The notes under the pieces: model-generated
The model's input: the letters and a program-made list of their open reading frames with translations, nothing else
What the model was told of the DNA's origin: nothing
Databases searched by the model: none
Assembly: GCA_032249235.1 (NCBI GenBank)
Contig: JAVVGF010000004.1
Span: 32,001 to 96,000, forward strand
From: Thermoproteota archaeon
GTDB lineage: Archaea > Thermoproteota > Thermoprotei > Gearchaeales > Gearchaeaceae
Direction of reading: 5' to 3'
Length of the DNA: 64,000 nucleotides
Made by a program: the position numbers and the translations under genes
Shown: piece by piece, positions 1-64,000 of the stretch
Layout of the letters: each line of letters opens with the position of its first letter
Position numbering within the stretch: position 1 is the first letter of the stretch

Positions 1-33
1 TTCTTTAAAAATAAGGGTTATTAAAGCTTGACA

Positions 34-107
34 TGGGCCGGCCCGGATTTGAACCGGGGACCTTTACCGCGTCAGGGTAACATCCTTCCAGGCTAGACGA
101 CCGGCCC
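34..107 (-). tRNA. tRNA-Val(GAC)
   Basis: Reverse complement GGGCCGG...CCGGCCC-A; anticodon arm TTACC-CT GAC GC-GGTAA; T arm GGTTCAAATCC. Confidence 0.95.
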
Positions 108-117
108 ATAGAAAACA

Positions 118-189
118 TGGACCGGGAGGGATTCGAACCCTCGACCTTCCGCACGCCAAGCGGACATTCTACCACTGAACTACCGGCCC
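118..189 (-). tRNA. tRNA-Ala(GGC)
   Basis: GGGCCGG/CCGGTCC-A acceptor with G3:U70; anticodon arm TCCGC-TT GGC GT-GCGGA. Confidence 0.95.
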
Positions 190-211
190 ACCCAAATAAT
201 TTAGAATGATC

Positions 212-379
212 CTACCTTTTAATTTTATATGTGTATTTATTCATTTTTTTCCTTTTACCATATCCGCAACTAGCACAATACTTTTCTGTCCAATTATAAG
301 AATGTTTACCGCAACGTCTGCATCTTATATGAGTTGGCCTTTTATTTTTCTTACCGAAGGATGTTGTTCCTTTTGTGAT
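212..379 (-). CDS. rpl37e: 50S ribosomal protein L37e (55 aa; apparent ATC start; not in ORF track)
   Basis: Manual translation [45 protein letters not shown]...; CxxC..CxxC finger; conserved position after the Sm gene. Confidence 0.92.
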
Positions 380-385
380 CTTAAC

Positions 386-607
386 TCACCCTATAGGAGA
401 TATCATAATTACATTATCTCCTCTTATAATAAGCGTTCCTAGTTTCTTAGTATTCCCATCTTTTCCTATTTCTTCAGAATCTTGCAAAATTAAATTCATA
501 TGCACATCGAAACTTTTAAGTATTCCTCTGATTTCTCTTCCTCCTTTTAGCTTTATTAAAACCGGTTGCTTCATTACAGATTGCAAAAATTCTTGTGATG
601 CTGACAT
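386..607 (-). CDS. Sm-like archaeal protein (SmAP1/LSm)
   Basis: Sm1 motif G.L.SFD.HMNL.L and Sm2 motif IIRGDNV. Confidence 0.95.
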
Positions 608-640
608 TTTCTAAAATACTATTTACTTTCATATATAAAC

Positions 641-1159
641 ATGTTGTTATTGATTATGGAGTATTTGAAAAAAAGATATTTCGTTAGCAGTAGCGAGAGT
701 AGAGAAATGATTCGGAAAGCTTTTTCCCAAGGATTTTTGTCGAAAACTAAATACGAGAAAGTTGAAATATTGGAATTAAAGAACGAAGATAAAATAATTT
801 TGCTCGACGACATGCCTTTATTGATATTGGTTAATAACTTAATCATTCCTAGCTTATTCAATGCTAATATAAAAAAGCTACCTTTTTTTAAAGTTGATGC
901 AGGCGCAGTTCCTCATATATTAAACGGTGCAGATGTTATGGCACCTGGAATAACTCAATATCCTAACGAAATAAATGAAGGTATGATAGTTTCAGTTAAA
1001 AGTGAAAATGACGATTTCCTATGTATTGCAAAAGTTTTAGATTCTGCATTAGAGAAAATTAAACTAAAAAAAGGTAAAGTTCTCAGCAATCTCCATTATA
1101 AAAATGATAAATATTATGAAATATGCATTCAAGTTCTAAAGAAATCACTTAAAAAATAA
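641..1159 (+). CDS. PUA-domain RNA-binding protein (MCT-1/Tma20-like); start may be ATG 656
   Basis: VDAGAVPHILNGADVMAPGI PUA motif; LHY.ND C-terminal motif. Confidence 0.85.
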   Translation: MLLLIMEYLKKRYFVSSSESREMIRKAFSQGFLSKTKYEKVEILELKNEDKIILLDDMPLLILVNNLIIPSLFNANIKKLPFFKVDAGAVPHILNGADVMAPGITQYPNEINEGMIVSVKSENDDFLCIAKVLDSALEKIKLKKGKVLSNLHYKNDKYYEICIQVLKKSLKK

Positions 1160-3064
1160 TTATCGTAATCTGATCGTTTCTCCAATATCTGGTATATAAG
1201 TAGGTATACGTAATTCGCTTCTAATCGCCTGTTGAAGAGCTGACAGCTTGGAAGGTTCTCCATGCACTAAGAAAATATTTCTTGGCCTATTTGGCAATTT
1301 CCTGATGTATTCAAGAAGCTGAATTCGATCCGAATGGCCTGAAAATCCTTCAGCCGAATATACTCGCATATTAACTTTTACAGTAACTTCACCCCTTTCT
1401 GTAGGTACTAATACTTCCTTTTCTCCATCTTTTACTCTTCTTCCAAGTGTACCTTGTGCTTGATAACTAGTAAATATTATTGAGTTTCGTTCATCCTCGG
1501 CAAGCAATCTGAAATATTCCATAACAGGTCCTCCTGTAAGCATTCCAGAGGTTGCTATAATTATGCATGGGCCTGCTTCCAATATTTCTTCTCTTACGCT
1601 TGTATCTTTTATCAACTCAAAATACCTTGAAGTGAAAGGATTTCCTTCTTGTAATTTTCTTCTAACTTCGATAGATAGCTCATCTACGAATTTTGTATGA
1701 ATTGCAGATGTTTCATGAATCATTCCTTCTACAAAGACTGGTATTCTTGGTAATTGCCCATTTTCAAATGCATCATATAATATTAAAAGTATTTCTTGAG
1801 CTCTACCTACTGCAAGCATAGGCATTAGAACTTTTCCATTTCTTTCTAGCGTTCCTTTAATCATTTCGATAAGAGAATTTATAGCCTCAGTTCTACTTGG
1901 CATTATGTCCTCGTTTCCACCATATGTGCCTTCCATGATAACTGTATCATTTCTTTTAAAATTAAAGAAGGCAGGATCGAGTAGTCTATTTTTTTCTTTT
2001 ATATCGAACTTAAAATCACCTGTATATACCAAGTTAAAATATCCTTCTCCGAAATGCAAATGCGCTATGGCTGAACCTAAAATGTGACCTGCATTGTATA
2101 GTGTTAGCTTCACATCAGGAGCTATATCAGCAACTTCACCATATTCCAAGGTAATAGTGTGTGCTAAGAGCGTTGTTAGATCGGAGAAGCTGTAAGGTAA
2201 TGTTAAGCCAGATTTCTGTCTTATGTTTAGATAGTCTGAAATAATCAATGTCATTAAGTATTTAGTAGGTTCAGTCATGTAAACTGGTCCTCTATAACCG
2301 TATTTGAACAAATAAGGTAATGCAGCACAATGATCGAAATGTGCATGAGTCAAAATTATACATTCAATCCTATCAATATCGTCAATAAGTTGAAGCATCG
2401 GGAATTCATCTCTCACAGATCTTGAACCTGGCTTTAATCCTGCATCTAGAAGAATATCACCTTCATCAGTCGATATTAAAAATGAGCTTCTTCCTACTTC
2501 ATTCGCTGCGCCTAGAGATGTAATCCTTATCATTTCAACATCCTTTATCTTTTCTCTGTTTATCCTCATACCAACGAGGTCTAAGAATTCATTTCTAATT
2601 TCTGCATTACTTCTCTCTAAGAGATCTACAGTTTTTATAATGCTAGAATCTATAGCTGGCTTACGATGAATTACTACTCTCCATTTTATTGTGTTTATTA
2701 ATTCCCATACTGTTGAATCCCCTCTACCTTTAATTAGTGCAGGTTCGTGTGTATAAATATGAACCTCACCTTTTCTATCGTCAAAATAAACTTCATTAAT
2801 GTCTACTTTTGCGTTTTCAGGAACAATCTTCTTTATCATTTCTTTAGCTTTTTCTTTATCCAATCTAATTTCAGGAGCGGGTCTGATTATTACTTTTTTC
2901 TTCAGGGCTTTAGCTAGTTTAGGTATTACTCCAGATTCGCCTGTTAGTAAAGAAATGTCATCCGTATAAATGCAAAGAAATGGACCTTCGTATTCAATCT
3001 TTTTGACGTGATCATGCGGTAATATTTCAAAGACGGAATATAGTCTCTCTTTTAGTTCCATCAA
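1160..3064 (-). CDS. fttA: aCPSF1/FttA KH-domain beta-CASP ribonuclease (transcription termination factor)
   Basis: N-terminal KH region, THAHFDH, AGHILGS, FSGHSD and LVHGE motifs; 634 aa; next to proteasome beta. Confidence 0.92.
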   Translation of the reverse strand: MMELKERLYSVFEILPHDHVKKIEYEGPFLCIYTDDISLLTGESGVIPKLAKALKKKVIIRPAPEIRLDKEKAKEMIKKIVPENAKVDINEVYFDDRKGEVHIYTHEPALIKGRGDSTVWELINTIKWRVVIHRKPAIDSSIIKTVDLLERSNAEIRNEFLDLVGMRINREKIKDVEMIRITSLGAANEVGRSSFLISTDEGDILLDAGLKPGSRSVRDEFPMLQLIDDIDRIECIILTHAHFDHCAALPYLFKYGYRGPVYMTEPTKYLMTLIISDYLNIRQKSGLTLPYSFSDLTTLLAHTITLEYGEVADIAPDVKLTLYNAGHILGSAIAHLHFGEGYFNLVYTGDFKFDIKEKNRLLDPAFFNFKRNDTVIMEGTYGGNEDIMPSRTEAINSLIEMIKGTLERNGKVLMPMLAVGRAQEILLILYDAFENGQLPRIPVFVEGMIHETSAIHTKFVDELSIEVRRKLQEGNPFTSRYFELIKDTSVREEILEAGPCIIIATSGMLTGGPVMEYFRLLAEDERNSIIFTSYQAQGTLGRRVKDGEKEVLVPTERGEVTVKVNMRVYSAEGFSGHSDRIQLLEYIRKLPNRPRNIFLVHGEPSKLSALQQAIRSELRIPTYIPDIGETIRLR

Positions 3065-3717
3065 TGAATGCTAGGCATGAATTTAGCTAATTCTTGTGGA
3101 GTCAAATAAACTACGCCTTTTTCGCTTACATATGCAACATCAATTCCTTCTCCTGTAAATAAATCCCATTTTAGTGAGCTTTGAATTGCTTCCAATGCAA
3201 TTTTTATTCCTTCTTGAATCGAAATATCAGGGCTGTACTTAGATTCGAGAACGCCTAAAGCATAAGGAGAGCCTGAGCCTCTACTTATGTACTTCTCAAC
3301 TGTGAGAGAGCCTAGCAAGTCAATTGTGCATAACGTAGGTCCTTTTGAATCATATCCTCCTAGTATTAATTCTGTATAATAAGGAAAAGCTCTTGAGCTA
3401 TACATTAGTATAGCTGCGAAATTGGCAATGCTCAATGTTGATATGGGCCTATTATTCGATAATTTGTATAGCTTTGAATGAGCTCTAAGCTGATCAATAA
3501 CGAATTGGGCATCTGCAACAGCCCCTGCAATAGCAGCGATTAGATGATCATCGATTTGTAATATTTTCTTACCCACCTTATGCGCTACTTTCATATTATA
3601 GGCATCAGAAACCCTTCTGTCAGCTGCGAGTACTACTCCATCTTTGCATACTAATCCTACTGTTGTAGTACCGATGTATCTTACGGGAAATTTATTTTCC
3701 AACAACTTCACCCTCAA
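3061..3717 (-). CDS. psmB: Proteasome beta subunit (catalytic Thr1)
   Basis: G-TTTVG processing site, AAD.R, GSGS motif. Confidence 0.93.
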   Translation of the reverse strand: MRVKLLENKFPVRYIGTTTVGLVCKDGVVLAADRRVSDAYNMKVAHKVGKKILQIDDHLIAAIAGAVADAQFVIDQLRAHSKLYKLSNNRPISTLSIANFAAILMYSSRAFPYYTELILGGYDSKGPTLCTIDLLGSLTVEKYISRGSGSPYALGVLESKYSPDISIQEGIKIALEAIQSSLKWDLFTGEGIDVAYVSEKGVVYLTPQELAKFMPSIH

Positions 3718-3757
3718 AAGCTATTAAATAACTCTCGTTTCTATTATAAAAAGTTAG

Positions 3758-4504
3758 TTATGGATTCAAAATCCTTTCTTTAAGCTCTTTAGGCTTTTCT
3801 CTCTCTATTATGAATGTAATTTTATTATATTGAGGGAAAATTTCCTCTATATCACTTAATCCGAGTTTTAAAGCCTGAGCTAAGTTTATATTATCTAAAA
3901 CACCCGCATTAAATTTAATACTAACCGTTTCTTCGCTTAATTCAACGTTTATTTCATTTCTATTAATTGGTTTTATCCTTTGATAGAGTAGCTCAATGAT
4001 TTTTTCTTTTGGATCTTCTATTTTCTTGACTATTTGTAATTTGCACAAAAGAGTTTTTCCAGCCAAAGGATGATTGAAATCAACGATAGCCCTACCGCTA
4101 CTTACGCTAATAACTGTTCCTTCATTTTCCCTAAATTTAATCCTTTGTCCAACCCTGGGGATAATTCCTTCCCTAGCCAATTCCTTTGTATTTATAACAC
4201 GGATTTTTGCAGGATCTTTATTGCCAAAGGCTTTATCCGGAGTAAGTTCTATTAAAATTTCTTTCCCTAATTCTATGCTTCCTATTTTAAGAAGTTCTTC
4301 CTCTAACCCTTTATGAAATCTATTTCTTCCTAATATAACCAAAGCACTTTCATATGATAGATCTTCTCTTGCGAATTTTTCCTTCTTAGCTATTTCTTCG
4401 ATGTTTGTGTCAATAAGTTCATTTGTATCTTTGACCCTTATTTCATAATTAATTAGCACGAAGTCATCTTTTTTTAGCTCTATTTTTGCTTCTCCCATAA
4501 TCAA
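3758..4504 (-). CDS. Long-type FKBP peptidyl-prolyl isomerase (SlyD-like)
   Basis: P.KAFG, VDFNHPLAGKTL motif plus C-terminal extension. Confidence 0.92.
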   Translation of the reverse strand: MIMGEAKIELKKDDFVLINYEIRVKDTNELIDTNIEEIAKKEKFAREDLSYESALVILGRNRFHKGLEEELLKIGSIELGKEILIELTPDKAFGNKDPAKIRVINTKELAREGIIPRVGQRIKFRENEGTVISVSSGRAIVDFNHPLAGKTLLCKLQIVKKIEDPKEKIIELLYQRIKPINRNEINVELSEETVSIKFNAGVLDNINLAQALKLGLSDIEEIFPQYNKITFIIEREKPKELKERILNP

Positions 4505-4522
4505 GGAATTTAGTTATACTCT

Positions 4523-5026
4523 TTATATTTTTAGCATTTCAGGATAAGTAAGAGTCAAAGCTTCTTCCATTTTTATATTTAAATTGGAAAGCAATTCTCT
4601 TGCTTTTTCCTCATCTTTAAATTCGATTTCTAAGAATTTTCCTAAATTTTCAACCTCATCGATCGCTATTTTTATCTCATTTAATATGTATTCAGTTCTA
4701 ATTTTGATTACTCTTATCGATTCTTTATAGCCTAATTCTGCTAATATACGTAGCAGTTTTTTTACTTGTCTCTTTTTCAATTTCAGTTCTTCTTCCTTCC
4801 TCACTTTTGGTATTCTTCTATGAATTTTTCCCTTAAAAGTTAAATAATATGTATTGTCTTCTTTTCTTAATCTTAATGCTTTCCCTTCATTGAATAGTTT
4901 TAATTCTTTAGAATCTAGATAGATATCCTCTTGTATTTTCTGGCTTATCTTTTTGGCACCTAAATTTTCAATTATTTTTTCTATATTAGCATTATAAATT
5001 CTAAATTTCAATTCTTTTTCAATCAT
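4523..5026 (-). CDS. CYTH-domain protein (class IV adenylate cyclase-like/triphosphatase)
   Basis: N-terminal ExExK (IEKELK), LRLR, LGKFLEIE. Confidence 0.88.
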   Translation of the reverse strand: MIEKELKFRIYNANIEKIIENLGAKKISQKIQEDIYLDSKELKLFNEGKALRLRKEDNTYYLTFKGKIHRRIPKVRKEEELKLKKRQVKKLLRILAELGYKESIRVIKIRTEYILNEIKIAIDEVENLGKFLEIEFKDEEKARELLSNLNIKMEEALTLTYPEMLKI

Positions 5027-5101
5027 TCAAATCACTTCCTTAATTTATCATCTCAAAAATTTAATATAGCAAAATAATTTGTATTTGAATAAAGGCACTG
5101 T

Positions 5102-6190
5102 TTAATACTTTAGGATTGTTTGTTTAAGCGCTTCAGTTGTTATCTTAACAATTTCTTCATTTATTATTCCCATGCAACCTATTCTGATTACTTTTTCACT
5201 TAAAGGTCCGAAACCTTTAGCTATTTCTATGTTGTGTTCTTTCCTCATTTTTTCAACTATCTCGCTCGATTTGATTGATGAAGGAGCTTTGAGCGCAATA
5301 ACGGTGATTGATTTTGCGTATTCCTTAGGAAATATTTCTAAGCCTATTTTATTTGCGAAATTATAGAACATTTCAGCACATTTCTTATGTCTTAGAAATA
5401 CATTATCCAAGCCTTCTTCTTTTATTTTTTTCAAGGCAACTTTAAGAGCATAAAATAGAGGAAGAGCAGGAGTGAAAGGTGTTTCCTTTTTTTCATGGAA
5501 TTTAAGATAGGCTTTTAAATCGAAATAGCCTACGTTGTTTATTTCTTTATTTTTCTTTATTGCATCATTTGAAACAGATACAAAAGCTAAGCCTGGAGGA
5601 CAGGCTAAACATTTTTGGCTACCTGTAATGTGGACATCTATTCCCAATTTATCAGTAGGGATGTCTACACCACCTAAAGCAGATACAGAATCTACAATAG
5701 TTAAAATTCCTTTACTTTTAGCCAATTCCATTATCTTTTTTAATTCCCAAACACATGCACCTGTAGATGTTTCATTAAAAACTAAAGCCAATACAGTTGC
5801 ATTAGGATTTTTTTCAATCACTTCTTCTACATCGTTTGCTTTTATGGTATCGCCTAAATCTTTTGATATTTTTATAATTTCTGCTCCAGTAGCGTTAATT
5901 CTTTCAAACAATCTTTCTCCAAATTCTCCTGTCGAACATGCAATTACTTTGTCTTTTTTAGTTATGAAGTTTGTAACTGCAAATTCCACAGCTCCCGTTC
6001 CTGAAGAGGAGAGCAAGGCAATGAAATTCTCTGTTTGAAAAACATAACGAAGAAGTCCTTGTATTTCGTCATATAATTCATGGAATTCATTCCCTCTATG
6101 ATTAATCACCGAATATTTCATCGCTTCCAAAACATCTTCAGCGACATTAGTCGGTCCAGGAAGCATTATTAACCGCTTATTCATATTCAT
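5102..6190 (-). CDS. Class V PLP aminotransferase (serine-pyruvate/alanine-glyoxylate type)
   Basis: MLPGPT, NETSTG, DSVS, GSQKCL (PLP Lys), TPFTP, RIG.MG. Confidence 0.9.
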   Translation of the reverse strand: MNMNKRLIMLPGPTNVAEDVLEAMKYSVINHRGNEFHELYDEIQGLLRYVFQTENFIALLSSSGTGAVEFAVTNFITKKDKVIACSTGEFGERLFERINATGAEIIKISKDLGDTIKANDVEEVIEKNPNATVLALVFNETSTGACVWELKKIMELAKSKGILTIVDSVSALGGVDIPTDKLGIDVHITGSQKCLACPPGLAFVSVSNDAIKKNKEINNVGYFDLKAYLKFHEKKETPFTPALPLFYALKVALKKIKEEGLDNVFLRHKKCAEMFYNFANKIGLEIFPKEYAKSITVIALKAPSSIKSSEIVEKMRKEHNIEIAKGFGPLSEKVIRIGCMGIINEEIVKITTEALKQTILKY

Positions 6191-6219
6191 GCAATTAAAT
6201 AGAACCTCAACTTATATAA

Positions 6220-7029
6220 TTGCATGTGATATGTATACTTTCTGACTATGGAACTGAAAGCGTATATGTTGCGGAGTTAATAGGAGCTATAAAGAAGATC
6301 AATCCCGATGCTGAAGTATTATCACTTACGAATAACATTAGTAGGCAAAACATATTTGAGGGCGCTTTTATATTAAAAAACATAGCTAAGGAATATCCAC
6401 AAGGCTCCATTTTCATATGCATCGTAGATCCTGGTGTTGGAACGCAGCGTGCCCCAATAATTATCGAAACTTTTAAACATGTTTTCATAGGTCCTGATAA
6501 CGGTTTATTATATCTAGTAGCGAAAGAAGAAGGTATCAACGATGTTTATATCATCGATACTAACTTGTTACCTGAAAGGAAAATATCGAAGACTTTTCAT
6601 GGTAGAGATATTTTTGCAATAGTTGCAGCTATCTTGAGCTTAGGTTATAAGCCAAGCTTGATAGGTCATAAGATTGAACGAATTGAAAAAATAGAAATAC
6701 CAGCAGCTTTAATCAAAAATTCCAGTATTGAAGGTAAAATCATTTATATTGATGGATTCGGAAATCTAATTACGAATATAAGCATTGATGATATTCGTTT
6801 AGCTGATTTTGAAAGAGAGAAAGAACTTGAGGTCATATTTAAAGATAGAGAATTGACCTTTACTTTGCCTTTTAAAGAAGTTTATGCTGAAGTAGATGAA
6901 GGAAAACCTTTATTGCTAATAGATAGTTTCGATTTGCTAGAAATAGCGGTAAATAAAGGTAATGCTAGAGAATATTTTTCTGCACATATTATGGAAGACA
7001 TCGTCATAAGAAAGAAACAATGGAAATAA
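6220..7029 (+). CDS. SAM hydroxide adenosyltransferase (DUF62 family)
   Basis: SDYG, VDPGVGT.R, GPDNG, SKTFHGRDIF, IDGFGNLITN. Confidence 0.92.
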   Translation: MHVICILSDYGTESVYVAELIGAIKKINPDAEVLSLTNNISRQNIFEGAFILKNIAKEYPQGSIFICIVDPGVGTQRAPIIIETFKHVFIGPDNGLLYLVAKEEGINDVYIIDTNLLPERKISKTFHGRDIFAIVAAILSLGYKPSLIGHKIERIEKIEIPAALIKNSSIEGKIIYIDGFGNLITNISIDDIRLADFEREKELEVIFKDRELTFTLPFKEVYAEVDEGKPLLLIDSFDLLEIAVNKGNAREYFSAHIMEDIVIRKKQWK

Positions 7030-8075
7030 TCGATGGTAGCTTCGGTGAAGGCGGTGGACAAATATTAAGAACTGCAATTGCTATCTCTGCTTTAAGCGGT
7101 AAACCAATTAAGGTAATTAATATAAGGTCTAAAAGGGAAAACCCAGGATTAAGGCCTCAGCATTTGCTTGCAGTCAAAGCATTAGCTATGCTATGCAATG
7201 CAAAAGTGGAAGGTGCTAGCATTAGTTCTAGAGAATTAACTTTCATACCATCAAAAATTAAAGGAGGTAATTATACTTTCGATGTCGGTACTGCTGGCTC
7301 AGTTACCTTAGTATTGCAGGCTTTACTTCCTGTTCTTGTGTTTGCTCAAAATGACAGTTATATTACCATTAAAGGTGGAACATCAGTACCGAAATCTCCT
7401 ACAATTAATTATTTCGAAGATGTTCTTCTTTTTCACTTAAAGAAGATGGGTGTTAATGTGAAAATTACTCTAATAAGACATGGCTTTTATCCTAAAGGAG
7501 GCGGCGTGGTAAATGTTGAGGTAAAAAGTATTGATGAGTTAAAACCATTAAATCTTGAAAAGTTCGGTGAAATAAAAAAGCTTAAATTATATGCTTATTC
7601 AGAGGGTTTACCGTGCCATATCGTTGAAAGAGAAATAGATAAGAGTTTATCTTTGATCAGCGAAAAAGTTGCTAAAGAAGTTATAGAAATAGAGAAACAA
7701 TGCATTAATCCTTCATCATCTAATATAGGTAATTTCTTTTTCATATCCGCATTAGGTTCTAAAGATACTGTTTTAGGATATGATGGAATAGGACAGAAAG
7801 GCTTACCGGCAGAAAAAGTAGCTGAAAAACCGACATTGGAAATGATTCAAAATATATTTGTTTCTAATGCAGCTGTCGACATGTTTGCAGGAGATCAGTT
7901 ACTGATTTGGATGGCCTTAGCTAAAGGTGTTTCTATTATAACTACACATAAGTATACAATGCATGCTTACACCACATTGCATCTCTTAAAGCAGCTATTG
8001 GACATTGATTTTCAAGTCGAAGGTTCTCTTGATAAATTTGCGAGAATAAAAATATACGGAAAATCATTAAAATAA
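7020..8075 (+). CDS. rtcA: RNA 3'-terminal phosphate cyclase
   Basis: IDGS.GEGGGQILR, RENPGLRPQH, GFYPKGGG, DQL, catalytic His in TMHAYT. Confidence 0.93.
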   Translation: MEIIDGSFGEGGGQILRTAIAISALSGKPIKVINIRSKRENPGLRPQHLLAVKALAMLCNAKVEGASISSRELTFIPSKIKGGNYTFDVGTAGSVTLVLQALLPVLVFAQNDSYITIKGGTSVPKSPTINYFEDVLLFHLKKMGVNVKITLIRHGFYPKGGGVVNVEVKSIDELKPLNLEKFGEIKKLKLYAYSEGLPCHIVEREIDKSLSLISEKVAKEVIEIEKQCINPSSSNIGNFFFISALGSKDTVLGYDGIGQKGLPAEKVAEKPTLEMIQNIFVSNAAVDMFAGDQLLIWMALAKGVSIITTHKYTMHAYTTLHLLKQLLDIDFQVEGSLDKFARIKIYGKSLK

Positions 8076-8106
8076 CTTTTAATAGAACTTAATCACAATT
8101 AACTTC

Positions 8107-8712
8107 ATGGCCAATATTCTAGAGCTTACCGGCGCAACAGTAATAGGATTAGTGTATTCGACAGGTGTTATTCTTGCAGGAGAAAAACGCGTTGCTATTG
8201 GCAATTATCTTTTAAGTAAAGGAGGCAAGAAAGTCTTTAAGATAATGGATAATCTAGGAATTGCAAGTGCAGGAATATTAGCGGATATGCAAGCAATTTC
8301 TAAGATCTTCGCTTATGATTTGAAAATGTATGAATTAGAAAATAAACGGCCTCCAACTGTAAGGAGCGCTGCCAAATTATTATCTAATATTCTTTATAGC
8401 AGAAAATACTTTCCGTTTCTTGCTTCCGTTATCGTTGGAGGCATCGATTATACAGGTAAGCATATATTTAGTTTAGATCCTATAGGTTCTTTAATAGAAG
8501 ATAAATATGTATCCTTGGGAAGTGGTTCAGAATTATCTTTAAGTATTCTAGAATCTGAATATTCAGAGGATCTTCCTAAGGATAAAGCTGTAGAGTTAGC
8601 ATATAAATCAGTTAAAATAGCATGTGGAAGAGATGTATTATCTGGCGATGGCGTAGATCTGTTAGTTATCGATGAAAAGGGTACAGAGGAATTATTCCGT
8701 CCTCTCAAATAA
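8107..8712 (+). CDS. psmB: Second proteasome beta subunit, Thr1 replaced by Ala (probably non-catalytic)
   Basis: G-ATVIG instead of G-TTTVG; GILAD, GSGS, RD..SGDG. Confidence 0.9.
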   Translation: MANILELTGATVIGLVYSTGVILAGEKRVAIGNYLLSKGGKKVFKIMDNLGIASAGILADMQAISKIFAYDLKMYELENKRPPTVRSAAKLLSNILYSRKYFPFLASVIVGGIDYTGKHIFSLDPIGSLIEDKYVSLGSGSELSLSILESEYSEDLPKDKAVELAYKSVKIACGRDVLSGDGVDLLVIDEKGTEELFRPLK

Positions 8713-9756
8713 ATCTTTAAGAGAGACTTTTACAAGCCATTCGTTTATGAAAAGTCTTAGTAAGGTTTTTATTTCGATTATTCTTGCAAAATGTTTGAAT
8801 AAAATCTGAATATCTTCGTGAGGTTCTGGTTCCCTAGAAATTGCTAATAAAATTATTTCCCCTTCTTTTTTAGCAAAATTGAATATCTTAGCAATTTCAT
8901 CTTTTGATCTTTCGTAATCCCAAATTATTATTTTATCGAAAACGTTATGGAATAATTTTCTAAGTTTAGAGGCTTCTTGATAAAATATAGGAACAACAAG
9001 TCCTCTTATTTGATTTAAATCCAAATTTTCTAGTAAAGTAATGTAATTATCAAAGTCATTTTCAAAGGAATAAACCTTAATTTCTCTTTTCTTTGCAATC
9101 TCCAAAGAAATAAAAGATGAACCTGAGCAAAATTCGGCAATTAATTCATTTGATTTGATTTCATTTACTAGTTTATTTCTTTCAAATTTTAATCTAGGAT
9201 CTATAAATATTTTTTCAATATTAAATTTTATTTTAAAATCTTCATCTTGGTATATAATTTCATTTTTTTCATTCCCTAATATGATATTAGGCTTATATCC
9301 CTTATAAATTAGATTTAAATTTTTGATTTTAAAGAAATTTTCAATTCCTTTTCTTTCCATTTTTATTATATCTATAATCTCTTTTTCTATTTCTTTATCT
9401 TCTTCTGTAATTTCTAATAGTATTGCATTTTTGAAAGCTAAATATTTAATAGGTGACTTATAGAATTCTTTTTTTGATTTTATTTCTTCTAAAAGTTGTT
9501 TCTTTATTAAAAGCTTTCTTTTTTCGAGAACATGTTTTTTTTCAATTATTATTTCTCCAAATTTTCTTTCTATTTCTTTAATTTCCTCTTTATTAAGTTC
9601 CCTTTTTAAGGGAAAATAGACAATTCCTTTTTCTTTAATTGTTCGATAGTAAGGATCTAGAATACCTATTTCCTTTAAGTATTCTTTTAAATTTTCAGCT
9701 TTATCGAGAACAATGCCTATTACGTTTTTCTCTCTAAATTTTTTTTCCTCCAACAA
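8692..9756 (-). CDS. Divergent Trm5/Taw2-family tRNA methyltransferase-like protein
   Basis: Trm5 D1-like N-terminus (VYFPL), PRL..ER, degenerate motif I EFCSGSSFISL, L.EN..LN. Confidence 0.65.
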   Translation of the reverse strand: MLEEKKFREKNVIGIVLDKAENLKEYLKEIGILDPYYRTIKEKGIVYFPLKRELNKEEIKEIERKFGEIIIEKKHVLEKRKLLIKKQLLEEIKSKKEFYKSPIKYLAFKNAILLEITEEDKEIEKEIIDIIKMERKGIENFFKIKNLNLIYKGYKPNIILGNEKNEIIYQDEDFKIKFNIEKIFIDPRLKFERNKLVNEIKSNELIAEFCSGSSFISLEIAKKREIKVYSFENDFDNYITLLENLDLNQIRGLVVPIFYQEASKLRKLFHNVFDKIIIWDYERSKDEIAKIFNFAKKEGEIILLAISREPEPHEDIQILFKHFARIIEIKTLLRLFINEWLVKVSLKDLFERTE

Positions 9757-9830
9757 CGGGCGCTGCGGGATTTGAACCCGCGACCCTCGGGTTAAAAGCC
9801 CGATACTCTTCCTGGCTGAGCTAAGCGCCC
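9757..9830 (-). tRNA. tRNA-Lys(UUU)
   Basis: GGGCGCT/AGCGCCC-G acceptor; anticodon arm TCGGG-CT TTT AA-CCCGA. Confidence 0.95.
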
Positions 9831-9900
9831 TCTACTTATGCTTTATCAAAGAGGATATTTATAAGAATTTTTTCATTTTTTCTTCAAGAATAGAGTTAAT

Positions 9901-9913
9901 TTTTTAAGTAAGT
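9901..9913 (+). promoter_or_regulatory. TATA-containing promoter element TTTTTAAGTAAGT upstream of rpoH
   Basis: Identical 13-mer also at 20998-21010 and 53733-53745, each 32-41 nt before a start codon. Confidence 0.55.
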
Positions 9914-9941
9914 TAAGGGATAGATATATTACAATTTTAGG

Positions 9942-10199
9942 ATGGCTAAGAAGAAAGATTTTGATATTTTGGAGCATGAACTTGTCCCTAGGCATATAAT
10001 TTTGACAAAAGAAGAAGCTAAAAAACTTTTAAAGAAACTAAACATAAGTCCATATCAATTACCTTGGATTAATGAATCTGATCCTGTATGTAAAAGAATA
10101 GGTGCAAAACCTGGCGATATAATAAAAATAATAAGAAAAAGTCCTACAGCTGGTGAGGCTGTTTTTTATCGCTTTGTAGTTCCTAAGTGGGTGAAATGA
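9942..10199 (+). CDS. rpoH: RNA polymerase subunit Rpo5 (H)
   Basis: HELVP.H, QLPWI..SDP, RKSPTAG...YR.VV. Confidence 0.97.
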   Translation: MAKKKDFDILEHELVPRHIILTKEEAKKLLKKLNISPYQLPWINESDPVCKRIGAKPGDIIKIIRKSPTAGEAVFYRFVVPKWVK

Positions 10200-13100
10200 C
10201 CAAACAAGAAGTTACTACTGAAGATTTTTGGGTTCTTGTAGAAAGTTTTGTAAAAGAAAGAGGACTTGCAAGATTACATTTAGATTCTTATAACGAATTC
10301 ATTAAAAGAGGTCTTCAACAAATCGTTGATGAAATCAAAGTAATTGAAGCTCCTTCAAGTGTTCGAGGATATTATATTCAACTCGGCACAATAAAGGTTG
10401 GGGAACCTAGAATAAAAGAAGCTAGAGGCTTTGAAACTAAAGTTACTCCAAACGAATGTAGATTAAGAGGACTAACATATTCAGCACCTTTGTTACTTGA
10501 GATGACTTTATTCGTAGATAATGAACCAATTAGTACAGCAACTGTTGAAATAGGAGATATACCTGTAATGGTTAAGTCGGATATTTGTTATCTTTCAAAA
10601 ATGACTAGAGAAGAATTAATAAAGGCAGGGGAAGATCCTGATGATCCAGGAGGATATTTCATAATAAACGGTACAGAAAGGGTAATTGTAGCACAAGAAG
10701 ACCTTGCAGAAAATAGAATACTCGTAGATACTGCACCAAAGGGTTCAGCAGCTACACATATAGCAAAAGTAATTTCAGCTATTCCAGGTCAACGCTCTTC
10801 TGTAATGGTAGAAAGATATAAAGATGGTTCATTATGGGTTTCATTTTCTGCAATACCTGGAAAACTTCCTTTATTTGTATTGATGAGAGCTTTAGGTGTT
10901 ACTTCTGATCAAGAAATTTTCAATGCGGTATCTAGAGATGAAAATGTATGGAGAGAATTGTATATTTCCTCACTCCAATCAGAAAAAGTTAAAAGCACTG
11001 AAGAAGCTCTTGAATATATTGGTAATAGAGTCGCTCCTGGAAGCCCCTTAGAAAAAAGAAAGGAAAGGGCTCAGCAAGTTCTAGATAAAAACTTATTACC
11101 TCACTTAGGAATGATACCTCAGGCAAGAATAAAGAAAGCTTATTATCTTGCACAAATGGCCGGTGCTGTTATTGAAGCATATCTAGGATTAAGACCTTTG
11201 GATGACAAAGATCATTACAAGAATAAACGTTTGAAGCTTGCAGGCGATATGATGGCTACATTATTTAGGAGCGTTTTCAAAGCTTTTGTAACGGATGTAG
11301 CATATCAATTGGATAAATCGATAACTAAAAGAAGGGAAATAGAAATAACTGCCCTTGTTCGCTCAGATATAATCACAGAAAAGATTATCTATGCATTAGC
11401 TACTGGTAATTGGGTTGGAGGTAAAACTGGTGTAAGCCAACTATTAGATAGAACAAATTATCTCTCAACGTTGAGCCATTTAAGGAGAGTTATATCTCCT
11501 TTGAGTAGAACTCAGCCAAACTTTGAAGCAAGAGATTTGCATCCAACTCAATGGGGAAGGATTTGTCCTGTAGAGACTCCTGAAGGTCCTAACTGTGGTT
11601 TAGTTAAAAATCTAGCACTAATGGCTACAATATCTGTTGGGGGTTATAGAGAAGAGGTCAAAAACTATCTCTTAACGAGCTTAAAGGTATCTACGAAGCC
11701 TACAAAAGAAAAATTCTCTGTAGTTTACTTAGATGGAGAGTTGATTGGTTATCATGAAGATCCTGATAAGTTAGTAGAGACGATTAGGAAGCTTAGAAGG
11801 AAAAAAGTTTTACCTTATGAGTTAAGCGTTGCTTTGTATGATAAACCGACTGGAAAAGAAGTCAGAATAAACACCGATGCTGGTCGTGTATTAAGACCTT
11901 TATTACTTGTTGAAAAAGGTAAGCTTAAAATAACGAAAGAAATCATCAACAAGGTAAAAGAAGGAACTTTAACATGGAGTGATCTAGTAGGAGAATATAT
12001 TGAATATCTCGATGCTGAAGAAGAAGAAAATGCATATATTTGTGTAAACATCAAGGATCTAACACCAGAGCATACCCATTTAGAATTCCCGCCTGCTACA
12101 ATGTTTGGAATTGTTGCATCAGTAATTCCTTATGCTGAACATAACCATTCACCTAGAAATACGTTTGAAGCTGCTATGGGAAAACAAGCTTTAGGCTTAC
12201 CTTTCTTGAATTTCTTCAATAGAGCTGATTCGCGTGCACACCTACTACATTATCCTCAAGTCCCGTTGGTCTTGACAAAGACGATGAAAATAAGCGGTGT
12301 CCTTAATAGACCATTTGGTCAGAACATGGTCGTAGCAGTTTTAGCTTATACAGGTTATAACATACAAGATGCAGTAATAATAAATAAAGGCTCTGTAGAT
12401 AGAGGTCTTGCAAGATCCACGTTCATTAGATTGTATGAAACTGAAGAAAGGAGATATCCTGGAGGAGCTCAAGATAGAATAGAGATACCTCAGCAAGGTA
12501 TTAAAGGTTATTATGCACCAGAATTTTATGCTAAGCTTGAAGAAGATGGCGTTATAATACCTGAAGTAGAAGTAAAGGGCGGAGAAATTCTAATAGGGAA
12601 AACAAGTCCTCCTAGATTTGCTGAAGAATTTAAAGCAGTAGAAGCTTCTTTGAATAGAAGAGATACGTCTGTAATGTTGAGGCATGAAGAAAAAGGGATT
12701 GTGGATAGAGTTTTCTTAACAAATACTATTGATGATAATGTTTTAGCAAGAGTTAAAGTAAGGGATTATAGAATTGCTGAAATAGGTGATAAGTTTGCTT
12801 CGAGACATGGTCAAAAAGGTGTTATAGGAATTTTATTACCTCACGAAGACATGCCTTTCACAGAAGATGGCATTGTTCCTGATTTGATCATAAATCCGCA
12901 TGCAATACCTTCAAGAATGACTGTAGGTCAACTTTTGGAATCTATAGCTGGAAAATATGCAGCTCTTAAAGGTAAGTTTGTTGACGCAACACCTTTTGAA
13001 GGAGATGATGTTGAAGCAATAAAGAGAGAATTAGAAAAGTATGGCTTCAAATCAACAGGTAAAGAAGTGCTCTACAATGGTATAACAGGAGAAAAAATGG

Positions 13101-13534
13101 TAGCTGAAGTTTTCATAGGTATTACATATTATCAAAAGTTGCATCATATGGTAAGCGATAAAATCCATGTAAGAGCAAGAGGACCTGTTCAAATTTTGAC
13201 TAGACAACCTACAGAAGGAAGAGCAAGAGAAGGAGGACTTAGATTTGGAGAAATGGAGAGAGATTGCTTAATCGGTTATGGTTCCGCATTTGTATTACAG
13301 GATATATTGCTTGATATGTCAGATCCAACATACATATACGTATGCAAGAAATGCAATGCGATGGCCTACTATGATGCAAAGAAAAATACCACGGTTTGCT
13401 ACTTCTGCGGTCCTCATAGAGATATTGTAAAGGTTAAAACAACTTATGCTTTCACAGTATTATTGAAGGAGCTCATGAGTATGTGCATTCATCCTAGAAT
13501 ATTATTAGAAGAGAAGATTGAGAGATGGTCTTAA
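10196..13534 (+). CDS. rpoB: RNA polymerase subunit Rpo2 (B), unsplit
   Basis: GGYFIINGTE, ETPEGPNCGL, GDKFASRHGQKG, GGLRFGEMERD; ATG 10196 overlaps the rpoH stop (ATGA). Confidence 0.98.
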   Translation: MTKQEVTTEDFWVLVESFVKERGLARLHLDSYNEFIKRGLQQIVDEIKVIEAPSSVRGYYIQLGTIKVGEPRIKEARGFETKVTPNECRLRGLTYSAPLLLEMTLFVDNEPISTATVEIGDIPVMVKSDICYLSKMTREELIKAGEDPDDPGGYFIINGTERVIVAQEDLAENRILVDTAPKGSAATHIAKVISAIPGQRSSVMVERYKDGSLWVSFSAIPGKLPLFVLMRALGVTSDQEIFNAVSRDENVWRELYISSLQSEKVKSTEEALEYIGNRVAPGSPLEKRKERAQQVLDKNLLPHLGMIPQARIKKAYYLAQMAGAVIEAYLGLRPLDDKDHYKNKRLKLAGDMMATLFRSVFKAFVTDVAYQLDKSITKRREIEITALVRSDIITEKIIYALATGNWVGGKTGVSQLLDRTNYLSTLSHLRRVISPLSRTQPNFEARDLHPTQWGRICPVETPEGPNCGLVKNLALMATISVGGYREEVKNYLLTSLKVSTKPTKEKFSVVYLDGELIGYHEDPDKLVETIRKLRRKKVLPYELSVALYDKPTGKEVRINTDAGRVLRPLLLVEKGKLKITKEIINKVKEGTLTWSDLVGEYIEYLDAEEEENAYICVNIKDLTPEHTHLEFPPATMFGIVASVIPYAEHNHSPRNTFEAAMGKQALGLPFLNFFNRADSRAHLLHYPQVPLVLTKTMKISGVLNRPFGQNMVVAVLAYTGYNIQDAVIINKGSVDRGLARSTFIRLYETEERRYPGGAQDRIEIPQQGIKGYYAPEFYAKLEEDGVIIPEVEVKGGEILIGKTSPPRFAEEFKAVEASLNRRDTSVMLRHEEKGIVDRVFLTNTIDDNVLARVKVRDYRIAEIGDKFASRHGQKGVIGILLPHEDMPFTEDGIVPDLIINPHAIPSRMTVGQLLESIAGKYAALKGKFVDATPFEGDDVEAIKRELEKYGFKSTGKEVLYNGITGEKMVAEVFIGITYYQKLHHMVSDKIHVRARGPVQILTRQPTEGRAREGGLRFGEMERDCLIGYGSAFVLQDILLDMSDPTYIYVCKKCNAMAYYDAKKNTTVCYFCGPHRDIVKVKTTYAFTVLLKELMSMCIHPRILLEEKIERWS

Positions 13535-16116
13535 GAGAAGAATCTGAATACGTAATAAAAGGCATAAAATTCAGCATATTATCTCCAGATGAAATAAGAA
13601 AACTTTCTGTTGTAGGAATAACTGTTCCTGATACTTATGATGAAGAATGGACACCTATACCTTTCGGCTTAATGGATAGCAGATTGGGAACAATTGAACC
13701 ATTACAAAGTTGTGCTACTTGCGGTGAAAGAATGGAATCATGTCCAGGTCATTTTGGAAGAATTGAGCTTGTTAGACCTGTAATACATGTAGGTTTCATT
13801 AAAAACATATATCAAGCTTTGCAAGCAACTTGCGTTGAATGTAAAAGAATTCTATTAAAGAAGGAAACAATCGAAAAAGTGAACAAAATGATAAATAAGT
13901 ATGCTGAAAGAAATCAATACTTCTTCGTAAATCTTTTAATTAATCTCTCTTTAAAGAAAGCATCAAAAACAGAAGTATGTCCTCACTGTAAGACTCCTCA
14001 GCCCAAGATTAAGTTTGAAAGACCTTTCAACTTTTATGAAGAAAGTGAAAAAGGTACAAGGATCTTAACGCCTTATGATATTTATGAGAGATTCAAGCAA
14101 ATACCTGATAGCGATGCTACTTTATTAGGTTTTGTTCCTCCAAGTAGACCTGAATATACGATATTATTTGTATTGCCTGTTCCTCCAATAAGCATTCGTC
14201 CTTCAATTACTTTAGAAACGGGAGAAAGATCAGAAGATGATTTAACTCATAAATTAGGCGATATAGTAAGGACGAACGAAAAGCTGAAGCAAAGCATTGA
14301 TTCAGGTTCACCGCAATTAATAATTGATGAGCATTGGAATTTATTACAATTCCACGTCGCAACTTATATCGATAACGAAATCGCAGGTTTAGCTCAATCT
14401 GTTCACAGATCAGGTAGACCTTTAAAGACTTTAGCTCAAAGACTTAAAGGGAAGGAAGGAAGATTCAGAAACAATCTTTCAGGAAAAAGAGTTAATTTCT
14501 CTACTAGAACTGTAATTTCTCCTGATCCTTTCATAAGTATAAATGAAGTAGGAATACCATATGAAGCTGCATTAAAATTAACTATTCCTGAAGCCGTTAC
14601 AAGCTGGAATATAGAAAGATTGAGGAAAGCAGTAATGAATGGTACAGAAGTTCATCCTGGAGCAAATTATGTAATAAGACCTGATGGGAGGCAAATTGAT
14701 TTGAGATTCGTAAAAGATAGAACTCAATTGGCTCAGCAATTAGGTCCTGGCTGGATTGTAGAAAGGCATTTGCTAGATGGCGAGCTTGTAGTTTTTAATA
14801 GACAACCTTCTTTACACAGAATTTCAGTTATGGCTCATAGAATTAAAGTCCTTCCTGGAAAGACTTTAAGAATAAATCCAATGGTATGCCCACCATATAA
14901 TGCAGATTTCGATGGAGATGAAATGAATTTATTCGTTCCTCAATCTCCTGAAGCGAGAGCTGAACTTGAAGAAATTATGGTTGTAGAAAAGCAAATACAA
15001 ACTCCAAGATATGGTGGCTCAATTATAGGAGCTTTGCATGATTATATAACTTCAGCTTATCTTTTGACTAGGAAAGGTACGAGATTAAACAAGTTCGTTG
15101 CTGCCTTCGTGATGGGAATGGGAGAATATAAAGGAGAGGTTAAGACAAATGGAAGAGAAATATTCGAATCTTTCTTACCTGAAATAGATTATGAGAATAA
15201 ACCTCTAGCGGCTTTCGAGGAAGAAGATAAACAACTAATTATAAAGAAAGGAAAAATAATAAGAGGGGTTATCGATCATAATGCAATAGGAGATCAAAAA
15301 ACTAAAACGTTAATTTCTAAGATATTCTTTAAATATGGACCAAAAGCAACTGCTGATTTCTTAGATAAAGCCGGAAAAATGCTTCTCGGTTTCTTAGATC
15401 ATTATGGTTTCAGCATAGGTTTGGATGATTTACATCTAGATGAAGATGTTTATAGAAAAATCGATGAACTCATAGCTAAGCATTTTGAAAAGGTAAACGA
15501 ATATATCGAGAAATATTTCAAAGGCGAATTAGAAAGAGAACCAGGTGCTACATTAGAGGAAACTCTTGAACAAAAAATAATGGATGAATTAAATCTTGCG
15601 AGAGATGAAGCTGGAAAATTTGTAGAAGGCTTCTTTTCAAGAGACAATTCTATATTGATAACTGCAAAGACTGGTGCAAGAGGTAAAATGCTTAATCTTT
15701 TCCACATGACTGCATGCATTGGTCAGCAAGCATTGAGAGGAAAAAGAATTAATAGAGGTTATGAAAACAGAACATTGCCCCACTTCAAAAAAGGCGATAT
15801 ATCACCTGCAGCAAGAGGTTTCATCAAAAGCAACTATGTAAAAGGCTTATCTCCAATAGAATTCTTCTTCCATGCTGTTTCTGGAAGAGAAGGATTAGTA
15901 GATACTGCTGTTAGGACTTCACAAAGCGGATACATGCAAAGAAGGCTCATAAATGCACTATTAGATTTGCATGTTGAATATGATGGCACAGTAAGAGATA
16001 GTGAAGGTAACATTGTTCAATTCAAATACGGTGAAGATGGAATTGATCCTAGCAAGAGTTATGGTCATGATCCGATTGATTTAGATGGTATTATTAGAGA
16101 GGTGTTAGAAGAATGA
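13525..16116 (+). CDS. rpoA1: RNA polymerase subunit Rpo1N (A')
   Basis: [16 protein letters not shown] catalytic motif, [12 protein letters not shown]. Confidence 0.98.
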
Positions 16117-17330
16117 ATTTACCAAGCTATTTAGTTGAGAAGCTTAATAAAAGTGGTGTTTCAAAAAGCGTAATACTTGCTCTTGAAGAAAAATTAAGCA
16201 AATATGGTAAGATAAGTGAAAAGAAGCTTGAAGAAATAGTAGATAAAGTAGTTGAAAATTACAGAAGAGCTTTAGTAGAACCAGGTGAAAACGTTGGGGT
16301 TGTTGCAGCTCAATCAGTAGGAGAACCAGGCACACAAATGACTTTAAGAACTTTTCACTTCGTTGGAGTCAAAGAGTTAAATGTAACTCTAGGTCTTCCA
16401 AGATTAATAGAGATATTTGATGCACGTAGTAAACCTACAACACCGACGATGATAATACCTTTAGAGAAGAAATATGCTAAAGATAGAGAAAAAGCCTATG
16501 AAATTGCAATAAAATTAGAAGAATTATTAGTCGAGGATATTGTTGAAGTTTCAAGCATTGATTTAGTTAACAATGAAATAATATTTGAATTAAATGCGAA
16601 TCTGTTAAAGAGTAGGAATATAAATACAGACGAATTGAAGGAAATAATATCTTCGAAGGTAAAATCTATCGAAGTAAAAATTTCTGGCGGTAAAAAAGGA
16701 GCTCCTTTGATTATGCAAATAAAATCTAAGAGAGAGCTAACAATACAACAATTGAATAAGCTGAAAGATAGAATACTTAAAGTTAGAATAAAAGGTGTTC
16801 CTAAAATTAGGAGAACAGTTATAAGAAAAGTCGATTTAGGGAATGGAGATTATGAATACGTAATTGCAACTGAAGGTTCAAACTTAAAGGACATCTTAAG
16901 TATTGAAGGTATAGATAAAAGAAGAGTTTATACTAATGATATTTTCGAAGTATATAGTATATTAGGAATAGAAGCTGCAAGGGAAGTCATAATAAGAGAA
17001 GCAATGCGAGTACTTGAAGATCAAGGTTTGGATGTGAATATAAGGCATGTCATGTTAATAGCAGATGCGATGACAAGAACTGGTAGAATAAAGCAAATAG
17101 GCAGGCATGGCATTGTAGGAGACAAAGCGAGTGTTTTGGCAAAGGCTGCTTTTGAACTTACAACGAAGCACTTGTATGATGCTTCAGCTAGAGCAGCGGT
17201 GGATCATATATTGGGAAATGCAGAAAGCATAATTACTGGACAGCCAATAAGAAGCGGTACAGGTCATATAAAAGTTTATTTAGACCTTTGGAAACTACTT
17301 GGTAAGTCGGAGAATGGTGGATCTAGCTAA
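16113..17330 (+). CDS. rpoA2: RNA polymerase subunit Rpo1C (A'')
   Basis: [31 protein letters not shown]. Confidence 0.98.
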
Positions 17331-17619
17331 GGAATTACCTTTACTTTTTAAGACGGGTAAAGTAGTTTATGGTTACAAAGAAGTGATTAATGTATTGTAT
17401 CATGGCAAAGTGAATGGTGTAATCATAGCCTCGAAAATACCGAAAGAAATTTTCGATAAATTAACTTATTATTGCAAACTCGCTAATGTTCCATACTATA
17501 TTTTTGAAGGAAGCAGTGCTGAATTGGGAAAGCTATGCGGGAAAAATTTCGTAATAAGTTCAATAGCTATTTTAAATGCCGGCGAATCGAGCATTCTAGA
17601 TTTATTTAAGAATGAATGA
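17314..17619 (+). CDS. rpl30e: 50S ribosomal protein L30e
   Basis: KTGKVV.G, ELG.LCGK.F; synteny. Confidence 0.93.
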
Positions 17620-18049
17620 AGGAATAAAATTAAGTAATAGAGAACTAGAGTTCATAAATCTATTTGAATTAATATCTTCTGTCAAAGTGAAAGACTGCAT
17701 TATAGATGAAAAATTTAATAGAGCAATATTCTTAGTAGAACCAACACAGGTAGGAATCGCAATAGGTAAAGGAGGAGAAAAAATAAACGCTTTCAAAAAG
17801 CTTTCTTCAATAGATGCCGAAATTGTTCCTTATTATGAAGATTTAGAAAAGATGGCTAGAGGATGCTTTATGCCTTTCGAAATTAAAGATGTAAAAATTA
17901 CCCAGAATAGCAAAGGTGAAAAAATTTTACTTGTCTACGTAGATCCTGCAACTAAAGCAAAGGTAATAGGTGCTTCAGGTAGGAATGTTGTAAGAGCAAG
18001 GCTTATCCTTCAAAGATATTTTGGAATAAAAAATGTCATTGTTGTTTAA
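17612..18049 (+). CDS. nusA: Archaeal NusA (two KH domains)
   Basis: AIGKGG and VIG..G.N KH motifs; synteny. Confidence 0.93.
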   Translation: MNEGIKLSNRELEFINLFELISSVKVKDCIIDEKFNRAIFLVEPTQVGIAIGKGGEKINAFKKLSSIDAEIVPYYEDLEKMARGCFMPFEIKDVKITQNSKGEKILLVYVDPATKAKVIGASGRNVVRARLILQRYFGIKNVIVV

Positions 18050-18084
18050 AAAAATTAATAAGTCGATATATAGAGAGTTGAAAT

Positions 18085-18522
18085 ATGGGTAAATCACCTG
18101 CAGGCTTATATGCGGCTCGTAAGCTAGTTAAGAAAAGACAAAAATTTAGATGGAGTAAGATAACTTACAAAAGAAGAGTTCTAAGATTAAAAGAAAAATT
18201 CGATCCTCTTGAAGGAGCTCCACAAGCAAGGGGTATAGTTATAGAAAAAGTAGGTGTTGAATCAAGACAACCTAACTCTGCTGTTAGAAAATGCGTAAGA
18301 GTTCAGCTAGTTAAGAATGGTAAGCAAATAACAGCTTTCGTTCCTAAAGATGGCGCTCTCAATATAATTAGTGAGCATGATGAAGTTATTGTTGAAGGAA
18401 TAGGAGGTCCTCAAGGAAGAGCATATGGAGACTTACCGGGAGTGAGATGGAAGGTTGTAAAAGTAAACGGTGTCGCATTAAGTGAAATATTAAAAGGTAA
18501 AAAACAAAAACCACAGAGATGA
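18085..18522 (+). CDS. rps12: 30S ribosomal protein uS12
   Basis: [22 protein letters not shown]. Confidence 0.98.
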
Positions 18523-19103
18523 GCCAAATAGTAAACCAGCCTAAAATTCTAGTATTTGGTAAATGGAGTACAGATAATATTGTTATTAACGATCCTGCAC
18601 TTAGAAGATACATTTGTCTTAAACCGATGCATGCCCCACATTTAGCTGGCAGATATGCAAATAAGCGCTTTGGAAAAAGTGAAGTACCAATATATGAAAG
18701 ACTTGCAAATCATTTAATGAAAAAAGGAAGAAATCAAGGTAAAAAACTGAAAGCATTGAACATCGTAAGAAAAGCTTTTACAATAATTGAAAGTAGAACT
18801 AAAGAAAATCCTATACAAATTTTAGTTAGAGCTATTGAAAATGCTTCACCTAGAGAAGAGACAACAAGAATATTGCTAGGAGGTATAGTTTACCATGTTG
18901 CAGTCGATAGTGCACCTCAAAGAAGAGTTGATTTAGCATTGAGATGGATTTGTGAAGGAGCAAGATTATCTTCCTTTAATAATCCTAAGCCTATTGAAGA
19001 ATCTTTAGCAGATGAATTAATTTTAGCGGCAAATAACGATAGTAGATCTTATGCGATTAGGAAAAAAGAAGAAGTTGAAAGAATTGCCCTTGCATCACGT
19101 TAA
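18519..19103 (+). CDS. rps7: 30S ribosomal protein uS7
   Basis: PREETTR, AVD.APQRRVD, ERIA.ASR. Confidence 0.98.
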
Positions 19104-19146
19104 AAATTTATAAATAGATAAAAACAAATAATCAATACGTTCGCTC

Positions 19147-20442
19147 ATGGCGGAGAAAAAACCACATTTGAATTTGATAGTGGCAGGACATGTAGATCAT
19201 GGAAAATCAACTACTACAGGCCACATACTAACTCTTTTAGGTGTAGTGGATAAAAAGAGACTTGCAGAATTAGAAGAAGAAGCGAAGAAAAGAGGAAAAG
19301 AATTCGCGAAATATGCTTGGATCTTAGATACATATAAAGAAGAAAGGGAAAGAGATATGACGATAGATCTTACTTTCTTGAAATTCGAAACCAAAAAATA
19401 TTTCTTCACAATAATCGATGCTCCAGGTCATAGAGATTTCGTTAAAAACATGGTAACAGGTGCTTCGCAAGCTGATGCTGCATTATTAGTCGTTTCAGCA
19501 AAGAAGGGAGAATTTGAAGCTGGAATAGGAGCAACAGGACAAACAAGGGAACACGCTTTCTTATTGAGGACAATGGGAGTAAATCAAATAATCGTAGCTA
19601 TTAATAAAATGGACGATCCTTCAGTGAATTGGAGCAAAGAAAGATTTGAAGAAGTAAGGAAAGGCATTCTTGATCTTTTAAGACAAGTAGGTTATCCAGT
19701 TGAAAAAATTAGAGTAATTCCAATTTCAGCATGGTATGGTGATAATTTAGTAGAAAGAAGTAGCAATACTCCATGGTATAATGGACCTACTTTGGCTGAA
19801 GCATTCGATGAATTAGTTGTTCCTCCTAGACCTGTAGATAAACCTTTAAGGATACCTGTTGAAGCTGTATATTCAATAACTGGAGTAGGAACTGTTCCTG
19901 TCGGAAAAGTAGAAACAGGCAGACTAAGAGTAGGAGATGTTGTTGTAGTCATGCCCAGTGGTAAGAAAGGCGAAGTTAGATCTATAGAGACCCATCATAC
20001 ACCAATACAAGAAGCCATTCCTGGAGATAATATAGGTTTCAACGTTAAAGGTCTAGAAAAAACAGATGTAAAAAGAGGAGATGTTTTCGGCCCTGTCGAT
20101 AATCCTCCTACAGTTGCTAGTGCAGTTATCGCTAGAATATTCGTAATCTATCATCCTACATCAATAGCAGTAGGCTATACTCCTGTTATGCATATTCACA
20201 CAGCTACAGGGCCTGTTAAATTTGAAGAAATTCAAAAGAAATTAGATCCAAGAACAGGCTCAACTATAGAGGAGAATCCTAAGTTCATTAAACAAGGAGA
20301 TGCTGCAATAGTTAAATTAAGACCAATAAAGCCTATGATAATCGAAAAATATTCAGATTTTCCAGGTCTTGGTAGATTTGCTATTAGAGATATGGGTAGG
20401 ACTATTGCTGCAGGAGTTGTTCTAGACGTAATTAAAGCATAA
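19147..20442 (+). CDS. tuf: Elongation factor 1-alpha
   Basis: GHVDHGKST, DAPGHRDF, NKMD, GRFAIRDMG. Confidence 0.99.
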   Translation: MAEKKPHLNLIVAGHVDHGKSTTTGHILTLLGVVDKKRLAELEEEAKKRGKEFAKYAWILDTYKEERERDMTIDLTFLKFETKKYFFTIIDAPGHRDFVKNMVTGASQADAALLVVSAKKGEFEAGIGATGQTREHAFLLRTMGVNQIIVAINKMDDPSVNWSKERFEEVRKGILDLLRQVGYPVEKIRVIPISAWYGDNLVERSSNTPWYNGPTLAEAFDELVVPPRPVDKPLRIPVEAVYSITGVGTVPVGKVETGRLRVGDVVVVMPSGKKGEVRSIETHHTPIQEAIPGDNIGFNVKGLEKTDVKRGDVFGPVDNPPTVASAVIARIFVIYHPTSIAVGYTPVMHIHTATGPVKFEEIQKKLDPRTGSTIEENPKFIKQGDAAIVKLRPIKPMIIEKYSDFPGLGRFAIRDMGRTIAAGVVLDVIKA

Positions 20443-20750
20443 TGCCAAGAGTAGCGCGGATATATCTCTCTGCAACAAACATTAGCGATCTAGAAAGTGT
20501 CGTCAATGAAATAAAAACAATTGCTGATTCACAAAATGCAAGATTAGCAGGTCCTGTTCCATTGCCTACAAAAAGATTAAGAGTTGTAACCAGGAAAACT
20601 CCTTGCGGCGATGGAACGCATACTTTTGATAGATGGGAACTAAGAATACATAAAAGAATAATAGATGTCATTGCTTCAGAAAACGTGATGAGACAGTTAG
20701 CAAGAATAAAAGTACCACCATCCGTTAGGATTTCTATCAACATTAGATAA
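20442..20750 (+). CDS. rps10: 30S ribosomal protein uS10
   Basis: GPVPLPT, RKTPCGDG, RIHKR. Confidence 0.97.
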   Translation: MPRVARIYLSATNISDLESVVNEIKTIADSQNARLAGPVPLPTKRLRVVTRKTPCGDGTHTFDRWELRIHKRIIDVIASENVMRQLARIKVPPSVRISINIR

Positions 20751-20794
20751 AACTTAATTATACCTTCTTTTCTTATAGTAATTAGCCGGGAAAA

Positions 20795-20890
20795 GCCGGG
20801 ATACGAAAGCCCGAAAGCCTAGCGGACAAGGCGCAGGCCTTGAGAGCCTGTGGGCGTAAGCCCGCGTGGGTTCGAATCCCACTCCCGGCG
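20795..20890 (+). tRNA. tRNA-Ser(UGA) with a 13-nt intron at position 8/9 (20803-20815)
   Basis: Spliced GCCGGGAT|AGCCTAGC matches the 5' ends of the two other tRNA-Ser genes here; CAGGC-CT TGA GA-GCCTG; long variable arm; G73. Confidence 0.9.
20803..20815 (+). other. BHB-type tRNA intron ACGAAAGCCCGAA
   Basis: GC/GC outer helix, CGGG/CCCG 4-bp central helix, ATA and AAA 3-nt bulges, C-GAAA-G inner hairpin. Confidence 0.85.
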
Positions 20891-20920
20891 TTTTTAAATC
20901 TGTTTATTTTCTTTGTTTTA
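20891..20920 (+). terminator. T-rich terminator after tRNA-Ser(UGA)
   Basis: TTTTT immediately after the tRNA, then further T tracts. Confidence 0.5.
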
Positions 20921-21033
20921 TGATAAAAGAATTTTTACATATGTTTTTAAACCTTGAATGAATTTTTTTATTTTTCTTTGAATTTTATTACAAAAATTTT
21001 TTAAGTAAGTGTTTAAATCATAAACATAAGTAA

Positions 21034-21417
21034 ATGGGGGCTAGGGAACGATTAGAACAGATTTACTCTTTGGAACTTGGAAGACATATAATTGCAGATG
21101 TAATAGTAAGCAATAGTAGCAAACTTAAGGATGTTGAATACTTGAGGAAAATTTTATATGAAGCAGCAGAAAAGGCTAATTTAAAAGTCATAAGCGATAA
21201 TTTTACAACCTTTGAGAATACTGGAGGTATCTCACTTCTCTTATTCATAGCTGAATCACATTTATCAATACATACATGGCCTGAATATTCTTTCGCGGCT
21301 ATAGACATATTTACATGCGGAAAAGATGCCAATCCTATAGCAGCTTATGAACATATTATAAAGGAACTAGGCGTTGTAAAAGCTTCAAAGAAGGAAATAA
21401 AGAGAAAATTACCCTAA
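21034..21417 (+). CDS. speD: Pyruvoyl-dependent S-adenosylmethionine decarboxylase family (AdoMetDC or the paralogous arginine decarboxylase)
   Basis: G.H, E-SHLSIHTWPEY autocleavage site, DIFTCG. Confidence 0.85.
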   Translation: MGARERLEQIYSLELGRHIIADVIVSNSSKLKDVEYLRKILYEAAEKANLKVISDNFTTFENTGGISLLLFIAESHLSIHTWPEYSFAAIDIFTCGKDANPIAAYEHIIKELGVVKASKKEIKRKLP

Positions 21418-21452
21418 AAATAATAAGAGAATTTTTTGAAAATTATTATAGT

Positions 21453-21560
21453 ATGGGAGGAAGACAAAGGACTTCTTTATTTTTAGAGAAAGGTAAGCAA
21501 GAACAAAAACCTCAAGAAACAAAGCAAGAAAAGAAGCAAGAAGCTAAGAAATCTAAATGA
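21453..21560 (+). CDS. Putative 35-aa K/E/Q-rich small protein
   Basis: MGGRQRTSLFLEKGKQEQKPQETKQEKKQEAKKSK*; stop overlaps the next ATG (ATGA). Confidence 0.55.
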   Translation: MGGRQRTSLFLEKGKQEQKPQETKQEKKQEAKKSK

Positions 21561-22354
21561 ATTTTTTTATAATTGCTCCAACAAACATTTTTTCTGATAT
21601 CCCAAGCTTAAGAGAAAAAACTGTTAGAGTAGCAAATTTAGTTAGAACATTATTGATCTTTAGAGCAAGAGGTTTAATCCTTTTTAAATATGGAAAAGAT
21701 GATGAAGAACTATATAGGTTAATCGAATTCTTCAAAGTCCCATCTTATTTAAGGAAATTCGTTTTCAAAAAAGAAAAAGCCTTAAAATATGTCGGTGTTG
21801 CTCCGCCAATTAGAGCATTTTATGAAGATAGCGATTTCGCTAGATATGGTTTTGTAGTTAAGAGCGAAAATGGAGTAAGTTATGTAAACATTGGTCTAAA
21901 AGATCTTGTAAAGATAAACTCAATCGAATTGAAAGAAAAATCTCTAGTAAAAGTGGTTCGCGAAAAAGAAAAATGGAGGATTGCAAAAAAAGAAGAAGAC
22001 TCCCTGTTTGGATTTGAACTCATTTTCATCGAGGATCTAATTAATTATTTAAATAAAATTAAAAACAAAGAAAATATAATTTTTGCAACATCAAGATATG
22101 GAAAAGAATTCTCTTTAGAAGATCTAAAAAGTTTAAATAATTTAGTAAGGACTAAGAAGAATATTTATTTATTATTTGGTTCTCCGAAGGAAGGATTATA
22201 TGAGATTTTTAAGAAATTAAATAAAAATTTAGAAGAATATGCTGATTTTGTTTATAACATGTTTCCTAATCAAGGAGTTAAAACTATAAGAACTGATGAA
22301 GCCATATTTGGTTCTCTAGCTATATTAAATCTACTCATTCCTAAAAGTATTTAA
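21557..22354 (+). CDS. SPOUT RNA methyltransferase (DUF171/MTH1-like)
   Basis: P.YLRK, TSRYG, FGSP.EG, N.FPNQGV.TIRT.EA; precedes L3. Confidence 0.9.
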   Translation: MNFFIIAPTNIFSDIPSLREKTVRVANLVRTLLIFRARGLILFKYGKDDEELYRLIEFFKVPSYLRKFVFKKEKALKYVGVAPPIRAFYEDSDFARYGFVVKSENGVSYVNIGLKDLVKINSIELKEKSLVKVVREKEKWRIAKKEEDSLFGFELIFIEDLINYLNKIKNKENIIFATSRYGKEFSLEDLKSLNNLVRTKKNIYLLFGSPKEGLYEIFKKLNKNLEEYADFVYNMFPNQGVKTIRTDEAIFGSLAILNLLIPKSI

Positions 22355-22387
22355 GCGATTTCTTCAATAATATTTCTAATCAATCTC

Positions 22388-23350
22388 ATGAGCTCACCTA
22401 GAAGAGGTTCGATGGGATTTTATCCTAGAGTAAGAGCAAGGAGCATTAGGATTAGAGTTAAATCTTGGCCTTCAGCAAAAGAAGCTGTATTATTAGGCTT
22501 TCCTGCATATAAAGTAGGAATGGTAAGTTCAATACTTTTGGATGCTTATGAAAAATCCCATTTATTTGGTAAAGAAGTAGTTAAAGCTTGCACTGTTCTC
22601 GAAGCTCCTCCTGTATATGTTTTAGGTCTTAAGCTTTATAAAAAAGAAATGGGAGCATTAAAATCACTAGCTACGATTTTCTCCAAAGAAATACCTAAAA
22701 AAATATCAGAACGTATAGATGGTCCTGTAAAAAGTAATTATGATTTAAGTCTTATTGATGAAGTTAAAGATCAGATTGCTGAAATAAGAGCTATAGTTGC
22801 AACACAGCCTTTTCTTACAGGTATTGGCAAAAAAAAGCCTGATGTTTTTGAGATAAAAATAGGCGGAGAGTTGAATTCTGCAATAGAATATGCCAAGAAG
22901 ATATTTGGGAAAGAAGTCAGCGTAAAAGAAGTATTCAAAGAATTGAGTCTAGTTGATGTTATAGGAGTTACTAAAGGAAAAGGCTTCCAAGGTGTAGTTA
23001 AAAGATTCGGTGTTAAAGTTTTACCAAGATGGCATAAACATAGGAAAGGTAGCAGAAAGGTCGGTTCAATTGGTCCAATAGATCCTTCTCTAATGCGATT
23101 TGTTCCAAGACCTGGACAAATGGGCTTTCATCGTAGAACAGAATATAATAAATTAATCTTGCACATTGGCGAAGATCCGAATAGCATAAATCCCAAAGGA
23201 GGCTTTAAACATTATGGTTTGATTAAAAATAACTATATTCTTCTTTTAGGTAGCGTAATGGGTCCTCCAAAGCGAATTATTTTCTTAAGATATCCAATAC
23301 GTCCTCAAAAAAGAATTTGGAAATATCAATTGCTTAAGGTTGTTGCATGA
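22388..23350 (+). CDS. rpl3: 50S ribosomal protein uL3
   Basis: PRRGS, TKGKGFQG.VKRFG, GQMGFH.RTE.NK. Confidence 0.97.
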   Translation: MSSPRRGSMGFYPRVRARSIRIRVKSWPSAKEAVLLGFPAYKVGMVSSILLDAYEKSHLFGKEVVKACTVLEAPPVYVLGLKLYKKEMGALKSLATIFSKEIPKKISERIDGPVKSNYDLSLIDEVKDQIAEIRAIVATQPFLTGIGKKKPDVFEIKIGGELNSAIEYAKKIFGKEVSVKEVFKELSLVDVIGVTKGKGFQGVVKRFGVKVLPRWHKHRKGSRKVGSIGPIDPSLMRFVPRPGQMGFHRRTEYNKLILHIGEDPNSINPKGGFKHYGLIKNNYILLLGSVMGPPKRIIFLRYPIRPQKRIWKYQLLKVVA

Positions 23351-24165
23351 TGCTAGAAAAGATTTCATTGGTAGTAATAGATAAAGATGGTAAGTTAGAA
23401 AAAACTCTAACATTTTTACCATTACCTTTCCTTGCTCCATATCGCTATGATCTAATAAAAAGAGCTGTTTTGACAGAATTGCAAAATCAAAAACAGTCTA
23501 AAGGCGTTGATCCCTTAGCAGGTAAAAGGACTAGTGCAGAAAGCTGGGGCGTTGGTTATGGAATTGCACGTATACCTAGAGTTAAGGGTGCTGGAACTCC
23601 TAGAGCTAATCAAGGCGCATTCGCTCCAAGCACAAGAGGAGGCTATCATCCTACAGCACCTAAATCAAATAAAATAATCAAGGTCAAAATGAACAAAAAA
23701 GAGAAGAAATTGGCTTTATTTAGTGCAATAGCTTCAACTGCTAATTTAGATTTGGTATTGAAAAGAGGACATGTGATAACGAATCCTGATCTCAAATTAC
23801 CTATAATATTAAGCGAAGAAGTTGCGAAAATAGAAAAAACAAAAGAGCTTGTAGATTTCTTGAAGAAAATAGGTATCTATGCAGATATTGAAAGAGTAAA
23901 AAATAGCATTAAAATAAGAGCAGGAAAAGGTAAAAGAAGAGGTAGAAGATATAAAGAAAGAAAGGGTCCATTATTAGTCAAATTAGGGAATGAACCAATA
24001 GCTAAAGCTTTTAAAAATTTACCTGGTGCAGACGTTGCTGATGTGAGAAATTTACCTGTATATATGTTAGCTCCTGGCTGTTTACCAGGAAGACTTACAC
24101 TTTGGACAATAAATTCATTCAATTATCTTGCTGAAAGATTCGGTTTTGTAGGTGAAAAGAAATGA
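23347..24165 (+). CDS. rpl4: 50S ribosomal protein uL4
   Basis: SAESWG.G.G.AR.PR, RAGKGK.RGR, LAPG..PGRL. Confidence 0.97.
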   Translation: MMLEKISLVVIDKDGKLEKTLTFLPLPFLAPYRYDLIKRAVLTELQNQKQSKGVDPLAGKRTSAESWGVGYGIARIPRVKGAGTPRANQGAFAPSTRGGYHPTAPKSNKIIKVKMNKKEKKLALFSAIASTANLDLVLKRGHVITNPDLKLPIILSEEVAKIEKTKELVDFLKKIGIYADIERVKNSIKIRAGKGKRRGRRYKERKGPLLVKLGNEPIAKAFKNLPGADVADVRNLPVYMLAPGCLPGRLTLWTINSFNYLAERFGFVGEKK

Positions 24166-24410
24166 GTATAATAAGATTTGTGATGAATGAAAAAGCCCTA
24201 AGGATGGCTGAAAAAGAAAACAAAATAGTAGCTATCGTAGATATGAAGCTGAATAAAAATGAAATCAAAAGATTGATTGAAAAAACATATGGTTTAAAGA
24301 TTGAAAAAATAAATACTCTGATAACTAGCAAAGGTGAAAAGAAAGCAATGATAAAGTTAACAAAAGAGTTTTCTGCAATAGATTTCTATGCTAAAATAGG
24401 ATTGATATGA
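24162..24410 (+). CDS. rpl23: 50S ribosomal protein uL23
   Basis: EKA, INTLIT..G.KKA.I.L. Confidence 0.95.
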   Translation: MSIIRFVMNEKALRMAEKENKIVAIVDMKLNKNEIKRLIEKTYGLKIEKINTLITSKGEKKAMIKLTKEFSAIDFYAKIGLI

Positions 24411-24411
24411 A

Positions 24412-25137
24412 ATGGGCAAGAGATTAAGGCAACAAAGAGCTGGAAGAGCTACACCCACTTTCATTTCTCCATCTTGGAGGAAGATAGCTCCAGCGAAATA
24501 TCCTGCTTGGTTGCATGAAATGATAAAAACAAACAAGGTCGTAGGTAAAGTAGTTGATATAATTCCTGAAAGCGGTAGAGATGCTCCTTTATGCTTAATA
24601 GAAGTTTCTCAAGGGAAGCAATTTTATTCGGTCGCTCCTGAAGGAATAGCTATAGGTGATATAATTGAAATTGGGGATGCAGTTCCTATAAAAGTAGGCA
24701 ATATTTGTAAAGTAGGTAATTTACCTGAAGGAACGATTGTATGCAACGTTGAAAGAAGGCCGGGTGATGGAGGGAAATTCGTTAGAGCAGCAGGTTCATA
24801 TTCAACTGTTTCTTCCCAAACTCAAAATGGAACAGTAATAATGTTACCTTCAGGAAAGTTTATAGAAATAAATAAAGAATGTCTTGCTACGATTGGTGTT
24901 GTTGCAGGAGGCGGTAAAACTGAAAAACCACTCTTAAAGGCAGGTAAGAGTTATCATAAATATAAAGCTAAGGCGAGAAAATGGCCAACAGTTCGAGGTA
25001 AAGCTATGTATGCAGCAGCTCATCCACACGGAGGAGGTGCTCATCCAAAAGGAGGTAGGGTTGTCAAAAAGACTTCTCCTCCTGGTAAGAAAGTCGGATT
25101 ATATGGTTCGAAGAGAACAGGTAGAAGAAAAGGTTAA
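24412..25137 (+). CDS. rpl2: 50S ribosomal protein uL2
   Basis: MGKRL..QR.GR, WP.VRG.AM, HPHGGG, RTGR. Confidence 0.97.
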   Translation: MGKRLRQQRAGRATPTFISPSWRKIAPAKYPAWLHEMIKTNKVVGKVVDIIPESGRDAPLCLIEVSQGKQFYSVAPEGIAIGDIIEIGDAVPIKVGNICKVGNLPEGTIVCNVERRPGDGGKFVRAAGSYSTVSSQTQNGTVIMLPSGKFIEINKECLATIGVVAGGGKTEKPLLKAGKSYHKYKAKARKWPTVRGKAMYAAAHPHGGGAHPKGGRVVKKTSPPGKKVGLYGSKRTGRRKG

Positions 25138-25164
25138 AATACTAAATCTAAGTAAGTAAGAATT

Positions 25165-25560
25165 ATGCCTAGAGAATTTACATTTCGCGGTTATACTATT
25201 GATCAATTAAGAAAATTACCTATGGATGAATTCATAAATCTACTCAACTCAAGGGAGAGAAGATCTTTGAAGAGAGGATTATTGAAAAAATATAAGCGAT
25301 TATTAGAGAAAATCAGAGCTGCTAAGGCAGGAATATATACAAAGCCCATTAGGACCCATGCTAGAGACATGATAATATTGCCTGAAATGGTAGGCCTAAC
25401 AATTCATGTTTATAATGGTAAGGAATTTGTTCCAGTAGAAATAAAGCCTGAAATGATAGGCTTTAGATTGGGAGATTTCTCTATAACTACGAAGAAAGTA
25501 ATACATGGAGAGCCAGGTTTGAGAGCGACAAGAGGATCGATGTATGTTCCTTTGAAGTGA
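25165..25560 (+). CDS. rps19: 30S ribosomal protein uS19
   Basis: [23 protein letters not shown]. Confidence 0.97.
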
Positions 25561-25561
25561 A

Positions 25562-26023
25562 ATGCCAGAATTTGGTTATTCTTATAAAGTAGTAGAGCCT
25601 GAAAGGACAGTAATAGCAAGTGGTAGAGATCTGAATATTTCTTTCAAAGAAGCTGTTGAACTTTGTAGATACTTGAAAGGAAGAAAGCTCGATGAAGCAA
25701 AGAAGATACTTGAAGAAGTAATTGAATTGAAAAGAGCTATACCCTTTAGAACTTTCAAGAAAAAAGTCCCTCATCATAGGTATGATAATACAAGCGGGCC
25801 TTCTAGATATCCTAAAAAAGTAGCAAAGGCGTTGCTAAAGATTTTAGAAAGCTTAGAAGCCAATGCTGAGTTTAAAGGTTTGGATCTTAGCAAGATAAAA
25901 TTAGTTCATTTAGCAGCTCAAAAAGGATATAAAATAAAAAAATACATTCCAAGAGCTTTCGGCAGATCAAGCCCTTACTTTAGAGAGTTAGTTCATATTG
26001 AAGTGGTTGGTGTTGAGAGTTAA
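25562..26023 (+). CDS. rpl22: 50S ribosomal protein uL22
   Basis: RYP.K, NAE.KGLD, PRAFGR. Confidence 0.96.
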   Translation: MPEFGYSYKVVEPERTVIASGRDLNISFKEAVELCRYLKGRKLDEAKKILEEVIELKRAIPFRTFKKKVPHHRYDNTSGPSRYPKKVAKALLKILESLEANAEFKGLDLSKIKLVHLAAQKGYKIKKYIPRAFGRSSPYFRELVHIEVVGVES

Positions 26024-26658
26024 TGCCGACAACAGCTAAACAATTTATTAAATTTGCAACGCTTCAAGCTGATATTAAAGAATTTATAGAGAATAAACTA
26101 AAGGATGCAGGAATAGCGAATATAGATGTTCAACAAATAGCTACAGGCTTGAGAATAATAATAGATGTCGAAAAGCCTAAAATAGCCTTAGGTCCGCATG
26201 GTATAAAAATAAAAGAAGTTGAAGAAGGTATAAAGGCATTATTCAACGTAAAAAACGTAGAAATATTTGTAAACGAAGTAACAAATCCTTCTTTATATCC
26301 TAGCATTATAGCTAACAGAATTGCTTCTGCAATGGAAAGAGGAATACATTTCCGTAGAGCCGCTAATTTAGCGTTGAAACAAATAATGGAAGCTGGGGCA
26401 TTAGGAGCTGAAATAACTATTAGTGGTAAGTTAGTAAGTGAAAGAGCGAGATTTGAAAAATTCAGATTTGGCATAATTCCTAAATCAGGACAACCTGCAC
26501 ATGAATATGTAAGGAAAGCTACTACGCACGTCTTACTTAAACCTGGTATATTTGGAATAAAAGTAAAAATATTGCCGCCTGTTCAATTGCCAGATGATAA
26601 ACTGAGAAAGGTAATGGAATTGAGTAAAGAGAAAATCAAGCAACAGGTTGAAACATGA
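26023..26658 (+). CDS. rps3: 30S ribosomal protein uS3
   Basis: KH domain, HFRRA, GA.GAEI.ISGKL..ERAR, G..GIKV.I. Confidence 0.96.
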   Translation: MPTTAKQFIKFATLQADIKEFIENKLKDAGIANIDVQQIATGLRIIIDVEKPKIALGPHGIKIKEVEEGIKALFNVKNVEIFVNEVTNPSLYPSIIANRIASAMERGIHFRRAANLALKQIMEAGALGAEITISGKLVSERARFEKFRFGIIPKSGQPAHEYVRKATTHVLLKPGIFGIKVKILPPVQLPDDKLRKVMELSKEKIKQQVET

Positions 26659-26867
26659 AGTTAAAAGAGTTGAGGAAATTATCTAGAGAAGAAAGAGAAA
26701 AAAGATTGAAGGAGCTACAACTAGAATTGATAAAAGTCAGATCCCAATTTGTTGCAGGAAAACCTCCTAAGAATGTAAAGCTTTTAAGAAACTTAAGAAA
26801 GGAAATTGCAAGAATATTGACTATAAATAGAGAAGAGGATTTGAAGAATGAAGCTAAGAAAAGATAA
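26655..26867 (+). CDS. rpl29: 50S ribosomal protein uL29
   Basis: ELR..., RK.IARILT. Confidence 0.95.
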   Translation: MKLKELRKLSREEREKRLKELQLELIKVRSQFVAGKPPKNVKLLRNLRKEIARILTINREEDLKNEAKKR

Positions 26868-27108
26868 TCTGCATGCTCATGAATTGTTAGGAATGGAAGT
26901 TATAGTATTGGATAATAAAGGAGAGGAAATCATGAAAGGAATTATTTTCGATGAAAGTAAGGAAACGATAAAAATAAAAAATGTTTCAAAAAAGAGAATT
27001 TTTCTCAAAAGATCTCACGATTTCGTTTTCGAAATAAATAATGAGAGGATAAAAATTAAAGGAATTAATTTAATTGGAAGACCTGAAGAGAGGATAAGGA
27101 AAATATGA
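26848..27108 (+). CDS. rnp1: RNase P protein Rpp29 (p29)
   Basis: HEL.G, G...DE, GRPEERI; synteny L29-Rpp29-S17. Confidence 0.9.
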   Translation: MKLRKDNLHAHELLGMEVIVLDNKGEEIMKGIIFDESKETIKIKNVSKKRIFLKRSHDFVFEINNERIKIKGINLIGRPEERIRKI

Positions 27109-27425
27109 AGAAAAGAGTCATCTTCGGAATAGAACCTCCTCAAGAAGTTTGTGATGATAAGCTATGTCCATTCCATGGAGAGCTTTCAGTAAGAGGTAGG
27201 ATTGATACTGGAACTGTTATAAAGCTTAAAGCAATGAAGACTGCCGTCGTTGAAAAAGAATATTTAGTTTTCATAAAGAAATATCAACGCTATGAGAGAA
27301 GAAGAAGTAAATATCATGTACATGTTCCAGCATGTATAAAAGTAAAAGAGGGAGATAAAGTCATCTTTGGAGAATGTAGGCCTTTAGCTAAAACAGTCTC
27401 TTCAGTTATACTAAAGGTTATATGA
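27105..27425 (+). CDS. rps17: 30S ribosomal protein uS17
   Basis: C.D..CPFHG, KY.RYERRR, ECRPLAKT. Confidence 0.96.
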   Translation: MKKRVIFGIEPPQEVCDDKLCPFHGELSVRGRIDTGTVIKLKAMKTAVVEKEYLVFIKKYQRYERRRSKYHVHVPACIKVKEGDKVIFGECRPLAKTVSSVILKVI

Positions 27426-27464
27426 AAAGCTTATATCTAGCCAGCTTTTATAGAGAGATGTATC

Positions 27465-27890
27465 ATGGCTAAAAGAGGAGGAAAAGTTGCAGTTGCAACA
27501 TTTAGGGCTCGTATATCAAGAGCTATTCCTGTTAATGCTATTGTTAATTGTGCAGATAACTCTGGAGTATTGCAGGCAAAAGTTATTGGTGTCTTTGCAT
27601 TAAACACAAGAAAAAGAAGAATACCTACAGCTGCTGTAGGAGATATGGTTAAAGTATCTGTATATAAAGGTAAAACTGAACTTAAAGATCAGCTTCTAAA
27701 TGCTGTAGTTATAAGGCAGAGGAAGCCTTATAGAAGACCAGACGGTTCTTGGATTGCTTTTGAAGACAATGCAGTTGTAATACTAACTCCTGAAGGAGAT
27801 GTAAAAGGTACTGAAATTTATGGTCCTGTAGCAAAGGAAGCAGCAGAAAGATGGCCTAAAATAGCTGCTATTGCATCATTAGTGGTATAA
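27465..27890 (+). CDS. rpl14: 50S ribosomal protein uL14
   Basis: CADNSG, RQRKPYRRPDG, FEDNA, GPVAKEAAERWP. Confidence 0.97.
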   Translation: MAKRGGKVAVATFRARISRAIPVNAIVNCADNSGVLQAKVIGVFALNTRKRRIPTAAVGDMVKVSVYKGKTELKDQLLNAVVIRQRKPYRRPDGSWIAFEDNAVVILTPEGDVKGTEIYGPVAKEAAERWPKIAAIASLVV

Positions 27891-28255
27891 TGGCTTCAAA
27901 AAAACCTTCTACACAAAGGAGACAAATATATAAACTCTTCACTAATAAAGATTACTCCAAGCTTTTACATGTTCATTTGAGTAAAGAATTAAGAGAAAAA
28001 TATAAGAGAAGAGCTATAAGAGTGAGGAAAGGAGATATAGTTCGCGTAATGCGAGGTTCTTATAGGGGTTATGAAGGAAAAGTAGCTAAAGTTGAGCCAA
28101 AAAGGGGCTTCGTATATATTGAAGGATTGACGAGAAAGACGATGCGAGGAAAACCTGTAATGATACCTATTCATGCTTCAAAATTAATGATCGTAAAACT
28201 CGATTTAAGTGATAAACTTAGAGTAGAAAAACTAGAAGAGAAGATTAAAGCATGA
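27890..28255 (+). CDS. rpl24: 50S ribosomal protein uL24
   Basis: LS.ELR.KY, VRKGD.V..MRG, PIH.S. Confidence 0.96.
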   Translation: MASKKPSTQRRQIYKLFTNKDYSKLLHVHLSKELREKYKRRAIRVRKGDIVRVMRGSYRGYEGKVAKVEPKRGFVYIEGLTRKTMRGKPVMIPIHASKLMIVKLDLSDKLRVEKLEEKIKA

Positions 28256-29037
28256 GCCCCCATATTAAGCGCTTAGCAGCACCAGATTTTTGGCCAATAT
28301 TGAAAAAAACTACAAAATGGACAATACATCCATCGCCAGGTCCTCATCCTCTGGAATATTGCATTCCTTTAGCTATAGTTTTAAGAGAAATTCTAGGATA
28401 TGCATCGAATATGAAAGAAGTAAAATACATATTAGCCAAAGGTTTTGTTAAAAGAGATGGTAAAATAATAAGGGATCATAAATTTCCTTTAGGTTTCATG
28501 GATGTTTTAGAGTTAGCTAAGGATCCTCAACCTTATAGATTTCTTCCATATAAAGGAATACCTCTAGTGTGTGCGAAGATACCTAAAGAAGAGGCTTCGA
28601 TGAAAATATGTAAAGTTGTAGGTAAAAGAACTGTTAGAAAAGGAAAGCTACAATTAAATCTTCATGATGGAAGGAATGTCTTAATAGATGCTCAAGATAA
28701 AGACAAAATTAAGATAAATGATTCATTATTAATAGAAATTCCTTCGCAAAACGTTAAAGAAATCATAAAATTTGAAGAAGGAAATGTTTGTTTGATATAT
28801 CGTGGCATCAATGCTGGTTCTTATGGTATTTTGAAGAAAATTAATACTGTAATACCTAAGAGAAATAGTATAGTGGAAATTGAAGATATGAATGGAAATA
28901 TTATAAGGACAAATATAAATTATGCGATCCCAGTAGGTTACGAAAAGCCTTTACTGAAAATGATTGAAAGTGATGTAGACTATGTTACGCCCATGATTTA
29001 TAGAAAAATATCTTTGAAAGGGTACCATGTCGATTGA
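28252..29037 (+). CDS. rps4e: 30S ribosomal protein S4e
   Basis: H.KRLAAP..W, PSPGPH, QLNLHDGRN. Confidence 0.96.
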   Translation: MSPHIKRLAAPDFWPILKKTTKWTIHPSPGPHPLEYCIPLAIVLREILGYASNMKEVKYILAKGFVKRDGKIIRDHKFPLGFMDVLELAKDPQPYRFLPYKGIPLVCAKIPKEEASMKICKVVGKRTVRKGKLQLNLHDGRNVLIDAQDKDKIKINDSLLIEIPSQNVKEIIKFEEGNVCLIYRGINAGSYGILKKINTVIPKRNSIVEIEDMNGNIIRTNINYAIPVGYEKPLLKMIESDVDYVTPMIYRKISLKGYHVD

Positions 29038-29554
29038 AAATCAGCTCACTAATCCGATGAGAACTATAAAAGTTCATTCAGTAGTTCTGAATATTTCAGT
29101 AGGTTCTTCTGAAGAAAAATTGGAAGGTGCTGCAAAGATTTTAGAGAAATTAACGGGTCAGAAGCCTAGCTACAGGAGAGCTAAAAAAACTATTAAAGAA
29201 TTCAAAATAAAGAAGGGTGAGCCTATAGCATGTATAGTAACCTTAAGAGGAAAAAAGGCTGAAGAAATTCTAGATAAAGCTTTAGAAGCTGTGAATAGAA
29301 GAATAAAGGCAGAATCCTTTACTGATCGCGGAAACTTTAGCTTTGGAATTAAAGAATACATTGATATACCTGGAATGATCTATGATCCTTCAATAGGAAT
29401 ATTAGGTATGGATGTATGTGTCAACCTTGCAAGAGCTGGATGGAGAGTTAAACAAAGAAGAGTAAAGGCTTCTAAGATAGGTAAAAATCATTTAGTAACT
29501 AAGGAAGAAGCTATAGAATTCATGAAAGAAAAATTTAAGGTTGAAATAATATGA
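29027..29554 (+). CDS. rpl5: 50S ribosomal protein uL5
   Basis: NPMR, GQKP, VTLRG, GNFSFGI.E.IDI. Confidence 0.96.
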
Positions 29555-29712
29555 AGCAACCAAAGCCTAAAGAAAGAAAGTTTGGAAAGACAACTCATAG
29601 ATGTAAAAGATGTGGAACTACAGATGGGGTTATTCGTAAGTATGGCTTATTATATTGTAGAAGATGCTTCAGAGAAATAGCTCCACTTATGGGCTTCAAG
29701 AAATATGAATAA
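29551..29712 (+). CDS. rps14: 30S ribosomal protein uS14 (53 aa; not in ORF track)
   Basis: Manual translation [22 protein letters not shown]...[15 protein letters not shown]...GFKKYE. Confidence 0.96.
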
Positions 29713-29756
29713 AAGCTTATATTTGATTTGAAGCATTAAATACATTCAGACTTATC

Positions 29757-30140
29757 ATGAACTTGCTCGCAAATACTTTAAGTGCGATAAAAAATGCTGA
29801 GATGAGGAATAAAAAGGAGTGTATAGTATATCCTGCATCAAAATTTGTTGGCTCAGTTCTTAAGGTAATACAAAAGCATGCCTATATTGGAGAATTCGAG
29901 CTCATCGATGATGGTAGAGGAGGGAAGTTTAGAATTCAGTTATTAGGTAGGATAAATGATTGTGGAATTATAAAACCAAGACTTGGTGTTAGTTACCGTG
30001 AACTTGTAAAATATGAAAGTAAATATTTACCTAGCAGGGATATAGGATTGCTAATCCTTTCAACTTCTAAAGGTATAATGACAAGTAGAGAGTGCATGGA
30101 AAATAGAATAGGAGGCGTCTTGCTTTGTTATGTCTATTAG
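29757..30140 (+). CDS. rps8: 30S ribosomal protein uS8
   Basis: YIGEFE.IDDGRGG, LLGRIN.CG.IKPR, STSKG. Confidence 0.96.
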   Translation: MNLLANTLSAIKNAEMRNKKECIVYPASKFVGSVLKVIQKHAYIGEFELIDDGRGGKFRIQLLGRINDCGIIKPRLGVSYRELVKYESKYLPSRDIGLLILSTSKGIMTSRECMENRIGGVLLCYVY

Positions 30141-30705
30141 CAAAGCTTTAGTTATAAATAGGGAAGAAATTGAAATCCCCAATGATGTAGATGTTAAAGT
30201 TAGTGAGAATTATGTCCTAGAAATTAGTGGAAAACTTGGGAAAATAATAAGAGATCTTAGCCCATATAAATTAAAAATATCAAAAAATAAATATAGAATA
30301 TATAAAGAAAATAATAAGATAATTATTGAAACTATGATAAAAGGAAAAAGAGGTGTATCTCTTTTATATACTCTTGTTTCAAAAATAAAATCTGCAATTA
30401 AAGGAGTAAGAGAAGGATATACCTATAAATTAAAAATTGTCTATTCACACTTTCCTATTTCTATTAAAGTTAAAGGGAAAGAGGTATATATAGAAAATTT
30501 CATAGGTGAAAGAGCTCCTAGAATAGCTAAAATAATAGGAGATGCAACGAAGGTTGTAGTTAAAGGAGATGATATTGAAGTTACTGGTATAGATAAAGAT
30601 GAAGTGAGCCAAACTGCAGCAAACATTCAACAAGCTACGAAAATAAAAAAGAGGGATCCTAGAAAATTCCTTGACGGAATATACATATATTACAGAGGTA
30701 AGTGA
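30130..30705 (+). CDS. rpl6: 50S ribosomal protein uL6
   Basis: YSHFPI, NF.GE..PR, QTAANI, DPRKF.DGIYI. Confidence 0.96.
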   Translation: MSISKALVINREEIEIPNDVDVKVSENYVLEISGKLGKIIRDLSPYKLKISKNKYRIYKENNKIIIETMIKGKRGVSLLYTLVSKIKSAIKGVREGYTYKLKIVYSHFPISIKVKGKEVYIENFIGERAPRIAKIIGDATKVVVKGDDIEVTGIDKDEVSQTAANIQQATKIKKRDPRKFLDGIYIYYRGK

Positions 30706-30706
30706 A

Positions 30707-31096
30707 ATGAGCGAAAAAGAACTTAAGAAAGCATTGGAAATAAGAGAAATTCAAAAAAAGAAAATGCCAGATTTCGTGAGATCAGATTCATGGAAGGTTA
30801 AAAGATTAGAAGATTCAGGCTGGAGGAAACCAAAAGGCTTGGATAATAAAATGAGGATACAAAGGAAAGGATGGCCTCCTATAGTTAAGATCGGTTATAG
30901 AAAGATTAAACTTGCAAGATATTTGCATCCGTCAGGGCTTAAGGAAGTACTAGTGCATAATAAAAATGAACTGGAAGGTTTAGATCCTGAAAAGCATATT
31001 ATAAGAATAGCTTCAAGTGTAGGTAGAAAGAAAAGAATCGAAATAATAGAAGAAGCACAAAAATTAGGATTAAAAATAGCGAATCCTAGGATATGA
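30707..31096 (+). CDS. rpl32e: 50S ribosomal protein L32e
   Basis: WRKPKG.DNK.R, IGY, HPSG, VGRKKR. Confidence 0.95.
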   Translation: MSEKELKKALEIREIQKKKMPDFVRSDSWKVKRLEDSGWRKPKGLDNKMRIQRKGWPPIVKIGYRKIKLARYLHPSGLKEVLVHNKNELEGLDPEKHIIRIASSVGRKKRIEIIEEAQKLGLKIANPRI

Positions 31097-31524
31097 GCTT
31101 AGAATACGTAAAGGAGCTTGCTTCTAAAGTAGCAGGCGTAGGTAAATCTAGAATATACATCGACCCCCAATACTATGATAGGGTTTCTACTGTAATATCT
31201 AGAGAAGAAGTTAGAAAGTTAATAGAAGACGGTATAATAAAAATAAAACAAAAGAAAGGTCAAGTTTGGAGGAAAGAGAAAATAAAGAAGAGAAGGAAAA
31301 GAAGAGGTGCCGGTAGCAAGAAGGGAAAAAGAGTCAAGGTTAAAAAGAAAGAGTATGTTTTGCGTGTAAGAGGGTTAAGGAGATTTTTAAGAGAGTTATA
31401 TGATAAAGGTGCAATGGATTCAGAAACATATAGAAAACTTAGATTGATGATCAAAGCTGGCGTAATAAGAAGTAAGAGCAGGATAAAAAGCTACTTAGAA
31501 CAATTAAAAGGCAAGGTATCTTGA
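31093..31524 (+). CDS. rpl19e: 50S ribosomal protein L19e
   Basis: VG..RI.IDP, RRRG.GS.KG, YR.L. Confidence 0.94.
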   Translation: MSLEYVKELASKVAGVGKSRIYIDPQYYDRVSTVISREEVRKLIEDGIIKIKQKKGQVWRKEKIKKRRKRRGAGSKKGKRVKVKKKEYVLRVRGLRRFLRELYDKGAMDSETYRKLRLMIKAGVIRSKSRIKSYLEQLKGKVS

Positions 31525-31525
31525 G

Positions 31526-32116
31526 ATGCCATATAGGATAAAATTTAGAAGGAGGAGAGAAAATAAAACTAATTATTCAAAGAGGAAAATCTTCGTAATA
31601 TCTGGGAAGATACGTTTTTGTGTCAGGAGATCTAACAAGTATATTCTAGTTCAATTCATAAAGCCTGCAATACAAGGAGACATAACTCTTTTAGCAGTCA
31701 ATTCGATAAAACTGAAAAAATACGGCTGGCCTTTCTCATGCAAAAACTTGCCTGCAGCATACTTAACGGGATATTTGGCTGGTTTGAAAGCTCTTAAGCA
31801 AGGAATAAAAGAAGCTGTGCTCGATATAGGTCTTAGGACTCCTACTAAAGGCAATAGAATCTTTGCTGTAGTTAAAGGTGCAATAGATGCAGGCCTTAAA
31901 ATACCTGTTGGAGAAGAAGTTTTACCTAGCGAAGAAAGAATTAGAGGTTCGCATATAGTCGAGTATTTCAAAATTTTAAAAGAGAAAGGAGAACATGAGA
32001 AAAGATTTAGTGCGTATATTAAAAACAATTTAAGCGTTGAAGAAATTCAAAATTATTTCGAAAAGGTTAAATCTGAGATATTTGAAAAGATAGGTGCTAA
32101 AAATGTCTCTAGTTGA
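31526..32116 (+). CDS. rpl18: 50S ribosomal protein uL18
   Basis: RRRRE.KT.Y..R, NLPAAYLTG, GA.DAGL.IP. Confidence 0.96.
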   Translation: MPYRIKFRRRRENKTNYSKRKIFVISGKIRFCVRRSNKYILVQFIKPAIQGDITLLAVNSIKLKKYGWPFSCKNLPAAYLTGYLAGLKALKQGIKEAVLDIGLRTPTKGNRIFAVVKGAIDAGLKIPVGEEVLPSEERIRGSHIVEYFKILKEKGEHEKRFSAYIKNNLSVEEIQNYFEKVKSEIFEKIGAKNVSS

Positions 32117-32708
32117 AAGCTGGCAACCAAAGACAAAACTAGGAAGACTTGTAAGGGAAGGTAAAATAACTAGCATAGATGAGATATTTCAAAACAATTA
32201 CAAAATACAAGAACCTGAAATTGTAGATATTTTATTGCCAAATCTAAAGGTTCAAGTATTATATTCAACAATTGTTCAAAAACAAACAGCTGCTGGCGAA
32301 ATTACTAGATTTAGAAGTTTAGTTGTAGTAGGCGATGGAAACGGCCATATTGGCTTAGGATTAGGAAAAGCGAAACAAACAAGGATCGCTATAGAGAAAG
32401 CTACTGCTCAAGCAAAACTCAATTTAATACCTGTTTTGAGAGGATGCGGTAGTTGGGAATGTTCATGCGGAAGACCTCATAGCGTTCCTTTTAGAGCTTT
32501 TGGAAAATGTGGTTCAGTAAGGATTGAACTTAAGCCAGGTCCATATGGTCTAGGCTTAGTAGTAGGCGAGTTCGTCAAACCAATTTTTATGCTAGCTGGT
32601 ATATCTGATGTCTGGTCATTTACAAAGGGTAATACAAGTAATAGGATAAACTTTGCTTTCGCTGTTTATGATGCTTTAAAGAATCTCTATAAGTTAAACG
32701 TTTTCTGA
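32103..32708 (+). CDS. rps5: 30S ribosomal protein uS5
   Basis: W.PKTKLG, RGCGSWEC.CG.PHS.PF. Confidence 0.96.
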   Translation: MSLVESWQPKTKLGRLVREGKITSIDEIFQNNYKIQEPEIVDILLPNLKVQVLYSTIVQKQTAAGEITRFRSLVVVGDGNGHIGLGLGKAKQTRIAIEKATAQAKLNLIPVLRGCGSWECSCGRPHSVPFRAFGKCGSVRIELKPGPYGLGLVVGEFVKPIFMLAGISDVWSFTKGNTSNRINFAFAVYDALKNLYKLNVF

Positions 32709-32709
32709 A

Positions 32710-33171
32710 ATGCCTGATTTGATAGCGATTGTTAGAATAAGAAGCCTCATAGATAGACATCCAGATGTAAGGAAGACTGTAGATTTGTTGAAATTAAGAA
32801 GGATTAACACATGCGTTATTTATCCTGATTCTGAATCTTTAAGGGGAATGCTAAAATTGGCTTCACAAGTCGTGACTTATGGAGAAATAGATAAAGCCAC
32901 ACTTGTTGAACTTCTAAAGAAAAGAGGTAGAACAATAGGAGATAAACCTTTAAATGAAGAATTGTTGAAGAAAAATGGCTATAATAGTTTTGAAGAATTA
33001 GCTGATGAGATATTTAAAACAGGTAAAATTCCGAGCTTCATTAAACCCTTCTTTAGACTTAATCCTCCTAAAGGAGGCTTCAAAAGATCTACAAAGAAAA
33101 TGATTGTAGATAAAGGAGAACTTGGATATAGAGGAAAAGATATCAATAATTTAATTCAGCGAATGTTATAG
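32710..33171 (+). CDS. rpl30: 50S ribosomal protein uL30
   Basis: RGML, TYGEI, FRL.PP.GG, GELGYRG..IN.LI.RM. Confidence 0.96.
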   Translation: MPDLIAIVRIRSLIDRHPDVRKTVDLLKLRRINTCVIYPDSESLRGMLKLASQVVTYGEIDKATLVELLKKRGRTIGDKPLNEELLKKNGYNSFEELADEIFKTGKIPSFIKPFFRLNPPKGGFKRSTKKMIVDKGELGYRGKDINNLIQRML

Positions 33172-33215
33172 CGATAAGATTTTATTTGAAAAGAAACATA
33201 AAGGATATAGCTTCA

Positions 33216-33668
33216 ATGGTTGTAAGAAGAGAAAAAGCTTCAAGAAAAAGAAGAGGCTATCGAGTTCATGGTTATGGTAGAACAGGTCAGCATAGAGGTA
33301 GTGGACAGAAAGGAGGTTTTGGAAAAGCAGGTAGGAAACCTGGAAAGCATGAGTATTCATGGATTTTGAGATATGATCCTGATTATTTCGGTAAACATGG
33401 ATTCAGGAGACCTAATAAAAAAGAATTCAATGAAATAAGCTTACTTGAAATTTCTCAATATGCAGATAAATGGTTAAAAGAAGGTTTTGCTAATCTAAAA
33501 TATGGTTATCTTGAAGTAGATTTATCAAAGCTTGGTTATAACAAAGTAGTTGCAGGTGGTGAATTAAAAGGCAAGTTCATTATAAAGGCATTAGCCTTTA
33601 GCGATGCTGCATTGAAGAAAATAAAGGAATCAGGTAGCATTGCGATAGTTGAAAATGTCAGCTCTTAA
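33216..33668 (+). CDS. rpl15: 50S ribosomal protein uL15
   Basis: MVVRR.K..RK.RG, HR.SG..GG.G.AG, FGKHGF. Confidence 0.95.
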   Translation: MVVRREKASRKRRGYRVHGYGRTGQHRGSGQKGGFGKAGRKPGKHEYSWILRYDPDYFGKHGFRRPNKKEFNEISLLEISQYADKWLKEGFANLKYGYLEVDLSKLGYNKVVAGGELKGKFIIKALAFSDAALKKIKESGSIAIVENVSS

Positions 33669-35079
33669 TTCTTTAAGGCCTATCTTAAGATATCTTCCTG
33701 AAATACCAAAAGCTAGAAGACCAGTAAGCTTTAGAGAAAAAGCTGCATGGACTTTAATGGTGCTTACAATTTATATTATTTTCACTCAAATACCTCTATA
33801 TCCTTTATCTTCTTCACAACAAGCAATTCCAGTACCTGCATTGTTTTCTATAATATTTGCTACAAGGATGGGGACGCTTGCACAACTTGGAGTTGGACCT
33901 ATAGTTACTGCAGGTTTAATTATGCAATTGCTCGTAGGTTCAAAAATAATAAATCTAGATCTTACTGATCGTTCGCAAAGAGCACTATTTACAGGCGTTC
34001 AGAAATTCTTAGCAATCATCTTCACCGCTTTAGAAGCTTCAGTATTCGTTTCAAGCGGTATTTTGCCAGCTGGAAGTTTAAGCAATGCAGTCCTAATAAT
34101 TTTGCAATTATTAGGAGTTGGTATATTGATAATTTTATTTGATGAGATATTGCAAAAAGGATATGGATTTGGAAGCGCTGTAAGTCTTTTCATATTAGCA
34201 GGTGTCGCATTACAAATTTCTGTAGAACTATTTAGCCCTGCTTTTGCTAATGGTAGCTATGCTGGTCTTTTACCTGAGGCTATATACGTATTGAATGGAG
34301 GTGGTAGCTTAAGCGATTTCTTATTCGGAAATCCAAATCTTGCCCGTTCATCTAGTCTAATTGGATTGATCGCAATGATTTTTACTTTAATCATAATCGT
34401 TTATTTACAGCAAGTAAAAATAGAAATACCTGTAGCATATCCTAAATATGGTGGAATTAAAGCAAAAATACCACTTCAGTTGATCTATGTATCAAACGTT
34501 CCAGTAATACTTGCAGGAGCATTGACGGCAAATCTATTATTTTTTGGACAAATAGCTTGGAATAATTACAATAGAGCTAATAATGATCCTGTTTGGAATG
34601 CAATCGCTCAATTTAATATCATTAATAATCAGGCAGTGCCTAGTGGAGGCATATTGTATTATTTATCCCCTCCAAGAGGTCTAAATGCTGCCTTTAGGGA
34701 TCCTTTGCATGCTTTGATTTATGTTCTTTTATTCTCGCTATTATGTGTTTTATTCGCTTTGGCATGGGTAGAAACCTCTGGTATGAGTGCAGAGGAACAA
34801 GCTAGAAGATTAGTTAAATCTGGTATTCAAGTACCTGGCTTTAGACATAGCGAATTAGTATTGGGTAATTTGTTAAAAAGATATACTAGAACATTGACAT
34901 GGTTTAGCGGTTTAATAATAGGGCTCATTGCTTCGATTTCAGATGTTGTAGGTATCATAGGTACAGGAATAGGCATTCTTTTAGCAGTAGGTATAGTTTA
35001 TCAATATTATATGATATTGGCAAGAGAGAGAATAGAAGAAGAATTCCCATCTATAGCAAGATTGCTTGAGGTGACATAA
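33655..35079 (+). CDS. secY: Preprotein translocase SecY/Sec61alpha
   Basis: GTL..LG.GPIVTAGLIMQLL, G.GS.VSLFI, Y.SN.PVI, GTGIGILL.V. Confidence 0.97.
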   Translation: MSALNSLRPILRYLPEIPKARRPVSFREKAAWTLMVLTIYIIFTQIPLYPLSSSQQAIPVPALFSIIFATRMGTLAQLGVGPIVTAGLIMQLLVGSKIINLDLTDRSQRALFTGVQKFLAIIFTALEASVFVSSGILPAGSLSNAVLIILQLLGVGILIILFDEILQKGYGFGSAVSLFILAGVALQISVELFSPAFANGSYAGLLPEAIYVLNGGGSLSDFLFGNPNLARSSSLIGLIAMIFTLIIIVYLQQVKIEIPVAYPKYGGIKAKIPLQLIYVSNVPVILAGALTANLLFFGQIAWNNYNRANNDPVWNAIAQFNIINNQAVPSGGILYYLSPPRGLNAAFRDPLHALIYVLLFSLLCVLFALAWVETSGMSAEEQARRLVKSGIQVPGFRHSELVLGNLLKRYTRTLTWFSGLIIGLIASISDVVGIIGTGIGILLAVGIVYQYYMILARERIEEEFPSIARLLEVT

Positions 35080-35543
35080 TGGGCGATATATATTTTATAC
35101 TTCATGAATTTTCTCTGATAATATTATTTGCATTAATTCCAGCTTTACTTTCAGCTTTCTTAAACAGACTTCTCATCTCTAGGTCTTTCGGTATCGAAAG
35201 ATATAGAAGAATAATGAGGGAAATTAGGGATTTTGATAAGCAATTACTTCAGGCTGCAAGAAGCAAAGACAATTCAAAGTTAGAAAAATTGCAAGCAAAA
35301 AAACCTTATATCGATAAAATGCGTTCTCAAACATTCAAGATTACTATGATATCTACGATGGTCATGTTATTATTTTACTATGTATTTTTTGTTTACCTAT
35401 TTGTCATGATATTTAAAGAACCATTCGATGTATTGTTCCCTATCATTTCTTCTAATTTCTCTATACCACTTTATTATTGGTATATCATTTGTCTTATGCT
35501 ATTAAGTTTATTAATAAATAGGAAGATAGGAATCTATTATTGA
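35079..35543 (+). CDS. DUF106/EMC3-like (Oxa1 superfamily) membrane protein
   Basis: TM, coiled coil, two TMs with WY..C motif; follows secY. Confidence 0.8.
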   Translation: MGDIYFILHEFSLIILFALIPALLSAFLNRLLISRSFGIERYRRIMREIRDFDKQLLQAARSKDNSKLEKLQAKKPYIDKMRSQTFKITMISTMVMLLFYYVFFVYLFVMIFKEPFDVLFPIISSNFSIPLYYWYIICLMLLSLLINRKIGIYY

Positions 35544-35544
35544 A

Positions 35545-35805
35545 ATGCCTAGGCCTGCACATAGAAATGATAAGATACATTTGGTTAGGACGCCAGGAGG
35601 AATTGTTAAAATACATTATGAAAAACCTAAAAGAAATAAGGATAAGTGTGCAATATGCAAATCTGAGCTCCATGGGACTTATCATGGAAGGGGAGGCTTA
35701 TCTAAATCTTCAAGAAGAGTTAAAAGACCATACGGCGGGCATTTATGTCCCAATTGTCTTAAGAATCTAATAGAAAGTAAAGTAATAGCTCAAATTAAGA
35801 TTTGA
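35545..35805 (+). CDS. rpl34e: 50S ribosomal protein L34e
   Basis: VRTPGG, CAIC, RPYGG.LC..C. Confidence 0.95.
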   Translation: MPRPAHRNDKIHLVRTPGGIVKIHYEKPKRNKDKCAICKSELHGTYHGRGGLSKSSRRVKRPYGGHLCPNCLKNLIESKVIAQIKI

Positions 35806-36362
35806 TAGTTATAGCATTAAGCGGTTTAGCAGGTTCTGGTAAAACGACCGTTGGTAAAAGAGTTTCTCAGCATTTCAAGCTTAGATTTATATCCATAGGA
35901 AGTCTGTTCAGAGAAATGGCACAAGAGTTGAATGTAAGCTTAGAAGAATTCCATCGTATGGCTGAAAAAGATCCAAAATACGATTTGCTGGTCGATAATA
36001 AAGCAATAGAGGAAGCTAAAAAGGGTAATGTTTTAATTGAAGGTCATCTTGCATGCTGGATATTAAAGGATATTGCTGATATCAAAATTTATCTAATTGC
36101 TCCTTTGGAAGAAAGAGCGAAAAGGATTGCAGAAAGAGACAATTTGAGCTTTGAAAAAGCTATCGAAGAAATTAAAAAAAGAGAAGAGAGCAATAGAAAA
36201 AGATACAAAGAAATATATGGCATAGATATAAATGACCTTTCTATCATGGATTTCATAATAAATACTTCAAAATTTTCTCCTGAAGGTATTGAGAAAATAC
36301 TTATATCTATAATTGAAGCATATCTCTCTAATAAGAATGCCTCCATTAGTTACGATAGGTAG
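35802..36362 (+). CDS. cmk: Cytidylate kinase (archaeal)
   Basis: SG..GSGKTT P-loop, G..FR, RY..IYGID. Confidence 0.92.
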   Translation: MIVIALSGLAGSGKTTVGKRVSQHFKLRFISIGSLFREMAQELNVSLEEFHRMAEKDPKYDLLVDNKAIEEAKKGNVLIEGHLACWILKDIADIKIYLIAPLEERAKRIAERDNLSFEKAIEEIKKREESNRKRYKEIYGIDINDLSIMDFIINTSKFSPEGIEKILISIIEAYLSNKNASISYDR

Positions 36363-36612
36363 ATTAGCAGTAAAGTTAAGAGGTAGAGATGCAGGTCGTA
36401 AATGCGTATTAGTTAATATAATCGACAAAAATTTCGTAACAGTAACGGGTCCTAAGCAATTAACAGGTGTTAGAAGAAGGAAGGTGAATATAGATCATTT
36501 ATTGCTATTACCTCAGCAGATTAAAATATCCAAGAATGCATCTGATGAAGAAGTGTTGAAAGCTTTGCAAGAAGCAAATTTAATAGATTTCATGAAAGAA
36601 GGAGTGATATGA
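36337..36612 (+). CDS. rpl14e: 50S ribosomal protein L14e
   Basis: GR.AVK..GRDAG.KC, VTGPK..TGV.RR.VN..H. Confidence 0.95.
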   Translation: MPPLVTIGRLAVKLRGRDAGRKCVLVNIIDKNFVTVTGPKQLTGVRRRKVNIDHLLLLPQQIKISKNASDEEVLKALQEANLIDFMKEGVI

Positions 36613-37588
36613 ATCAAAGACAAATTTTATACAAAAAGGATAGTAAAGTTAGGATAAAGCTTAGCCCAATCCCTTTTGTTAAAAGGACCATTGAAGAGCA
36701 TTTGAATTATTCTTTTTGTCTTCTAGATAAGCCTAGAGGACCAACAAGTCATGAAATTGCTGCTTGGATTAAAAAAGAATTCGGAATACCTGTTACTCAC
36801 AGCGGGACCCTAGAAGATTTTGGGGAAATCCCGCTGTATCAGGTTTATTATTAATATTATTTGGAAAAGCTAGGAAGCTGAGCAATTTGCTGGCTAGATT
36901 TGATAAGACTTATATCTGCGAAATGCAATTGCATGAAGAAGTAGAGGAAGAAAAATTAAGAAATGTCATTAATCTTTTTGTAGGAAAAATATACCAAAAG
37001 CCTCCTTTGAGATCCGCTGTTAAAAAAGTTCCAAGAATTAGAAAAATTTATTCAATCGATATTTTAGACATTGTTGGAAGGAATGTCTTGATGCAAGTTA
37101 GATGTGAAGCAGGCACTTATGTTAGGAAACTTTGTTTCGATATAGGAGAAGTCCTAGGTTCTGGTGCACATATGACTGAGCTTAGGAGAATTGCAATTGG
37201 TTTTTTAGACGAAAATTATGAATACATTGCTACAATGCACGAATTATTCGGAGCTTATAGATTGTGGAAGAATAAAAACGAAGATTTCTATTTGAGATAT
37301 TATTTAAGACCTATTGAAGAATTGCTTTTCTTTTTACCTAAGGTATTTGTTAAAGATACTGCTCTTTTCTCAATAACTCATGGTTCTTTTATTGCAGCAC
37401 CTGCTATTGTAGCTGTTACATCAGATTTGAAAAAGAATCAAAATGTTGGCATATATAATTTAAACAATGAGCTGATTGCAATAGGTAAATCTGAAATGGA
37501 TGCTAAAGAAGCAATAGAAAAAGAAAAAGGAGTGGTTGTAAAAATAGATAAGGTTTTGAAAGTATATGAGAAGAAAGAAGTCGAATGA
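36609..37588 (+). CDS. cbf5: H/ACA RNA-guided pseudouridine synthase Cbf5, join(36609..36813,36828..37588), 321 aa
   Basis: DKP.GPTSH, then HSGTL-D-PAVSG restored by removing 14 nt; YQKPP.RSAVK, AGTY.RKLC, PUA domain. Confidence 0.93.
36814..36827 (+). other. 14-nt BHB mRNA intron in cbf5 (AAGATTTTGGGGAA)
   Basis: AGCGGGA/TCCCGCT exon helix, CCCT/GGGG central helix, AGA and AAA bulges; splicing gives CTA G|AT CCC. Confidence 0.9.
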
Positions 37589-37672
37589 CGCCGGGAGTGG
37601 GATTTGAACCCACGAGGGCAAACGCCCACAGGCTCTCCAGGCCTGCGCCTTACCTGGCTAGGCTATCCCGGC
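37589..37672 (-). tRNA. tRNA-Ser(GGA)
   Basis: GCCGGGA/TCCCGGC-G; CAGGC-CT GGA GA-GCCTG; long variable arm. Confidence 0.95.
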
Positions 37673-37718
37673 TATAGCTAAAAGATTTTAAAGGTGTCTA
37701 ACTAATAAATTTACTATA

Positions 37719-38165
37719 ATGTCTCAAAATTTCAAATATGTAGTAAGGATATCGAATACTGATTTGAATGGTAAGGATCAGCTATTTTATGCATTACAAA
37801 AAATAAAGGGAATTGGTATTAATACTGCCATCGCTATTTGTAGGCTTGCTGGTTTTCATCCCTATACAAAATTAGGCTCTTTGAATGATGAAGACATTAA
37901 AAAGATTGAATATCTAGTCAAGAACTTACATGAAAAAGTTCCATGGTGGTTCAATAATTATAAAAAGGAACGCTTTACTGGGCAAAATATTCATTTGATA
38001 GAGTCTGATTTGATATTAAAAGCAAGGGAAGATATAGAATTCCAGAAAGCTTTGAAGAGCTGGAAAGGAATGAGGCATGCTGCAGGTTTAAAGGTTAGAG
38101 GGCAATCTACGAGAACAACAGGTAGAACTGGTTTAACAGTGGGAGTTACAAAGAAAGCTCAATGA
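37719..38165 (+). CDS. rps13: 30S ribosomal protein uS13
   Basis: IKGIG, W.G.RH..GL.VRGQ.TRTTGR. Confidence 0.97.
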   Translation: MSQNFKYVVRISNTDLNGKDQLFYALQKIKGIGINTAIAICRLAGFHPYTKLGSLNDEDIKKIEYLVKNLHEKVPWWFNNYKKERFTGQNIHLIESDLILKAREDIEFQKALKSWKGMRHAAGLKVRGQSTRTTGRTGLTVGVTKKAQ

Positions 38166-38166
38166 A

Positions 38167-38625
38167 ATGAGGAGATTTAAGAAGACTTGGGAAGGGCCAA
38201 GGCATCCATGGAGAAAGGATGTTTTACTTGCAGAAATCGATCTTCTTGGCCGTTATGGATTAAAAAACAAGAGAGAGCTTTGGAAGATGAAAACAATATT
38301 GAGAAAGATAAGGAAAAGAGCAAGAGCACTTTTAGCTTTGTCTCCTACAGAAAGAGCTATAGAAGAAGAAAAGCTGAAGAACCTTTTAATAAAGTATGGC
38401 TTGATCGATGAAAATGCCGATATCAGTGCTATCTTATCTCTAACCATAGAAGACATATTGAAAAGAAGACTTCAAACAGTTGTTTATAATTTAAAGCTTG
38501 CTAATAGCATTTATCATGCAAGGCAATTAATAGTTCATAAAAAGGTAATGGTTGGAGATAGAATTATATCAAGTCCTTCTTATTTGGTAAAGAAAGACGA
38601 GGAAGATAAAATAAAGATAATATGA
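38167..38625 (+). CDS. rps4: 30S ribosomal protein uS4
   Basis: [31 protein letters not shown]. Confidence 0.97.
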
Positions 38626-39017
38626 GCGAAAAGAATAAGCTTTGGGGTATAGCTCATATTTATTCGTCAAGAAATAATACTTTAATCTACATTACTGATC
38701 TTTCTGGGGCTCATCTAATAACTTGGAAATCTTGTGGAACAGTTGTTAAGGCAGATAGAGAAAAGAAAACGCCATATGCTGCGATGATGGCAGCATTCAA
38801 AGCAGCTGAAGAAGCGATAAGTAAAGGTATCGCAGGTGTGCACATAAAAGTTAGAGCTCCTGGAGGACATGGGCAAAAAACACCAGGGCCTGGAGCAAAT
38901 GCTGCTATTAGAGCGCTTGCAAGAGCAGGATTGATGATAGGCAGAATCGAAGACGTTACACCTCTTCCGCATGACACAACAAGGAAACCAGGAGGTAGGA
39001 GAGGTAGGAGAGTCTAG
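38622..39017 (+). CDS. rps11: 30S ribosomal protein uS11
   Basis: [36 protein letters not shown]. Confidence 0.97.
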
Positions 39018-39495
39018 AATTGTTGTTTTAGGAGGTTCTTTTAGCCAAATTCATAAAGGTCATATTGAATTGTTAAAGAGTGCCTTAAAAATATCTAAGA
39101 GATTAAAAATTGGTTTAGTTTTCGATCCTGGAAATAAACCTTTTAAGGAATTAATTGAAGATTATCAAACAAGATACAATAAATTGAAAAAAGCTATATT
39201 AGAATTAGATAAAGAAGCGGATTTCGAAATTGTTCCGATTTATGATCCTTATGGTCCTTCCATTAGCGAACCCAATTTGACTGATATTGTTTGCACCGAA
39301 GAAACTTTACCTAGAGCAATAGAAATAAATGAGATAAGGAAGAAAAAAGGTTTAAAGCCCTTGAATGTTCATTACATAATTCTAGCATTAGCAGAAGATC
39401 TCTTACCGATAAGAAGCTCAAGGATTAGAGCTGGGCAAATTGATGAAAATGGAAAATTATTAGTAAAAGAAGTTAAGATAATTTATGATGAATGA
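38971..39495 (+). CDS. coaD: Phosphopantetheine adenylyltransferase (archaeal PPAT); start uncertain
   Basis: GG.F..IH.GH, DPYGPS, EET...A..IN..R...GL.PL, SS.IR.G.ID..G. Confidence 0.85.
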
Positions 39496-40954
39496 AATTA
39501 AATTTTACGAAAGAGAATATCAAATTCTTAATAAAATTCTTAATGATTTCAAAAGCCTTCAAGAATTATCCAGCGAGTTGAACATCCCTTTCGCTACTCT
39601 TTATAGCTGGGTAGAAGATCTGAAGATTAAAGGATATGTTGATGCAAGAGATGAAATTCTTAAAAAGATATCTTTGACAGAAGAAGGAAAAAGATACGCT
39701 GAACAAGGTCTACCTGAGAAGAGATTGGCTTTAATTCTAAAAGAAAAAGAAGCAATGAGTTTAGAAGAATTGAAATCATTCTTCACAAAAAATGAGTTGG
39801 ATATTGCAATAATGCATGCTTTAAAAAAAGGCTTTATAAAATATTTTGAAGGAAAAATAAAATTTGTAAGTTTGTATGAGACAAATGATGAAAAGTTATT
39901 AAATGAGATAAAAAATAAAGGTGAAATAATCGTAAATGAATTAAATGAAGAATTAAAAATTTTAAAAAGGAGAGGATTAATTGAAGTAAATGAATTTAAA
40001 AAGACTTATATAAAAGCAAGCAAATTTGTAAGAGATTCAATAATATCTAAAAATTATGTAATAATACCTGAAATTTCTAAAATAACAAGCGATGATATTA
40101 TCTCAGGCAAATGGAAACAATATCCTTTGAAGGCTTATAACTTAGAAGCTTTACCACCAATCGTTTATTTTGGTAGATCGCAAGTATACATGAGATTTCT
40201 TGAAGAAGTTAAAAAAGTCCTATTAGAAATGGGTTTTGAAGAATATGATTGGGATTATATCCTTCCAGAATTATGGAATTTCGATGTGTTATTTGTTCCG
40301 CAAGATCATCCAGCAAGAGATGTTCAAGACACTTTCAGAGTAAATCTTCCTCCAGCTATTTTGGATGAAATTTTTGCTGAAAAAGTTAAAGATATGCATG
40401 AAAAGGTATTCAATGAAGCTTTAGGATGGAACTATAAATGGGATGCAGAAATTGCTCGAAGGCTTGTTTTAAGAACACATACAACACCCGTTTCTATAAG
40501 ATACATATACGAGAATAAAGATAAAGAAGCAAAAGTTTTTTGTATTTCTAGAAACTTTAGAAGAGATTTGCCTGATAGAACACATTTCATAGAATTTTAT
40601 CAATGTGAAGGAATAATGGTAGGAAATAAGCTAAATTTCTCTAATTTATTATATTTCCTTAAAGAATTTGCCTCAAGATTGGGCCTAGAGAAAATTAGAT
40701 TCAAGCCTAGCTACTTTCCTTTCACTGAACCAAGTGTAGAAGGTTCTGTCTATCATGATAAATTAGGTTGGATCGAAGCCTTACCTGGAGGAATGTTCAG
40801 ACCTGAAATGTTAAATATGCTCGGAGTTAAATCTCGAGTTCTAGCATGGGGAATAGGTATTGATAGACTTGCAATGGCTTATTTAGGAATAGATGATATA
40901 AGAGAATTGTTCTCAAAGGATTTGAATTTCCTAAGAAGTGCAAGAATGTTGTAA
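39485..40954 (+). CDS. pheS: Phenylalanyl-tRNA synthetase alpha
   Basis: WNFD.LF.PQDHPARD.QDTF, LRTHTT, YFPFTEPS, AWG.G.DR. Confidence 0.97.
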   Translation: MMNEIKFYEREYQILNKILNDFKSLQELSSELNIPFATLYSWVEDLKIKGYVDARDEILKKISLTEEGKRYAEQGLPEKRLALILKEKEAMSLEELKSFFTKNELDIAIMHALKKGFIKYFEGKIKFVSLYETNDEKLLNEIKNKGEIIVNELNEELKILKRRGLIEVNEFKKTYIKASKFVRDSIISKNYVIIPEISKITSDDIISGKWKQYPLKAYNLEALPPIVYFGRSQVYMRFLEEVKKVLLEMGFEEYDWDYILPELWNFDVLFVPQDHPARDVQDTFRVNLPPAILDEIFAEKVKDMHEKVFNEALGWNYKWDAEIARRLVLRTHTTPVSIRYIYENKDKEAKVFCISRNFRRDLPDRTHFIEFYQCEGIMVGNKLNFSNLLYFLKEFASRLGLEKIRFKPSYFPFTEPSVEGSVYHDKLGWIEALPGGMFRPEMLNMLGVKSRVLAWGIGIDRLAMAYLGIDDIRELFSKDLNFLRSARML

Positions 40955-42612
40955 TGCCAACGATAATCCTAGATAAGAAAAGGATTTTCAGAAGCTTAAA
41001 TAAGGAATTATCTTTAGAAGAATTAGAAAGGTTACTAGAATATCTTAAATGTGAAATTAAAGAAGAAAAAGAAGACGAGCTAATATGTGAAATAACAACA
41101 GACAGAGCAGATTGTTTCACTACTGAAGGAATTATAAGAGCATTAAAAGGTATTCTTGGAATGGAAAAAGGATTAATAAAATTCGATTTCTTCGATGATG
41201 AATTCGAGGTCTATATAGATGAAAATGTTTCAAATGTAAGGCCTTATGTAGTTATGGCAACTGTGAGAGGAGTAAAACTCGATGTTAGAGCATTAGAAAG
41301 CATAATAAGATTTCAAGAAGTACTACATGAAACTTTAGGTAGAAATAGAAGAAAGGCTTCGATTGGAATTTATGACATTTCAAAGCTCGATAAAAAAATA
41401 TATTACAAATGCCTCCCTTTGGATGAGATAAAATTCAGACCCCTTGATAAAGATGAGTTGATGAATGGATATAGAATATTGAATGAAACAGAAAAAGGAA
41501 TACAATATAAACATTTAATACCTGAAAAAAAGGCACCCGTATTGATTGATTCAAAAGGGACTTTTTTGAGCCTAGCGCCGATAATAAATTCCCAAGATGC
41601 TAAAGTAACAGTAAGAACAACTGATATATTAATAGATTCTACAGGCTTTGATATCAATTTCATAACTTCAATAGTATCTTTAATGGCTTATGCAATTAGC
41701 TTTTATGGAGGAAAGATAGGTTTACTTAATCATCATTATCCTAACAAGTCTTTCAAAATAAGCTTCAAAAATAGAAATTTGGTTTTGGAGAAAAATTATG
41801 TAGAAGATATATTAGGTTTTTCAATAAACGATTATGAGCTTGAAGATATTTTGTTAAGAGCAAGATATGGAATTGAAAAGAAGGATAATAAATATAATGT
41901 CGAAGTACCTTTTTACAGATTAGATGTTCTAAATAGCATAGATATAATAGAAGATATAGCAATAATAAAAGGATATAGCAACATAGAATTGAAAAGTCCT
42001 ATCCTTGAAACTAGAAGTAAAATAAGCAATAAAAGTATAATAGCTAGAACTTTCAGAGAAATATTCAATGGTTTCGGTTTCCAAGAAGTTACCAATTATA
42101 TGATTTGTAATAGTGAAACTCAAACAGAAAAAGTAATGTTGAATAAAGAAGAAATTGGTCTCATTCTTCTTGTAAATCCAATTAGTAAAGAATATGATTG
42201 CATTAGAGCAAATATATTCCCTTGTCTTTTAGATTTCTTATATTATAACAGGAGTTATTCTTATCCTCAGAAAATATATGAAATAGGAGATGTAATCTAT
42301 TATAAAAGTAATTCAATTCATACAGATTTCAGATTTTCTTCTTTAATAATACATAATGATGCAAGCTTTGAAGAAATGCATAGTTTCTTATATAGTTCAT
42401 TTAAAGTCTTGAATTTAGATTTCAGATTAAGAGGAAATGATTTACCTTTCTTACTAAATGGAAGGAGGGCAGACATAATAGTTGGTGATGAAAATATAGG
42501 ATGGATTGGAGAAATTAATCCAGAAATTTCTATAGGTTTTTCTTTATACCAACCAATTGTAGCTTGTGAATTAAGCTTAAGTAAAATCTTAAAATTTATT
42601 TTTAATAAATAA
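40954..42612 (+). CDS. pheT: Phenylalanyl-tRNA synthetase beta
   Basis: DR.D, RPY, QE.LH..LGR.R, R.DV....D.IED.AI..GY. Confidence 0.95.
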   Translation: MPTIILDKKRIFRSLNKELSLEELERLLEYLKCEIKEEKEDELICEITTDRADCFTTEGIIRALKGILGMEKGLIKFDFFDDEFEVYIDENVSNVRPYVVMATVRGVKLDVRALESIIRFQEVLHETLGRNRRKASIGIYDISKLDKKIYYKCLPLDEIKFRPLDKDELMNGYRILNETEKGIQYKHLIPEKKAPVLIDSKGTFLSLAPIINSQDAKVTVRTTDILIDSTGFDINFITSIVSLMAYAISFYGGKIGLLNHHYPNKSFKISFKNRNLVLEKNYVEDILGFSINDYELEDILLRARYGIEKKDNKYNVEVPFYRLDVLNSIDIIEDIAIIKGYSNIELKSPILETRSKISNKSIIARTFREIFNGFGFQEVTNYMICNSETQTEKVMLNKEEIGLILLVNPISKEYDCIRANIFPCLLDFLYYNRSYSYPQKIYEIGDVIYYKSNSIHTDFRFSSLIIHNDASFEEMHSFLYSSFKVLNLDFRLRGNDLPFLLNGRRADIIVGDENIGWIGEINPEISIGFSLYQPIVACELSLSKILKFIFNK

Positions 42613-42616
42613 TCTT

Positions 42617-42713
42617 GGGGGTGCATCCTTATTGAGAGAGCTATAACGAATGGGTGAATACCCTTGATGAGTTATAGTGTTGTTAATAAGGATCAGGGTG
42701 CACCCCCACCACA
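42617..42713 (+). ncRNA. Structured K-turn RNA (H/ACA-like or unknown class)
   Basis: GGGGGTGCA/TGCACCCCC, TCCTTATT/AATAAGGA, CTATAAC/GTTATAG, tandem GA pairs with GAT bulge, GGGT-GAAT-ACCC cap, 3' ACCACA. Confidence 0.7.
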
Positions 42714-42760
42714 GGATAATTTAATATTCTTCTTAGAAGATTTTAACAAGGTGAATTTAA

Positions 42761-43924
42761 ATGGGTGGTCCTCCTGTTAATGCTAAATATATATTAATAG
42801 CTAGATTTGAAGTTGATGGCGTAGTAGAAAAATCAGACATTATAGGTGCTCTATTCGGACAAACTGAAGGATTGCTAGGAGATGAGCTAGAACTTAGAGA
42901 GTTGCAGAAAATAGGAAAAGTTGGAAGAATTGATGTAGAATACGAAATAAAAGGAGGAAGAACAGTAGGAACAATAATAGTACCAACGAACTTGGATAAG
43001 CCAGAAGTAGCTTTGATTGCAGCTGCTATAGAAACGGTGGATAAAGTAGGTCCTAATTCAGCAAAAATTGAATTGAAAGAAATAAAGGATGCTAGAGAAG
43101 AAAAAAGGAGCAGAATTTTAGAAAGAGCAAAAGAAATATTGTTGAAATGGAAAGAAAGCAAAAGTGTTGAATCTTCTGATTTGATAAAAGCTCTTACAGA
43201 GGCAATTAAAGTATCGCAGATAATAAGCTACGGTCCTGAAAAACTTCCTGCAGGTCCTGATATAGACAACTCTCAGGAAATTATAATTGTTGAAGGAAGA
43301 GCAGATGTGGTAAATTTACTAAAACATGGATATAGGAATGTTATAGCATTGGATGGTTCTAAAATACCTCAGACTATAATAAATCTTTCGAAGAATAAAA
43401 GGACAATAGCTTTCTTAGACGGTGATAGAGCTGGAGATTTAATATTGAAGGAATTGCTGAGTGTAGCAAAAATAGATTATGTAGCAAGGGCTCCATTTGG
43501 TAAGGAAGTAGAAGAATTGAGCGGTAAAGAGATAGCTGCTGCATTAAATGATAAAAGACCTGCTTCAGATTATATTACTAGTTTAAAACAAGAACAGAAA
43601 ATTCCTAAGCTTCAGCAAGTAAGCGAGCTTATTAAATCAGTTATAGGGACGATGGAGGCCTTAATTCTTGATAACGATTATAAAATTATAGAGCGCATAC
43701 CGCTTAAGGACGTAATAGATAAAATATCCCAAATGGAATCTTTTGGGGCATTAATATTAGATGGCATAATAACGCAAAGATTGATAGATTTGTGCAAGGA
43801 GAGAAAAGTCAGCGCTATATACGGTTATAAAATAGGAAACATTACTAATATACCTCAAGATCTATCAATATTCTTATTTGATGATCAAGGGAATATAAAG
43901 AGATATGAAATTCGAACTCAATGA
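42761..43924 (+). CDS. dnaG: Archaeal DnaG (exosome-associated, TOPRIM)
   Basis: GA.FGQTEGLLG, IIVEGRADV, F.DGDR.G. Confidence 0.96.
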   Translation: MGGPPVNAKYILIARFEVDGVVEKSDIIGALFGQTEGLLGDELELRELQKIGKVGRIDVEYEIKGGRTVGTIIVPTNLDKPEVALIAAAIETVDKVGPNSAKIELKEIKDAREEKRSRILERAKEILLKWKESKSVESSDLIKALTEAIKVSQIISYGPEKLPAGPDIDNSQEIIIVEGRADVVNLLKHGYRNVIALDGSKIPQTIINLSKNKRTIAFLDGDRAGDLILKELLSVAKIDYVARAPFGKEVEELSGKEIAAALNDKRPASDYITSLKQEQKIPKLQQVSELIKSVIGTMEALILDNDYKIIERIPLKDVIDKISQMESFGALILDGIITQRLIDLCKERKVSAIYGYKIGNITNIPQDLSIFLFDDQGNIKRYEIRTQ

Positions 43925-44954
43925 AAAAGAAAAAGAAGCTAAAATCACTATTCAAAGCTATGATGATTTGTTTTATTTGTATTTATTAATAGAGGAAGGT
44001 GACGAGTTATATGGTTGGAGCTATAGGAATAAAAAGATATATTCAAAGGAAGGAAAAGCTGAGAGAGCAGAAAAAGAACGCGTTTATCTAGGAATAAGCG
44101 TTGAAAAAGCATATTTCCATCCAAGTTTGACAGGATTAAAAGTAATAGGTAGCATAATATATAGACCTGAAAATTTTGAAGCGAGTGGTCATCATTCATT
44201 TTTGATTAATATAGGAGATACGATAAAACTGAAAAAAGAAGACTGGTCTTCAGCACTGATACAATCTATAATAAAAGAAATTAGAGAAACGTATCCTAAA
44301 TCAATCATAATATCTGTTGATTATGGAAACATTGCTATTGCTTTGTTGCACAATCAGCGCTTTCAAATAATTTATTCTGAAGAAAAAAGTCTAGGAGGAA
44401 AAAGAGAAATTTCTAAAAGAGATGAACAACTAGAAACTTTTTTAAAAGTTTGCATTGATAATGCTTTAGAAATAATATCGAAGACAAATCCTGAGCTAAT
44501 AATATTATATGGTCCTTCAAATCTCAAAGATATCATTTATGAAAGGATTAAAAAGATTGAAAGAAATATTTTCAGAGTTAGTGGTTCGATTGGAGGAATT
44601 GAAGGGATATATGAAGCATTGAGAAATGAAGAAGTATTGAAGATTTTAACTGTTTTCGGTCATGAAGAAAGCATGCTAACTTTAGAACCATTGCTTAGCA
44701 AGGCAGAAAAAATAGCGATGGGAATCAAAGAAGTTAAAGAAGCTGCTTCATTAAAAGCTATAGATAAACTTTTCATATCTACAAAATTATTGAAAAATGT
44801 TAGCAAAGAAGAATTGAATGAAATAAAGAAAATTTCTGAGCAAGTCAAAATATATGGAGGTTCAATAAGCATAGTAGATGAAGAAAGCGAGGCTGGTAAA
44901 ACTTTAGAAAAACTTGGAAACATTATAGCTTTATTAAGATTTAACTTATATTAG
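43905..44954 (+). CDS. pelA: Pelota/Dom34 ribosome rescue factor
   Basis: DDL..L..LI..GD, HH, GP...K, G..L..LG.I.ALLR. Confidence 0.9.
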   Translation: MKFELNEKEKEAKITIQSYDDLFYLYLLIEEGDELYGWSYRNKKIYSKEGKAERAEKERVYLGISVEKAYFHPSLTGLKVIGSIIYRPENFEASGHHSFLINIGDTIKLKKEDWSSALIQSIIKEIRETYPKSIIISVDYGNIAIALLHNQRFQIIYSEEKSLGGKREISKRDEQLETFLKVCIDNALEIISKTNPELIILYGPSNLKDIIYERIKKIERNIFRVSGSIGGIEGIYEALRNEEVLKILTVFGHEESMLTLEPLLSKAEKIAMGIKEVKEAASLKAIDKLFISTKLLKNVSKEELNEIKKISEQVKIYGGSISIVDEESEAGKTLEKLGNIIALLRFNLY

Positions 44955-44956
44955 TT

Positions 44957-46159
44957 ATGTCTCTAATTGATATTTTACTTCTTTTATTTTTAGCTTGGAT
45001 TTTTTTATTTTTAATTTTTTCATTAATAAAAAATACAAATTTTGGAAAGAAAATTTCAGAAAATATAGAAATACAACCTTTAGTTTTTCTTTTAAAGACT
45101 GCTAGATTTAATAAATTTATTCTGAATTCAGGAAAGAAGAGATCAAAATTTTATCGAATAGTCGGAGAGTTATCGATAATTTATGGTATTGCTTTGATGA
45201 TTTATGCTTTATTTTTCTTAATGAAGAATTTGATCAATCTTTTATTTCCTTCCCAAAGCATTGCATTAGGAGAAGCTTCACCAATAATTCCAATAATATT
45301 TGGAATCACTTTTACTCCTCCTTTAGATCAACTCATAATAATTTTAATCGTCATCGCAATAGCTGCAGTTTTCCATGAACTTTTCCATGGTTTCTTAGCT
45401 TCTAGCCATGAAATGAAAATAAAATCAACAGGTGCAGGATTGTTTTTCATGATTCCTATAGCGTTTGTAGAATTAGATGATGAGTCTTTGAAAAACACTG
45501 CTCCAAGAAAGAAGCTTAGAATGTTAGGTGCAGGTTCGTTCATCAATTTAATACAGGCTATGATCTTTTTAGTTCTCTTTCTATCTTATCCTTTAGCTAT
45601 TTCTTGGGGTTACAATTATGAGTCAAGTGGTGTTTTGATTTATTCAATAACTCCTAATTCTCCAGCATCTATAGCTGGTCTTGCTATAGGAGATGCAATA
45701 ATAGCTTTAAATCATACACAAATAAAGAATTATCAAGATTTCTCATCATATCTCGAGAAGACCAAACCTAACCAAACGTTGATTATAACTGTCGAAAGGA
45801 ATTTGAAATCATTCAATATAACAATAAAGCTTGCACAGCATCCTTATTATAAAGATAGAGGTTTCATAGGAGTTTCTACATTAGATTATCATAGACCTTA
45901 TTTTGCTCTATTTCCTCAAATTTTGCAATATTGGGCTTATTTGTTTTTTGCATGGGGATTTGTAATATGTTTTAGCTTAGCAGTCTTCAACATGTTACCC
46001 ATTCCTCTTTTCGACGGTGATAAATTCCTTGCTGAGATTTTAAGCATCATTAAGAATAAAGATGTTCGAATCATAACTCATAATACTTTAAGAGCTTTAT
46101 CTATAATGCTTCTTCTTTTAAATATATATTTTAGTTTGATCAGATTTGGTTTTGTCTAA
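44957..46159 (+). CDS. Site-2 (M50) membrane metalloprotease with PDZ domain
   Basis: HELFH (HExxH), AFVE, AGS..N, PDZ SPA..AGL..GD, N.LP...FDG. Confidence 0.92.
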   Translation: MSLIDILLLLFLAWIFLFLIFSLIKNTNFGKKISENIEIQPLVFLLKTARFNKFILNSGKKRSKFYRIVGELSIIYGIALMIYALFFLMKNLINLLFPSQSIALGEASPIIPIIFGITFTPPLDQLIIILIVIAIAAVFHELFHGFLASSHEMKIKSTGAGLFFMIPIAFVELDDESLKNTAPRKKLRMLGAGSFINLIQAMIFLVLFLSYPLAISWGYNYESSGVLIYSITPNSPASIAGLAIGDAIIALNHTQIKNYQDFSSYLEKTKPNQTLIITVERNLKSFNITIKLAQHPYYKDRGFIGVSTLDYHRPYFALFPQILQYWAYLFFAWGFVICFSLAVFNMLPIPLFDGDKFLAEILSIIKNKDVRIITHNTLRALSIMLLLLNIYFSLIRFGFV

Positions 46160-47091
46160 TGAAGTGCAATTATTGCGATAACGAGGTATTTTATGTTAGA
46201 AGGTATTCAGGAGAGAAGCTATGCCAGAAGCATTTCATAGAAACTTTCATCGATAAAGTAGCTAAAACAATATCTGAAAATAGATTACTTACTTGGAATG
46301 ATTCTATAATGGTTGCAGTTTCAGGAGGTAAAGATAGCTTGACAGCTCTTCATGTTTTAAGTATAATTGAAAAAGATTTTCCTTCAACGAAGCTTTTCGC
46401 TGTAACAATAGATGAAGGAATTAGCGGTTATACAGAATTTAGGGTAAAGCATACAAGAGAATTATGCGAAAAGCTTGGAATTCCTTATTATGTTTTCAGA
46501 TATGAAGATTTCTATGGCTATAGGCTTGAAGAAATCGTGAAAATAGCTAAAGAAAAAGGAAGTAAGCTTGAACCTTGTTCTTATTGTGGTGTTCTTAGAA
46601 GGAAATTATTAAACATTGCAGCAAAGAAATTAAATGCTACAAAAGTTGTGACTGGGCATAATTTAGATGATGAAGTTCAAACATTCATGATTAACATGCT
46701 AAGAGGAGATCTGGATAGAATAATAAGAGGGTTTGCTCCAGTAATTCCAAAGGAAGGCTTTGTTCCTCGAATTAAGCCATTGAAATATATTTATGAAGAA
46801 GAAATCATGATTTATGCTACTTTGCATGATTTTCCTTTATTCGAAACAGAATGTAGATTTGTAAAATTATCCATGAGGGATTCAATTAGGAAAATATTGA
46901 ATGAGTTGGAAGCTGAAAATCCAGGCGCTAAATATATGATGTTGATCACTGCAGAAAAGATTGCCAAGAGTTTCATCGAAACGAAAAAAGATTTCAAGTT
47001 GAACTATTGTAAAAGTTGCGGCGAACCTACTTCGCAAGAATTATGCAGAGCTTGTTCACTTTTAGAAGAAATAGGAATAGTTATGCAATAA
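46159..47091 (+). CDS. tRNA 2-thiolation protein TtuA/Ncs6 family
   Basis: SGGKDS PP-loop, C.YCGV.RR, TGHNLDD, terminal Zn fingers. Confidence 0.92.
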   Translation: MKCNYCDNEVFYVRRYSGEKLCQKHFIETFIDKVAKTISENRLLTWNDSIMVAVSGGKDSLTALHVLSIIEKDFPSTKLFAVTIDEGISGYTEFRVKHTRELCEKLGIPYYVFRYEDFYGYRLEEIVKIAKEKGSKLEPCSYCGVLRRKLLNIAAKKLNATKVVTGHNLDDEVQTFMINMLRGDLDRIIRGFAPVIPKEGFVPRIKPLKYIYEEEIMIYATLHDFPLFETECRFVKLSMRDSIRKILNELEAENPGAKYMMLITAEKIAKSFIETKKDFKLNYCKSCGEPTSQELCRACSLLEEIGIVMQ

Positions 47092-47408
47092 GCGGCGGTG
47101 CCCGCATGTAAACCCATACTAGGAATATAGAGCTATATGCACTTCCATTCAAGCCTGTTACCTACGAACGTCGCCACTCTTTATTAGAGCCGCTCCCTTC
47201 CGGGCCTAACTCGGTTCTAAAGATTAGCCTCTTAACCCTTCCCTCCGGAAGGGCTACGAGGCTATGGCGACCCCGTAGGGCAGGCTTTCATTACTTCCGT
47301 GCATATAGCTCTATATTCCTAGTATGAGCTTACATGCGTTACTGGCCGTGCCATATCGACCGTTTGCATTTGAGGGAGGCCGAGCCCCTCCGGCCCTACC
47401 ACCGCCGC
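47092..47408 (-). ncRNA. ffs: Signal recognition particle 7S RNA (~317 nt)
   Basis: Terminal helix GCGGCGGTG/CACCGCCGC; helix 6 CCTTCC-GGAG-GGAAGG; helix 8 AGGCCC-GGAA-GGGAGC. Confidence 0.93.
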
Positions 47409-47686
47409 AAATATATTATTGTTAATTGTGAGATTTATTTTTTGTGCTATGGATTCAAAATCTTCTATTGTTGCCAAATAAAAATTCAAAATACTACAAA
47501 GATCTTAAACAAATCATCTCTTCTTCATCTTATATGTAATAAATTAATAGTGGAATCATGAATAAGACTTTTGTCGCTTTTGTTTTATATTAGAGTGAAA
47601 ATTCTTTCCTATATGCTATTTTATATCGAATAGAAGCGCAATGTTTATATAGAATTAAATTTAAATAATAGAACTTTGTTTTTTCT

Positions 47687-47824
47687 GTGAAACGTGAAAT
47701 TTCGCTAATGATCGTTACTTCATTAATATTAATTGCATATAGCAGCATTGTTACCTTAAGAACGCTTAGCATATGGCCTGACGTATCATTACCTACTTGC
47801 GATTCTGGCTCAAGGTGTTATTAA
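47687..47824 (+). CDS. Putative 45-aa secreted or membrane peptide
   Basis: GTG start; MKREISLMIVTSLILIAYSSIVTLRTLSIWPDVSLPTCDSGSRCY*; stop 1 nt before the next ATG; TTTAAATA at 47660. Confidence 0.45.
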   Translation: MKREISLMIVTSLILIAYSSIVTLRTLSIWPDVSLPTCDSGSRCY

Positions 47825-47825
47825 G

Positions 47826-48983
47826 ATGAGAACATTAATAGTTTTGTTCTTGTTTTTTATAATTTTTACATCTTCGATAGTTCCAATTAGTGTTAAGGCT
47901 TCTAATAATATAACCGTTGAAATAAAAGTCGATATCATAAAAAGACATCCAGATCTAATAATTACAGGTTGCAATGAGACGTATGTTTACTGGGAATACA
48001 ATTTTAGAAAACTTGATCCCCCAGTGCCTGTTAGAGGACCTGCAAATGAGACGAGATATCAAAGCGAATTACGAGGTGATTATCTTTCAGAAACGTTTTT
48101 TATAATTAACGCATTGGAAGCAAAATATGACGTAAAAGATGTTCGTTGGTTTACTATTTCAGAGTTTCTTGATGGCGCCGCAGTGGAAATAGAGAAATAT
48201 GAAAAGAGATTAATCGAGGAAAAGGGAAATTTAGGGATATTTAGATTTTCTGTGCTGGGCGATTTTGAGAAAATGATCATAATGATTTTTATGTATAAAA
48301 TAACACCTGAAAAAGTGAATATTGTAGCAAATTACCTTAGACCGTTTACTAACTTTTTAAAATCTTATATCGAAGATTTCAAATATTATATAAAAGAATT
48401 AAATAATGATCTTGAAAAACATAATATAAATTTTAGATATAATGTAGAATTCAAAGATAAATATGATGTGATAGTTGCATTTGTTGAGGATTATGCATCT
48501 CAATATACCGAAGACTATACTCATTTTCCTTTATTCCTTAAGCAATCTAAAGCTGTAGAGCGCTTCTATTTGAAACAATTGCCGAATGGATCTTTTATTG
48601 ATGGAGATGGATATAAGAAATATTTGGAATTACTTAAAGAATATTACGGTCTTGAGTTATCAACTTATATTAATCGGTTCGGTTATGGCGAAGTTATTTT
48701 ACCAATTCCTACTAATGCCACCTATAATGAAGAGTTCGTAAGGAAAGCAGTTTCTATAATAAGAGAATATGCAGGATGTGAAGTTCCTTTAGTAGCGAAT
48801 TTTGTAGATTACCGTGACGTAACAAGTCTTATCACTCTAGCGCCTGCACCTAATCCTAGAGGAGATTCTCAACGTTTTCTATCCTTATCTATTAACGAGC
48901 TAATACTGTTATTTGCAATAATACCAACTGCAATTTTATTGCCTTTGATTTTAATTGCAAGAAAAGGTAAGAGTAATAAATAA
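47826..48983 (+). CDS. Hypothetical cell-surface protein (signal peptide plus C-terminal TM anchor)
   Basis: MR + hydrophobic stretch + VKA cleavage site; several NxS/T sequons; C-terminal TM followed by RKGKSNK. Confidence 0.8.
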   Translation: MRTLIVLFLFFIIFTSSIVPISVKASNNITVEIKVDIIKRHPDLIITGCNETYVYWEYNFRKLDPPVPVRGPANETRYQSELRGDYLSETFFIINALEAKYDVKDVRWFTISEFLDGAAVEIEKYEKRLIEEKGNLGIFRFSVLGDFEKMIIMIFMYKITPEKVNIVANYLRPFTNFLKSYIEDFKYYIKELNNDLEKHNINFRYNVEFKDKYDVIVAFVEDYASQYTEDYTHFPLFLKQSKAVERFYLKQLPNGSFIDGDGYKKYLELLKEYYGLELSTYINRFGYGEVILPIPTNATYNEEFVRKAVSIIREYAGCEVPLVANFVDYRDVTSLITLAPAPNPRGDSQRFLSLSINELILLFAIIPTAILLPLILIARKGKSNK

Positions 48984-49184
48984 AACGATAAATTCTTTTG
49001 TATTGATGGTCTGAAAACAAGTAATTTTCATAGATAGATTAAGAAGTATTATCAAAACAAATTAAGAAAGCTTTAATAAATTTGCCAAAAAATGATGATT
49101 CTTTTTCTTGCACATTGATCAAGCTCGATCAAATAATAGAAGTTTTTAAATTCATTTGAAGCGAGTATTCAATTTATCAAATTA

Positions 49185-49268
49185 CGCCGGGAGTGGGATT
49201 TGAACCCACGAGGGCAAACGCCCACAGGCTTAGCAAGCCTGCGCCTTACCTGGCTAGGCTATCCCGGC
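49185..49268 (-). tRNA. tRNA-Ser(GCU)
   Basis: GCCGGGA/TCCCGGC-G; CAGGC-TT GCT AA-GCCTG; long variable arm. Confidence 0.95.
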
Positions 49269-49296
49269 TTTTATTTAATCAATAAAATTATAGGAT

Positions 49297-50283
49297 ATGG
49301 TGATATATAATTACGTTAGTGCAGGGTTAATTTCTTATGATGAGATCATTTTGAATTCTCAGAATTACAAAATTTTTGGAGGTTCTGTAATTTATTCTTC
49401 AATTCAAGCATCTTTACTAGGATGCCGAGTTGGTTTGATATCTGCAATAGGAGAAAAAGATGAGGATGAATTATTGAGGTTGCTTAAGAATTACAATGTA
49501 GAAATAATTAAGCTAGGTGTATATCAAGGAGAAACACTATCTTTTGTTAATGAATACATAGGTAACGATAGAATGCAAAAAGTCAAGAATCATCCAAAAT
49601 TGACTATAAAATTCAACATTGGAGACTTTGAAGCAGAATGTTTCCATCTCGGTCCTATAATAAATGAATTCAGCTTTGAAGAAATAGAAAAAGCCAGGAA
49701 AATATCTAAGTATCTTGCATTAGATATTCAAGGATTTTGCAGAACTATTGAATCTTCACTAATAAAGAAGAGGAAAATTGAAGATATTTCTTTTTTGAAA
49801 TTCATCGATATTTTAAAATGCGATTTAGATGAGCTTTATTGTTTATCTAATAATAACGATCCGAAACAAATAATAGAGGAAATTCTCGATGAAGACTGTA
49901 AAATTTTACTGCTAACACTTGGAGATAAAGGTAGCGTTATCATATCTAAACATAAAACTTATTATATTCCTGCTCATATACCAGAGAAACAAGTTGATCC
50001 TACAGGTGCAGGAGATGTTTATTTAACTTCATTTTTAATAAGTTATTCGAGAAGCCACGATCTTGAATATGCAGGATTGTTCGCTTCAAGCGCTTCTTCT
50101 TTTGTTTTGGAAGATATTGGCTATAAAGGTATTTCGAATAAACAAAAAATAGAAGAAAGAATGAGAAAGCAGAAACTAAAAGCAAGAGAAATAGAATTCG
50201 ATGAAATTCCCTTTTATAAATGGGCCGGCCCGGATTTGAACCGGGGACCTTCGCCTCGTAAGGGCGACATCCTACCAGGCTAG
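49297..50283 (+). CDS. PfkB/ribokinase-family kinase
   Basis: GGS..Y, D.QG..R, T.G.KGS, VDPTGAGD. Confidence 0.9.
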   Translation: MVIYNYVSAGLISYDEIILNSQNYKIFGGSVIYSSIQASLLGCRVGLISAIGEKDEDELLRLLKNYNVEIIKLGVYQGETLSFVNEYIGNDRMQKVKNHPKLTIKFNIGDFEAECFHLGPIINEFSFEEIEKARKISKYLALDIQGFCRTIESSLIKKRKIEDISFLKFIDILKCDLDELYCLSNNNDPKQIIEEILDEDCKILLLTLGDKGSVIISKHKTYYIPAHIPEKQVDPTGAGDVYLTSFLISYSRSHDLEYAGLFASSASSFVLEDIGYKGISNKQKIEERMRKQKLKAREIEFDEIPFYKWAGPDLNRGPSPRKGDILPG

Positions 50284-50294
50284 ACTACCGGCCC
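50221..50294 (-). tRNA. tRNA-Val(UAC)
   Basis: GGGCCGG/CCGGCCC-A; TCGCC-CT TAC GA-GGCGA. Confidence 0.95.
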
Positions 50295-50295
50295 A

Positions 50296-50826
50296 TTATT
50301 TTTTAGCCTCTGCTTCTTTAATTATCTTTTCTAATTCTTCTATTTTCTTTTGTAATTTTTCAATTCTTTTAGTTTTATCCTTAATTACCAAAATGCTACC
50401 ACATCCTTCAACATCACAAACATAATTGTTCATTAATGCTTCGCTTTCTATGAAAGTTTTCTTATGAACAGGACATTCGTAAAAAGTATTCTCTTCTTCA
50501 TATTTTAATCTCAGCTTTAATTTTTCCAGAATAGTCTTTAACTTATCTAAAATCACTTTATCGAATTGTTCCGTCCTGAAAACTGCATTATAAATGAACC
50601 ATCCTGATTTTTCATCTCTTTCTTTTTTGAAATCAACCAATCCCATGTTGAATAAATCATATAGAATCTTTCTTACAACAGTAATTTTCAAATTGCTTTG
50701 TTTTGCCAACCATTCTTCATTAACTTCTCCTTTATCTAACATTAATGAAACAACATGTGCAGCTTCAGGTCTTAGCAATAATGAAATTGTCTTTGCGATA
50801 TATTCTTTTTCTTCTTTGGTTACCAT
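50296..50826 (-). CDS. tfe: Transcription factor E (TFE alpha)
   Basis: Winged helix VRK.LY.L...GLV, GW..Y, L.YE..N.FY.C Zn ribbon. Confidence 0.92.
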   Translation of the reverse strand: MVTKEEKEYIAKTISLLLRPEAAHVVSLMLDKGEVNEEWLAKQSNLKITVVRKILYDLFNMGLVDFKKERDEKSGWFIYNAVFRTEQFDKVILDKLKTILEKLKLRLKYEEENTFYECPVHKKTFIESEALMNNYVCDVEGCGSILVIKDKTKRIEKLQKKIEELEKIIKEAEAKK

Positions 50827-50852
50827 GATCTATTTCTCTTTAAACAATCTAA

Positions 50853-51335
50853 TCAATCTTCTTTCATCTCTACAATATCTCCTAACGTTATATCTTGTTC
50901 GCTTTTTTTACTAACTGTTTTTTCTTCAAAGCTTTCCATTTCTAAGAGAGTTATTTTCAAAACTTTCTCAAGCTTTTTTGCCAATTCTATAGTAGGCTTT
51001 AATTTTCCTGCTTCTATCTTTTTCAAAGTAGAAAGCTTTTCTCCAACTAATGAAGCAAGCATATCTTGAGTCATGCCCATTTTTTCTCTAGCTTTTCTTA
51101 TTTCTGTTGCAAAATCTTCTCTTATGGAAACTTCAACTTGAGGTATTTTAAGTGTTTTATATTGGGGCGTAGGCATTTTCTTAATAACTTTTCTCATTTC
51201 AATAGGCTTGTTTTCAACTACTTCTCCAATTATTTTGCAAGAATCACAGACTTTCAAATAAGTTTTGTTAACTCTAATAGTTATTGGTTTTTGTATTTCC
51301 TTACCGCATATTTCGCAATACACAGCTAAAATCAT
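50853..51335 (-). CDS. Archaeal MBF1 (Zn ribbon plus HTH)
   Basis: CEICG..VC..C, IRKARE..G.TQ..LA, IE.G.L.P, TLGDIV. Confidence 0.92.
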   Translation of the reverse strand: MILAVYCEICGKEIQKPITIRVNKTYLKVCDSCKIIGEVVENKPIEMRKVIKKMPTPQYKTLKIPQVEVSIREDFATEIRKAREKMGMTQDMLASLVGEKLSTLKKIEAGKLKPTIELAKKLEKVLKITLLEMESFEEKTVSKKSEQDITLGDIVEMKED

Positions 51336-51350
51336 TAAAATATGCTATAA

Positions 51351-51845
51351 ATGTTTATTATTGTGAGCTTCAATCCAATTCTAGCTTTGAAGACTTTAGC
51401 ATGTTATCAATTCGGTAAGGAAGTTGGTGACGTATTGTTTAAAGAAGAATTGATTAAAGAAATGAAGGTTAAATTCTCAGGTAGAACTAAAAGAATAAGA
51501 TATGTGCTCTTAGGAAATTCTCCATATTTATCTGTTCGAACTTCTGATGGTTTCTTAACACTTTCTTTGAGAGCAGCTAGAGAATTGCTAAAATCTTTGG
51601 AAAACTTCGAGAACTTAGTAATCGTTAATAGAGAAGCGGTAAAAACTATGATTGAAAGAAAAGAAATTTTGGCTAAGCAAATAAAAAGCGTAAGTCCAAA
51701 CTTAAAGGCGAATTCAGAAGTAGTTGTTGTAGACGAAGATAAAAAATTCATCGCAGTAGGAAGGGCAATTCTAAACGGTAAGGAAATGCTAGAAATTAAA
51801 AGAGGTGTGGTTATTAAATTACGTAAGGTGGGAAAATATGTTTAG
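51351..51845 (+). CDS. PUA-domain protein (archaeosine TGT C-terminal-like)
   Basis: YQFG, S.RT.RIR, DG.LTLS, EV.VVDE...AVGRA.L.G.EM. Confidence 0.8.
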   Translation: MFIIVSFNPILALKTLACYQFGKEVGDVLFKEELIKEMKVKFSGRTKRIRYVLLGNSPYLSVRTSDGFLTLSLRAARELLKSLENFENLVIVNREAVKTMIERKEILAKQIKSVSPNLKANSEVVVVDEDKKFIAVGRAILNGKEMLEIKRGVVIKLRKVGKYV

Positions 51846-52194
51846 AAGAGGAATAAATAGAGAGACTTTGCGAATGCTGCAAAGAATGGGTGTTAGCTTT
51901 GAAAATTTAGAAGGCATAGAAGAAGTTGTTTTAAAATTTAAAGACAAAATAATCATATTGAAAAATCCTGAAGTTATGGTCACTAAAATAAGCGGACAGA
52001 AGCTATATCAAATAGCTGCATCAGAAGAAATAGAAGAAAAGAAAGAAGTATCTGAATACATTCCTAATGAAGAAGATATTCAACTTGTAATGCAACAAGC
52101 TAATGCATCAAGAGAAGAAGCAATAAGTGCTCTCAAAGAAACTGAAGGAGATATTGCATCGGCAATAATTTTGATAAAAGCTAGGAAACAGTGA
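51838..52194 (+). CDS. nac: Nascent polypeptide-associated complex protein (aNAC)
   Basis: NAC domain plus UBA EEDI.LVM.QA..SREEA..AL....GD.A.AI. Confidence 0.92.
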   Translation: MFRRGINRETLRMLQRMGVSFENLEGIEEVVLKFKDKIIILKNPEVMVTKISGQKLYQIAASEEIEEKKEVSEYIPNEEDIQLVMQQANASREEAISALKETEGDIASAIILIKARKQ

Positions 52195-52721
52195 AAACCT
52201 TTTATTTTGAAGATTTCAATATTTGGGCTTGCTATGCTTCTTTTAAATTGAAAAATAGAAATCTTAATGAAATTTTCGAATATATTTCTAGAATTAAGTC
52301 AAAAGTTGATATTTTGCAATTGGTAGATGCTGACAAGATTTGTGGTGAGCTACACTTACTCAGCGGTATATATAGAACCTATAGAGCTAAAAAAGAATCA
52401 AAAAATATAGCTAAGGAGAATTCTGTTGAATTGTTGCTCCGTCTTAGCGGTAAAAGACAAATAAATGAAGCAATAAGCATATTAGGATTAAATGAAAAGA
52501 CAAGGAATGTATTGGTTTGTTGTTGTGATCAAGATTTGGATAAAGCAAAATTAGTTACTGAAGAATTAGTTAGTCATCTTTCAGAATTTGAGAACGATGA
52601 TTTCATAAACGTATATGATAAAGTGAAGGAAGAAGAAATTAAGAAAACATTCAATATAAGGACGAACAATATAGAGAAAGAAGTTTTAATGAAAATTTCT
52701 TACATTGAACTATTATCATAA
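52191..52721 (+). CDS. cgi121: KEOPS complex subunit Cgi121
   Basis: Q..DA..I.G..HL, NIA....E.LL.LSG.RQI.EAI...G. Confidence 0.88.
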   Translation: MKTFYFEDFNIWACYASFKLKNRNLNEIFEYISRIKSKVDILQLVDADKICGELHLLSGIYRTYRAKKESKNIAKENSVELLLRLSGKRQINEAISILGLNEKTRNVLVCCCDQDLDKAKLVTEELVSHLSEFENDDFINVYDKVKEEEIKKTFNIRTNNIEKEVLMKISYIELLS

Positions 52722-53260
52722 TCACCTAGCAATTCTTCTATTGCTTTCTTTTTCATTTTATTAAGCACAAATATTTGATCTCTTTTAAGTACAGAAATTC
52801 CTGCAATATCCCTAATTATTTCTATCAAGATCACGTAATCGTAATTAACTAAATCTACTTTTCTTTTAACTTTTGGAGCTATTTGTTCAATTAAAAAGTC
52901 GCTTTTTATGTTTGATTCTCTCTTATCAATGCTTATTCTAAAGCTTTTATTTTCTTCGATCTTATTCAACAAGAGCTCAGCCGATTTAACAATTGTTTCT
53001 TCTTTAGCTTCAGTTATGATTTCAATGGGTATTGCTCTAAGTATGTATTTTATGCTCCATACATTTTCTTTTGAATAATTTATAATTGTTTCAACAGCTT
53101 TGATAGGATCGAAATTAACTTTCAATAATATCAAACCAGGCATTTTAACATCTAAAGGTTCAAAATCTTTAAATCCAAATTTCGATAGCAAAAGCCATGC
53201 TTCATGAACACAGTCATCTTCCCTAAATCTGTAAGTAGTTAATATTATTCCTTTATTCAT
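52700..53260 (-). CDS. Stand-alone THUMP-domain protein
   Basis: ILR.IPI, SFRI...KR, KVDL.N.D.VI.IEI. Confidence 0.85.
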   Translation of the reverse strand: MNKGIILTTYRFREDDCVHEAWLLLSKFGFKDFEPLDVKMPGLILLKVNFDPIKAVETIINYSKENVWSIKYILRAIPIEIITEAKEETIVKSAELLLNKIEENKSFRISIDKRESNIKSDFLIEQIAPKVKRKVDLVNYDYVILIEIIRDIAGISVLKRDQIFVLNKMKKKAIEELLGDYDNSSM

Positions 53261-53585
53261 GATATAAGAAGAGGATTGTGTGCGTATCCTTAAATCTTTT
53301 TATTAAATTCTCCTTTTTCTTCATTCTTAATTTGGTATAAACAAGTCCTCCTTTAACTCTTTTAGATATGAGTTTTATAACCAAATTATCCTTAAGCTTC
53401 TTATTTTTATGAATTTTCTTGAAATTTCTTTCTTCTCCATCCTTTTCCTTAGTCTTGAATAAATAAAATTCTTTTTCATGCTCTAATACAAAAATTAATT
53501 CATCCCATCTTCTTATTAGCGAAAAGAATTCATCCAAAGATTTTTCATCTATCTCATTTAGCCAAATTATTATCATTGCTTGCAC
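53253..53585 (-). CDS. Hypothetical protein
   Basis: 110-aa ORF overlapping the THUMP gene start; no recognised motif. Confidence 0.45.
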   Translation of the reverse strand: MQAMIIIWLNEIDEKSLDEFFSLIRRWDELIFVLEHEKEFYLFKTKEKDGEERNFKKIHKNKKLKDNLVIKLISKRVKGGLVYTKLRMKKKENLIKRFKDTHTILFLYHE

Positions 53586-53641
53586 CTTTCATGGGCTATA
53601 AAACAGCTATCTTTTTAAATAAGTAAGTAGTTATCTCATTC

Positions 53642-53719
53642 ATGGCTGAGGAAGAAGAACTTGAGGAATTTGAGGAGTTCGAAGAATTTGAAGAATTAGA
53701 AGAATTTGAGGAATTTTAA
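53642..53719 (+). CDS. Putative 25-aa acidic (EEF)n microprotein
   Basis: MAEEEELEEFEEFEEFEELEEFEEF*; synonymous codon variation between repeats; TATA at 53612; T tract after the stop. Confidence 0.6.
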   Translation: MAEEEELEEFEEFEEFEELEEFEEF

Positions 53720-53764
53720 TTTTTTCGTTGAATTTTTAAGTAAGTTCCTATATTAAATCTTTAC

Positions 53765-54019
53765 ATGCAATTTTGCCCTAAATGCAATAATTTGATGGTT
53801 CCAAAGAGAGTGAAGAATGGATTTAAACTTGTATGTACTAACTGTGGTTACTCAAAAAGAGTTAAAAAAATTGATATCAAGCTCGTTTCAAAGTCAGCTG
53901 ATAAAAAGAGTAAAGAAATAGCTCTAACTACTCCTGATGAAGTAAAGGCTAGAGAAGAAGAAAAAATGTTGCTTGAAGAATTGTATAAAGATTCGTTAGA
54001 ATACTTTGAAACTGATTAG
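53765..54019 (+). CDS. TFS/RpoM paralogue with only the N-terminal Zn ribbon and an acidic tail
   Basis: FCPKC..LM.P...L.C..CGY; no C-terminal QTR.ADE ribbon. Confidence 0.8.
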   Translation: MQFCPKCNNLMVPKRVKNGFKLVCTNCGYSKRVKKIDIKLVSKSADKKSKEIALTTPDEVKAREEEKMLLEELYKDSLEYFETD

Positions 54020-55812
54020 TGACAGTAAGAATAGCAATAGTAAATCGCGACTATTGCAAATCTGACAAGTGTAATTTCGAGTGCAATAGATTTTGTCCTA
54101 TAGTAAGAGCTGGAAATGAAATAGTTTGGCTTGATGAATCAGGTAAAGCTGTAATAGATGAAGAAGGATGTATAGGTTGTGGTATTTGTGTAGAAAAATG
54201 TCCATTTCATGCAATAGAAATCGTTAATCTTGCAAGTGAGCCAAAAGTTCCTTGTATTCATCAATATGGAGTAAATAGTTTCAGACTTTATGGCTTACCT
54301 TTCATCAGATATGGAAAAGCTTCAGGCGTTATAGGCATGAATGGTGCGGGCAAATCTACAGCTATAAACATACTTGCAGGTAAATTATATCCAAATTTAG
54401 GAAATTTTGATAAAAAGCCTGAACCAGAGGATATAATAAGCAATTTCAGAGGTAGCGAATTGCAACGTTACTTGAAAGACCTTTATGATAAGAAAATAAG
54501 GGTTGCAATTAAGCCACAAGATATACATGAAATACCTCTGGTGCTTAAAGGAAGCGTTAGAGATGTATTGAAATTCATTGAAAATAAAGATATATTTGAG
54601 CATGTAAGCGAGGTTTTTAAATTGAACGAATTTGTCGATAAGAAAATTTCTAATCTAAGTGGGGGAGAACTTCAAAGATTCGCTATTACACTAGCTATTT
54701 CGAGAGATGCTGACGTTTATTTCTTGGACGAGCCTTGCAGCTATTTAGATGTACAGCAAAGACTCAGACTAGCTCGCATATTGGATTTCTTGTTAGAAAG
54801 AAACAAAACTTTGCTTATTGTGGAGCATGATCTATCCCTAATTGATTATTTATGCGATACAATAACCATAATCTACGGTAAACCTAAGGTATATGGTATA
54901 GCTTCTTTGCCTTATTCTACAAATGCAGGAATAAATGCTTATTTTGAAGGATTTTTACCTCATGAAAATGTTAGAATAAGGAAAAATCCCATCAAGTTTT
55001 ATCTAAAAAGTTTAGAAAGGGTTGAATTTTCTCCTTATAAATTCTTGTTCTGGACTAATTTGAAAGTAAATTTATATGATTTTTATCTCGAAGTAGAAGA
55101 AGGCTTTGCAAATAAAGGAGAAGTTTTAGGAATTGTTGGACCTAACGGTATTGGTAAAACTACCTTCGTTAAGACAATTGTGGGAGAGATAAAGGAATAT
55201 GAAGGAAGTGTTTATTCTATAGAAGAAAATCCTAAAATGAGCTATAAGCCCCAAGTTTTCAAGTTCGAAAACGAAGATCTTTTGGTTAAGGATTATTTGT
55301 ATGATATAAACAAGGAATTCTATAAGAATGAATGGATAACCGATGAAATAATTCAACCTTTAAGGATCGATCAAATTTTAGAAAGGAAGATTTCTGAACT
55401 TAGCGGAGGTGAGAGACAAGCTTTAATGATAGCGGCAACACTTTTGAGAGATGCAGATATATACGTTTTTGATGAACCTAGCGCATTTTTAGATGTTGAA
55501 CAAAGATTATCTTTAGCTAAACTTTTGAAAAAATATGCTCAAACATTTAAAAAACTCGTGATCGTCGTAGAGCATGATTTATTAATTCATGATTTCACAG
55601 CAGATTCATTAATAATCTTTAAAGGTGAACCTGCGAAGAAAGGTTATGCACTTAAGCCTATGTCTTTAAAAGAAGGTTTCAATAACTTTTTGAAAGATTT
55701 AGGAATTACCTTTAGAAGAGATAAAAGGACTAATAGACCTAGGATAAATAAGCCTGGCTCTAGTTTAGATAGATATCAAAAAGAAATTGGTGAATATTAC
55801 TATTTAGAATAA
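54019..55812 (+). CDS. ABCE1/Rli1 ribosome recycling ATPase
   Basis: N-terminal 2x[4Fe-4S] Cys motifs, two ABC domains (LSGGE, DEP, VEHD), C-terminal R.NK..S..D. Confidence 0.96.
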   Translation: MTVRIAIVNRDYCKSDKCNFECNRFCPIVRAGNEIVWLDESGKAVIDEEGCIGCGICVEKCPFHAIEIVNLASEPKVPCIHQYGVNSFRLYGLPFIRYGKASGVIGMNGAGKSTAINILAGKLYPNLGNFDKKPEPEDIISNFRGSELQRYLKDLYDKKIRVAIKPQDIHEIPLVLKGSVRDVLKFIENKDIFEHVSEVFKLNEFVDKKISNLSGGELQRFAITLAISRDADVYFLDEPCSYLDVQQRLRLARILDFLLERNKTLLIVEHDLSLIDYLCDTITIIYGKPKVYGIASLPYSTNAGINAYFEGFLPHENVRIRKNPIKFYLKSLERVEFSPYKFLFWTNLKVNLYDFYLEVEEGFANKGEVLGIVGPNGIGKTTFVKTIVGEIKEYEGSVYSIEENPKMSYKPQVFKFENEDLLVKDYLYDINKEFYKNEWITDEIIQPLRIDQILERKISELSGGERQALMIAATLLRDADIYVFDEPSAFLDVEQRLSLAKLLKKYAQTFKKLVIVVEHDLLIHDFTADSLIIFKGEPAKKGYALKPMSLKEGFNNFLKDLGITFRRDKRTNRPRINKPGSSLDRYQKEIGEYYYLE

Positions 55813-55841
55813 ACTTAAATCTGTTCAATGATTTAATCATT

Positions 55842-56945
55842 ATGGCTGAAGTAACGATTTCTATAATAAAGGCAGATGTCGGCTCAATAGCTGGACATCA
55901 TAAGGTAATACCTGAACAAATTGATTTAGCAAAGCAAATGTTAGCCAATGCAAAAGAGAAAGGATTGATCATTGATTATTTTGTTTTCAATGCAGGAGAT
56001 GATCTAGAGCTTTTAATGACGCATAATAAAGGCGTAGACAATCCTGAAATCCATGAATTAGCTTGGAATACATTCAAAGAAGTTACAGAAAAAGTTTCGA
56101 AAAAATATAAGCTTTATGCAGCTGGTCAAGATTTGCTATCAGAAGCTTTCTCTGGAAATGTAAAGGGTCTTGGTCCTATGGCTGCCGAAATGGAAATCGA
56201 AGAAAGACCTAGTGAACCGATAATCGTTTTTGCTGCAGACAAAACAGAACCAGGCGCTTGGAATTTACCGCTTTACCGTGTATTCGCAGATCCATTCTGT
56301 ACTCCAGGCTTGGTGATCGATCCTTTAATGCATGAAGGATTTATCTTCGAAGTAATGGATTTAATGCAAAACAAAATAATAAGACTTAATACTCCAGAAG
56401 AATCCTATGACTTACTAGCTTTAATAGGTACTCCTGGAAGATTTGTCATATCAAAGGTTATAAGAAAAGATGGACTTTTGGCTGCTGTAGCAAGTACAAG
56501 TAGATTATCTTTAATTGCAGGAAGATATGTTGGAAAAGATGATCCTGTATGCATTGTAAGAGCTCAAAGAGGATTGCCTGCAGTAGGAGAATATCTCGAA
56601 GCTTTTTCATATCCATATTTAGTAGCTGGATGGATGAGAGGTAGTCATGTAGGACCTTTGATGCCTGTTTCGCTTAAGGATTCAAGAGTTAGTAGATTTG
56701 ATGGTCCTCCTAGAGTTGTGGCTTTAGGTTTCCAAGTATACAATGGAAGGTTGCTAGGGCCTGCTGATCTATTTGAAGATGTTGCATTTGATGCTGTAAG
56801 AGCAAAAGCTTCTGAAATAGCAGAATATATTAGAAGACATGGTCCTTTCATGCCTCATAGATTAGGTCCTGAAGAAATGGAATACACAACTTTACCTCAA
56901 GTATTGAAGAAGCTGGAGAAACGCTTCATAGAAGTAAAGGCTTAA
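55842..56945 (+). CDS. fbp: Fructose-1,6-bisphosphate aldolase/phosphatase
   Basis: IKADVGS..GH, YAAGQDLL, DKTEPGA, YVGKDDP, GWMRGSH, EYTT. Confidence 0.97.
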   Translation: MAEVTISIIKADVGSIAGHHKVIPEQIDLAKQMLANAKEKGLIIDYFVFNAGDDLELLMTHNKGVDNPEIHELAWNTFKEVTEKVSKKYKLYAAGQDLLSEAFSGNVKGLGPMAAEMEIEERPSEPIIVFAADKTEPGAWNLPLYRVFADPFCTPGLVIDPLMHEGFIFEVMDLMQNKIIRLNTPEESYDLLALIGTPGRFVISKVIRKDGLLAAVASTSRLSLIAGRYVGKDDPVCIVRAQRGLPAVGEYLEAFSYPYLVAGWMRGSHVGPLMPVSLKDSRVSRFDGPPRVVALGFQVYNGRLLGPADLFEDVAFDAVRAKASEIAEYIRRHGPFMPHRLGPEEMEYTTLPQVLKKLEKRFIEVKA

Positions 56946-57631
56946 TGTTTTTTTTGAATTTTCCACTTTTTCTAATAAATTTCAAATGTTATGAAGAAGC
57001 AATAGGAGATAATGCAAAAAGATTGGCTCTTGCTTCCAAGAAAATTTCAGAAGAATTGAATATTGATATTTTTCTTGCACCTATTTATACTGATATTAGG
57101 GAAATTTCTAAGTTAAACGTAAAAGTATTTGCTCAAGGAGCCGATCCTGTAGAACCTGGAAGTTATACAGCGCATGTACCTCTTGAAGCAATAAAAGCTG
57201 CAGGAGCAATAGGTGTTATAATAAATCATTCTGAGAAGAGATTAAATTATGAAGCGATTGAATTTTTGGTTAAAAAATGCAAAAAGCTTTCCTTAATCTC
57301 GCTTGTTTGTGGAGCAAGCGTAGAGGAATGCTTGAATTTAGCGAAGATCAAGCCTGATATAATCGCAATAGAACCTCCTGAATTAATAGGAACTGGCAAA
57401 TCTGTATCTAAATACAAGCCTGAAAGCATTTTAATGACTGTAAAGCTTGTAAAGGAATTCGATAAAAACATTCATGTTATTTGTGGTGCTGGAATATCTA
57501 ATGCTGAAGATGTTTCAGAAGCTTTAAAATTAGGTGCTGAAGGAATTTTGGTTTCTTCAAGCATAGTAAAAGCTGAGAATCAAGAAGAAAAAATTCGAGA
57601 ATTAGCCCTTGTTTTCAAATCTCATAAATGA
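56945..57631 (+). CDS. tpiA: Triosephosphate isomerase (archaeal)
   Basis: INFK.Y, NHSE, EPPELIGTG, CGAGI. Confidence 0.95.
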   Translation: MFFLNFPLFLINFKCYEEAIGDNAKRLALASKKISEELNIDIFLAPIYTDIREISKLNVKVFAQGADPVEPGSYTAHVPLEAIKAAGAIGVIINHSEKRLNYEAIEFLVKKCKKLSLISLVCGASVEECLNLAKIKPDIIAIEPPELIGTGKSVSKYKPESILMTVKLVKEFDKNIHVICGAGISNAEDVSEALKLGAEGILVSSSIVKAENQEEKIRELALVFKSHK

Positions 57632-58332
57632 CTGAATTCAGAGTTGGAACAAGCGGTTATAATTATTTTTGGAATGAAGGGAAACCTTCACAATTTAAAT
57701 GGTATTTAAGTCAGAAATTCAATTCAGTAGAAATAAATGCTACGTTCTATTCTTTCCCTTATAAAAGTTGGATAAAAAGCTGGTCTTCTGCACCGGATAA
57801 TTTTGATTTCTCAATAAAAGTTAATAGAATAATAACTCACTATTCAAAGTTAAGTGAAAAAGCTATTGCGATTTTTGAAAAATTCAAGAATTCTTTCAAG
57901 GAGATTGAAGAGAAAATAGCTTTTTGGCTTTTCCAAATGCCTCCATCTTTTGAATTCAACGAAACTAATCTTAAAAGAATAAGGCAATTTTTTTCAGCAG
58001 TAAATATTCCAGCAGTAATCGAATTTAGAGATCCTTCTTGGTGGAATGAAACAACTCTAAAAATTCTTAAGGAATTAAACGTTGTATTTTGTTCTGTCGA
58101 TGCTCCTGAATTACCTAATGATATAGTTGAAACGAATGGAATAATATATCTAAGATTGCATGGAAGAGAAGAGTGGTATAGTTATGAATACAAAAGAGAA
58201 GAGCTTGATGAAATCATAGAGAAAATAAACCAAATATCTCCTTTAAAATGCTACATATATCTAAACAACGATCACGGAATGCTTCCAAATGGATTATATC
58301 TTTTAAAAAAATTGGATTTAATTAAAACTTAA
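57628..58332 (+). CDS. DUF72 family protein
   Basis: VGTSG, VEIN.TFY, LFQ.PPSF, EFR..SW, YLRLHG, Y.NND. Confidence 0.92.
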   Translation: MTEFRVGTSGYNYFWNEGKPSQFKWYLSQKFNSVEINATFYSFPYKSWIKSWSSAPDNFDFSIKVNRIITHYSKLSEKAIAIFEKFKNSFKEIEEKIAFWLFQMPPSFEFNETNLKRIRQFFSAVNIPAVIEFRDPSWWNETTLKILKELNVVFCSVDAPELPNDIVETNGIIYLRLHGREEWYSYEYKREELDEIIEKINQISPLKCYIYLNNDHGMLPNGLYLLKKLDLIKT

Positions 58333-59060
58333 CCGTAAAACAGCATGCTAGGTTGTGTCTCTATTGGCTTTATTCTTTCTTTCAATTCTTTTATTTGATT
58401 TTCTAGCATTTCTGCTTCCTTTAATAAAGGTTGAGGATCCAATGCTATATTAGGAAATAGCTTGTTGATTGCTTCAAGAACTTTTGTAACGATCTTAAAG
58501 CTAGGTTCTCTTTGACTAATTTCAGCAACCAAACAATAAGCATCTATATTTGCCCATCTACATTCATCTAAGATTACAGCTGATAATCCTACTAACATTC
58601 CGTATTCAAAATAGTTTATACCTTTTTCTTTTAGTGCATTTCTTGCTTCATCAGTACTACCTATTCCATAAACTCCTAACTCGCTTGAGGTATCGCTTAC
58701 TAATAATTCTTCAACGCTTACAACGTTATGTATATCATTCTTCTCAGCCCATTCACAAATAGTCTTACCTATCATTCTTGTAAGTCTAGGATTTGGAGTG
58801 AATTCTGCAGTTATCACTGCAAATTTTAACTTTTCATCTGCATGTATCCTTGCAGGAAACTTAGGCTTACCTTTAAATATAAACGTTACAGGCGGAAAGT
58901 AATCTGAATTTATTGAAGCAATAGAATCTAAGTTAAAAGAACGAATGTAATAGTTTGCGAGCATCAAATTCAAAATTCCACTTACTGGTATTCCTATGAA
59001 TAAAGTTCCTTCCCGTAAATTTACTTTTTTGTATTCTCTTATTTCCACTTCTCTAACCAT
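58329..59060 (-). CDS. PAC2-family proteasome assembly chaperone (Pba-like) ending in HbYX
   Basis: P.RI, G...G....L, L.KEAE.LE..I; C-terminal F-Y-G. Confidence 0.82.
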   Translation of the reverse strand: MVREVEIREYKKVNLREGTLFIGIPVSGILNLMLANYYIRSFNLDSIASINSDYFPPVTFIFKGKPKFPARIHADEKLKFAVITAEFTPNPRLTRMIGKTICEWAEKNDIHNVVSVEELLVSDTSSELGVYGIGSTDEARNALKEKGINYFEYGMLVGLSAVILDECRWANIDAYCLVAEISQREPSFKIVTKVLEAINKLFPNIALDPQPLLKEAEMLENQIKELKERIKPIETQPSMLFYG

Positions 59061-59141
59061 AATTACGATATAATTTAAATTCTTAACTAATTATTCTTAA
59101 TCAAATTTTTATTATCGTTATATCCAAAAAACATGGATATT

Positions 59142-59215
59142 GGGCCAGTGGTCTAGCGGACTATGACGTAGGCCTGCGGAGCCTAAGTTCGTGGGTTCGA
59201 ATCCCACCTGGCCCG
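59142..59215 (+). tRNA. tRNA-Arg(GCG)
   Basis: GGGCCAG/CTGGCCC-G; TAGGC-CT GCG GA-GCCTA; GGTTCGAATCC. Confidence 0.95.
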
Positions 59216-59254
59216 TAGCTAAAGATTTAAGTTAGAATTTTCGTATTTTAACAA

Positions 59255-59710
59255 ATGAAAGCAATAAAAGTTGAAAAAGAAGCATGGGATTTGTTTTTCG
59301 AGCTTCTTGATGATTTAGCAAACAATAACTTATCATACATGAACAGGTATCCTGAACCTGTAGGCGAAATGAGATATCGAGACGTATTGAAGAAAGCATT
59401 CCTTGATACAGGTAAATGTCTTGCTATAATATGGCTCATCTTCGAGAACGGTCTAAAAAAGACTTATTCTTTTTTGATTGAAGCAGACATAGAGGAAGGA
59501 GAATTCAGCAATATTGCTGCTCTACCTGGTAAAGTTAGAGCAAATGTAATTGAAGAATTAGGCGATGAGAAAACGATAAAAATATATCGCGAGTCAAAAT
59601 TTTCGAACGGTAATGAAATCGTAAGATATCTAGAACTTGTAGGTAACAAATACAGAGAAAGAGAATTATATATTACGATGAAGAATGCTTTAAAAGAAGA
59701 GTTATTTTAA
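59255..59710 (+). CDS. Hypothetical protein
   Basis: 151-aa ORF with upstream TATA; stop overlaps the next ATG (TAATG). Confidence 0.7.
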   Translation: MKAIKVEKEAWDLFFELLDDLANNNLSYMNRYPEPVGEMRYRDVLKKAFLDTGKCLAIIWLIFENGLKKTYSFLIEADIEEGEFSNIAALPGKVRANVIEELGDEKTIKIYRESKFSNGNEIVRYLELVGNKYRERELYITMKNALKEELF

Positions 59711-60360
59711 TGGATGTCAAGGCTATAGCTATCGATGTTGATGGTGTAATAACAAAGTTAGAAAGTGCTTGGAAGTACATTCATGAAAGATTAAATCTTT
59801 TAGACAAGGCTAAAATCAATGCAGAGCTCTTCCATAAAAAGAAAATTTCCTATAAAAAATGGGCTGAATTAGATGTTGCATTATGGAAAGGGATCAGCAA
59901 AGAAGAATTCTACAATCTTTTGAAAGAAGTGGAAATAAGAAAAGGATGCGTTGAATTCTTTTCATTCCTAAAAGAGAATAATATAAAAATATTCGCAATA
60001 AGTGGAGGCTTAACTCCTTTATTGGAGATCTTATCTGAGAAATTGCATTTTGACCGGTATATCGCTAATGATATAATTTTTGAAAATGGCATAATAAATG
60101 GAAAGTTTAGAATTAACGTTTCCCCTAAAAATAAAGGTTTGATACTCTCTCGTTTTTTAAAAGAATTCAACATAAAATCTTCTCAATGCATAGGAATAGG
60201 AGATAGCGAGTTCGATATACCTATGTTAAAATATTGCGGGTATAAAATAGCCTTTAATCCTAAGAAGATTGAATTGATAAGAATTTCAGACGAAGTAATA
60301 TTTTCAGATACCTTCTATGACTTATTTGAAAGATTTAAGAAGTTGCTTGGGTTTTCTTAA
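59710..60360 (+). CDS. HAD-family phosphatase (phosphoserine phosphatase-like)
   Basis: D.DG motif I, ISGG, K, GDS..D, IAFNP. Confidence 0.88.
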   Translation: MDVKAIAIDVDGVITKLESAWKYIHERLNLLDKAKINAELFHKKKISYKKWAELDVALWKGISKEEFYNLLKEVEIRKGCVEFFSFLKENNIKIFAISGGLTPLLEILSEKLHFDRYIANDIIFENGIINGKFRINVSPKNKGLILSRFLKEFNIKSSQCIGIGDSEFDIPMLKYCGYKIAFNPKKIELIRISDEVIFSDTFYDLFERFKKLLGFS

Positions 60361-60853
60361 TTATCCTTATTCTTGTTTTAACAGATAATTTAGATGCAGC
60401 TCTTTTAAGTGCAAGCTTAGCTATATCTATTGATTCCTCTCCACATTCAAGAAACATTATTCTATCGCCTTTTTTAACTATAGCAGCTGTACCTATTGGT
60501 TTTCCAAATGCAAGTCTCATCCCTTCTTGTAATCTATCAGCGCCTGCCATTGCAAGCATTTTATTTTCCCTTAATACATGGAAAGGATATTTTACTACTT
60601 TGAGATGGTAATTGTCAATACCTACTTTTTCTTCAATCGTCTTTGTAGCTATAATACGTGAGGCATCTAAAGCATTATGCCTTATCAATCCATCCTCTAA
60701 TGCATATAACTCTAGCCTAACTGGAAATTCTTTCTTCAAATTACCATAATCAAATTTCGTTATCTTAGGTGGAGGGAAACCTGCAATATACTCTTTTCTA
60801 GTATAAGGCATTGTATCTAATTTACTGTAACATCTACCAGGTCTTAGAGGCAT
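60335..60853 (-). CDS. rpl10e: 50S ribosomal protein uL16 (L10e)
   Basis: MPLRPGRCY, RENKM...AGADRLQ.GMR.AFGKP. Confidence 0.97.
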   Translation of the reverse strand: MPLRPGRCYSKLDTMPYTRKEYIAGFPPPKITKFDYGNLKKEFPVRLELYALEDGLIRHNALDASRIIATKTIEEKVGIDNYHLKVVKYPFHVLRENKMLAMAGADRLQEGMRLAFGKPIGTAAIVKKGDRIMFLECGEESIDIAKLALKRAASKLSVKTRIRIIKKTQATS

Positions 60854-60898
60854 ACTTCTTTTATATACAACTTCTAATATAAATTCATTGATCGTCTT

Positions 60899-61591
60899 GT
60901 GAGGATAGTTTTAGTTGAACCATCATATGAGATAAATATTGGTTTCGTTGCTAGGTGTATGAAGAATTTTGGCTTCAAAGAACTTTATATCGTGAATCCT
61001 GAAAGCTTCGGTGACTTGGCTATTAAGTTTTCAGCTCATGCTTCAGATATATTAAAAAATGCTGTCATATGTAAAGACTTGAAAGAAGCAATAAAAGATG
61101 TGGATCTCGTAATAGGTACTACATCAAATATAGGTAATGATAGAAATCTTCGCAGGATTGCAATACCTATAACTGAAATAAGACCAGTTGCAGAAAAAAA
61201 TAAGGTAGCTGTTCTTTTCGGAAATGAGAGAACAGGATTAAAGAATGAGCAAATCGACTTATGTGATATCTTAGTTTACATACCTACTTCTGATGAATAT
61301 CCTTCATTAAATCTCTCGCATGCTGTAGCTATTTTCTTGTATGAAATGAGGAGGGATGAGAAAATAAGAACAATTAAATATGAGATTGCTAGCAAGGAAG
61401 ATAAAGAATTCATAATGAAGTTCGTTGAAGAATTACTAATTAAAAGTGGTTTGAGAGGAATAAAATTACAACATAGTCTTCTTATATTCAAAAGACTTTT
61501 AGATCGAGCATATCTTTCTAAAAGAGAAGCTAAAGCTTTATTAGGTACTTTTTCACGAATGAAGAAGCTAGCTGAAACATGGTCAACATAA
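60899..61591 (+). CDS. trmJ: TrmJ-family tRNA 2'-O-methyltransferase (SPOUT)
   Basis: VLVEP...NIG..AR.MKNFG, FG.E..GL.N, Y.SLNLSHAV. Confidence 0.9.
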   Translation: MRIVLVEPSYEINIGFVARCMKNFGFKELYIVNPESFGDLAIKFSAHASDILKNAVICKDLKEAIKDVDLVIGTTSNIGNDRNLRRIAIPITEIRPVAEKNKVAVLFGNERTGLKNEQIDLCDILVYIPTSDEYPSLNLSHAVAIFLYEMRRDEKIRTIKYEIASKEDKEFIMKFVEELLIKSGLRGIKLQHSLLIFKRLLDRAYLSKREAKALLGTFSRMKKLAETWST

Positions 61592-62193
61592 AAAAACAGA
61601 TTGCAATATCTTTGAAGGATATAGAAAACAAGGAAAGACCTAATGCGTATCTCGAACAATATGAGTTGGATTCAGAGACCGCTTCAAGATTTTTGCACAA
61701 TGTTTTGATGCATTCTAATTATAAAGAGCTTTTGGATGCAGGTTGCGGCTCAGGTTCTTTGACCTTTGCTTCTTTGCTTGCAGGCTTTGAAAGAATATTA
61801 GCTATAGATATAGATTTTGAAGCTATTAAAAAATTGAAGAAAAATTCAGAAAAATTGGGATTAAAATGGGGGGTTGATATGTTAGTAGCTGATTTCTTAA
61901 GGTTATCGTTAAGTAGAAAAGTTGATGCGATAATTATGAATCCTCCATTCGGTACAAAAAGAAGGCATTATGATAGAGATTTTTTGATCAAAGCTTTTAT
62001 GCTAAGTGATAACGTGTTTTCTCTTCATAAGAAAGGTAATGAAAAATTTTTTGAAAGATTAGCTAAAAAATATAACTTCGAAATGAAGATATTAGAAAGC
62101 TATAGAATAGCTATAAAACATATAATGCCTTTTCATAAAAAATTGAAATATTATGTAGATGTAATACAGCTTTATTTTAAGAAAAATGGATAA
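61579..62193 (+). CDS. METTL5-like SAM-dependent amino-methyltransferase
   Basis: LEQY, DAGCGSG, MNPPFG, SLHK, FH. Confidence 0.88.
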   Translation: MVNIKKQIAISLKDIENKERPNAYLEQYELDSETASRFLHNVLMHSNYKELLDAGCGSGSLTFASLLAGFERILAIDIDFEAIKKLKKNSEKLGLKWGVDMLVADFLRLSLSRKVDAIIMNPPFGTKRRHYDRDFLIKAFMLSDNVFSLHKKGNEKFFERLAKKYNFEMKILESYRIAIKHIMPFHKKLKYYVDVIQLYFKKNG

Positions 62194-62734
62194 GAAAATA
62201 TTCCTTCCAGGGGAATATATCACCACAATAGAAGAATTCTTTGCAGGCTTAGGAGTATTTGAAGAAAAAGGGAAGATTTATGCATGTGCCCCAGGATTGC
62301 TAAAAACAGATTTGAAAGAAAGAAAAGTAGACTTAGAATTAATAAAAAAACCAAAATCTTTTGTTAAGAAAGGAGATGTTGTTATTGCACAAGTTAAAGA
62401 TGTAGGCAGGAATGTTGTTGAATTAACTCTGCTTTATAATGAGACTGAAAAAATTGAAGCAAATATAGAAGCATTCATGCTCATTAAACGTTCAAAAGAA
62501 GCAGCGATGCGTTCAATAAAACCAACAGATATAATAAGAGCTCACGTGCTTGAAGCTGAAGGTAAAATAATCCTTAGCATTAGAGGTAAAGATTTCGGAA
62601 TATTATATGCAGAGTGTCCTTTTTGTTTAAAGCCTCTTTATTATAATGAAAAAGAATACAGTATTTTAAAATGCCTAAATTGCGGGTTTAAAGTTAAAAC
62701 AAAAGTCAGTTCGCTTTATTTAAATAAATATTAG
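62186..62734 (+). CDS. csl4: Exosome RNA-binding cap protein Csl4
   Basis: PGE.I...EEF..G.G, S1 domain, C-terminal CxxC..CxxC ribbon. Confidence 0.9.
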   Translation: MDKKIFLPGEYITTIEEFFAGLGVFEEKGKIYACAPGLLKTDLKERKVDLELIKKPKSFVKKGDVVIAQVKDVGRNVVELTLLYNETEKIEANIEAFMLIKRSKEAAMRSIKPTDIIRAHVLEAEGKIILSIRGKDFGILYAECPFCLKPLYYNEKEYSILKCLNCGFKVKTKVSSLYLNKY

Positions 62735-62752
62735 AGCTGAGAATTCTAAGAT

Positions 62753-63046
62753 ATGGAATTCAATGTGAAAGAAAAAACGAATAATTCAATATTGCTTTCT
62801 TTTAAAGACCTAGATATTGGCTTTTTGAATCTTCTAGCATATGAACTTTTGAAAGATAAACGTGTTTTAAACGCTTATGCTAGGAAGCCACATCCTTTGC
62901 TTGAAGAAGTCGAATTCTATATATTAGTTTCAGAAGGAACAGATATAGTTTCTTTACTTGAAGAGAAAATTAACATCATAAAAAATGAGTTTTCTGAATT
63001 TAAACAAAAATTTTTAGAAAATCTTGAAAAGATTCATAAAGCTTGA
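62753..63046 (+). CDS. rpoL: RNA polymerase subunit Rpo11 (L)
   Basis: NLL..EL, A....PHPL; synteny csl4-rpoL-TFS-PCNA. Confidence 0.85.
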   Translation: MEFNVKEKTNNSILLSFKDLDIGFLNLLAYELLKDKRVLNAYARKPHPLLEEVEFYILVSEGTDIVSLLEEKINIIKNEFSEFKQKFLENLEKIHKA

Positions 63047-63428
63047 AGCAAGAATTGCTTTCATCAATTTAGTTCGCGTAGATAAAAAAAGAATTATGAG
63101 CATGGTAATATACAGAGCAGGCTATATTGAGGATGTTGAGTTTCATGAAATAAAGAACGCTCAAGAGCTTCTCCAGAAAATCGTAAATTCAAGGCATTTC
63201 AAACAAATTAGATACGTAGTAATTAAAGGTAATATTAGCGAAATGTCTGATTCTCTTTTCAACAATTTCCCTTTACCTATTATATACATGAATAAAAAAA
63301 TAAGATTGTACAATTTAACAGAAGAAGAATTCAAAATCATCAATTCAAGGAATTTCTTGAGAGATGGTTTAAATATAAGCAAGATTATCTCTAATCTAAT
63401 TAAGCATTATGATAAGATTTTGCCCTAA
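63024..63428 (+). CDS. Shortened, degenerate DUF99-like protein
   Basis: Position between rpoL and tfs; R.G..E.V, SRH..Q.R.V...G, LP.I resemble DUF99. Confidence 0.5.
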   Translation: MKRFIKLEARIAFINLVRVDKKRIMSMVIYRAGYIEDVEFHEIKNAQELLQKIVNSRHFKQIRYVVIKGNISEMSDSLFNNFPLPIIYMNKKIRLYNLTEEEFKIINSRNFLRDGLNISKIISNLIKHYDKILP

Positions 63429-63735
63429 ATGCGGCAATTTATTAAAGCCTCAGAAAGATAGCAATAAGTTGGTTTGTTTATCATGTGGGTATTATGAATT
63501 AATTCAAAATAAGCTTAGCTTAGCTATAACTACTTCTGTTCAGAAAAAGAAAAAAGAAATCATTATTGATGAAGGTGATAGAGGACATCAAATGCCTACT
63601 GCAGAAGTTACATGCCCTAAATGCGGAAATGAAAAAGCATATTGGTGGTTAGTCCAAACTAGAAGGGCAGATGAGCCTCCTACTACTTTTTATCGTTGCA
63701 CTAAGTGCAATCATACTTGGAGAGATTACAGGTAA
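63409..63735 (+). CDS. tfs: Transcription elongation/cleavage factor TFS
   Basis: Two Zn ribbons; QTRRADEPPT.FY.C..C. Confidence 0.95.
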   Translation: MIRFCPKCGNLLKPQKDSNKLVCLSCGYYELIQNKLSLAITTSVQKKKKEIIIDEGDRGHQMPTAEVTCPKCGNEKAYWWLVQTRRADEPPTTFYRCTKCNHTWRDYR

Positions 63736-63772
63736 ATATTTATGATTTTTTTAATTTAATTATTTGAAGCTT

Positions 63773-64000
63773 ATGTTGAGAATAGAATTTGAAGATGCGA
63801 AGAATTGGCTTGACCTATTAGATGCTATCAGAGATATTGTTGAAGAAGCAGTATTCACAGCTAGCCAAGAAGGTCTCTCTTTGAGAGCTATGGATAGTGC
63901 AAGAGTTGCGATGATAGATCTAAAGCTACCTGTAGTTTATTTTCCAGATTTTAAAATTGAGGAAGAAAAAGTTTCCTTTGCGATCTCAGTCGCTGATATG
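63773..64000 (+). CDS. pcn: PCNA sliding clamp (5' part, runs off the window)
   Basis: Manual translation MLRIEFEDAK...EGLSLRAMDSARVAMIDL. Confidence 0.9.
   Translation, partial: MLRIEFEDAKNWLDLLDAIRDIVEEAVFTASQEGLSLRAMDSARVAMIDLKLPVVYFPDFKIEEEKVSFAISVADM

Follow-up and report, generated by a model that had tools for sequence, protein, structure and literature searches.

The tRNA-Ser(UGA) gene at 20785-20890 of the window, which is the whole 64,000-nucleotide stretch of Thermoproteota archaeon DNA analysed here, is interrupted by a 13-nt intron between tRNA positions 8 and 9 and carries in its leader a copy of its own 7-nt 5' acceptor strand. The CCCG of the intron and exon nucleotides 10-11 pair with nucleotides 1-6, so that the fold which presents the splice sites and the acceptor stem of the tRNA are mutually exclusive. 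We think it rather probable that the leader copy is a decoy: it would pair with the 3' acceptor strand and free the true 5' strand for the bulge-helix-bulge (BHB) motif. The case is built on the anatomy of the sequence, its conservation, co-variation and recurrence, the energies of folding models and the presence of genes for EndA and RNase P RNA.

All features of the locus lie on the plus strand. Exon 1 (20795-20802) holds tRNA positions 1-8 and consists of the acceptor 5' strand GCCGGGA (20795-20801) and U8 (20802). It is followed by the intron (20803-20815) and by exon 2 (20816-20890, positions 9-73), which contains the D arm, the UGA anticodon arm, a long variable arm, the T arm, the 3' acceptor strand TCCCGGC (20883-20889) and the discriminator G20890. 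A T5 run directly 3' of the discriminator (20891-20895) is the likely oligo-T terminator, and no CCA is encoded. As the original prediction had stated, GCCGGGA occurs twice. The leader copy (L), our proposed decoy for the 3' acceptor strand, occupies 20785-20791 and is separated from the true strand by the spacer AAA (20792-20794). It is the exact complement of the 3' strand (7/7), and the two can pair, as had been proposed.

The BHB pairs, bulges and inner C-GAAA-G had also been described beforehand, and every detail visible in the sequence was correct. Exon nucleotides 1-2 contribute to the outer helix (G20795-C20818 and C20796-G20817, equal to G1-C11 and C2-G10), while nucleotides 3-6 form the central helix, in which exon CGGG (C3-G6, 20797-20800) pairs with intron CCCG (20810-20813). 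The motif occupies the true acceptor strand, as claimed, and uses its nucleotides 1-6. Nucleotides 7-8 belong to the 5' bulge ATA (20801-20803, A7-U8-i1), and a second 3-nt bulge, AAA (20814-20816, i12-i13-A9), lies on the opposite strand. Read in order, the 13 nt of the intron supply the first bulge nucleotide, the C-GAAA-G mini-hairpin, the CCCG that is the 3' strand of the central helix and two nucleotides of the 3' bulge. The inner element at this locus is a single C-G pair closing GAAA (C20804-GAAA-G20809).

The BHB definition was checked against the wording of Marck & Grosjean as quoted in an excerpt of a 2026 preprint. At the window locus the 4-bp exon/intron helix and two 3-nt bulges are present, and removal of the intron gives a canonical tRNA. 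The intron reads as an archaeal BHB-type intron of the h-B-H-B form with a minimal h', and the BHB rule, together with the restored tRNA sequence, places the predicted cuts after U8 and before A9. Joining 20802 to 20816 restores a tRNA-Ser 5' end, in agreement with the original prediction: its first 16 nt are identical to those of both intronless paralogs, Ser(GGA) (starts at 37672, minus strand) and Ser(GCU) (starts at 49268, minus strand). The tRNA body is complete, of class II and with anticodon UGA, and all its arms are intact. Its parts are collinear within 20785-20890, as they would not be in a split or permuted gene. ARAGORN and the Rfam tRNA model (41.7 bits) call the gene start at 20809 with two non-standard acceptor pairs and thus miss the true 5' acceptor strand. 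A second ARAGORN call of 'Ser(tga) with intron' in the window's genome, G000 (C5:9502-9602, minus), looks to us like a Leu(UAG) gene whose anticodon loop holds an intron, and the window locus appears to be the only tRNA-Ser(UGA) gene of the genome. Another call, 'Ser(gga) with intron' (G000 C1:130874-130958), reads as Phe(GAA) with an intron. Both mislabels arise from the placement of the intron.

The genome comprises 1.43 Mb at 31.7% G+C and contains GCCGGGA 24 times on both strands, so the probability that an exact copy lies within 25 nt upstream by chance is about 2e-4. Of the genome's 45 tRNA calls by ARAGORN, the window gene is the only one whose 30 nt upstream include at least 5 nt complementary to its 3' acceptor strand; it has 7 nt, and the next-best value among the calls is 4 nt. 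Duplication at an integrase attachment site in the tRNA gene was considered and rejected. The copy is 7 nt long, the spacer measures 3-8 nt and no element lies between, and the neighbours are ribosomal-protein and EF-1alpha-like ORFs, not an integrated element. A row of S12-S7-EF-1alpha-S10-like ORFs (window 18085-20750; names read from the sequence) ends 35 nt before the leader copy, and its last member is the S10-like ORF at 20442-20750 on the plus strand, named from its translation. A tRNA-Ser gene downstream of S10 is also found in Sulfolobus, and this synteny may be old. Read-through from the S12-S10 row could give an additional, longer precursor. Elsewhere in the genome, tRNA genes for Ala and Val lie 8 nt apart (window 33-190, minus) and those for His and Ala abut (G000 C5:57326-57474); such tight linkage points to dicistronic precursors in this genome.

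The TATA-like box TTAATTAT is present at 20754-20761, as predicted, 23 nt 5' of the leader copy and directly 3' of the S10 stop codon; its role as a promoter is putative. The box spans -31..-24 when counted from the leader copy, as against -41..-34 from the true +1, and in 44 tRNA genes of the genome the G+C-poor promoter zone lies at -40..-27 relative to +1. If the box is a promoter, its spacing to the leader copy resembles the spacing between box and +1 in the tRNA promoters of this genome. The loci L002-L004 and L191, from the same genus, have an equivalent A/T box 23-24 nt 5' of their leader copies. A promoter PWM from 40 tRNA genes is weak (10/40 training genes peak at shift 0), and its best shift, no more than 3 nt away from the offset of the leader copy in 10/15 loci, is suggestive only. 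Oligo-T runs serve as terminators in archaea. GTTTT follows the discriminator directly in 6/13 Ser loci. The transcript probably begins at or just before the leader copy and ends in the T5 run, which would fit the placement of the box. The same placement is also compatible with the leader copy being an ancestral 5' end.

The runs that contain the stretch are labelled hot-spring metagenomes. Assembled metatranscriptome contigs cannot reveal where transcripts start or end. Contigs of the metatranscriptome X10 (share 0.27) cover 20600-20794 and 20853-20894 and leave the intron uncovered, and contigs of X20 cover 20600-20639 and 20810-20890 only; neither set shows a splice joint. The sole joint listed in RNA contigs runs from 20639 to 20810 with 184 other letters between and was set aside as a replacement in a relative's contig.

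The arrangement is conserved throughout the order to which the window belongs. The pattern of leader copy and acceptor strand matched 11 of the 12 species genomes of the order, and the full design (copy, spacer, acceptor strand, U, an intron ending in CCCG plus 2 nt, and R-GCC) is found in the same 11. In the twelfth genome, which is 67% complete, a Ser(UGA) anticodon arm is absent and the one match is a Ser(GGA) gene. The full design occurs in none of the 108 genomes of the class outside the order. When the looser pattern of leader copy and acceptor strand was run over genome contigs, it gave at least 120 chance matches in high-G+C bacteria. A second match to the pattern in one genome (L042, G011:C176:11785-11804; GCCGGGG, 5 nt, GCCGGGAT) may be due to chance or may be another interrupted tRNA.

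A metagenome scan keyed only on the 3' part of the gene, from the anticodon arm to the T arm, recovered 26 Ser(UGA) loci. Two copies of the acceptor strand are present in seven of them, and all seven have the 8/9 intron; five of these are identical to genome loci, and two (L191 and L201) are new. The other 19 loci have a single copy: a 5' intron is lacking in 15, an intron sits in the D loop in three, and L177 alone has one at 8/9. A second acceptor strand was found in 0/18 metagenome loci without an 8/9 intron. The Ser(UGA) loci L176, L192 and L200, from GC-richer relatives, have a 21-nt D-loop insertion in place of an 8/9 intron, and a single acceptor strand.

For comparison of the precursors an anchored table was used, because MAFFT mis-aligned the leader copies of the 13 precursors owing to their varying spacer length. 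The table covers 13 distinct Ser loci, and 17 loci for the helices and bulges of the BHB. The leader 7-mer is identical to the acceptor strand in 13/13 Ser loci and in two tRNA-Cys loci, and it pairs 7/7 with the 3' strand. Around it little else is kept among the 13 Ser loci: the spacer ranges from 3 to 8 nt without conserved sequence, and upstream flanks and intron interiors differ as well. The introns of the Ser orthologs are 12-24 nt long, vary in their interior and always end in CCCG plus 2 nt. All 17 loci have the four pairs of the central helix (C3-G6 with CCCG), both pairs of the outer helix h (G1-C11 and C2-G10) and bulge triplets equivalent to ATA and AAA. The BHB definition asks for two or more pairs in each of the helices h and h'. 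The inner helix h' consists of one closing pair in the ten loci from the window's family, extends to 6-8 pairs in L009, L205, L206 and L177, and is not predicted in L016, L017 and L204. The closing pair in the window's family is C-G, U-A or A-U, and L191 differs from the window at this pair by exactly the double change from C-G to U-A. Co-variation of the leader copy with the acceptor strand, which had been suggested as a check on relatives, was found in family f2. Here the stem is GCCGGGG/CCCCGGC instead of GCCGGGA/TCCCGGC, and the leader copy is GCCGGGG too, so that A7:U has become G7:C in step with the leader. This co-variation concerns one position of the stem and goes back to no more than two or three evolutionary events.

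Introns at position 8/9 also occur beyond the order. A scan of the phylum (401 genomes) for an acceptor strand, U and an intron, in which a leader copy was not required, returned 16 places. The further real cases among them are a tRNA-Cys in two genomes and a tRNA(CAU) in one. Judged by eye, four places (G065:C15, G109, G408 and G274) are chance matches outside tRNAs, and three (G156, G219 and G065:C40) are ordinary tRNAs in which an 8/9 intron is absent. The tRNA-Cys(GCA) is found in both genomes of genus g98 (2/18 of another family) and combines an exact leader copy, GCCGGGG, with an 8/9 intron. Its spacer is 4 nt and its intron 23 nt long, and its inner helix shows a change from C-G to U-A between both genomes. 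The D arm of the tRNA-Cys loci L205 (G220) and L206 (G365), minus 1442-1558, is Ser-like (GGCCGAGC...), and a Ser gene may have been the source of both the 5' part of this tRNA-Cys and its intron module. The tRNA(CAU) occurs in 1/26 genomes of its order (G133) and has an 8/9 BHB intron with the leader sequence GCCGG directly upstream. The metagenome Ser(UGA) locus L177 (minus, about 151-304) is GC-rich, encodes CCA and has a 26-nt 8/9 BHB intron as well as a second insertion in the D loop; it has no leader copy. This means that the copy is not universally required, or that the L177 gene is dead. When the BHB is enforced in the model of L177, the leader pairs with the D-loop insertion and nucleotides 12-15 and so extends the outer BHB helix, which may represent a different leader-based solution.

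The 8/9 intron site is not unique to this genome, since introns also lie there in tRNA-Cys, tRNA(CAU) and a metagenome Ser(UGA). Its association with a leader partner for the 3' strand is nevertheless striking: across the lineages with 8/9 introns, this partner is exact in two, partial in one and absent in one. In an 8/9 BHB, G10 must face C2 and the intron must be able to pair with nucleotides 3-6, and a GCCGGGR acceptor is common to all cases. Given this shared acceptor and these sequence needs, the cases may stem from one module that has spread and may not be independent inventions.

The two competing folds were compared with ViennaRNA nearest-neighbour models, which treat secondary structure only, at 37 C and 70 C. 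In the unconstrained ensemble at 37 C, the wild-type RNAs show L:3'-strand pairing with a probability of 0.80-1.00 and pairing of the true stem of at most 0.011. When the copy is absent, the true stem exceeds 0.75 in 10/15 loci at 37 C and in 12/15 at 70 C. The central BHB helix has an unconstrained probability of 0.59-0.995 in 11/15 loci at 37 C. At the window locus it reaches only 0.20 (37 C) and 0.05 (70 C), though L:3' pairing stands at 0.95-0.97, and in the two Cys loci it is about 0.01, with a shifted register in competition.

The energy difference between the folds was taken as the ensemble G with the BHB enforced minus the ensemble G with the true acceptor stem enforced, in kcal/mol. 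For the wild type of the 15 exact-copy loci it is -2.1 to -9.2 in 14/15 at 37 C (+0.1 in L006) and +0.7 to -6.4 at 70 C. Replacement of the leader copy by A7 changes it to +3.2 to +9.3 (37 C) and +3.3 to +7.9 (70 C), and RNA that starts from +1 gives +6.8 to +11.5 and +4.9 to +9.2, respectively. The locus with a partial copy, L204, has +6.3 as wild type and +17.5 when cut at +1 at 37 C (+3.5 and +11.7 at 70 C). For L177, which has no copy, the corresponding values are +5.3 and +8.4 at 37 C and +4.3 and +6.5 at 70 C. In these models, seven leader nucleotides determine whether the BHB or the acceptor stem of the cloverleaf wins. When the RNAs are spliced in silico with the leader attached, L:3' pairing is still favoured by 1.6-10 kcal/mol in 14/15 loci (37 C), so the return to the true stem needs forces outside secondary structure. 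This hand-over might be driven by tertiary contacts in the tRNA, by modification or by RNase P capturing the RNA; none of them is part of the model. The strand-exchange switch that had been proposed thus stands in one half, in that the leader copy sets the favoured fold in the models, and lacks a driving force in the model for the other half, the return.

The genome encodes machinery of the kind that such an intron would need. Two EndA (PF01974) genes are present, at G000:C2:141127-141366 and C5:39544-39798. One EndA protein, of 183 aa, is alpha-like and of the catalytic type with Tyr/His/Lys motifs; among proteins of solved structure it is closest to the catalytic alpha subunits of crenarchaeal heterotetramers (3p1z_B, 5.5e-37). 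The other, of 178 aa, is beta-like, matches the structural half of fused enzymes and by our reading has Glu/Ala at the position of the catalytic His. Its gene is followed by an overlapping ORF for a 295-aa membrane protein. The 183-aa and 178-aa subunits would form a heterotetramer of the crenarchaeal type. Excerpts of two papers report that EndA of this two-subunit type cleaves introns at non-canonical positions (PMC4033280, PMC5829648). An archaeal RNase P RNA gene is also present (135.7 bits).

From these observations we infer the start of the transcript, L:3' pairing in vivo, splicing and an order of events. Transcription would first yield the leader copy together with the true strand and the intron, and the local BHB hairpin could form. 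The 3' strand would emerge about 85 nt later and pair with the free leader copy, and it would not need to invade the hairpin. With the 3' strand occupied by the decoy, the competitor is removed, and the hairpin that presents both 3-nt bulges would therefore persist. EndA would then cut after U8 and before A9, and a ligase would join the exons. After ligation the true strand would displace the decoy on the 3' strand, and RNase P would remove the leader copy together with the spacer. Were RNase P to cut at the true +1 beforehand, the model would turn against the splice-competent fold by 7-11 kcal/mol, so splicing should precede the final 5' cut. The available part of the study on M. kandleri, the one archaeon with a measured order, describes the trimming of ends before intron removal (Su, Tripp & Randau 2013, PMC3695527). 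This is the opposite of what the design would require and counts against the decoy reading. The window gene would then be a programmed exception to the order in M. kandleri. In a variant that formally keeps the ends-first order, RNase P would trim to the leader copy and make a second cut after splicing. That the decoy also delays modification of U8 and A9 is pure speculation.

The pairing between leader and 3' strand could be real and yet have its main role in end processing or quality control instead of enabling the BHB, which we consider unlikely. It might serve 3' trimming, CCA addition or an initial cut by RNase P as a stable terminal helix, or it might keep unspliced RNA from passing as finished tRNA. 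Consistent with this, L:3' pairing is predicted at 0.80-1.00 regardless of whether the central helix forms, and the probable bounds of the transcript (the copy at the 5' end and T5 at the 3' end) would make it a terminal helix stacked on the T arm. The maturation of ends before introns in M. kandleri, as given in the available part of that work (PMC3695527), points the same way. However, an end-processing role leaves unexplained why the copy is restricted to genes with 8/9 introns (0/18 metagenome loci otherwise, and 1/45 tRNA calls in the genome), and it does not account for the large energy effect of the copy on the BHB fold. The two roles are not exclusive.

It is quite improbable, in our judgement, that the copy is a relic without a role, left beside the promoter as the original strand when a short duplication or insertion created the interrupted gene. 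Between the promoter-like box and the copy lies the distance usual for tRNA genes, which fits an ancestral +1; the sequence after the intron in L201 reads like one block inserted between positions 7 and 8; and L177 has the intron with no copy. However, an unselected 7-nt remnant in a genome of 32% G+C should decay, and this one keeps 7/7 identity to the acceptor strand in 13 Ser loci from two families, even though their spacers and flanks have diverged beyond alignment. The copy also changes together with the stem, and the tRNA-Cys of another family has this pairing partner alongside its 8/9 intron.

Very little speaks for the GC-rich 7-mer as a promoter or initiator element acting on DNA, for example as a preferred start sequence taken from leaderless-type tRNA genes. 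It lies at the expected start of transcription, but the other tRNA genes of the genome are A/T-rich at the corresponding place and have no such element, and neither its identity to the acceptor strand of its own gene nor their joint change would be explained. The prospect that the duplicate is an assembly error, named with the original prediction as a finding that would overturn it, is contradicted by contigs of X4 and X6, from two DNA runs of two other studies, which are identical over 20600-20853 with 0 differences and 0 gaps; these independent assemblies and the presence of the design in 10 further genomes exclude an assembly duplication. An artefact, or a tRNA gene in decay whose insertion is not spliced, would account for the defective acceptor stem called by standard tRNA finders, but it is negligibly probable for the sole UGA serine gene of the genome, which has all arms intact, shows compensatory changes in its BHB helices and has a design shared by 11 genomes.

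The decoy may also have a wider meaning. It is quite possible, though less likely than not, that it is a general and selectable solution for archaeal introns that hijack the acceptor strand, that it inverts the ends-first order, and that it travels or re-evolves with the 8/9 intron among tRNAs with GCCGGGR acceptors (Ser, Cys and CAU). The gene-specific order in this general reading would be splicing, then strand exchange, then RNase P. Core introns of archaeal tRNAs pose an old folding problem, in that the splice motif and the tRNA fold share nucleotides. Capture of the acceptor strand is the most extreme form of this competition, and it is apparently solved by seven nucleotides of leader. 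If the decoy reading is true, it describes a device of RNA folding that acts in cis and determines in which order a tRNA is processed, and it explains how such introns are tolerated in an essential single-copy tRNA gene. Only small lineages have the design, and its proposed function is read from sequence and models. For annotation it offers a signature: where the acceptor stem of a called tRNA is poor, a second copy of the acceptor strand lies upstream of the call.

Among known systems, the window intron would belong to the non-canonical BHB tRNA introns of archaea, with a predicted excision and a minimal inner helix. Like the introns of this class (Marck & Grosjean 2003; Sugahara et al. 2007-2009), it is short, has 3-nt bulges and a 4-bp exon/intron helix, lies outside 37/38 and occurs together with a two-subunit EndA. 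The consulted part of Yoshihisa 2014 (PMC4090602) lists intron positions 3/4, 20/21, 22/23, 25/26, 29/30, 30/31, 45/46, 53/54, 56/57, 59/60 and 'etc.'. Position 8/9 is absent from those listed there, in a source distinct from the primary intron catalogues. In the literature searched, of which article excerpts were covered and to which catalogues and supplementary position tables do not belong, there is no mention of an 8/9 intron or of an acceptor copy in the leader. The text of a 2026 Asgard census, in the part consulted, does not use the word 'leader' and places a few introns of the acceptor stem and its junction in the supplement. A leader strand that occupies the competitor of a BHB is, provisionally, undescribed in this literature.

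Split and permuted tRNA genes resemble the window locus in that a flank outside the tRNA is needed for the fold which EndA recognises, and in the parts of that work consulted their leader or trailer pairing builds the BHB itself (Randau et al. 2005; Chan et al. 2011, PMC3218864; Soma et al.). L177 may work in this manner. Unlike these genes, the window locus is one continuous transcript in normal order, and its leader would stay outside the BHB and occupy the competitor strand. Where a tRNA has several introns, their removal in a set order was reportedly described by Soma and colleagues in 2013. According to an excerpt of a paper on tRNAscan-SE 2.0 (PMC8450103), one intron must leave before the next BHB folds. 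There, as is proposed for the window gene, mutually exclusive folds impose an order of processing. The competitor in the window gene differs, being the acceptor stem, and the order would be that of splicing versus 5' end maturation. Bacterial attenuators and riboswitches work by strand exchange among terminator, antiterminator and anti-antiterminator. They likewise use duplicate or alternative partner strands to choose between two helices. Unlike them, the window locus has no apparent input from a ligand or a ribosome and is not a member of those families; its irreversible steps would be the cleavage and ligation of RNA.

Follow-up and report, generated by a model that had tools for sequence, protein, structure and literature searches.

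The pseudouridines in helix 69 of the large ribosomal RNA are the most conserved ones of the ribosome, and archaeal lineages differ in the way in which these are made. Productive archaeal box H/ACA guides have been described with a GA stem of 10 layers, a lower stem of 7–9 bp and a distance of 14–15 nt to the box (PMC4652768; PMC2377435). The internal loop which carries the guides has 5–11 nt per strand; by the Pyrococcus count the helix H2 has 5–6 bp, an H2 of 7 bp is non-productive, and of the two arms the 3′ guide matters more (PMC2377435). Functional guides with degenerate NCA boxes have been reported from the phylum studied here (PMC4652768).

Guides for helix 69 itself have been described in different forms. 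In Pyrococcus abyssi, the last motif of the three-motif RNA Pab40 guides 23S Psi2016, one of the two highly conserved pseudouridines of stem-loop 69 (Muller et al. 2008, PMC2377435). In Haloferax volcanii, both pseudouridines of helix 69 are the product of one pocket of sR-h45, which acts on an unpaired UNUN and also accepts a UCUG variant; the distance from box to target exceeds 15 for the second U, and the free 3′ ACA of this two-hairpin RNA is required for the atypical reaction (PMC7075261). The atypical guides of Pyrobaculum and Sulfolobus islandicus, which belong to the same phylum as the organism studied here, have a degenerate or missing ANA and are still functional with Cbf5 (PMC11077068; PMC4652768). 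One of them, sR148 of S. islandicus, acts on 23S U2060, which corresponds to E. coli 1917 (PMC11077068).

The window, that is, the whole stretch of 64,000 nucleotides from a Thermoproteota archaeon analysed here, contains a hairpin with a kink-turn (K-turn) between pheT and a dnaG-type gene (Table 1); beyond dnaG follow pelota, an M50 protease, TtuA and the SRP RNA. We read the hairpin, with a probability of roughly 0.7, as a stand-alone, single-hairpin box H/ACA guide sRNA for helix 69, which has its own promoter and is shut by a closing helix. A scan of the whole window with Rfam at the gathering score returned only the SRP RNA and eight tRNAs; the hairpin matches no Rfam family at that score. 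The tRNA-Ser(TGA) at 20809–20890 (+) is low against the Rfam tRNA model, with 41.7 bits against 57–70 for the other tRNAs. An E-value scan of 42560–42770 gave chance-level miRNA and snoRNA matches only (best E 1.4), without any H/ACA match at E≤10.

Table 1. Position of the hairpin RNA, of its parts and of neighbouring features in the window
Feature	Position	Strand	Remarks
cbf5	36609–37588	+	5 kb upstream; DKCLD domain match 36612–36758; read in two frames
pheT ORF	40954–42612		stop codon 42610–42612
Putative sRNA promoter, AT-rich and TATA-like	42588–42600	+	about 17–28 nt upstream of the RNA base; overlaps the end of pheT; predicted from sequence
K-turn hairpin	42616–42708	+	starts 4 nt past the pheT stop codon
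P0, closing (basal) helix, 5′ strand UGGGGGUGC	42616–42624	+	pairs with 42700–42708
P1, lower stem, 5′ strand AUCCUUAU	42625–42632	+	7 conserved pairs with 42687–42693
Pocket, 5′ guide strand	42633–42640	+	GAGAGAG (42634–42640) invariant in 12/12 genomes and the Hecatellales MAG
P2, upper stem, 5′ strand CUAUAAC	42641–42647	+	7 pairs with 42671–42677
K-turn module	42648–42670	+	GA 42648–49, non-bulged strand; C-stem and GAAU loop 42650–42665; bulge GAU 42666–68; GA 42669–70
P2, 3′ strand GUUAUAG	42671–42677	+	from alignment
Pocket, 3′ guide strand UGUUGUUA	42678–42685	+	UGUUGU invariant in 12/12
P1, 3′ strand	42686–42693	+	from alignment
Bulge at the ACA-box position	42693–42699	+	UCA 42693–95 (degenerate NCA box), then GGGU
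P0, 3′ strand GCACCCCCA	42700–42708	+	from alignment
Tail CCACA	42709–42713	+	unconserved; CCA and ACA there by chance
Conserved TTTAATATTCTTCTT	42719–42736	+	between sRNA and dnaG; in 4 genomes of the genus
dnaG-type Toprim gene	42761–43924		begins 53 nt beyond the hairpin element

The elements which the first-pass annotation had named, namely the hairpin, the K-turn made of GA opposite GAT-GA, its GGGT-GAAT-ACCC cap, the TCAGGG bulge (42693–42698) and the ACCACA tail (42708–42713), were all found in place when checked in the sequence. The same holds for the GC-rich base, GGGGGTGCA at 42617–42625 and TGCACCCCC at 42699–42707, and for the stems TCCTTATT/AATAAGGA and CTATAAC/GTTATAG. Two pairings at the base had to be corrected: U 42616 pairs with A 42708, and A 42625 goes better with the conserved U 42693 than with T 42699. 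The fold of the + strand has −45.3 kcal/mol compared with a mean of −24.7 for dinucleotide shuffles (z −6.33), none of the 200 shuffles being as stable; the fold of the reverse complement is weaker (z −3.86). G·U pairs (39-50 within a single genus, 33-58 within a single genome), together with the scores of a covariance model, R1, in genomes of the family (98–115 bits on the + strand, 19–32 bits on the − strand), fix the strand as +.

The four-helix structure was examined in an alignment of seven sequences, the window and six relatives matched by BLAST. All 182 pair cells were standard, and double-sided changes were observed for 8 of the 26 pairs, spread over all four helices. When the partners were slid by 1–3 columns as a control, pairing fell to 43–54% and double changes disappeared. 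The weight of the covariation rests on this slid control and on strongly diverged copies; the shuffle control ignores relatedness. In P0, the eight counted pairs are 100% paired, two of them with double changes (G-C to A-U, U-A to C-G), and the outermost pair, U-A, is invariant. In P1, double changes were found in 2 of the 7 conserved pairs, and the genome of the window alone has an eighth pair (42632/42686). P2 shows them in 3 of 7 pairs and is wholly replaced by CACAGGC/GCCUGUG in the sister family. The 1b·1n G·A pair and L2–L3 (A, U) of the K-turn are invariant in 12/12 genomes and the pairs of the C-stem covary, while the 2b·2n pair is A·G in the window's genus, U·G in genus g3 and A·A in genus g4. 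The description of the K-turn as canonical thus holds for this genus and not for g3 and g4, in which 2b·2n is non-standard.

The segment between P1 and P2, taken for a small internal loop at first, is a large guide-carrying loop, the strands GAGAGAG and UGUUGU(U) being invariant in all 12 genomes. That these strands stay invariant while the surrounding helices are rewritten is the signature of guides reading a conserved target.

The RNA occurs as a single copy in each of the 12 genomes of the order, as found by covariance model and pattern searches. R1, built from the copies which BLAST had matched, found the element in 9/9 genomes of the window's family. A search of whole genomes with R1 missed the sister family; diverged copies (30–34 bits) were seen in 3/3 of its genomes only when the DNA upstream of dnaG was scored with the filters off. 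These copies have identical pocket strands, with every helix swapped for another GC-rich one, and RNAfold gives the same architecture for them (z −4.7 to −6.3); a single pairing register for both families was not reached in a mixed MAFFT alignment. The order pheT–RNA–dnaG is kept in 9/9 genomes of the family, across which PheT proteins are only 50–67% identical, indicating that the RNA is held more tightly than its neighbour; the same order was found in G011. A weak R1 match in G009:C6 (E 0.22) was dropped, the locus (L044) being without a pheT or dnaG match.

A strict pattern was searched in 185,579 species genomes and matched 22 loci, 8 in the order (the records of which are variously named Thermoprotei, Crenarchaeota or Geoarchaeota) and one in a MAG of Candidatus Hecatellales (Bathyarchaeia). 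The remaining 13 loci, 12 bacterial and one archaeal, had no model support at the site. The Hecatellales contig carries the same pocket as the window RNA together with a K-turn, a 7-bp lower stem, a 7-nt internal loop opposite ACA and a closing helix of 12 bp. There, pheT lies directly upstream of the RNA, and the gene downstream encodes a class I W/Y tRNA synthetase. Its PheT fragment was not matched to that of the window by tblastn at 1e-3, which suggests that the host is not a close relative; it is a lone MAG contig for which mis-binning is possible. Outside the order, a loose pocket pattern gave 9 matches, which are spread over 8 of 108 genomes of the class. By eye none of them has a K-turn hairpin, and the one match that was folded, in G022, has a palindrome without a K-turn.

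Comparison with the published rules shows how far the hairpin follows a known type. The lower stem has 7 conserved pairs, 8 in the genome of the window, and the pocket strands of 7–9 nt lie within the known loop sizes. U 42678 and G 42640 may form a G·U pair, which together with 7 Watson-Crick pairs and 2 G·A pairs would make a GA stem of 10 layers with the K-turn at the fixed distance, although by the older Pyrococcus count the 7-bp helix is one pair too long. Where ANA would be expected, 14–15 nt on the 3′ side of the GA stem, UCA (42693–95) stands in the window copy, at 14 nt. In the window's family this bulge reads UCA in 8/9 genomes and UUA in one, so that C is kept in 8/9 and A in 9/9, while the homologous bulge is ACA in G009, G010, G011 and the Hecatellales MAG (L091), 14–15 nt from the GA stem. 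Counted from the pocket-closing pair G 42640·U 42678, the distance is 14 nt in the window, 14 nt in G010 and 15 nt in the Hecatellales copy. As the stem, GA-stem and box distances fit the published rules, the core is canonical, with the GC-rich basal stem added on the outside.

The first-pass annotation had taken the ACA at 42711–42713, about 30 nt away, for the box and had called the RNA an atypical guide or an unclassified L7Ae-bound RNA. That ACA is not the box. By the alignment, the place of the functional box is the bulge which separates the lower from the basal stem, decayed to UCA in the window's family. What is retained is an H/ACA-type guide RNA which has a K-turn and an atypical geometry; the distant ACA on which the atypical geometry had been based is given up.

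The box is not followed by a single-stranded 3′ tail. P0, a covarying helix of 6–12 bp which is GC-rich despite the AT-rich genome, encloses it in every one of the 13 copies. The joint between P0 and P1 consists of 5–7 nt in the 5′ strand and of ACA in the 3′ strand in the sister family and in the Hecatellales copy; in the window's family it has shrunk to 0–1 nt in the 5′ strand and has grown in the 3′ strand to six bases, C-A-R-R-R-N after the paired U. As judged by these comparisons, the closing helix around the ACA position is the new feature of what is otherwise a known type of guide. No description of a closing or terminal helix on such guides was found in the literature, by a search which was technically limited and is weak evidence of absence. 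Two other identities were rejected by inspection: the bulges at the P0/P1 junction face each other without the 4-bp stagger of a bulge-helix-bulge (splicing-endonuclease) motif, and UGAUGA lacks a properly placed box D partner as would be present in a C/D box RNA.

The same genome also has a classic single-hairpin H/ACA sRNA outside the window (G000:C4:373-446, − strand), with a lower stem of 10 bp, a pocket of 6+5 nt and an upper stem of 9 bp. In a descriptor scan of the whole genome it came first and the window hairpin second, with scores of 57 and 51, the next being 39. The order of modules and the GAUGA K-turn are the same in both RNAs. In the classic hairpin, ACA follows directly after the lower stem and no pairing was seen between the 12 nt upstream and the 25 nt downstream; since it has no closing helix, P0 is specific to the guide described here and not a habit of the organism.

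Nothing convincing was found for a canonical target site (a U plus one unpaired base) in the LSU rRNA of the genome, in the SSU rRNA of a relative or in 45 tRNAs. The SSU rRNA of the genome itself is unassembled and that of the relative was scanned instead. There was also no match to U35 of pre-tRNA-Tyr, the target of Sulfolobus sR115, when the intron-bearing tRNA-Tyr was scanned. This tRNA-Tyr(GTA) lies outside the window (G000:C1:131005-131137, + strand), and its 57-nt intron has a GAUGA-bearing hairpin, possibly an intron-borne K-turn sRNA. With 2–6 unpaired bases allowed, the loop of helix 69 in 23S rRNA was the top bipartite site in LSU and SSU, with a score of 27. The 3′ guide, from G 42679 to U 42684, is complementary to GAGUAAC on the 5′ side of the loop over 6 bp in this genome, 5 of them conserved, and the 5′ guide GAGAGAG to CUCUCUU on the 3′ side over 7 bp. 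UCUGA is left unpaired between them, five bases as against 2–4 documented, and the conserved duplex of the 3′ guide is weak, with three Watson-Crick and two G·U pairs. Among the five genomes of the order with an assembled LSU, the flanks of the target do not vary, the sole change being G to A in the unpaired loop. The exposed uridine of the loop would presumably be the equivalent of E. coli 1915, probably together with 1917, by our own alignment.

The closest Rfam match of the homologues leads to the same helix. For all three GC-rich homologues, the best Rfam match was RF00064 (HgcG/Pab40), with 22.5, 17.5 and 16.3 bits, far below the gathering score of 77 bits of this three-motif model, and the window copy gave no match to it at E≤10. 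In the alignments displayed for two of the three, the match is to the 3′-most motif, with GAUGA, GUGUU and ACA. Motif 3 of Pab40/Pf7/Afu-4 is likewise composed of a lower stem, a pocket, a GA stem and a GAUGA K-turn, and its 3′ guide, which contains GUGUU, keeps the register of the window RNA opposite GUAAC of the helix 69 loop. Its ACA lies right past the lower stem, as in the sister-family copies. The two RNAs differ in that Pab40 has three motifs and the window RNA is a single hairpin. According to the Rfam consensus line, the 5′ guide of Pab40 would pair from the loop into the stem and leave a canonical UN, whereas that of the window RNA takes the stem strand only, leaving five bases free; moreover, the Rfam consensus of Pab40 has no closing helix. 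In bracketing the loop, the predicted pairing resembles stem-loop 2 of sR-h45, with five unpaired target bases instead of four and with an internal box in place of the free ACA. The guides of Pyrobaculum and S. islandicus show the opposite trend, having lost the lower stem with their ends free, while the window RNA has kept this stem and gained a further helix.

Helix 69 of the large ribosomal RNA is most likely the target of the guide. A genuine H/ACA-type RNP scaffold with another purpose, that is, guiding the modification of an mRNA, another sRNA or an unassembled pre-rRNA spacer, or acting as a non-modifying chaperone, is unlikely, and the argument turns on how the pairing with helix 69 is weighed. 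Over the rRNA as a whole (4.6 kb), its score is unremarkable, 13 of 200 shuffles reaching it, which along with the non-canonical geometry and the use of a relative's SSU leaves room for another substrate, as do 252 matches above threshold in a genome-wide scan in canonical geometry; these matches are uninformative because the genome is AT-rich and of low complexity. For the site itself, on the other hand, pairs of 7-mers drawn from the genome at the spacing of the pocket reached the score in 45 of 200,000 trials, and the helix 69 motif of Pab40, with its GUGUU in the same register, is the nearest Rfam relative. A pocket that is invariant across two classes fits a universally conserved target. 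With the same scanner, no clear rRNA target was obtained for the classic H/ACA hairpin of the genome; the scanner is thus not a sensitive positive control. With the helix 69 loop predicted as a specific target in rRNA, the RNA is probably not the orphan which it had been called.

The fixed place of the RNA, right behind pheT in three lineages and ahead of dnaG throughout the order, might also be that of a cis-acting element, a K-turn bound by L7Ae or another protein in the pheT 3′ UTR or the dnaG 5′ leader, which guides nothing. L7Ae-bound K-turns in mRNAs are known from Sulfolobus, and in the minimum-free-energy fold some pairing occurs between the two pocket strands. Nevertheless, we hold this to be quite improbable. 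In the Hecatellales MAG the downstream gene is a different one, the K-turn is the least conserved part of the RNA, and the full H/ACA geometry, with ACA at 14–15 nt in four genomes, would be needless for simple L7Ae binding. The region upstream points in the same direction. Besides the TATA-like box in the window, the GC-richer sister family has a TTTATATT or TAAAAATA box, the centre of which lies about 26 nt ahead of the first paired U; in the window's family, AAATTTAAG is present at −31 to −22 in most genomes. A second AT-rich, promoter-like box stands ahead of dnaG; TTTAATATTCTTCTT is likely the dnaG promoter (TATA box) and/or the T-rich end or terminator of the sRNA transcript. With a TATA-like box of its own and a separate one for dnaG, the RNA may be read as an independent gene, the transcript of which would span both strands of the closing helix. 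The one metatranscriptome run, in which 15% of the sampled words were present, gave a sole contig at 42873–43000, inside dnaG, and is uninformative on the sRNA. In a genome of genus g3 (G007, locus L037, 1600–2050), an insertion of about 450 nt separates the sRNA from dnaG.

Past the basal stem, the next three bases are CCA, CUG, UCA, UAG, UAA, UAC, UAU, CAA, CAA, CCA, CCA and CCA in the 12 genomes. The first-pass annotation had seen here an acceptor stem with encoded CCA, which is improbable already from the alignment. A mimic of the tRNA acceptor, the stem and A-CCA of which would be seen by RNase P, tRNase Z, the CCA-adding enzyme, PheRS or the PUA domain of Cbf5, is highly improbable even though ACCA follows the stem in 4/12 genomes, the Cbf5 PUA domain binds the CCA of tRNA (PMC2018633) and one Pyrobaculum guide has CCA instead of ANA (PMC4652768), because CCA is lacking in 8/12, A 42708 is paired with the invariant U 42616 and is thus no free discriminator, in genus g4 the entire ACCA pairs with an upstream UGGU inside a 10-bp helix, and neither a T- or D-arm-like element nor a tRNA call by ARAGORN or the Rfam tRNA model was found at the element. 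An unpaired discriminator followed by a conserved single-stranded CCA is therefore absent.

All four proteins of the H/ACA machinery, Cbf5 (with its PUA region), Nop10, Gar1 and L7Ae, are encoded in the genome, the latter three elsewhere than cbf5, and Cbf5 is the pseudouridine synthase expected to use the guide. The cbf5 gene of the window shows a break: frame 0 stops shortly past HSGTL and frame 2 resumes with AVSGLLLILFGKARK. When 14 nt at about 36815–36828, inside an inverted repeat, are omitted, the catalytic GTLDP is in one frame. The break is probably a mini-intron as in crenarchaeal cbf5, or else an assembly frameshift. In S. islandicus, Cbf5 consists of two exon-encoded fragments (PMC11077068). 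Apart from the main L7Ae gene on contig C1, a second gene of the L7Ae family lies in the window at 17326–17598 (+), with 69 bits to PF01248.

In the mechanism which we propose for the helix 69 guide, L7Ae would bind the K-turn, and Cbf5, Nop10 and Gar1 would bind the lower stem and the pocket. Pairing of the pocket strands with both flanks of the loop would open helix 69 and leave U-C-U-G-A free at the base of the GA stem, where the exposed uridine at the 1915 equivalent, and probably that at 1917 too, would be converted to pseudouridine, as with the unpaired UNUN of sR-h45. By joining the 5′ and 3′ ends, P0 would turn the box position into an internal bulge. Our best guess for its role is that it clamps the ends, guards them against exonucleases and, at high temperature, keeps the AU-rich lower stem locked. 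Selection on the first A of the box may have been relaxed once P0 held the ends, and ACA may so have become UCA in the window's family.

More tentatively, and with the odds somewhat against it, clamped H/ACA RNAs could form an undescribed and old class of guides, in which the clamp has taken over from the box the role of anchoring and stabilising, with ACA giving way to UCA in the window's family, and one pocket makes both pseudouridines of helix 69. If so, the same pocket, clamp and position after pheT in an order of Geoarchaeota-type Thermoprotei and in a Bathyarchaeia MAG would mean that the class is old. Should Cbf5 work on a clamped RNA, the rule of a lower stem followed by a single-stranded ACA tail would be looser than crystal structures suggest. 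For annotation, descriptor searches which require a terminal ACA will miss such genes. The decay from ACA to UCA within one order offers a natural series in which the purpose of the box can be studied, and the window's family may be a living intermediate toward the ACA-less guides of Pyrobaculum and Sulfolobus. If the main reading is right, a helix 69 guide would be assigned for an uncultured hot-spring lineage.

Follow-up and report, generated by a model that had tools for sequence, protein, structure and literature searches.

We found that a micro-gene of 25 codons plus a stop codon, located at positions 53642–53719 (+ strand) of the window (the whole 64,000-nucleotide stretch of archaeal DNA that was analysed), is under purifying selection on its encoded peptide, MAEEEELEEFEEFEEFEELEEFEEF. 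The gene represents the Phe/Leu-type variant of a phylum-wide family of small proteins in which stretches of Glu are interrupted by Trp or Phe. The explanation that best accounts for the observations as a whole, which in our judgement falls a little short of an even chance, is that this expressed micro-gene specifies a disordered ligand that acts in trans on the ribosome recycling machinery.

A repetitive micro-ORF with its own predicted expression signals

The micro-ORF extends from an ATG to a TAA codon, and there is no in-frame alternative start upstream of the ATG. Its 25-residue product consists largely of Glu (17 residues), with 5 Phe and 2 Leu residues, and contains no Cys. The (EEF)n core is built by seven copies of a 9-nt tandem repeat with the consensus GAAGAATTT (53654–53716, + strand). 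Tandem Repeats Finder reported this repeat with a period of 9, 7.0 copies, 81% matches and a score of 77, the highest among the 55 rows obtained for the window. An initial annotation of this DNA had quoted six 9-nt units that differ only at third codon positions; the units read as quoted, and they vary solely at unit positions 3, 6 and 9. Within the 1.43-Mb genome the motif occurs once as a micro-ORF, the sole other EEFEEF match being inside a 436-aa SRP54-like protein. From this single occurrence, together with the synonymous-only change described below, we conclude that the micro-ORF is more than a product of chance.

The micro-gene had also been credited with its own TATA box and a T tract, and both are present. 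A TATA-like box of predicted function, TTTTTAAATA (53612–53621, + strand), starts 30 nt upstream of the ATG, and because of this position the mRNA is predicted to be leaderless or nearly leaderless. Comparable boxes are found approximately 25–30 nt 5′ of the ATG in the orthologues at L002–L005 and in the members of the family that contain Trp (Trp-type; TTTATAAAT). A run of six T residues (53720–53725, + strand) lies directly 3′ of the stop codon. This run is a possible archaeal termination signal, for which it constitutes weak evidence in a genome of ~31% GC; T-rich spacers also separate the Trp-type micro-ORFs from the gene for the ribosome-recycling ATPase ABCE1. A second TATA-like box, TTTTTAAGTA (53733–53742, + strand), is present 32 nt upstream of the ATG of the next gene, which encodes a Zn-ribbon protein, and the spacers of L002–L009 hold comparable boxes.

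Selection acts on the encoded peptide

Comparison of this genome (G000) with that of a sister species (G001) revealed that 25 of 25 residues of the micro-protein were identical; the two genes differ at 13 nucleotides, and every one of these differences is synonymous. Depending on the transition/transversion ratio (1 to 4), the probability of this synonymous-only pattern was between 3e-12 and 5e-9. Between these two species, the adjacent Zn-ribbon gene shows 26 non-synonymous differences. A 26-residue core is identical in eight species of genus g7, in which there are 20 variable nucleotide columns, and the pairwise comparisons within this genus sum to 251 synonymous and 0 non-synonymous differences.

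An (EE[F/L])n ORF with the pattern EEFEE[L/F]EE was identified in eight of the nine genomes of family f1, to which this genome belongs. The ninth genome (G003) has a completeness of 74%, and there the contig is interrupted within the adjacent gene. These orthologues, together with the 13 synonymous and 0 non-synonymous differences, bear out the proposal of the initial annotation that this is a stand-alone gene selected on its peptide rather than a product of slippage. Relatives carrying a frameshift or lacking the ATG, which the same annotation had named as evidence to the contrary, were absent; the ATG, reading frame and stop codon are intact in all seven f1 relatives that hold the micro-ORF.

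It could be argued that the micro-ORF is not a gene but a DNA repeat made by slippage, or a promoter-region element that is open by chance. The perfect 9-nt period of the tandem repeat within AT-rich intergenic space would fit such an origin, as would the variation in repeat number between genera. However, substitutions are confined to synonymous sites, the ATG, frame and stop have been retained in the f1 relatives, peptides of this type are specified by DNA without repeats in other lineages, as in the g7 sequences, and the region has no Rfam match. A non-genic origin is thus strongly disfavoured, to the point of being barely credible, and we consider it very likely that the micro-ORF is a real protein-coding gene of an acidic-aromatic family.

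A phylum-wide family of acidic-aromatic micro-proteins

The pattern EEEWEEE was found in 89 of 120 genomes of the class and in 221 of 401 genomes of the phylum, whereas the backwards control pattern gave 0 and 7, respectively. EEEWEEE occurs in none of the nine f1 genomes and Trp is absent from every f1 member, while sister family f2 mixes W and F. We read the f1 micro-protein without Trp as a variant, rather than as excluded from the family. Short stand-alone acidic ORFs account for 25 of the 30 loci that were fetched. The 25-aa peptide has the features of this family, being encoded by a stand-alone ORF (~20–70 codons in the family) and consisting mostly of Glu with an aromatic residue or Leu every 3–7 residues. 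The length of the micro-protein is 22–28 aa in f1 and 22–70 residues phylum-wide, and across the phylum there is variation in spacing, in length and in which aromatic residue is used (W, F, L or Y). The drift in length and repeat number between genera fits a composition-driven role as well as it fits a specific interface.

The Trp-type micro-genes at the side of ABCE1 and the gene described here have much in common. They are tens of codons long, their products are almost pure Glu with aromatic residues at regular intervals and frequently one at the end, they have their own predicted expression signals, and they precede ABCE1 in the same orientation. The f1 form differs in that Phe or Leu replaces every Trp, in its strict period of 3 and in belonging to a family of ~31% GC. 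This Phe-for-Trp swap in an AT-rich lineage provides a natural experiment on the role of the aromatic residues. The locus also differs from those in which a Trp-type micro-gene is directly beside ABCE1, as a TFS-like zinc-ribbon gene is inserted before ABCE1.

Neither the micro-protein nor the region matched an entry in Pfam, NCBIfam or Rfam. Among 16 family members, none matched any Pfam profile at E ≤ 10 save for one chance match to Rpb2_2 (E = 6.2), a test that is weakened by low complexity. An exact look-up of 10 long forms in a collection of 15 billion proteins found 0 of the 10. The ESM Atlas contains the 55-aa form from L095 letter for letter, and the nearest Atlas clusters of this form (scores ≤ 0.84) were bacterial hypothetical proteins that provided no lead. 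A search with a 61-aa member yielded 3506 candidates of which none was scored, as this composition defeats HMMER, and its outcome is uninformative on distribution. We found no description of this acidic-aromatic micro-protein family in searches of openly accessible articles. The micro-gene illustrates how gene callers miss conserved genes of fewer than ~30 codons.

Conserved position upstream of ABCE1

The neighbours of the micro-gene had been described as a truncated TFS and ABCE1, and domain assignments agree with this description. The ABCE1 gene (54019–55812, + strand) encodes Fer4_RLI and two ABC_tran domains according to Pfam. Its start overlaps the stop codon of the gene for the Zn-ribbon protein (53765–54019, + strand), an 84-aa polypeptide with only an N-terminal Zn_ribbon_RPB9 domain (TFS/RPB9-type, E = 9.3e-10). 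The spacer between the micro-ORF and the Zn-ribbon gene is 45 nt, so that the micro-ORF ends 299 nt upstream of the ABCE1 start on the same strand, with the one 84-aa gene between them.

The order micro-ORF, Zn-ribbon gene, ABCE1 was found at 20 of 54 class loci (19 of 34, plus 1 of 20 further loci). Outside the class, 13 of 20 genomes of other families of the phylum have a micro-ORF immediately before ABCE1, in the same orientation and at a distance of 52–135 nt. Because the relatives are not independent, these counts are higher than the number of independent events. A micro-ORF is directly upstream of ABCE1 in four of five genomes of family f33, and an acidic micro-ORF was found within 500 nt before ABCE1 in none of five genomes of family f27. 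The presence of a phylum-wide Glu/Trp family beside ABCE1 points to ribosome recycling rather than to DNA metabolism or the proteasome. The initial annotation, which had not noticed this family, suggested a role as a nucleic-acid mimic or adaptor, and that role is conjectural. The micro-gene is apart from ABCE1 at 34 of 54 loci in the class and at 7 of 20 loci outside it, and these unlinked copies have no neighbour in common across lineages. With so many micro-genes away from ABCE1 and no shared neighbour, the partner could be encoded elsewhere.

The many copies without ABCE1 linkage would also suit a peptide that serves as a general polyanion, that is, a free and partner-unspecific hyper-acidic shield or buffer whose proximity to ABCE1 would reflect nothing more than the history of gene order. 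Such a polyanion might be a heat-stable anti-aggregation agent, or it might bind polyamines, Mg2+ or basic proteins. Composition outweighs exact sequence across the phylum, as expected for this type of function, and the carriers come from hot-spring metagenomes, judging by run labels only. However, many families of the phylum show this placement beside ABCE1, a pattern that would be difficult to account for if the two genes had no functional link. Moreover, the sequence itself is frozen within a genus, and not composition alone, as the core shared by the eight g7 species demonstrates, and the gene is present as a single copy per genome with no sign of high-copy expression. We therefore regard a general polyanion as unlikely.

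Another possible partner is the product of the adjacent gene. The Zn-ribbon protein is present in 41 of 41 relatives, and ABCE1 is the next gene at 26 of 30 loci. Its first 50 residues, comprising the ribbon and linker, are basic (net +12), whereas its conserved C-terminal helix, LLEELYKDSLEYFE, is acidic-aromatic; the AlphaFold model consists of the ribbon, a disordered linker and a helix spanning residues 57–83. The peptide might be dedicated to this protein, neutralising or chaperoning the basic ribbon and linker, with ABCE1 being merely an operon mate. The immediate adjacency of the two genes at the 20 class loci, the positive charge of the ribbon and disordered linker, and the phylum locus L154, in which a zinc ribbon is fused to an acidic Trp tail, are all consistent with such a pairing. 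Conversely, the 13 micro-ORFs directly before ABCE1 outside the class have no Zn-ribbon gene between them and ABCE1 (no match at E ≤ 1e-4), the Zn-ribbon family also occurs in lineages where it is not beside the micro-gene, and an acidic Trp extension was present in none of four longer Zn-ribbon homologues that were inspected. These findings make an exclusive Zn-ribbon partnership quite improbable.

Two candidate gene fusions at this locus were considered and rejected. Read-through fusion of the micro-ORF with the Zn-ribbon gene was discarded since the reading frames are not consistently shared. A 'Rosetta stone' Zn-ribbon protein with an acidic Trp extension was discarded as well, the four longest non-TFS homologues inspected being mis-called starts.

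A divergent gene on the other side of the micro-gene encodes a 110-aa lysine-rich protein (53253–53585, − strand), which we treat as context and as a putative part of the system at most. A profile of this protein matched nine of nine f1 genomes and none of 111 other class genomes, and its gene still adjoins the micro-gene in G007 after a rearrangement. The fold was predicted with confidence (pLDDT 86.9). Foldseek returned nothing at E ≤ 0.001, and in a VIA search the best Z was 5.8, to YrdC/TsaC-like chains, which is below the stated noise level of the tool. A role as a basic Cas2-like partner was rejected; the protein is confined to f1 and no link to Cas2 was seen. The 110-aa protein may or may not be a partner of the micro-protein.

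Arguments for a proposed action in trans

A metatranscriptome contig (run X11, record 9) covers positions 53656–54065, a segment that comprises part of the micro-ORF, the spacer, the Zn-ribbon gene and the first 47 nt of ABCE1; as a single assembled contig of an RNA library it does not allow strand, ends or level to be read, and DNA carry-over is possible. The same run contained no RNA contig on 52600–53625 or on most of ABCE1; an uncovered part proves nothing.

A contig spanning these genes would be consistent with a cis-acting upstream ORF, in which translation of the poly-acidic sequence or failed recycling at its stop codon would set the number of ribosomes that reach the Zn-ribbon and ABCE1 cistrons. 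ABCE1, a factor that acts at stop codons, would thereby gain feedback on its own synthesis. The shared strand and short spacers in many lineages (45 nt here and 52–135 nt elsewhere) would also fit this arrangement, and acidic nascent chains are known to destabilise bacterial ribosomes, as in the case of MgtL. However, the spacers contain T tracts (six T residues here) and TATA-like boxes of their own, and conserved copies with their own predicted promoter are found far from ABCE1 in genera g7, g8 and g18. Separation did not lead to decay either; in G007 the relocated micro-gene, now on the opposite strand and separated by 4.4 kb from the Zn-ribbon gene and ABCE1, is intact. In addition, if acidity were all that was sensed, invariant Trp/Phe positions would not be required. 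We thus view regulation in cis as quite improbable. The individual TATA-like boxes, the T tracts and second box in the spacers, and the intact unlinked copies argue for action in trans.

A candidate ligand of the recycling machinery

Our model predicts that the TATA box of the micro-gene drives synthesis of an mRNA with little or no leader. The micro-protein, with a net charge of about −17, would be expected to be disordered and would act in trans, engaging the recycling machinery encoded alongside it as a multivalent acidic-aromatic ligand. Its partner would be ABCE1 and, in this class, perhaps the basic zinc-ribbon protein as well. That the micro-protein works through ABCE1 or the recycling machinery is, in our estimation, nearly an even proposition.

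The proposed action would resemble that of two ABCE1 ligands, the C-terminal tail of aP1 and the N-terminus of eIF3j. The C-terminal hydrophobic residues of aP1 are reported to bind NBD1 of archaeal ABCE1 and to activate its ATPase (PMC6125642). The N-terminus of eIF3j is reported to interact with ABCE1 on the small subunit (PMC7780240), and a conserved Trp is described within its N-terminal acidic domain (PMC2824034). In a more specific form of the model, the peptide would be a soluble, free-standing counterpart of the stalk tail and of the eIF3j acidic N-terminus that has been inherited with ABCE1 since the Thermoproteota ancestor. It would dock on ABCE1 (NBD1) or on ABCE1-bound small subunits, adjusting how ribosomes are split and how recycling passes over into initiation. 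We offer this version as speculative and somewhat unlikely in its full detail. Complex prediction with ABCE1, the Zn-ribbon protein and the 25-aa chain as partner, each with its own alignment, gave a score of 0.00 in two runs in which the controls were not folded. The calibration of the tool included no chain under 30 residues, and the outcome speaks neither for nor against binding.

All archaea and eukaryotes have ABCE1 and depend on it, and the control of its recruitment and ATPase away from the stalk is a question of general interest. A micro-gene kept beside ABCE1 across a phylum would be a concrete candidate for a missing accessory factor, and one that is inexpensive to examine, given that the peptide is open to chemical synthesis and that assays for archaeal ABCE1 and the stalk have been described (PMC6125642). 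If the more specific form of the model is correct, the micro-protein would be an overlooked archaeal recycling accessory factor of 25–70 residues and a possible functional forerunner of the eukaryotic eIF3j–ABCE1 contact.

Comparison with known systems

LysW/ArgW carriers are also tiny proteins with an acidic C-terminal tail that contains Trp, and L154 combines a zinc ribbon with such a tail. The 25-aa peptide differs from these carriers in lacking Cys, and hence a zinc ribbon, and in having no NCBIfam match; no lysine or arginine biosynthesis genes were found near the micro-gene. MgtL-type leader peptides are encoded by short acidic ORFs upstream of a regulated gene, as is the micro-ORF. Unlike these leaders, the micro-gene has its own predicted promoter, T tracts in the spacers and conserved copies that are unlinked from ABCE1.

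The initial annotation had noted a likeness to DSS1/Sem1. The PCI-complex subunits DSS1 and CSNAP are characterised as small, strongly acidic and disordered (PMC8442969), and the micro-protein resembles them in size, in its extreme acidity, in its aromatic 'stickers' and in its expected disorder. Membership of the DSS1/Sem1 family is nevertheless not supported. PF05160 matched none of 16 family members at E ≤ 10, a comparison whose power is limited by low complexity, and no proteasome, PCI or OB-fold gene recurs alongside the micro-gene, the conserved neighbour being ABCE1. Thus, it is very improbable that the micro-protein is an archaeal DSS1/Sem1 orthologue with a proteasome, PCI-type or OB-fold partner.

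Archaea are not known to possess an eIF3j. The eIF3j/Hcr1 protein is much larger than the micro-protein and has further domains, and the proposed likeness between them is one of composition. What they have in common is an acidic segment that in eIF3j/Hcr1 is reported to carry a conserved Trp within the N-terminal region (PMC2824034).

The remaining comparison is with the stalk protein aP1 (PF00428). The aP1 of this genome is encoded on contig C5, away from the micro-gene, and its tail (...EEVSEETISAGLSALFG, ending in ...SAGLSALFG) does not resemble (EEF)n in detail, which counts against our model. The micro-protein is not a homologue of aP1 and does not match PF00428, nor does it show the N-terminal dimerisation domain and GLxxLFG-type end of a stalk P1; it is free rather than tethered to the ribosome, it is multivalent, and its binding to ABCE1 is a proposal. 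In both proteins an acidic run ends in hydrophobic or aromatic residues.

The micro-ORF is well supported as a coding gene

The 25-codon Glu-Glu-Phe frame of the window, MAEEEELEEFEEFEEFEELEEFEEF, runs from ATG to TAA at 53642-53719 on the + strand. Tandem Repeats Finder placed a 9-nt repeat at 53654-53716 (period 9, 7.0 copies), the score of which (77) was the highest among the 55 rows for the window, where G+C is ~31-35%. All six 9-nt units quoted in the initial annotation were found in the micro-ORF, with variation confined to third codon positions. The TATA and T tract ascribed to the micro-gene were also seen, as a TATA-like box, TTTTTAAATA (53612-53621), lies 30 nt 5′ of the ATG and a run of six T is directly 3′ of the stop codon. 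EEFEEF had a single other match in the genome, inside a 436-aa SRP54-like protein.

The host genome is archaeal, 1.43 Mb in size and 91% complete. Downstream of the micro-ORF are the two neighbors that the initial annotation had named, a ribbon-only TFS-type gene and ABCE1. The former (the Zn-ribbon gene, 53765-54019) encodes an 84-aa protein with an N-terminal Zn_ribbon_RPB9 as its sole domain and is preceded at 32 nt by a second box, TTTTTAAGTA (53733-53742); ABCE1, the ribosome-recycling ATPase gene (54019-55812), overlaps its stop codon. A full-length TFS paralogue, a 111-aa open frame, is present at 63415-63579 (G000:C4:95415-95579), ~9.4 kb 3′ of the Zn-ribbon gene. On the 5′ side and divergent from the micro-ORF is a lysine-rich protein of 110 aa that has no Pfam family (53253-53585, - strand), followed by THUMP, CGI-121 and NAC genes. 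This lysine-rich protein is restricted to f1, the family of the host genome (9/9 genomes vs 0/111 of the class), and is divergent from the micro-gene in every case, even with the rearrangement in genome G007. Its structural model was confident (pLDDT 86.9) but yielded no fold assignment, the best structural match, to YrdC/TsaC-like chains (Z 5.8), being within noise.

The micro-ORF was found in eight of the nine f1 genomes; it was missing from G003, a genome of 74% completeness in which the contig breaks off within the neighboring gene. Immediately 5′ of the orthologous Zn-ribbon gene, loci L001-L005, L007 and L009 carry an acidic (EE[F/L])n ORF with 22-28 codons, and in G007 the micro-ORF is intact though 4.4 kb distant and on the opposite strand. 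The host genome (G000) and G001 encode the same 25-mer, and the 13 of 75 nucleotide positions that differ are all synonymous; the probability that 13 random changes would all be synonymous is 3e-12 to 5e-9, according to the assumed transition bias. Between the same genomes the adjoining Zn-ribbon gene has 26 non-synonymous differences, and the spacers flanking the micro-ORF are much more diverged than the micro-ORF itself. In genus g7 a 26-residue core, REEEEWEEEEELWEEFEEEWEEEEEW, is identical in eight species despite 20 variable nucleotide columns (251 synonymous and 0 non-synonymous differences, as pairwise sums). These comparisons uphold the earlier claim of selection on the peptide and, at the level of sequence, provide good support for the micro-ORF as a gene.

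A Phe/Leu variant of a Glu/Trp family

Rfam had no match across 53200-54100, no Pfam or NCBIfam model fit the window peptide or 15 relatives, and an HMMER search with a 61-aa family member gave nothing, as the composition defeats the method. Relatives were collected by position and by motif. At the equivalent position in f6 and in the sister family f2, an ORF longer than that of f1 (31-64 aa) combines Trp and Phe. The EEEWEEE pattern matched in 89 of 120 class genomes, with no match for the backwards control, and in 0 of 9 f1 genomes; in a phylum sample it occurred in 221 of 401 genomes vs 7 control matches. Thirty fetched loci comprised 25 short stand-alone acidic ORFs, four C-terminal tails and one unrelated 141-aa frame. 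Twenty further loci, mostly from complete genomes, were short ORFs again, each with a TATA-like box ~25-30 nt before the ATG. Since f1 lacks EEEWEEE, f2 and f6 mix Trp and Phe, and the Trp form is widespread, the f1 peptide is best read as a Phe/Leu variant, and membership of the window micro-gene in the Glu/Trp family is well supported. The lineage bearing this variant, f1, is the most AT-rich of those looked at. Literature searches returned no printed description of such an acidic Glu/aromatic micro-protein family.

Acidic aromatic stretches also occur in larger proteins. The four tails (L077, L082, L091 and L092, from four class genomes) end a separate gene, a ~410-424-aa protein terminating in ...IQEEEWEEE, a C-terminal acidic Trp tip of the same type. 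In genus g7 (L044-L048), a >500-aa protein, which by eye we take to resemble family-B DNA polymerase in its motifs, has FEEEFEEFEEE at its start.

Recurrent adjacency to ABCE1

The order micro-ORF, Zn-ribbon gene, ABCE1 was found at 19 of 34 class micro-ORF loci (families f1, f2, f6, f7, f10, f11 and f12, and genus g39 of f4) and at one of 20 further class loci (L112, family f15); class loci outside this order had no neighbor common to them. Beyond the class, EEEWEEE matches were fetched from other families, 20 in as many genomes. At 13 of these loci an acidic Trp ORF immediately precedes ABCE1 on its strand, the two being separated by a spacer of 52-135 nt and by no Zn-ribbon gene; at the other seven, ABCE1 was not found within 2.5 kb. 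An EEDW-type micro-ORF, a spelling that escaped the pattern, lies just 5′ of ABCE1 in four of five f33 genomes, and none of five f27 genomes has an acidic micro-ORF within 500 nt upstream of ABCE1. Although relatives are not independent, recurrence in so many families is the strongest functional clue available.

In a complete f33 genome (L156, G216:C1) the ABCE1 match holds one in-frame TAG, and an acidic micro-ORF was not seen in the 500 nt upstream. One of the seven loci without nearby ABCE1 (L154, G349:C9, 2465-2740, - strand) contains a 91-aa open frame that joins a CPxC...CPxC zinc ribbon to a long tail rich in acidic residues and containing Trp, an architecture resembling that of LysW carriers.

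The Zn-ribbon gene is followed by ABCE1 at 26 of 30 class loci (L001-L030), with a gap of -2 to 52 nt in 21 of these, and in f1 its stop codon overlaps the ABCE1 start codon. Annotations of this family vary (RNA polymerase subunit M, transcription elongation factor, hypothetical), and the protein may be an ABCE1-linked factor rather than a transcription factor. A strongly basic ribbon and disordered linker (together net +12 over 50 residues) are followed by a conserved acidic-aromatic C-terminal helix (EEYYEVFLE-type). The Zn-ribbon protein is a second candidate surface for the micro-protein. A less likely reading, in which the micro-protein is its dedicated partner, is opposed by the 13 loci that pair the acidic ORF directly with ABCE1.

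Action in trans or in cis

The micro-ORF shares its strand with ABCE1 across short spacers, and one metatranscriptome contig joins it to the Zn-ribbon gene and the ABCE1 start, as would fit an upstream regulatory ORF acting in cis. This contig (run X11, record 9, 432 nt, adapter letters at its start) covers 53656-54065, from micro-ORF codon 5 into ABCE1; it is the sole expression evidence for the micro-ORF, and strand, ends and level are not readable from it. X11 had no RNA contigs on genes upstream of the micro-ORF. Regulation in cis is opposed by the TATA-like box at leaderless distance in every micro-gene examined, by T tracts and additional TATA-like boxes in the spacers 5′ of ABCE1 or the Zn-ribbon gene, and by the conservation of copies unlinked from ABCE1. 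Moreover, aromatic positions as well as acidity are frozen within genera, which also speaks against a further, less likely alternative, an unspecific polyanion. Judged from sequence, these features argue for an independent, trans-acting product.

The unlinked micro-gene of genus g7 (L096, L104-L110) lies in a conserved block with a 190-aa protein and a 61-aa zinc-ribbon protein, both divergent from it. Downstream are a 128-aa protein, presumably similar to S-adenosylmethionine decarboxylase proenzyme, and a 202-aa protein that we take to be SIS-like, both judged by eye.

Comparison with known ABCE1 ligands

The likeliest function of the micro-protein, we infer, is that of an acidic-aromatic ligand for ABCE1 or the recycling machinery, acting in trans. 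A single complex prediction returned no answer. The suggested kinship with DSS1/Sem1 was not supported, as the DSS1_SEM1 profile matched neither the peptide nor the 15 relatives. Precedents for acidic or aromatic ABCE1 ligands are found in the aP1 tail and the eIF3j N-terminus. One study describes binding of aP1 to NBD1 of archaeal ABCE1 through C-terminal hydrophobic residues, which ATPase activation requires (PMC6125642); the stalk protein aP1 of this genome is encoded elsewhere and ends in ...EEVSEETISAGLSALFG. Two other reports describe contact of eukaryotic ABCE1 with the eIF3j N-terminus (PMC7780240) and a conserved Trp in the N-terminal acidic domain of eIF3j (PMC2824034). We picture the micro-protein as a ligand of this kind in free, multivalent form, and its likeness to the aP1 tail and eIF3j would be one of mechanism, not descent.
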